Source: Deltaproteobacteria bacterium (GTDB taxonomy: Bacteria; SAR324; NAC60-12). Taken from it: 14,614 nt of DNA. A program made the position numbers and the translations under genes. This document shows positions 1-14,614 of the stretch, piece after piece (position 1 is the first letter of the stretch; each line of letters begins with the position of its first letter). Under the pieces are notes generated by a model. It worked only from the letters and a program-made list of their open reading frames with translations, was not told where the DNA came from and searched no databases. Location of the stretch: contig JAYOTF010000054.1 in NCBI GenBank assembly GCA_038150265.1, positions 1-14,614 on the forward strand, written 5' to 3'.

Positions 1-194
1 GCAAAGCGCGGTGTGTCCTGAGGGGTGCTGATGACCAAGACCTCTCGGATGCCGGCCAGCATCAGCGTCGCCAATGGGTAGTAGACCATTGGCTTGTCAT
101 AAATGGGCACAAGCTGCTTGGAGATGGCTTGAGTTGCCGGGTACAGGCGAGTTCCGGACCCTCCCGCGAGGATGATGCCTTTACGCTGCTTCAT
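1..194 (-). CDS. rfbA: Glucose-1-phosphate thymidylyltransferase (5' part; runs off the window edge)
   Basis: Not in the ORF track. Manual translation from the ATG at 194 gives [64 protein letters not shown], the canonical RmlA/RfbA N-terminus. Confidence 0.97.
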
Positions 195-222
195 ACAAAT
201 AAAAAACGAATGCCCAAGGAAG

Positions 223-1713
223 TCAGGATAGCCAACCGCGGGAACGGTCTACGGCCCGGGACCACTCCTGGAGTCGCTGCTGGGCCTGTTCTCGCTGAAG
301 TTGAGGGTGGAATTTGCGGTCTTCTGCCCACATTGACTGAATCTCTTGGGGATCCTTCCAGATGCCAACTCCCAGCCCTGCTAAAAATGCAGCTCCCATT
401 GCCGTTGTCTCAATGACTTGGGGACGTGTTACCGGCAAGCCAAGCAGGTCCGACTGAAACTGGCAGAGGAACCCGTTTGCCGAAGCACCGCCATCGATCC
501 GGAGCTCCTGAAGGGTCAGGCCCGTGTCTTCGGCCATGCCCTGCAAAATTTCAGCAGACTGAAAGGCAATGGCTTCAAGACCGGCTCGGACCAAGTGGTT
601 CCGGTTGCTGTCTCGGGTCAAGCCCACAATTGTTCCTCGTGCATAAGGATCCCAGTGGGGCGCCCCCAAACCGACGAAAGCCGGGACGATAAACACGCCC
701 CCCGAGTCTTCAACAGACAACGCCATTGCTTCCGTTTCTGAGGCATCGCTGAACAGGCCCAGGCCATCTCGTAGCCACTGCATCAAGGCACCAGCAATGA
801 AAACCGAGCCCTCCAGGGCATAGGTCACCTCGTCCCCAATCTGCCATCCAATCGTGGTCAGCAGCCCTTGCTGTGACGCCACTGGCTCGTTTCCGGTGTT
901 GAGCATCATGAAGCAACCGGTGCCATAGGTGTTTTTCGCCATGCCAGGAGTAAAGCAGGCTTGTCCAAACAGCGCGGCCTGTTGATCGCCAGCAATCCCC
1001 GCAATGGGAGCCGACCCGCCAAACAGGTCTGGCGCGACCTCAGCCAGCACTCCACTCGAAGGCCGAACCTCTGGAAGCGCTTCCCGTGGAATCCCAAAGC
1101 GAGTCAAGATTTCATCATCCCACGCACAGCGGTGGATGTCATACACAAGGGTCCGGGACGCGTTGGTGATGTCACAGAGGTGCTGTTTTCCTCCGGTCAG
1201 TTTCCAGATCAACCACGAATCAATGGTCCCGAAGCAGAGCCGCCCTGCGGTTGCCGCCTCTTGCACTGCCGGAAGGTTCTGCAGCATCCAGCGCATCTTC
1301 GTGCCTGAGAAGTACGCGTCAGTGACCAGCCCCGTTTTTTTCCGGAGGACGGTGTCGAAGCCTTCGGCTTTCAACTCGTCACAAAAAGCAGCCGTCCGGC
1401 GGCACTGCCAGTTGATCGCCGGGCCGAGGGCTGTTCCCGTTTGCCGATCCCAAGCGATGGTGCTTTCTCGCTGATTGGTGATGCCGATGGCAGCAATGTC
1501 GTTCATCGTAACGCCGGCTTGCTCCAGGGCTGCCTGAATCGTCTGGCGTTGACTCTCCCAGATGGCTTCCGGATCCTGCTCGACCCATCCGGATTGGGGA
1601 TAGTGGCACGCAACCGGGGTGCCCGCCATCGCAGCAACGGTCCCATCTTCTCGGAAGAGGATGGTGCGGGAACTGGTGGTTCCCTGATCCAATGCCATCA
1701 CCAACTTCGACAT
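223..1713 (-). CDS. glpK: Glycerol kinase
   Basis: Motifs [67 protein letters not shown] and GLGAPHW. SD GGAGG lies just upstream of the ATG. Confidence 0.97.
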
Positions 1714-1739
1714 CTTTCCTCCGTCAACAAAGGTCGGCG

Positions 1740-2705
1740 TCAGTAAACGCCTGCTCGTAAAATCGGGTAAATCTGAACAATCCCCAAGGGGCTCCGCTGC
1801 TCATCAGCCACCACCAGGCACGTGATCGAGTGCGTTTCCATGAGGTGCAAGGCCTTTGCGGCCAGCTCTTCTGGCGCAATCAGCTTGGGATTGTGCGACA
1901 TGAACTGGGCAAGCGGCAAGTCCAGAAAATTATTTTGGGTCTCCACCAGCCGCATCAGGTCTCCGGTGGTGAAGACCCCAGCAGCCTTGCCTTCCGAATC
2001 CAGGGCCACCACAATGCCCAGGTTCTTCTGAGACAGCACCCGCATCGCTTCTCGCATGGAAAGCGATTCCGGAACCGTAGGCAGGTGCTCCCCTTCGGTC
2101 ATGACGTCCCGGACGCGAATGGTCAGTTTGCGTCCCAAGCTGCCTCCGGGATGAAACAGCGCAAAGTCTTCCGCCCGGAATCCACGCTTTTCCAGCAGGC
2201 ACATGGCCAGAGCATCTCCTAGCGCCAAGGTCGCTGTGCTGCTCGCAGTAGGCGCCAGGTTCAGCGGACAGGCCTCGCGACTGACCGCCACATTCAGGTG
2301 AACCGTTGCCCCACGAGCCAGCGTGGAGTCCGGATTCCCGGTGATCGCAATCAGCGGCGCTCCGTACGCCTGAATGTGCCCCACCATCTGCACCACCTCT
2401 GCCGTTTCGCCACTGTACGAAAAGGCGAGCACGACATCGTGGCGACGGATGATCCCCAAATCGCCATGCGCGCTGTCTGCAGCATGCAAAAATAGGGCAG
2501 GCGTCCCCGTACTGCTGAGAGTTGCCGCAATTTTTTGGGCCACCAGGCCACTTTTCCCCAGCCCCGTCAAAATGACCTTGCCGGAGCATGCGAAGAGGAT
2601 GTCGACGGCCTGCTCCAGCTCGTCGCCCAGACGTTGCTGAAGCTCCAGCAACCCCTCAATTTCAATGCGCAGGGTTTCGCGTGCGCGTTCCAGAAGGTTG
2701 GACAT
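1740..2705 (-). CDS. kdsD: KpsF/GutQ/KdsD-family arabinose-5-phosphate isomerase (SIS + 2 CBS domains)
   Basis: Motifs GLGKSG, ATLSSTGTPA, HGDLG, SYSGET, EACPLNLAPTAS, GDALA and FHPGGSLG, followed by a C-terminal CBS pair. Confidence 0.9.
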   Translation of the reverse strand: MSNLLERARETLRIEIEGLLELQQRLGDELEQAVDILFACSGKVILTGLGKSGLVAQKIAATLSSTGTPALFLHAADSAHGDLGIIRRHDVVLAFSYSGETAEVVQMVGHIQAYGAPLIAITGNPDSTLARGATVHLNVAVSREACPLNLAPTASSTATLALGDALAMCLLEKRGFRAEDFALFHPGGSLGRKLTIRVRDVMTEGEHLPTVPESLSMREAMRVLSQKNLGIVVALDSEGKAAGVFTTGDLMRLVETQNNFLDLPLAQFMSHNPKLIAPEELAAKALHLMETHSITCLVVADEQRSPLGIVQIYPILRAGVY

Positions 2706-2752
2706 GGGCCTGGTTACCTGTTGCCACCTTCAGTTTTTGCCAAACGCATCGC

Positions 2753-3883
2753 TCAACCGTAGAGGATGCCCTGTTTTTTGAAGTGCCGGAGGGTCGCGGA
2801 ATCCCGCAGGTCCCCAGACTTCAAAATAATGGCATCCGTGTGGTGCGAGCCACTTTTGCTCGGAAGCGTTCCACCAACCGCCAAACGGTATGGAGGAATG
2901 ACCGGAATGAGGAAGGTCTCGTCTCCGACCACGCACTCCAGTGGGGTGACCAACTCTCCGGTGTCTTCATCAAAGATCCGCTTGCCCGAGGCCATCACAA
3001 CGCCGCTGGCGACAATGGAGCCTTCGCCGATGATGCCACAGACCTCGCACATGGCTCCGATTTTGGCATGGTCTTCCACGATGGAGGCCAAGCGCCCCGC
3101 CGGTTCCAGGATGCCTTCAATGCCTGAGCCGGCACCAAACTTTACGCCTTTGCCGATCTGGGCGCAAGACGCCACCCGAGTGCCTCCGTCAATCATGCAG
3201 CCTCCCCCAGCGATGTACGCACCGATGTTGATGAAGGCCTGGTTCATGACCACCGTCTGAGGCCCAATGTACGCCCCCGTCCGGACCATGGCTCCCGGAG
3301 CGTAGCGGACGCCTCCCTGCTCAAACATCTCCGCCGTGTAATTGCTGGTCTTCAGCGGGATCTTGTCGTAATACCCACCTTCCATCACCACATTCGGATG
3401 CGTCCCAAAGTAGTTGAGCACCCCATCAATCGTGTAGGTTTGCGGCTCCCAGACGCCCTTGACCTTCTCCGCCGCCCGAACCTTCCCCTCGTTGAGGAAC
3501 TCAATAAACGAATCACACTCTTCCCGAGAGGCCTTGCGCTGCGCGATCACCTCCAGCAGATTGGGAAAGGCGCTTTCCACTCGCTCCACCCGCAACGCAT
3601 CGGTGTTGCGAAGGCCCAAAAGCATCTCAATCTTCTGGTGACGTCCCGGACTCTGGCGTGCGCTTTCGACGTACTCGCCAAAAATGCGGAGCGCCTCCTG
3701 GGCCGCCGCAAAGTCGAAACGCCCCTGATCATCAGCCAAGTGGTGAAACACCCGCAGGGGTCCACAACGGCCGGGAAGGTTGGGAAGAAGGGCCACCAAC
3801 TCATCCTTGGCATCATACACGCGCAACAGGACAACGTTGGGCGCTTCCGGGATCGTTTTGAGGTTCTCTTCGAACGTGCTCAT
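2753..3883 (-). CDS. dapD: DUF2322-like domain fused to tetrahydrodipicolinate N-succinyltransferase (DapD-like)
   Basis: The C-terminal ~270 aa align by eye with E. coli-type DapD (GKVRAAEK, YYDKIPLK, VRTGAYI, INIGAYI, SCAQIGK, LEP, IFDEDTGE, GTLPSKSG). The N-terminal ~100 aa resemble DUF2322. Start moved from 3916 to the ATG at 3883 (MSTFEENL). Confidence 0.8.
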   Translation of the reverse strand: MSTFEENLKTIPEAPNVVLLRVYDAKDELVALLPNLPGRCGPLRVFHHLADDQGRFDFAAAQEALRIFGEYVESARQSPGRHQKIEMLLGLRNTDALRVERVESAFPNLLEVIAQRKASREECDSFIEFLNEGKVRAAEKVKGVWEPQTYTIDGVLNYFGTHPNVVMEGGYYDKIPLKTSNYTAEMFEQGGVRYAPGAMVRTGAYIGPQTVVMNQAFINIGAYIAGGGCMIDGGTRVASCAQIGKGVKFGAGSGIEGILEPAGRLASIVEDHAKIGAMCEVCGIIGEGSIVASGVVMASGKRIFDEDTGELVTPLECVVGDETFLIPVIPPYRLAVGGTLPSKSGSHHTDAIILKSGDLRDSATLRHFKKQGILYG

Positions 3884-3929
3884 GGACTCAAGAGGAAGAG
3901 TGTTGCAAGCAGGCAACCGCCTGCCCAGG

Positions 3930-5300
3930 TTAAAAATGCTTCAGCGGAGCCTTCCCCAGTGGAAAGACGTTGAAGCCCATTTCAAATAACGTCTGATGAT
4001 CGAGGTGATTGCGACCATCAAACAGAAACGCAGGCTGGGTCATTGAGTCCAGAATCCGGGCAAAATCAAGATCCCGATACTCACGCCACTGAGTGACCAG
4101 GGCAATCGCCGCAGCTCCCTCGCACGCGTCATAAACATCTTCACAAAACGCAATGTCGCCTTCCATTGTGGCCAGATCCTCCTGCGCATGCTCCGCCGCT
4201 TTCGGGTCGTGAATGCGAACCACTGCATGCTCGCCCAGCAGTTTTTGGCACAGCGGAATTGCAGGGGAATCCCGGGTGTCTCCGGTATCCGGCTTGAAGG
4301 CAAATCCCAGGACCGCGATCTTCTTCCCAGCGAGGGTGTTGAACTGTTCGTGAAGGATCTTCTGGAAGAACCGATCGGTCTGCCACTCATTGATCCGGAC
4401 CACACTCGCCCAGTAGTCGGCGACCTCCGGAAGGCCATAAAACTCGCAGAGGTAAGACAGGTGCAGGATGTCTTTCCGGAAGCAGGACCCGCCAAACCCA
4501 ACGCTCGCCTCCAGGAACTTGGCTCCAATGCGGGAGTCGGCACCAATCGCCCGGGAGATTTCAGAAACGTTGGCTTCCGTCTGCTCGCAGAGGGCAGAGA
4601 TGGAGTTGATGGATGAAATCCGCTGAGCCAGCATCGCGTTGGCCACCAGCTTTGAAAGCTCACTGCTCCAGACATTCGTCAGCAGGATGCGCTCCCGGGG
4701 CACCCAGTGGGCGTAAAGGCTGGCAATCGTCTCCGCGGCCTTGCGTCCGGAGTCGGTCTCGGTGCCTCCAATCAGCACCCGGTCCGGATGGGCCAGGTCG
4801 GCCATGGCCGTGCCTTCGGCGAGGAACTCGGGGTTGGAGACCACATCAAACCGTGTGGTGGAGCTTCCGGATTTGAGAATCTGCGCCATCGCCTCCGCCG
4901 TCCGGACGGGCAGCGTGCTCTTCTCCACCACGACGACTTCCGGACGCCGGGCATGCTTCAGGATGTCCCGAGCCGTTTTTTCCCAATACTGCAGATCCGC
5001 CGCTTTTCCAGCCCCCTCGCCAAATTCCTTGGTCGGCGTGTTGACCGAGACGAAGAGGATGTCCGCTTCAGCAATGGCCTGGGGGATGTCGGTGCTGAAG
5101 AACAGGTTGCGGCCACGGGCTTCCTGAACCACTTCCAGAAGGCCGGGCTCATAAATGGGGAGGTCGTCTGTGTTCCAACGGTCGATGCGGGCTTGATTCA
5201 GGTCCACAACGGTGACCTGGTGCTCGGGGCAATGCTTCGCAATAGCCGCCATGGTGGGACCACCGACGTATCCGGCGCCGATGCAGGTAATGTTTGCCAT
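3930..5300 (-). CDS. ugd: UDP-glucose 6-dehydrogenase
   Basis: Rossmann motif IGAGYVGGPT, plus VEKSTLPV, SNPEFLAEG, SSELSKL, catalytic GFGGSCF, GFAFKPDTGDTRDSP and FDGRN. Confidence 0.96.
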   Translation of the reverse strand: MANITCIGAGYVGGPTMAAIAKHCPEHQVTVVDLNQARIDRWNTDDLPIYEPGLLEVVQEARGRNLFFSTDIPQAIAEADILFVSVNTPTKEFGEGAGKAADLQYWEKTARDILKHARRPEVVVVEKSTLPVRTAEAMAQILKSGSSTTRFDVVSNPEFLAEGTAMADLAHPDRVLIGGTETDSGRKAAETIASLYAHWVPRERILLTNVWSSELSKLVANAMLAQRISSINSISALCEQTEANVSEISRAIGADSRIGAKFLEASVGFGGSCFRKDILHLSYLCEFYGLPEVADYWASVVRINEWQTDRFFQKILHEQFNTLAGKKIAVLGFAFKPDTGDTRDSPAIPLCQKLLGEHAVVRIHDPKAAEHAQEDLATMEGDIAFCEDVYDACEGAAAIALVTQWREYRDLDFARILDSMTQPAFLFDGRNHLDHQTLFEMGFNVFPLGKAPLKHF

Positions 5301-5349
5301 GATTCTTTAGAGAAGAGTGAAAGGATGTCGCCGATCAGACCAACCGCGT

Positions 5350-5411
5350 TGGCCCCACCAGCTCCTCCCCAGGTGCTGGTGCCAGGTTCATCAAGGGCTT
5401 CAGAAGAAGCC
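5350..5411. other. Two stem-loops in the gpmI-ugd intergenic region
   Basis: CACCAGC(5356-62)/GCTGGTG(5375-81) with inner CCT/AGG, and GGCTTC-AGAA-GAAGCC (5396-5411). No U-tract, so more likely mRNA processing or stability hairpins than a terminator. Confidence 0.4.
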
Positions 5412-5415
5412 GGTT

Positions 5416-7050
5416 TCAGTCCGCAAAGAGCGGAGGTGCAATGTCACCCGGAATCGTTTGTCCCAGCAACACAAACTCGGTCGCAGCCACGTGACTCAGG
5501 TTGTTGTTGTGCTCCGGACCATACGACTTGAGCTTCCACGATCCGTCATACTGCGGATCAAAGATGACCAGCGGGACCGGATTCAAGGAGTGCTTGGTGC
5601 TGGGCTCCCACTCGCCCTTCTTGTTCTTGACCTTCATCTCATCCGCATTGCCGTGATCAGCGGTCACCAGCATCACGCCGTTCAGGCTCCGGACGGTTTC
5701 CATGAGCTTCCCGAGGCACTCGTCCACCACCTCCACAGCCGTCGTGGCGGCTTCCAGGTTTCCGGAGTGCCCCACCATGTCCGGGTTGGCAAAATTGATC
5801 AGCCCAAACTGGTAGTCGCCCGTGGCCAGCATGGCCCTCCCCCGCTCCGTGATCTCACGAGCCTTCATGGCCGGCTTTTCGGCAAACGAGCGGACGCGGT
5901 CGGACTCAATGAGGTGGTACTCCTCAAGCGCCGGATCCAGTGGTTCGCGACGTCCACCGTTGTAGAAGAAGGTCACGTGCGCAAATTTCTGGGTCTCGGT
6001 CAAGCGAAACTGCTTGAGGCCGAGTTCCAAGATGCGACGTCCAAACGGGTTCTCAACAGACGCCGTCCCGACCAGGTAATCCTTGGGAAACGCGTTGTCC
6101 TGGTCATACTGCGCCATCCCGGCAAACACCACCTCCGGGCGGGTACGCTCAAAGCCGGTGAAGTCTTCCTGCAGCAACGCCTCCGTAAACTCAATGGCGC
6201 GGTCGGCCCGGAAGTTGGTGAAAATCACCGAATGCCCGCTTTCAATCGGTCCAACGGGACGTCCCTCACGCGTGATCACAAACTCCGGAAGGTCCTGGTC
6301 CACCAAGTCGGGCTGCTGACTCCGAAAGAACGCAATGGCCTCACCGATGCTGGGAAATTGATGCTCGGCTTCCCCCAGAACATGAACCTTCCAACCCGCC
6401 TCCACCTTGGCCCAGTTCTGATCGCGGTCCATGGTAATCACCTCACGTCCGCCCCCACTGGCAAACGCATAATCAATGCCGGGCCTTTGCTCCTTGAGAC
6501 GGGCAAAGACCTGCTCCAGTTGATCCGTGTAGTCTGTTGCCGACTGCACGGGGACGTCTCGGCCGTCCAGCAAGGCGTGGACGTAGCAGCGCTTGATGCC
6601 CGAGCGGAAGGCGTGCTCAATCAGAGCAATCGTGTGGTCGATGTGGCTGTGGATGTTCCCGTCAGACAGCAGGCCAATCAGGTGCAGCGGGACTTCGTGC
6701 TCCACGCAGTTCTGGGTGAGCCGAACCAGCACCTCGTTTTCAAAGAAGGCACCGGACCGGATCAGGTTCTGAATCAGGGTCGGGCCCTGGTCCTTGACCT
6801 CTCCAGCGCCCATGGTCATGTGTCCGACTTCCGAGCCGCCCAGGTCCTTCTCCCCCGGAAGCCCCACGTACTGTCCATGGGTCCAGAGTTGAGTGTAAGG
6901 CGATTGCGTCCGGAGTTGGTTCCAGTGAGGAAGGGTGGCACGGTGGATGGCATTGAAGCCATCTTCGCGCCCGATGCCCCAGCCGTCCAGGACCACGTGC
7001 AACAGGGGGCCACGTCCGCGAAACTGCTCAGCAAGTGCTTTGGGGTTCAT
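5416..7050 (-). CDS. gpmI: 2,3-bisphosphoglycerate-independent phosphoglycerate mutase
   Basis: Motifs VLDGWG, SEVGH (phospho-Ser), SDGNIHSH, LDGRD, NFRADR, ETQKFAHVTFFYNG, NFANPDMVGH and TADHGNAD. Confidence 0.96.
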   Translation of the reverse strand: MNPKALAEQFRGRGPLLHVVLDGWGIGREDGFNAIHRATLPHWNQLRTQSPYTQLWTHGQYVGLPGEKDLGGSEVGHMTMGAGEVKDQGPTLIQNLIRSGAFFENEVLVRLTQNCVEHEVPLHLIGLLSDGNIHSHIDHTIALIEHAFRSGIKRCYVHALLDGRDVPVQSATDYTDQLEQVFARLKEQRPGIDYAFASGGGREVITMDRDQNWAKVEAGWKVHVLGEAEHQFPSIGEAIAFFRSQQPDLVDQDLPEFVITREGRPVGPIESGHSVIFTNFRADRAIEFTEALLQEDFTGFERTRPEVVFAGMAQYDQDNAFPKDYLVGTASVENPFGRRILELGLKQFRLTETQKFAHVTFFYNGGRREPLDPALEEYHLIESDRVRSFAEKPAMKAREITERGRAMLATGDYQFGLINFANPDMVGHSGNLEAATTAVEVVDECLGKLMETVRSLNGVMLVTADHGNADEMKVKNKKGEWEPSTKHSLNPVPLVIFDPQYDGSWKLKSYGPEHNNNLSHVAATEFVLLGQTIPGDIAPPLFAD

Positions 7051-7062
7051 GATTCTCTATGG

Positions 7063-7797
7063 TTATTCGACACGCAGGAGGCAGTCTGAGGGAAGCTGTT
7101 CCGTCAAGCGGAGGGTCGCTTCCTCCAGTTCCTCCAAGCTGCGGGACTCAAGGGTCAGTTTGAGGGAGTAGTCTTTGTTCCAAAGGGCGGGATAGGAGCC
7201 CAGCATCAGGCTGGGGTAAGCCGCCACCACCGCGTCCAGAGCATCGGCAACACGTCCCTCTTCCACATTGAGGAACAGCTGTTTCAGGTAGATGGGAGCG
7301 GTCCGGAAGCGTTCCTTGAGGGCAGAGAACCGCTGCTTGAGCAGCTCCGGAACCCCGGGAAAGACGAAGATGTTGTGGAAGAGAAGCTGCGGCGAACGCA
7401 TGGACGGCAGCTCCAGAAGCTCGGCCCCCTCCGGAATGCGGGCCATGCGGAGGTGAGCCGCGTTGGTCTGGTCTCCGTAGTAACTCCGGACCAAATGTTC
7501 CATCGCCGGTGAAACCTGCACCTCGGCGCCATGAGCCGCGGCAACGCCTTCGATGGTGACATCATCATGAGTCGGACCAATGCCGCCACTGGTAAAGACC
7601 CAGTCGCAGCTGTCTGAAAGCGCCCGCGTGTGCTCAGCGATCACCTCAACCTCATCCGGAACCGTCACAATGCGACGAACCTCTACCCCGAGGAAGCGTA
7701 ACTCCCTGCACAGGTAGGGCGAGTTGCAGTCCTGCACCTTTCCGGAAAGGACTTCGTTGCCAATGATGAGGATGCCTGCCGTGACCGGAGTGTCCAT
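7063..7797 (-). CDS. CinA N-terminal-like molybdopterin-binding-fold protein (probable ADP-ribose/FAD pyrophosphatase); no PncC domain
   Basis: Motifs IIGNEVLSGKVQDCN, VPDE, TSGGIGPTHDDVT, MARIPEGA and FPGVP, then a C-terminal alpha/beta extension with LGSYP. Confidence 0.85.
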   Translation of the reverse strand: MDTPVTAGILIIGNEVLSGKVQDCNSPYLCRELRFLGVEVRRIVTVPDEVEVIAEHTRALSDSCDWVFTSGGIGPTHDDVTIEGVAAAHGAEVQVSPAMEHLVRSYYGDQTNAAHLRMARIPEGAELLELPSMRSPQLLFHNIFVFPGVPELLKQRFSALKERFRTAPIYLKQLFLNVEEGRVADALDAVVAAYPSLMLGSYPALWNKDYSLKLTLESRSLEELEEATLRLTEQLPSDCLLRVE

Positions 7798-7815
7798 GGG
7801 AGAACCGACCAGAGG

Positions 7816-9165
7816 TTACTCGACGCGCTGAATGACATGAAAGCCGAAGGGCGTCTCCACCACGCCACTGACCTCTCCGGGCTTGAGCAGGAACGCTGCG
7901 TCTTCAAATTCCGGGACCATCTGCCCACGTGGGAAGCGTCCCAGCATGCCTCCTTGCGGAGCAGAAGGCCCATCGGAGTTGCTCTTGGCCAACTCCTCAA
8001 AGTTTTCTCCCCCCTGGGCCCGCTTGACGAGGTCCTGCGCCAGCGCCATGGCTTCATCCCGAGAGCGCGTCTGGGTGGCACGTGCCGCCCCCTGGTACTG
8101 AATGAGGATGTGCCGGGCCGTGATCAGCTCCAGCGGTATGCGGTGGAAGACGATGTAGCCAAAGGGCGTGTCCACCGGGTCGCTGATCTGCCCCTCCTTG
8201 AGGGTAAACACCGACTGGAAGAAGGGGGGAAGCTGAGGATCCTGACGAGCCAGCATCGGCAACTTGGGTTGTTCCGGAAGGTCCGTCAGCTCCTGAGACA
8301 GCTCCGCAAAGTTGACCCCTTCGCGACGGGCCAGATCCGCGATCTGCCCTGCGACATCCGCGGCCTCTTCTTTGGAGTAGTAAAGGTTCTGCCGGGGAGA
8401 ACGCGACCCCTGGTAGGCAATGACCAGCAGCTCCAGCGCCACCTCATCCACCTGCGGCTGCCCAGAAGCCGGAACCTTGGCCGGGTCGAGGTCGGCAGTC
8501 ACTTCCGGCAACGTTTTCTTGTTCTTTTCTGCGAGCTTGCGCATGGCGGCAACCGCCTCAGCTTCAACCGCAGTGGGGTCAAAGGCCTTTGCCTGATCGC
8601 CCACCGGCTCGATGGTCACCTTGTTGATGAGGTCCCCCTGCGCAATGGCGTTCACAACGTCCATGCCCTCGGCAACTTCCCCAAACACCGAGTGCTTGCC
8701 GTCGAGCCAGGGCGTTGGGACATGCGTGATGAAGAACTGGCTGCCGTTCGTGTTCGGACCGGCATTGGCCATGGAGAGCACACCAGGCTTGTCGTGCTTG
8801 AGAGCCGGGACAATTTCGTCAGCAAACTGGTACCCGGGGCCTCCGGAGCCGTTGCCCAACGGGTCCCCGCCCTGAATCATGAAGTTGTCAATCACGCGGT
8901 GGAAGCTCAGGCCATCATAAAAGTGGCTGGTCCGGGGCTCCTTGGTGATGGGGTCCTTCCACTCCTTGGAGCCAGACGCCAGCCCCACAAAATTGGCGAC
9001 GGTCTGAGGAACCTGCTGGTAGAACAGGCGAAGCACAATGGTGCCCTTGCTCGTCTCCATCCGGGCATAGAGGCCATCAGGAAGAGCAGCTCCGACCGGT
9101 CCGGCAGCAAGCAGCGACAGGGTCAGAAGGACAAAAGGGATCAAGAAGGAACGCAACCGAAACAT
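7816..9165 (-). CDS. Exported peptidyl-prolyl isomerase: signal peptide + cyclophilin + two parvulin domains
   Basis: Start refined to the ATG at 9165, which gives the signal peptide [26 protein letters not shown]. Cyclophilin motifs: [41 protein letters not shown]. Parvulin motifs: ARHILI...GGMLG...[10 protein letters not shown]...[10 protein letters not shown] degenerate parvulin lies between them. Confidence 0.92.
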
Positions 9166-9323
9166 GAGCGATGAGGAGACGGGGGTGTCGAAGGGGTGGA
9201 GGGGTTGCCCAGGTTGAGCAAAAAGTCCCTGAGAGCCAAGCGCGACATCAGAGTCGGAATTCAGCAAGGTGCAGAGCAGGCTAGGTTGAGCAAGGTTCCA
9301 CAAGAAACGTTGAGGAATTTCCT

Positions 9324-9352
9324 ACCATAAGCAGCCTTGCCTGATCACACAA
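9324..9352 (-). promoter_or_regulatory. Candidate sigma70 promoter for the PPIase-rfbA gene run
   Basis: Minus strand TTGTGT-17 nt-TATGGT, located between the terminator and the PPIase start. Confidence 0.35.
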
Positions 9353-9397
9353 GCCTTTTGTCTCAGTCGCCCGGAAATGCAAGGCAGGGTTGCCTCG

Positions 9398-9434
9398 AAA
9401 AAAGGAAAGGAGAGGAGGCGGTTTGCGCCTCCTC
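9398..9434 (-). terminator. Rho-independent terminator
   Basis: Perfect 9-bp stem GAGGAGGCG(9412-20)/CGCCTCCTC(9426-34) with a 5-nt loop, 6 nt past the stop at 9441. Followed on the minus strand by TCCTTTCCTTTTTT. Confidence 0.75.
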
Positions 9435-9440
9435 AGCAGG

Positions 9441-10931
9441 TCACCGGAGGATGTTCTTGAGGGTCTCGATCTTGCGAACCATCTGCCCGTCTCCCGCATA
9501 GCGCTCGGCAAACCGAAGCTGCTGCGTCAACTCGGCACTCAGGTCCGCAGGCAGCAGGCCGTCCTGGCTCTTTTCCAGGATCTGCCGCTGGGCGTTGTCG
9601 ACCACCATGCCCGGAAGCACCTTGAGCAGCACATCGCGCTGCTTGAGGGCCTGAGACAGCTGGGCGTCATTGGAGGCCCGCAGCGACGCATCCTGCAGCG
9701 TCTCCAGCGCCGAGATGTAGGTCTGGATCTTCAGGTGCTCGTCCTTCTGACGCTGCGCCGCGCGGATCTGCTCCACCGCCTGCAGGTAGTAGCGCTCAAA
9801 GTCGCTCTCTTCGCCACTGGACGGGATCACCGAGCGAGGGACATTCAGGGCGGTCGGGGCATCCAGCAGTTGCTGGCGACGCGCCACGCTCTGGTCGGTG
9901 ACGCTGTAGAAGGAGACGATGATCGAGTTCCGGTCCGTGATTTCCACAAACGGAGGCAGCTCAAAGATGTCCGGATTGATCTGCGCCCGCAGGAAGACTC
10001 GCTTCTGGTGCTCCACATCCGTCACCAGCTCAACGTAACGGAGGTACTCCAGCGACCGGAATCCCGGGATCTCCCGAAGCTTCTCCGCATTGGGAATGAC
10101 CACCTGCACATAAAACTGGTTGCGGCGCATCCCGGTTTCCGGATCACGCATGCTCTGCTCCACAACCTGAAACGGGAACATGTCGGCAGTCAGGTCCATT
10201 GGGCGATCAAAGAAGACCTCAATGCCAAAGCGATAGATGTTCCGGAGCTCATCTTCGGTCTGCCGGGGAATCGCCACCATTTCCCGCACCTTGAAGGTCT
10301 TGCTCTGAATGACGTCTCCAGGCAGCGGTTCCGGGCTCAGGGCGCCATTCTGCAGCAGGCGGTAGGCCATCGGGTACGTCAGGACCTCCCGCATGCCGTT
10401 TTCCAGCTCAATCACATACCGGTAGCGGTTGCCCTGGCTATCGGTGGCAAAACGGCTTTCCTCGCCCGGCAGCAGCAGACGGAAGCGGCTCATCGCGAGC
10501 TTGACGCTCCGTCCTTCAAGCATGTCGTGTTCCGGGAACACCTTCGTGTAGAACTTCGCCCGCAGGGCCTCCTTGTGGAACTCGTTCTTGTCAAGAACCG
10601 CAAACTCCGTGCTTTCTGGTGACGGAAAAATGAGGGCCTGGTTTCCGGGAAGCCGAAGCTGGTCCGTCAGGGTCCACTCATAAATCCGGTCCATCAGCCA
10701 GTCCCGGGTCGAGCCATCGTCCAGCAGGGCCTGCAGGTAGTACTCGGTTTCCGTCCGGCTTTTCACAAAGACGGCATTGACGCGGAAGGTCTTGAACTCT
10801 CCGCGGTTCAGAACATTGGCCAGGCGGATGGCGTTTTCGCGACTCGTGTACTTAGGGAAGGCGAGTGCGGTGGTCGTGAAGCCGACCAGAGCCCATCCGA
10901 GTGCCAGCAAGATCAGAAAGCGCTTACTCAA
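9441..10931 (-). CDS. Exported hypothetical protein (signal peptide, central AMIN-like beta domain, helical C-terminus)
   Basis: Long ORF with core-like codon usage, ending at a terminator. Preferred start is TTG at 10931: SD GGGAG just upstream, a TTGAGTAA overlap with the upstream stop, and signal peptide MSKRFLILLALGWALVGFTTTALA. Alternative ATGs at 10946 and 10958. Confidence 0.85.
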   Translation of the reverse strand: MSKRFLILLALGWALVGFTTTALAFPKYTSRENAIRLANVLNRGEFKTFRVNAVFVKSRTETEYYLQALLDDGSTRDWLMDRIYEWTLTDQLRLPGNQALIFPSPESTEFAVLDKNEFHKEALRAKFYTKVFPEHDMLEGRSVKLAMSRFRLLLPGEESRFATDSQGNRYRYVIELENGMREVLTYPMAYRLLQNGALSPEPLPGDVIQSKTFKVREMVAIPRQTEDELRNIYRFGIEVFFDRPMDLTADMFPFQVVEQSMRDPETGMRRNQFYVQVVIPNAEKLREIPGFRSLEYLRYVELVTDVEHQKRVFLRAQINPDIFELPPFVEITDRNSIIVSFYSVTDQSVARRQQLLDAPTALNVPRSVIPSSGEESDFERYYLQAVEQIRAAQRQKDEHLKIQTYISALETLQDASLRASNDAQLSQALKQRDVLLKVLPGMVVDNAQRQILEKSQDGLLPADLSAELTQQLRFAERYAGDGQMVRKIETLKNILR

Positions 10932-11844
10932 AATTTTCTCCCACATAAATTTCCACATCAGTGCCCATCTTATTGGTTCGGCTCAGGGGCATGGGTTCCA
11001 CAACCTGCTCCCCAGGAATCAGCTCAGACAGCGCCAGGGCCGCTTTGAGGAAGTTGGGGCGGAAGTAAATCTTGGTCTTCATCAGGCTCACCTCTTCCCG
11101 GACCGACGAGATGTTGAGGATCTCCAGCTTCATCCCCAGCCGGTCTTCCAGGGCACGGCGCTGCTGACGCTCCAGCAGGATCGCCAGGCGCTGGGCGCTG
11201 CTGACATGCGGGGAAGCATTCAGGATCGACAGGTTCAGCTGCAGGGGCTGCTGATAGGCAAAGAGCGCTGCCACCGGATGCAGCAAGACCGCTTCCCGGG
11301 CACTCAGCCCAGGCTGGGCCAGGCTGGGGAGGGAGCCTTGTTCCACCAGGGAGTTGTCCTCGCTGGCCACCGGAATGTCCGGCGTCTTGCGGGGCACCTC
11401 CACCAGGGCAAATGCCAGCTGCTGGCCGTTCGAGCGCTCCGGATCCACCCGGACCGTTGCTTCCTTCGTGGAGAGGATGTCCAGCTTCACCACAAATTCC
11501 GGAGGCCCCTCTGCGGTTCGGTCAATGCTTTCCTGAATCTGAAACTCGCGAAGCAGCCCCTCTTCCGGAAAGTCCCGAAACTCGCGCTCCGGCAGCAAGA
11601 CGCTGTTGACAAAGGCCTGGGGGATGGTAATGACGCTCCGTTCAAACGCGTCATCGGTCTCAATGCTGATGCGCTCAAACAGGGCGGGGTCAAACTGTCC
11701 CTTGATGGTCAAGTACGACTTGGGGAGCCCAGCGACATACTCCACCTGATCCAGCATGTGCCCAGTCGTCTGGGCCTGGACCAGTGATGCCCCTAGCGTC
11801 AGCCCAATGACTCCTGCGAGAATCCGGGACCAAAAACGTTTCAT
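10924..11844 (-). CDS. Exported protein with C-terminal LytR_C-like domain
   Basis: SD GAGGAG and signal peptide ending VQA. The C-terminus LSILNAS...AQRLA...TKIYF...ALALSELI...DVEIYVGENF matches the LytR_C pattern (VxVLNG...A..L...TxIxY...A..la..l...dv.vivG.df). Confidence 0.8.
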   Translation of the reverse strand: MKRFWSRILAGVIGLTLGASLVQAQTTGHMLDQVEYVAGLPKSYLTIKGQFDPALFERISIETDDAFERSVITIPQAFVNSVLLPEREFRDFPEEGLLREFQIQESIDRTAEGPPEFVVKLDILSTKEATVRVDPERSNGQQLAFALVEVPRKTPDIPVASEDNSLVEQGSLPSLAQPGLSAREAVLLHPVAALFAYQQPLQLNLSILNASPHVSSAQRLAILLERQQRRALEDRLGMKLEILNISSVREEVSLMKTKIYFRPNFLKAALALSELIPGEQVVEPMPLSRTNKMGTDVEIYVGENFE

Positions 11845-11997
11845 TGCAGCGGTTCTCCTCTAAGGCGGAATGTCCTCCGCCAGTTGCCTAATCGTCAGAA
11901 GCAGATGCTCCCTCTCCGCACCGAAATGCAGAAAATGAGCCAGCCCCCTGAAGCCGAGGGGTTCCTCAGAAGGTGAGGCCCCTTGTTCATTTTTTCA

Positions 11998-12025
11998 TTG
12001 ACACTCGCGCTCCAGTTTTTACAAT
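11998..12025 (+). promoter_or_regulatory. sigma70 promoter of the tRNA operon
   Basis: TTGACA(11998-12003)-16 nt-TACAAT(12020-25), with a T-tract upstream and 13 nt before tRNA-Gly. A 16-nt spacer is typical of stable-RNA promoters. Confidence 0.85.
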
Positions 12026-12038
12026 AGTGGTTTGTGTG

Positions 12039-12114
12039 GCGGGAGTAGCTCAGTTGGTAGAGCATCAGCCTTCCAAGCTGAGGGTCGCCGGTTCGAGCCC
12101 GGTTTCCCGCTCCA
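12039..12114 (+). tRNA. tRNA-Gly (TCC)
   Basis: 76 nt. Acceptor GCGGGAG/TTCCCGC, anticodon arm TCAGC-CTTCCAA-GCTGA, T-loop TTCGAGC, U73 discriminator, encoded CCA. Confidence 0.98.
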
Positions 12115-12149
12115 ACGCCTCTGTTGGTCAGCACACACATCCTTCCGAT

Positions 12150-12226
<77 letters not shown>

Positions 12227-12392
12227 TTTTTCTCCCAGCAAAATCAGTGAAAGCAGCCTGCCTCAGTAGGTGATCGTTTCATGCCCTCGGTTTCTCCCAA
12301 CTGGATCCCCACCACTTGAGGAAACTCCTGGACTCCCACGCTTCCTTTTCGCTCTCTAGCGGCCAGTGAGTGCTCCCAGGTTCCGGCTGAGC

Positions 12393-13082
12393 CTACCCCT
12401 CCTTCGTTTCGATTCTCACTTCGCCATATTGCTCAGACTCCCGCTCCGTCACTTCCTTCCAGGGCACCTCCCTCCCCTCTTCCCAGTCCTTTGCTGCCTG
12501 AGTGGGAACCGGCTTGAGCATCTCCGGACGCATGGGGAGCATGCCATGCCCCAGGAAGCGACCAATCAGGATCTCCCTGACATAGTTTGAAGGAGGAACC
12601 CCTACATGCTCAGCCAGTTTCCCCAGGTCTCCCTTCAGCCGCAGGGGAATCCAGACCTTCATTGGTTTGATATTCTTGCCAAGCTCAGGAACCCAGTACG
12701 TCTGGATCCGAACCGGCTTCTGGGGGGAATCAGACCTCAACGAAAATCTGGCACCTGTGTCATAAGCCTGGAAGGGGTCACCAAATTGCTGCCGGATGTA
12801 CTCAAAGGTGTAAAGTCCATAACAGTGGACAATGAGGAAGTTTCGGATCAGCCGGCTCATGGTGGTGCTGTAATCACTGGCAATTTTACGAATTGCCTGC
12901 TCTGCAGCTTCCGGCAGCCAGAACTTCAGCGCCACATCATCAATCGTCAGATCATGGATTTCTCCAAGCTGCTCCTCCAGGTCCTGAAGGCTGAGGGGGC
13001 AATCCACCTTCCCTTGATCACTGGGCGCCCAGTCTGAGCTCTGCTGTGCCTGGGGTCGTTTTCTTCTCAGGAAGGCCCACAT
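12393..13082 (-). CDS. Tandem ribbon-helix-helix DNA-binding protein
   Basis: Has SD GGAG and its own promoter. Residues 50-89 and 139-178 form an ungapped internal repeat with an RHH strand-helix-helix pattern. Confidence 0.75.
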   Translation of the reverse strand: MWAFLRRKRPQAQQSSDWAPSDQGKVDCPLSLQDLEEQLGEIHDLTIDDVALKFWLPEAAEQAIRKIASDYSTTMSRLIRNFLIVHCYGLYTFEYIRQQFGDPFQAYDTGARFSLRSDSPQKPVRIQTYWVPELGKNIKPMKVWIPLRLKGDLGKLAEHVGVPPSNYVREILIGRFLGHGMLPMRPEMLKPVPTQAAKDWEEGREVPWKEVTERESEQYGEVRIETKEG

Positions 13083-13123
13083 GGGTGCTCCGGAAAAAGT
13101 AGGGGAATTTTCAACAGGAGCAG

Positions 13124-13151
13124 ATTATAGCGTATGCTGAAGAAGCCGCAA
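13124..13151 (-). promoter_or_regulatory. sigma70 promoter for the tandem-RHH gene
   Basis: Minus strand TTGCGG-16 nt-TATAAT, about 40 nt upstream of the ATG at 13082. Confidence 0.6.
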
Positions 13152-13218
13152 TGCCGGGGCTGATGTGATACGGCACCTGAGGCATGACGCCCCCTCCACC
13201 TGCTCATGGGAGACCAGG

Positions 13219-13947
13219 ATGACCACCTACTATGTTCAGATCTACCACTGCCCAAAATGTGATGAGTCGTTTGGCCATTTGTCACTGAGCTCCTACTACC
13301 TGGCTGGCAATGCCGATAAAGCAGAGCTGAGGTTCTACCACTCTGAGGTCAGGGCCAGTCAGAAAGTTGATGAGGGAGAGATGAGGTTCTACCACGCTGA
13401 GCTCAACCACAATCAGCACAAGGCCTTCATGATTTGCAAGGCCTGTGGCCAGTGCTCCTGGAAGGGGAACTTCACTGAACTGGATTCGATCGGGTACGGG
13501 GAGTATCAAAGCCTCTCTGATGCGGGGGCTCCTCCGCTCTTTTCTTCCGTTCGTCTCCTCTCCCCCTTCGACTGCGCTCATGATGAGCTGCTGCAGCATT
13601 ATTTCTGGATGACACCGGCTCAAGAGGTCTTCATCAGGACCGCCTCATGGGAGGCCTTCAGGCGTGATTGCGATCAAGGAGAGCCGTTGCCTCCCTTGCA
13701 GGAGGAGAACATCCAATGCCTCTTACCGATGCTGGAAACCCTGGACTCTGAGACCCTCCTGCTGAAAGCCGACCTGCTCAGAGTGATGGGGCAGTTCAAG
13801 GAGTGCCTCACGGTAATGGAACAGGTCCCTGAGGAGGAGTGGGGAGAGCAGATGAAGAAGGTTGAGGAACTGGCAAAAGCCGGCAGCCAGACGATCCTGA
13901 AACGGTCTGGGAGGCACTTGTGGAGGTTGATCAAGCCGATGTTTTGA
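13219..13947 (+). CDS. Hypothetical protein with two CxxC motifs (putative Zn ribbon) and a TPR-like C-terminal hairpin
   Basis: Start refined to the ATG at 13219 (GGGAGACCAGG upstream). Motifs CPKC and CKACGQC, then LLKADLLRVMGQFKECLTVME. Confidence 0.75.
   Translation: MTTYYVQIYHCPKCDESFGHLSLSSYYLAGNADKAELRFYHSEVRASQKVDEGEMRFYHAELNHNQHKAFMICKACGQCSWKGNFTELDSIGYGEYQSLSDAGAPPLFSSVRLLSPFDCAHDELLQHYFWMTPAQEVFIRTASWEAFRRDCDQGEPLPPLQEENIQCLLPMLETLDSETLLLKADLLRVMGQFKECLTVMEQVPEEEWGEQMKKVEELAKAGSQTILKRSGRHLWRLIKPMF
13323..13405 (+). repeat. Intragenic direct repeat, 29 nt, period 54
   Basis: AGAGCTGAGGTTCTACCACTCTGAGGTCA (13323-51) vs AGAGATGAGGTTCTACCACGCTGAGCTCA (13377-405), 26/29 identical. 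Confidence 0.9.
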
Positions 13948-14005
13948 AGGGCCTCAGAGAAGGACACCTGACCTGGAAAGCCGGCTGAGGTGCAGAGCCA
14001 CAGCG

Positions 14006-14179
14006 CTACTCCCTCATCCTCCCGGAAGCAATGAGCCCCCTGTAGAGCATCTCATCAGCGACTGATGATAAGCTCATGCCCTGCTCCTGAGCGATCTGGG
14101 CCAGCTTGTCCCTGACCTGGCCATGAATGGTGACGTTCAGCACCTTCCGGTTGCCTCTGTAAATCTTCCTTGAAAACAT
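14006..14179 (-). CDS. Small CopG/Arc-like ribbon-helix-helix protein, 57 aa (absent from the ORF track)
   Basis: Translation MFSRKIYRGNRKVLNVTIHGQVRDKLAQIAQEQGMSLSSVADEMLYRGLIASGRMRE*, with SD AGGAG 4 nt upstream. Shows the alternating strand VLNVTI, helix A, a G-M-S turn and helix B. Confidence 0.85.
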   Translation of the reverse strand: MFSRKIYRGNRKVLNVTIHGQVRDKLAQIAQEQGMSLSSVADEMLYRGLIASGRMRE

Positions 14180-14214
14180 CTGTCTCCTGACTGTAGTTCT
14201 GTGAAGTGGCTCAA

Positions 14215-14233
14215 TATGTTACATTGTAACATA
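14215..14233. promoter_or_regulatory. Perfect palindromic operator overlapping an extended -10 promoter
   Basis: TATGTTACA-T-TGTAACATA. On the minus strand it contains TG-T-TACAAT (14231-14223), about 45 nt upstream of the small RHH gene. Confidence 0.75.
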
Positions 14234-14614
14234 ATCTGTAGGAGGATTCATAGCATGTTCAGGTGGTGGTTTGGGTCAGTTTCAACCGCAAATTCCTCAA
14301 TGAGTGTGCCTTTTCACCAATAATATCAGTGGTCGTCAATTTGGACCTGGCCTGTATTTTTGCCGTATTTTTTCCAACGTATCCCTTGACAGTGCCTGCT
14401 CTGAGAAGTAGATTCCCTTTTTGAGCACCCTCTGGGGAAGTGTCAACCTTGATGGGAGTAACTGGTTTATGAATTGGAAAGATAGGCTTTGGCAACTGAC
14501 CCTAGTGGTAGTTGGGGCTGGTGCGCTTGGAATTTGCAGTAGTGGAGTAAATAATTCGCAATTTTTTTATCTATAAACCAGCCTAGATAGATTCTGAAAA
14601 ATATAAATTTTCCA

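Follow-up and report, generated by a model that had tools for sequence, protein, structure and literature searches.

The described structures of DapD, the succinyltransferase of diaminopimelate and lysine synthesis, can be divided into a short class, to which the Escherichia coli enzyme belongs (TIGR00965, PRK11830; 1TDT, 2TDT, 3BXY, 9O8Y), and a long class, represented by the enzymes of Campylobacter jejuni (2RIJ, with the THDPS_N domain PF14790) and Pseudomonas aeruginosa (3R5A-D, TIGR03536). The latter bear an extra N-terminal subdomain, a region that PMC3281039 designates the distal subdomain of the DapD N-terminal domain (residues 1–133). Apart from DapD, the free-standing proteins of the DUF2322 family (PF10084) of Burkholderiales, Neisseriaceae, Pasteurellales and algae are about 105–110 amino acids long and unfused, with variable gene neighbors and dapD not nearby. 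The protein VPA0580 (2QHQ), which we take to be a member of the HopJ family (PF08888), is also free-standing, and its PDB entry is titled as being of unknown function. In a literature search that covered mostly papers outside subscription, no paper was found that names DUF2322 or that deals with SAR324 dapD or SAR324 lysine/diaminopimelate biosynthesis, and for the distal subdomain of DapD only PMC3281039 was recovered.

The SAR324 protein considered here resembles each of these in part. Like the long DapDs, it possesses an extra N-terminal subdomain with the same predicted fold at the same chain position, as well as an Arg at the succinyl-binding position, whereas its catalytic core is only distantly related to theirs (~21% identity by structure alignment; 9–13% for the subdomain) and the subdomain is otherwise placed in the model. 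As in the short DapDs, on which its residues 105–360 superpose, eight positions of the active-site region are identical; it differs from them in the 104-residue domain that they lack, in a C-terminal hairpin insertion typical of its family, in having Arg145, Glu165 and Met187 (E. coli numbering) and in scoring under the family cut-offs. Its N-terminal domain is 31–41% identical to the free-standing PF10084 proteins, with which it has Asn35, Glu70 and His82 in common, and finds a structural match in VPA0580. The architecture as such is already visible in databases, where an NCBI relative is named 'DUF2322 family protein' and a 53-member ESM Atlas cluster contains both families.

The window, i.e., the whole stretch of DNA that was analyzed, comprises 14,614 nucleotides (contig JAYOTF010000054.1 of assembly GCA_038150265.1), and the fused gene occupies 2753..3883 on its minus strand as an open reading frame of 376 amino acids joining DUF2322 to an E. 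coli-type DapD (ORF call, Pfam and PDB sequence matches), with an ATG at 3883, the stop at 2753–2755 and zero internal stops. A prior sequence-only reading, which gave no strand, had described about 100 DUF2322-like residues ahead of a complete DapD-like enzyme with no stop between them. This description holds for the single 376-residue frame, in which PF10084 matches residues 4–95 (E 2.6e-19, 69.6 bits against a gathering cut-off of 27), hexapeptide repeats follow downstream, and residues 102–359 match E. coli-type DapD chains in the PDB (E 6.6e-42). Along the minus strand, the DUF2322 domain (residues 1–104, 3572..3883) with its conserved polar residues Asn35, Glu70 and His82, a candidate ligand or catalytic site identified from family alignments (3638..3781), is followed by the DapD N-terminal helices and hairpin (residues 105–190, 3314..3571; defined by model pLDDT and a THDPS_N_2 match at residues 101–159 that stays under its cut-off, E 4e-4), the left-handed beta-helix catalytic domain (residues 191–305, 2969..3313) and the C-terminal domain (residues 306–376, 2756..2968), in which alignments and the secondary structure of the model place the family-specific beta-hairpin insertion. 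The full-length model, built from 43 sequences, has a mean pLDDT of 84.5 and a pTM of 0.84, the five models spanning 60 to 84.5. In this predicted model, the last DUF2322 strand (97–103) passes directly into the first DapD helix (109–114), with a pLDDT of 91–96 over residues 81–130 and without a loose or low-confidence linker.

An assembly artefact or the joining of two separate ORFs was considered and rejected on the evidence of relatives and of read data. Eight further clusters at 90% identity, of 375–376 amino acids, bear both domains. The survey took in 88 genomes of the class and phylum, 64 from the window's order and 24 from other orders; 55 of the 64 give a match of almost full length in a single open frame uninterrupted by stops, the remainder being eight without a match (54–92% complete) and one with a 19-residue C-terminal fragment. 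The junction is spanned by contigs of three of four sequencing runs (three studies), in which the ORF is free of indels, the best of these runs possibly being the source sample; the fourth, RNA run X8, yielded only short pieces, the junction lying outside their coverage. All 47 PF10084 matches in the 88 phylum genomes fall in the DapD frame; hence, no free-standing DUF2322 was seen among them, and a free-standing DUF2322 or a second DapD in the phylum was likewise rejected as a candidate. In the window genome itself (97.8% complete), the single match for DUF2322 and the single match for DapD are both the fused ORF. DUF2322 was found in none of the 24 genomes from other orders, 12 of which gave a weak DapD match and from which the ten DapDs retrieved are all of the long Pseudomonas type, nor was it found in any of 14 control genomes; in viral contigs neither DUF2322 nor a fused DapD was found. 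A conserved internal start that might yield a short DapD was also discarded, as no position between 90 and 125 has Met, the only start residue counted, in more than 4 of 43 rows.

The enzyme part has the hallmarks of a short DapD. Residues 105–360 superpose on the solved short enzymes with a VIA Z of 27–28, an rmsd of 2.0–2.3 Å and 35–40% identity (Z ~28 and 2.0 Å for the beta-helix domain), and Foldseek comparison with short DapDs gives an E of ~1e-18, with the N-terminal helices, the left-handed beta-helix and the C-terminal domain fold all present. In all 28 fused rows R193, R201, N219, M230, D232, S239, E260 and E280 are identical to E. coli DapD, and the invariant set over these rows comprises R193, R201, N219, D232, R236, S239, E260 and E280. 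R193, R201, N219 and D232, namely two Arg, an Asn and an acidic residue, are putative acceptor-binding residues kept in 28/28 rows, and the active-site Asn, acidic and Arg positions of the long type map to N219, D232 and R236. For the Pseudomonas enzyme, PMC3281039 reports the roles of the acceptor-binding residues and the binding of succinate by Arg223. Since Arg236 (window 3176–3178) aligns with this succinate-binding Arg, which lies in the EGR motif of the long type, succinyl specificity would likely be retained in the fused DapD. At the same time, E. coli Arg187 is replaced by Met and Thr145 by Arg in 28/28 fused rows, and Gly at position 165 has become Glu family-wide. The Met at position 187 and Arg236 at the long-type succinate-binding position could possibly represent a compensating swap.

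In terms of family profiles, the window protein does not reach PRK11830 (173.7 vs a cut-off of 204 bits) or TIGR00965 (162 vs 375.4 bits), while its fused relative P0220, with 221 bits, exceeds the PRK11830 cut-off. It stays far below the long-type profile TIGR03536 (45.9 vs 518 bits), Pfam THDPS_N and THDPS_M give no match at E 0.01, and the profile of the acetyltransferase DapH, TIGR03532, is not reached either (63.3 vs 231.75 bits), the VIA Z to that type being 18.8 as against 28 for the succinyltransferases. The window genome encodes DapB and DapF above cut-off together with a deacylase of the ArgE/DapE family, and neither DapL nor Ddh gave a match above cut-off in it. The window protein is likely a tetrahydrodipicolinate N-acyltransferase with a succinyl donor, judging from its sequence and fold. 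As an aside on the distribution of the two DapD types, a Nonomuraea record (NZ_LT559118.1; L160, L161, H244) contains two short-type DapD-like genes and a long-type one.

When residues 1–104 were folded alone, without any DapD residues and on a 75-row DUF2322 alignment, an AF2 model with a pLDDT of 95.6 was obtained, whose top match in a VIA-align search of 48,161 representative solved chains is residues 3–130 of 2RIJ, i.e., the distal region of C. jejuni DapD (Z 9.1, rmsd 2.5 Å, 97/104 residues, 13% identity), a Z that barely exceeds the best values of 7–8 typically reached by models without a clear match. VPA0580 (2QHQ) comes second (Z 6.3, 87 residues) and residues 3–96 of P. aeruginosa DapD (3R5A) third (Z 4.6), with the fourth row at Z 3.6. 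Repeat structure searches with the lone model returned the same top match, and in a Foldseek search of the PDB the six top rows are all long-type DapDs, 2RIJ first (E 0.033, probability 0.91) and then the P. aeruginosa 3R5 chains. In a Pfam scan of 75 DUF2322 proteins against 24,736 families, the commonest extra family was THDPS_N, with matches in 8/75 proteins (E 0.012–0.21; the next family had three); all eight are under the cut-off and come from unfused proteins (0/11 fused rows), and all share one register, the His-motif stretch falling on THDPS_N positions 77/78 to 109–118 (72 of the 75 rows rescanned). No signal emerged when DUF2322 was aligned by hhalign with ten Pseudomonas-type N-termini, where 3 and 9 of 40 shuffles scored equally high, and the best E of the DUF2322 profile against PDB sequences was 0.36. 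The full model is collinear with 2RIJ (1–361 vs 3–380 by VIA), and the whole-chain rmsd to 2RIJ and 3R5 amounts to 13–14 Å, with 13.6 Å for 2RIJ; the domain thus sits differently in the model than in the long DapDs. DUF2322 is predicted to have the fold of the distal N-terminal subdomain of the Campylobacter and Pseudomonas DapDs, and the fold match along with the in-register THDPS_N matches suggests that it is probably an accessory domain of DapD that has stayed in position rather than an unrelated later recruit. The free-standing VPA0580 match indicates that this fold is not exclusive to DapD. The HopJ family appears to share it (2QHQ, Z 6.3); HopJ also ranks 25 in an ESM Atlas feature search and is a weak Pfam match of one DUF2322 protein, and a HopJ search gave no match in any of the 88 phylum genomes or in the controls.

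The fused proteins of the order fall into the window's own family and a sister family, which differ in the DUF2322 part. Asn35, Glu70 and His82 are each found in 27/27 own-family rows, and in other DUF2322 rows they are nearly as constant (His82 in 64/64, Glu70 in 58/64, Asn35 in 59/64). In the sister family Glu70 is found in 0/15 rows and His82 in 2/15, while Arg21, Pro34 and Asn35 stay, Arg21 and Pro34 being invariant in 42/42 rows of both family groups; in a separate count of the motif, 25/25 in the own family stand against 0/16 in the sister family. One own-family genome, L050, also has an eroded DUF2322 domain. The window protein keeps N35, E70, P79 and H82, and the PNID of the PGxHPNID motif reads QKIE. 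The mean identity of the DUF part is 56% within the own family, where the beta-helix reaches 86%, and 37% within the sister family, where the beta-helix reaches 80%. DUF2322 is thus present yet eroded in the sister family, with the DapD part still conserved.

Beyond the sampled genomes, 1.84 billion representatives were searched with a profile, which yielded 419 matches, 150 of them listed; among these, 19 longer ones were inspected and 15 domain-scanned, revealing at least five further DUF2322-DapD proteins that are 29–47% identical to the window protein. Three of these (P0217, P0245 and P0278) are 38–47% identical, have the same sub-type motifs and join the SAR324 clade in trees of the DapD part; the other two (P0220 and P0168) are 29–30% identical, have a different DapD sub-type and form long branches, which one DapD tree sets apart from the main fused clade. 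In another DapD tree, all 13 fused rows lie on one side of a branch (support 84/88), and the AU test does not reject a single clade of all fused DapDs (p-AU 0.67). For the main fused clade, the tree of the DUF domain is in agreement with that of the DapD part, the DUF domains of P0220 and P0168 grouping with unfused ones; over the 101 rows of the DUF tree, the fused label needs three changes, a number compatible with one origin. Thus, neither the DapD trees, nor the DUF tree, nor the AU test demonstrated independent fusions. We infer that the apparent fusion is likely an old DapD design, from which the free-standing DUF2322 of bacteria and algae would have split off; the unfused DapD sample behind this presumed direction comprised 10–16 rows, mostly from Proteobacteria.

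Free-standing DUF2322 is widespread and has heterogeneous gene neighborhoods, DUF2322 as a whole amounting to at least 2,422 clusters at 90% identity. Among the best 80 of 428 metagenome loci, nine are DapD fusions and 71 lack a fusion; with three DapD queries, dapD was found in the flanks of 0/71 unfused metagenome loci and 0/3 loci from a plasmid collection, these flanks being at most 5–6 kb, often ended by a contig edge and many of the loci being near-duplicates. No dap family was detected among 66 scanned neighbor proteins (drawn from 186 clusters), among them an MFS transporter, a GTPase, adenylosuccinate lyase, LysE and GST. The DUF2322 and dapD genes of one Neisseria record, at 418 kb and 1,633 kb, are about 1.2 Mb apart. 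A 17-row clade (support 97) takes in proteins whose names refer to Scenedesmus and to Timspurckia, a red alga; according to PMC3102117, which speaks of algae in general, their genomes lack dapD, and DapL depends on ring opening that occurs spontaneously. The clade is eukaryote-like (P0201, P0203, P0206, P0215, P0251), and the extensions of several members resemble plastid transit peptides by eye. A complex prediction for a Paraburkholderia DUF2322 with Swiss-Prot DAPD_PARXL, using one copy of each and with DapD folded without an alignment, scored 0.00 and is given no weight here. Given the unlinked loci, the distant Neisseria genes and the occurrence of algal homologues though dapD is reported to be absent there, free DUF2322 can likely do without DapD. 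DUF2322 also occurs as a C-terminal domain on MarR (P0158/P0286; Undibacterium; a cluster of 21), on isochorismatase (P0223/P0281–P0284; Chitinimonas; a cluster of six), on an alpha/beta hydrolase (L154:608–1720) and, by eye, on a methyltransferase-like protein (P0165).

These results bear on the proposal of the sequence-only reading that the fusion would tie DUF2322 to diaminopimelate synthesis, for example as a DapD regulator or partner. The tie to DapD is closer than this reading supposed, as the domain appears to be a homologue of a segment of the enzyme, namely the distal N-terminal subdomain of the long DapDs. A role of free-standing DUF2322 as regulator or partner finds no support: dapD is near 0/74 loci without the fusion, no dap family turned up among the 66 neighbor proteins scanned, the two genes are far apart in the Neisseria record, homologues exist in algae, which reportedly lack dapD, and the His/Glu site has been lost in the sister family while DapD is conserved.

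Around the fused gene itself, a co-oriented UDP-glucose dehydrogenase gene (ugd, 3930..5300, minus strand, by Pfam) lies upstream and a co-oriented KdsD/KpsF-type sugar-phosphate isomerase gene (1740..2705, minus strand, by NCBIfam) downstream. The neighbors conserved in the own family are ppi, cinA-like, gpmI and ugd upstream and kdsD downstream; dap genes are not among them. At five scanned sister-family loci (L037, L039, L040, L046, L048), an APH-family phosphotransferase gene stands upstream of the fusion in place of ugd. Elsewhere in the window, the gene at 7816–9303 (minus strand) encodes a protein in which a cyclophilin domain precedes a pair of parvulin domains, so that it combines two unrelated types of prolyl isomerase, and sequences homologous to it occur near the fusion gene in many own-family loci. 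Proteins of 505 (9441–10958, minus strand) and 306 amino acids (10924–11844, minus strand) have signal-peptide-like starts and no Pfam or NCBIfam match at E 0.01. Genes for tRNA-Gly and tRNA-Met (12039–12226, plus strand) are followed by two ORFs without a Pfam match (12393–13947), and GC declines to 0.48 at the window end; these tRNA-adjacent ORFs possibly represent an insertion at a tRNA.

The reading that we favor, and hold to be probable, is that the window protein is the sole DapD of its genome, likely the succinyltransferase of diaminopimelate and lysine synthesis, which has retained the long-type distal subdomain, i.e., DUF2322, on an E. coli-type core. From the conserved residues and the fold, the beta-helix core would trimerize and acylate ring-opened tetrahydrodipicolinate between subunits as in the solved DapDs. 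DUF2322, fixed rigidly to the first DapD helices in the predicted model with no flexible linker, would not be involved in acyl transfer, as the E. coli enzyme does without this domain. It would most likely be a structural cap, whose Asn35/Glu70/His82 site may bind a small ligand in the own family; this putative site would have decayed in the sister family, and free-standing DUF2322 would be this domain after its release from DapD, by now able to work on its own. There is a slim chance of a more active role, in which DUF2322 would be a small Asn/Glu/His hydrolase that opens the cyclic imine tetrahydrodipicolinate, whose ring opening is described as spontaneous, to 2-amino-6-oxopimelate, the form required for acylation and for transamination by DapL. 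It would have begun as the DapD distal subdomain, would still feed DapD in cis in SAR324 and would act as a free-standing protein in Betaproteobacteria as well as in algal plastids, with DapL as the recipient in the plastids. That the enzyme part is a diverged acyltransferase with an acetyl donor or another acceptor, and not a DapD of the succinylase pathway, seems very doubtful. Such a divergence might account for the scores under the NCBIfam DapD cut-offs, the substitutions shared by the whole family (in E. coli numbering, Thr145 to Arg, Gly165 to Glu and Arg187 to Met), and the location of the gene amid sugar-nucleotide genes rather than dap genes; however, the top structural matches are all succinyltransferases (Z ~28 vs 19 for the acetyl type), Arg236 aligns with the succinate-binding Arg of the Pseudomonas enzyme, and no other DapD, DapL or Ddh was found in the window genome.

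The history of the N-terminal domain can also be told the other way round. An old free-standing DUF2322 with its own job in the diaminopimelate pathway, be it binding lysine or tetrahydrodipicolinate or docking on DapD, might have been recruited repeatedly, at an early stage by the long DapDs and then anew in SAR324 and other lineages, a scenario we regard as rather unlikely while taking it seriously. The fused DUF domains do retain high scores against the free-standing family as well as its His, Glu and Asn residues, P0168 and P0220 carry another DapD subtype with DUF domains that group with unfused ones, the fusions to MarR, isochorismatase and alpha/beta-hydrolase domains point to a mobile domain, and the algal extensions seen by eye to resemble transit peptides fit in with this; yet one origin of the fused DapDs is not rejected by the tests, dapD is near none of the 74 unfused loci with dap families missing from the 66 neighbor proteins, and the His/Glu site is gone in the sister family. 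We would also give little credence to a mere passenger, namely an adjacent DUF2322 gene that merged with dapD by chance, with an unrelated job or none and a coincidental fold match. The DUF part is indeed the least conserved (56%/37% vs 86%/80% for the beta-helix in the own and sister families), the free-standing neighborhoods are heterogeneous and the domain is missing from the 14 control genomes. Chance would nevertheless have to explain at once the shared fold, its place at the N-terminus and the common register of the THDPS_N matches, and the domain has been dropped in 0/55 genomes, with Arg21 and Pro34 invariant in the 42 rows of both family groups.

In light of the favored reading, that of a DapD retaining its distal subdomain, DUF2322, a widespread domain, can be assigned a predicted fold and would probably have originated within an essential enzyme that has been studied in depth. 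The fused protein would represent a third DapD architecture, with a short-type core and a long-type distal subdomain, bridging the two structural classes described so far. This architecture also marks one SAR324 order. It would also complete a natural series from which the role of the subdomain might be approached, with the site intact in the window's own family, eroded in the sister family, the subdomain absent in E. coli and free-standing in Betaproteobacteria and algae.
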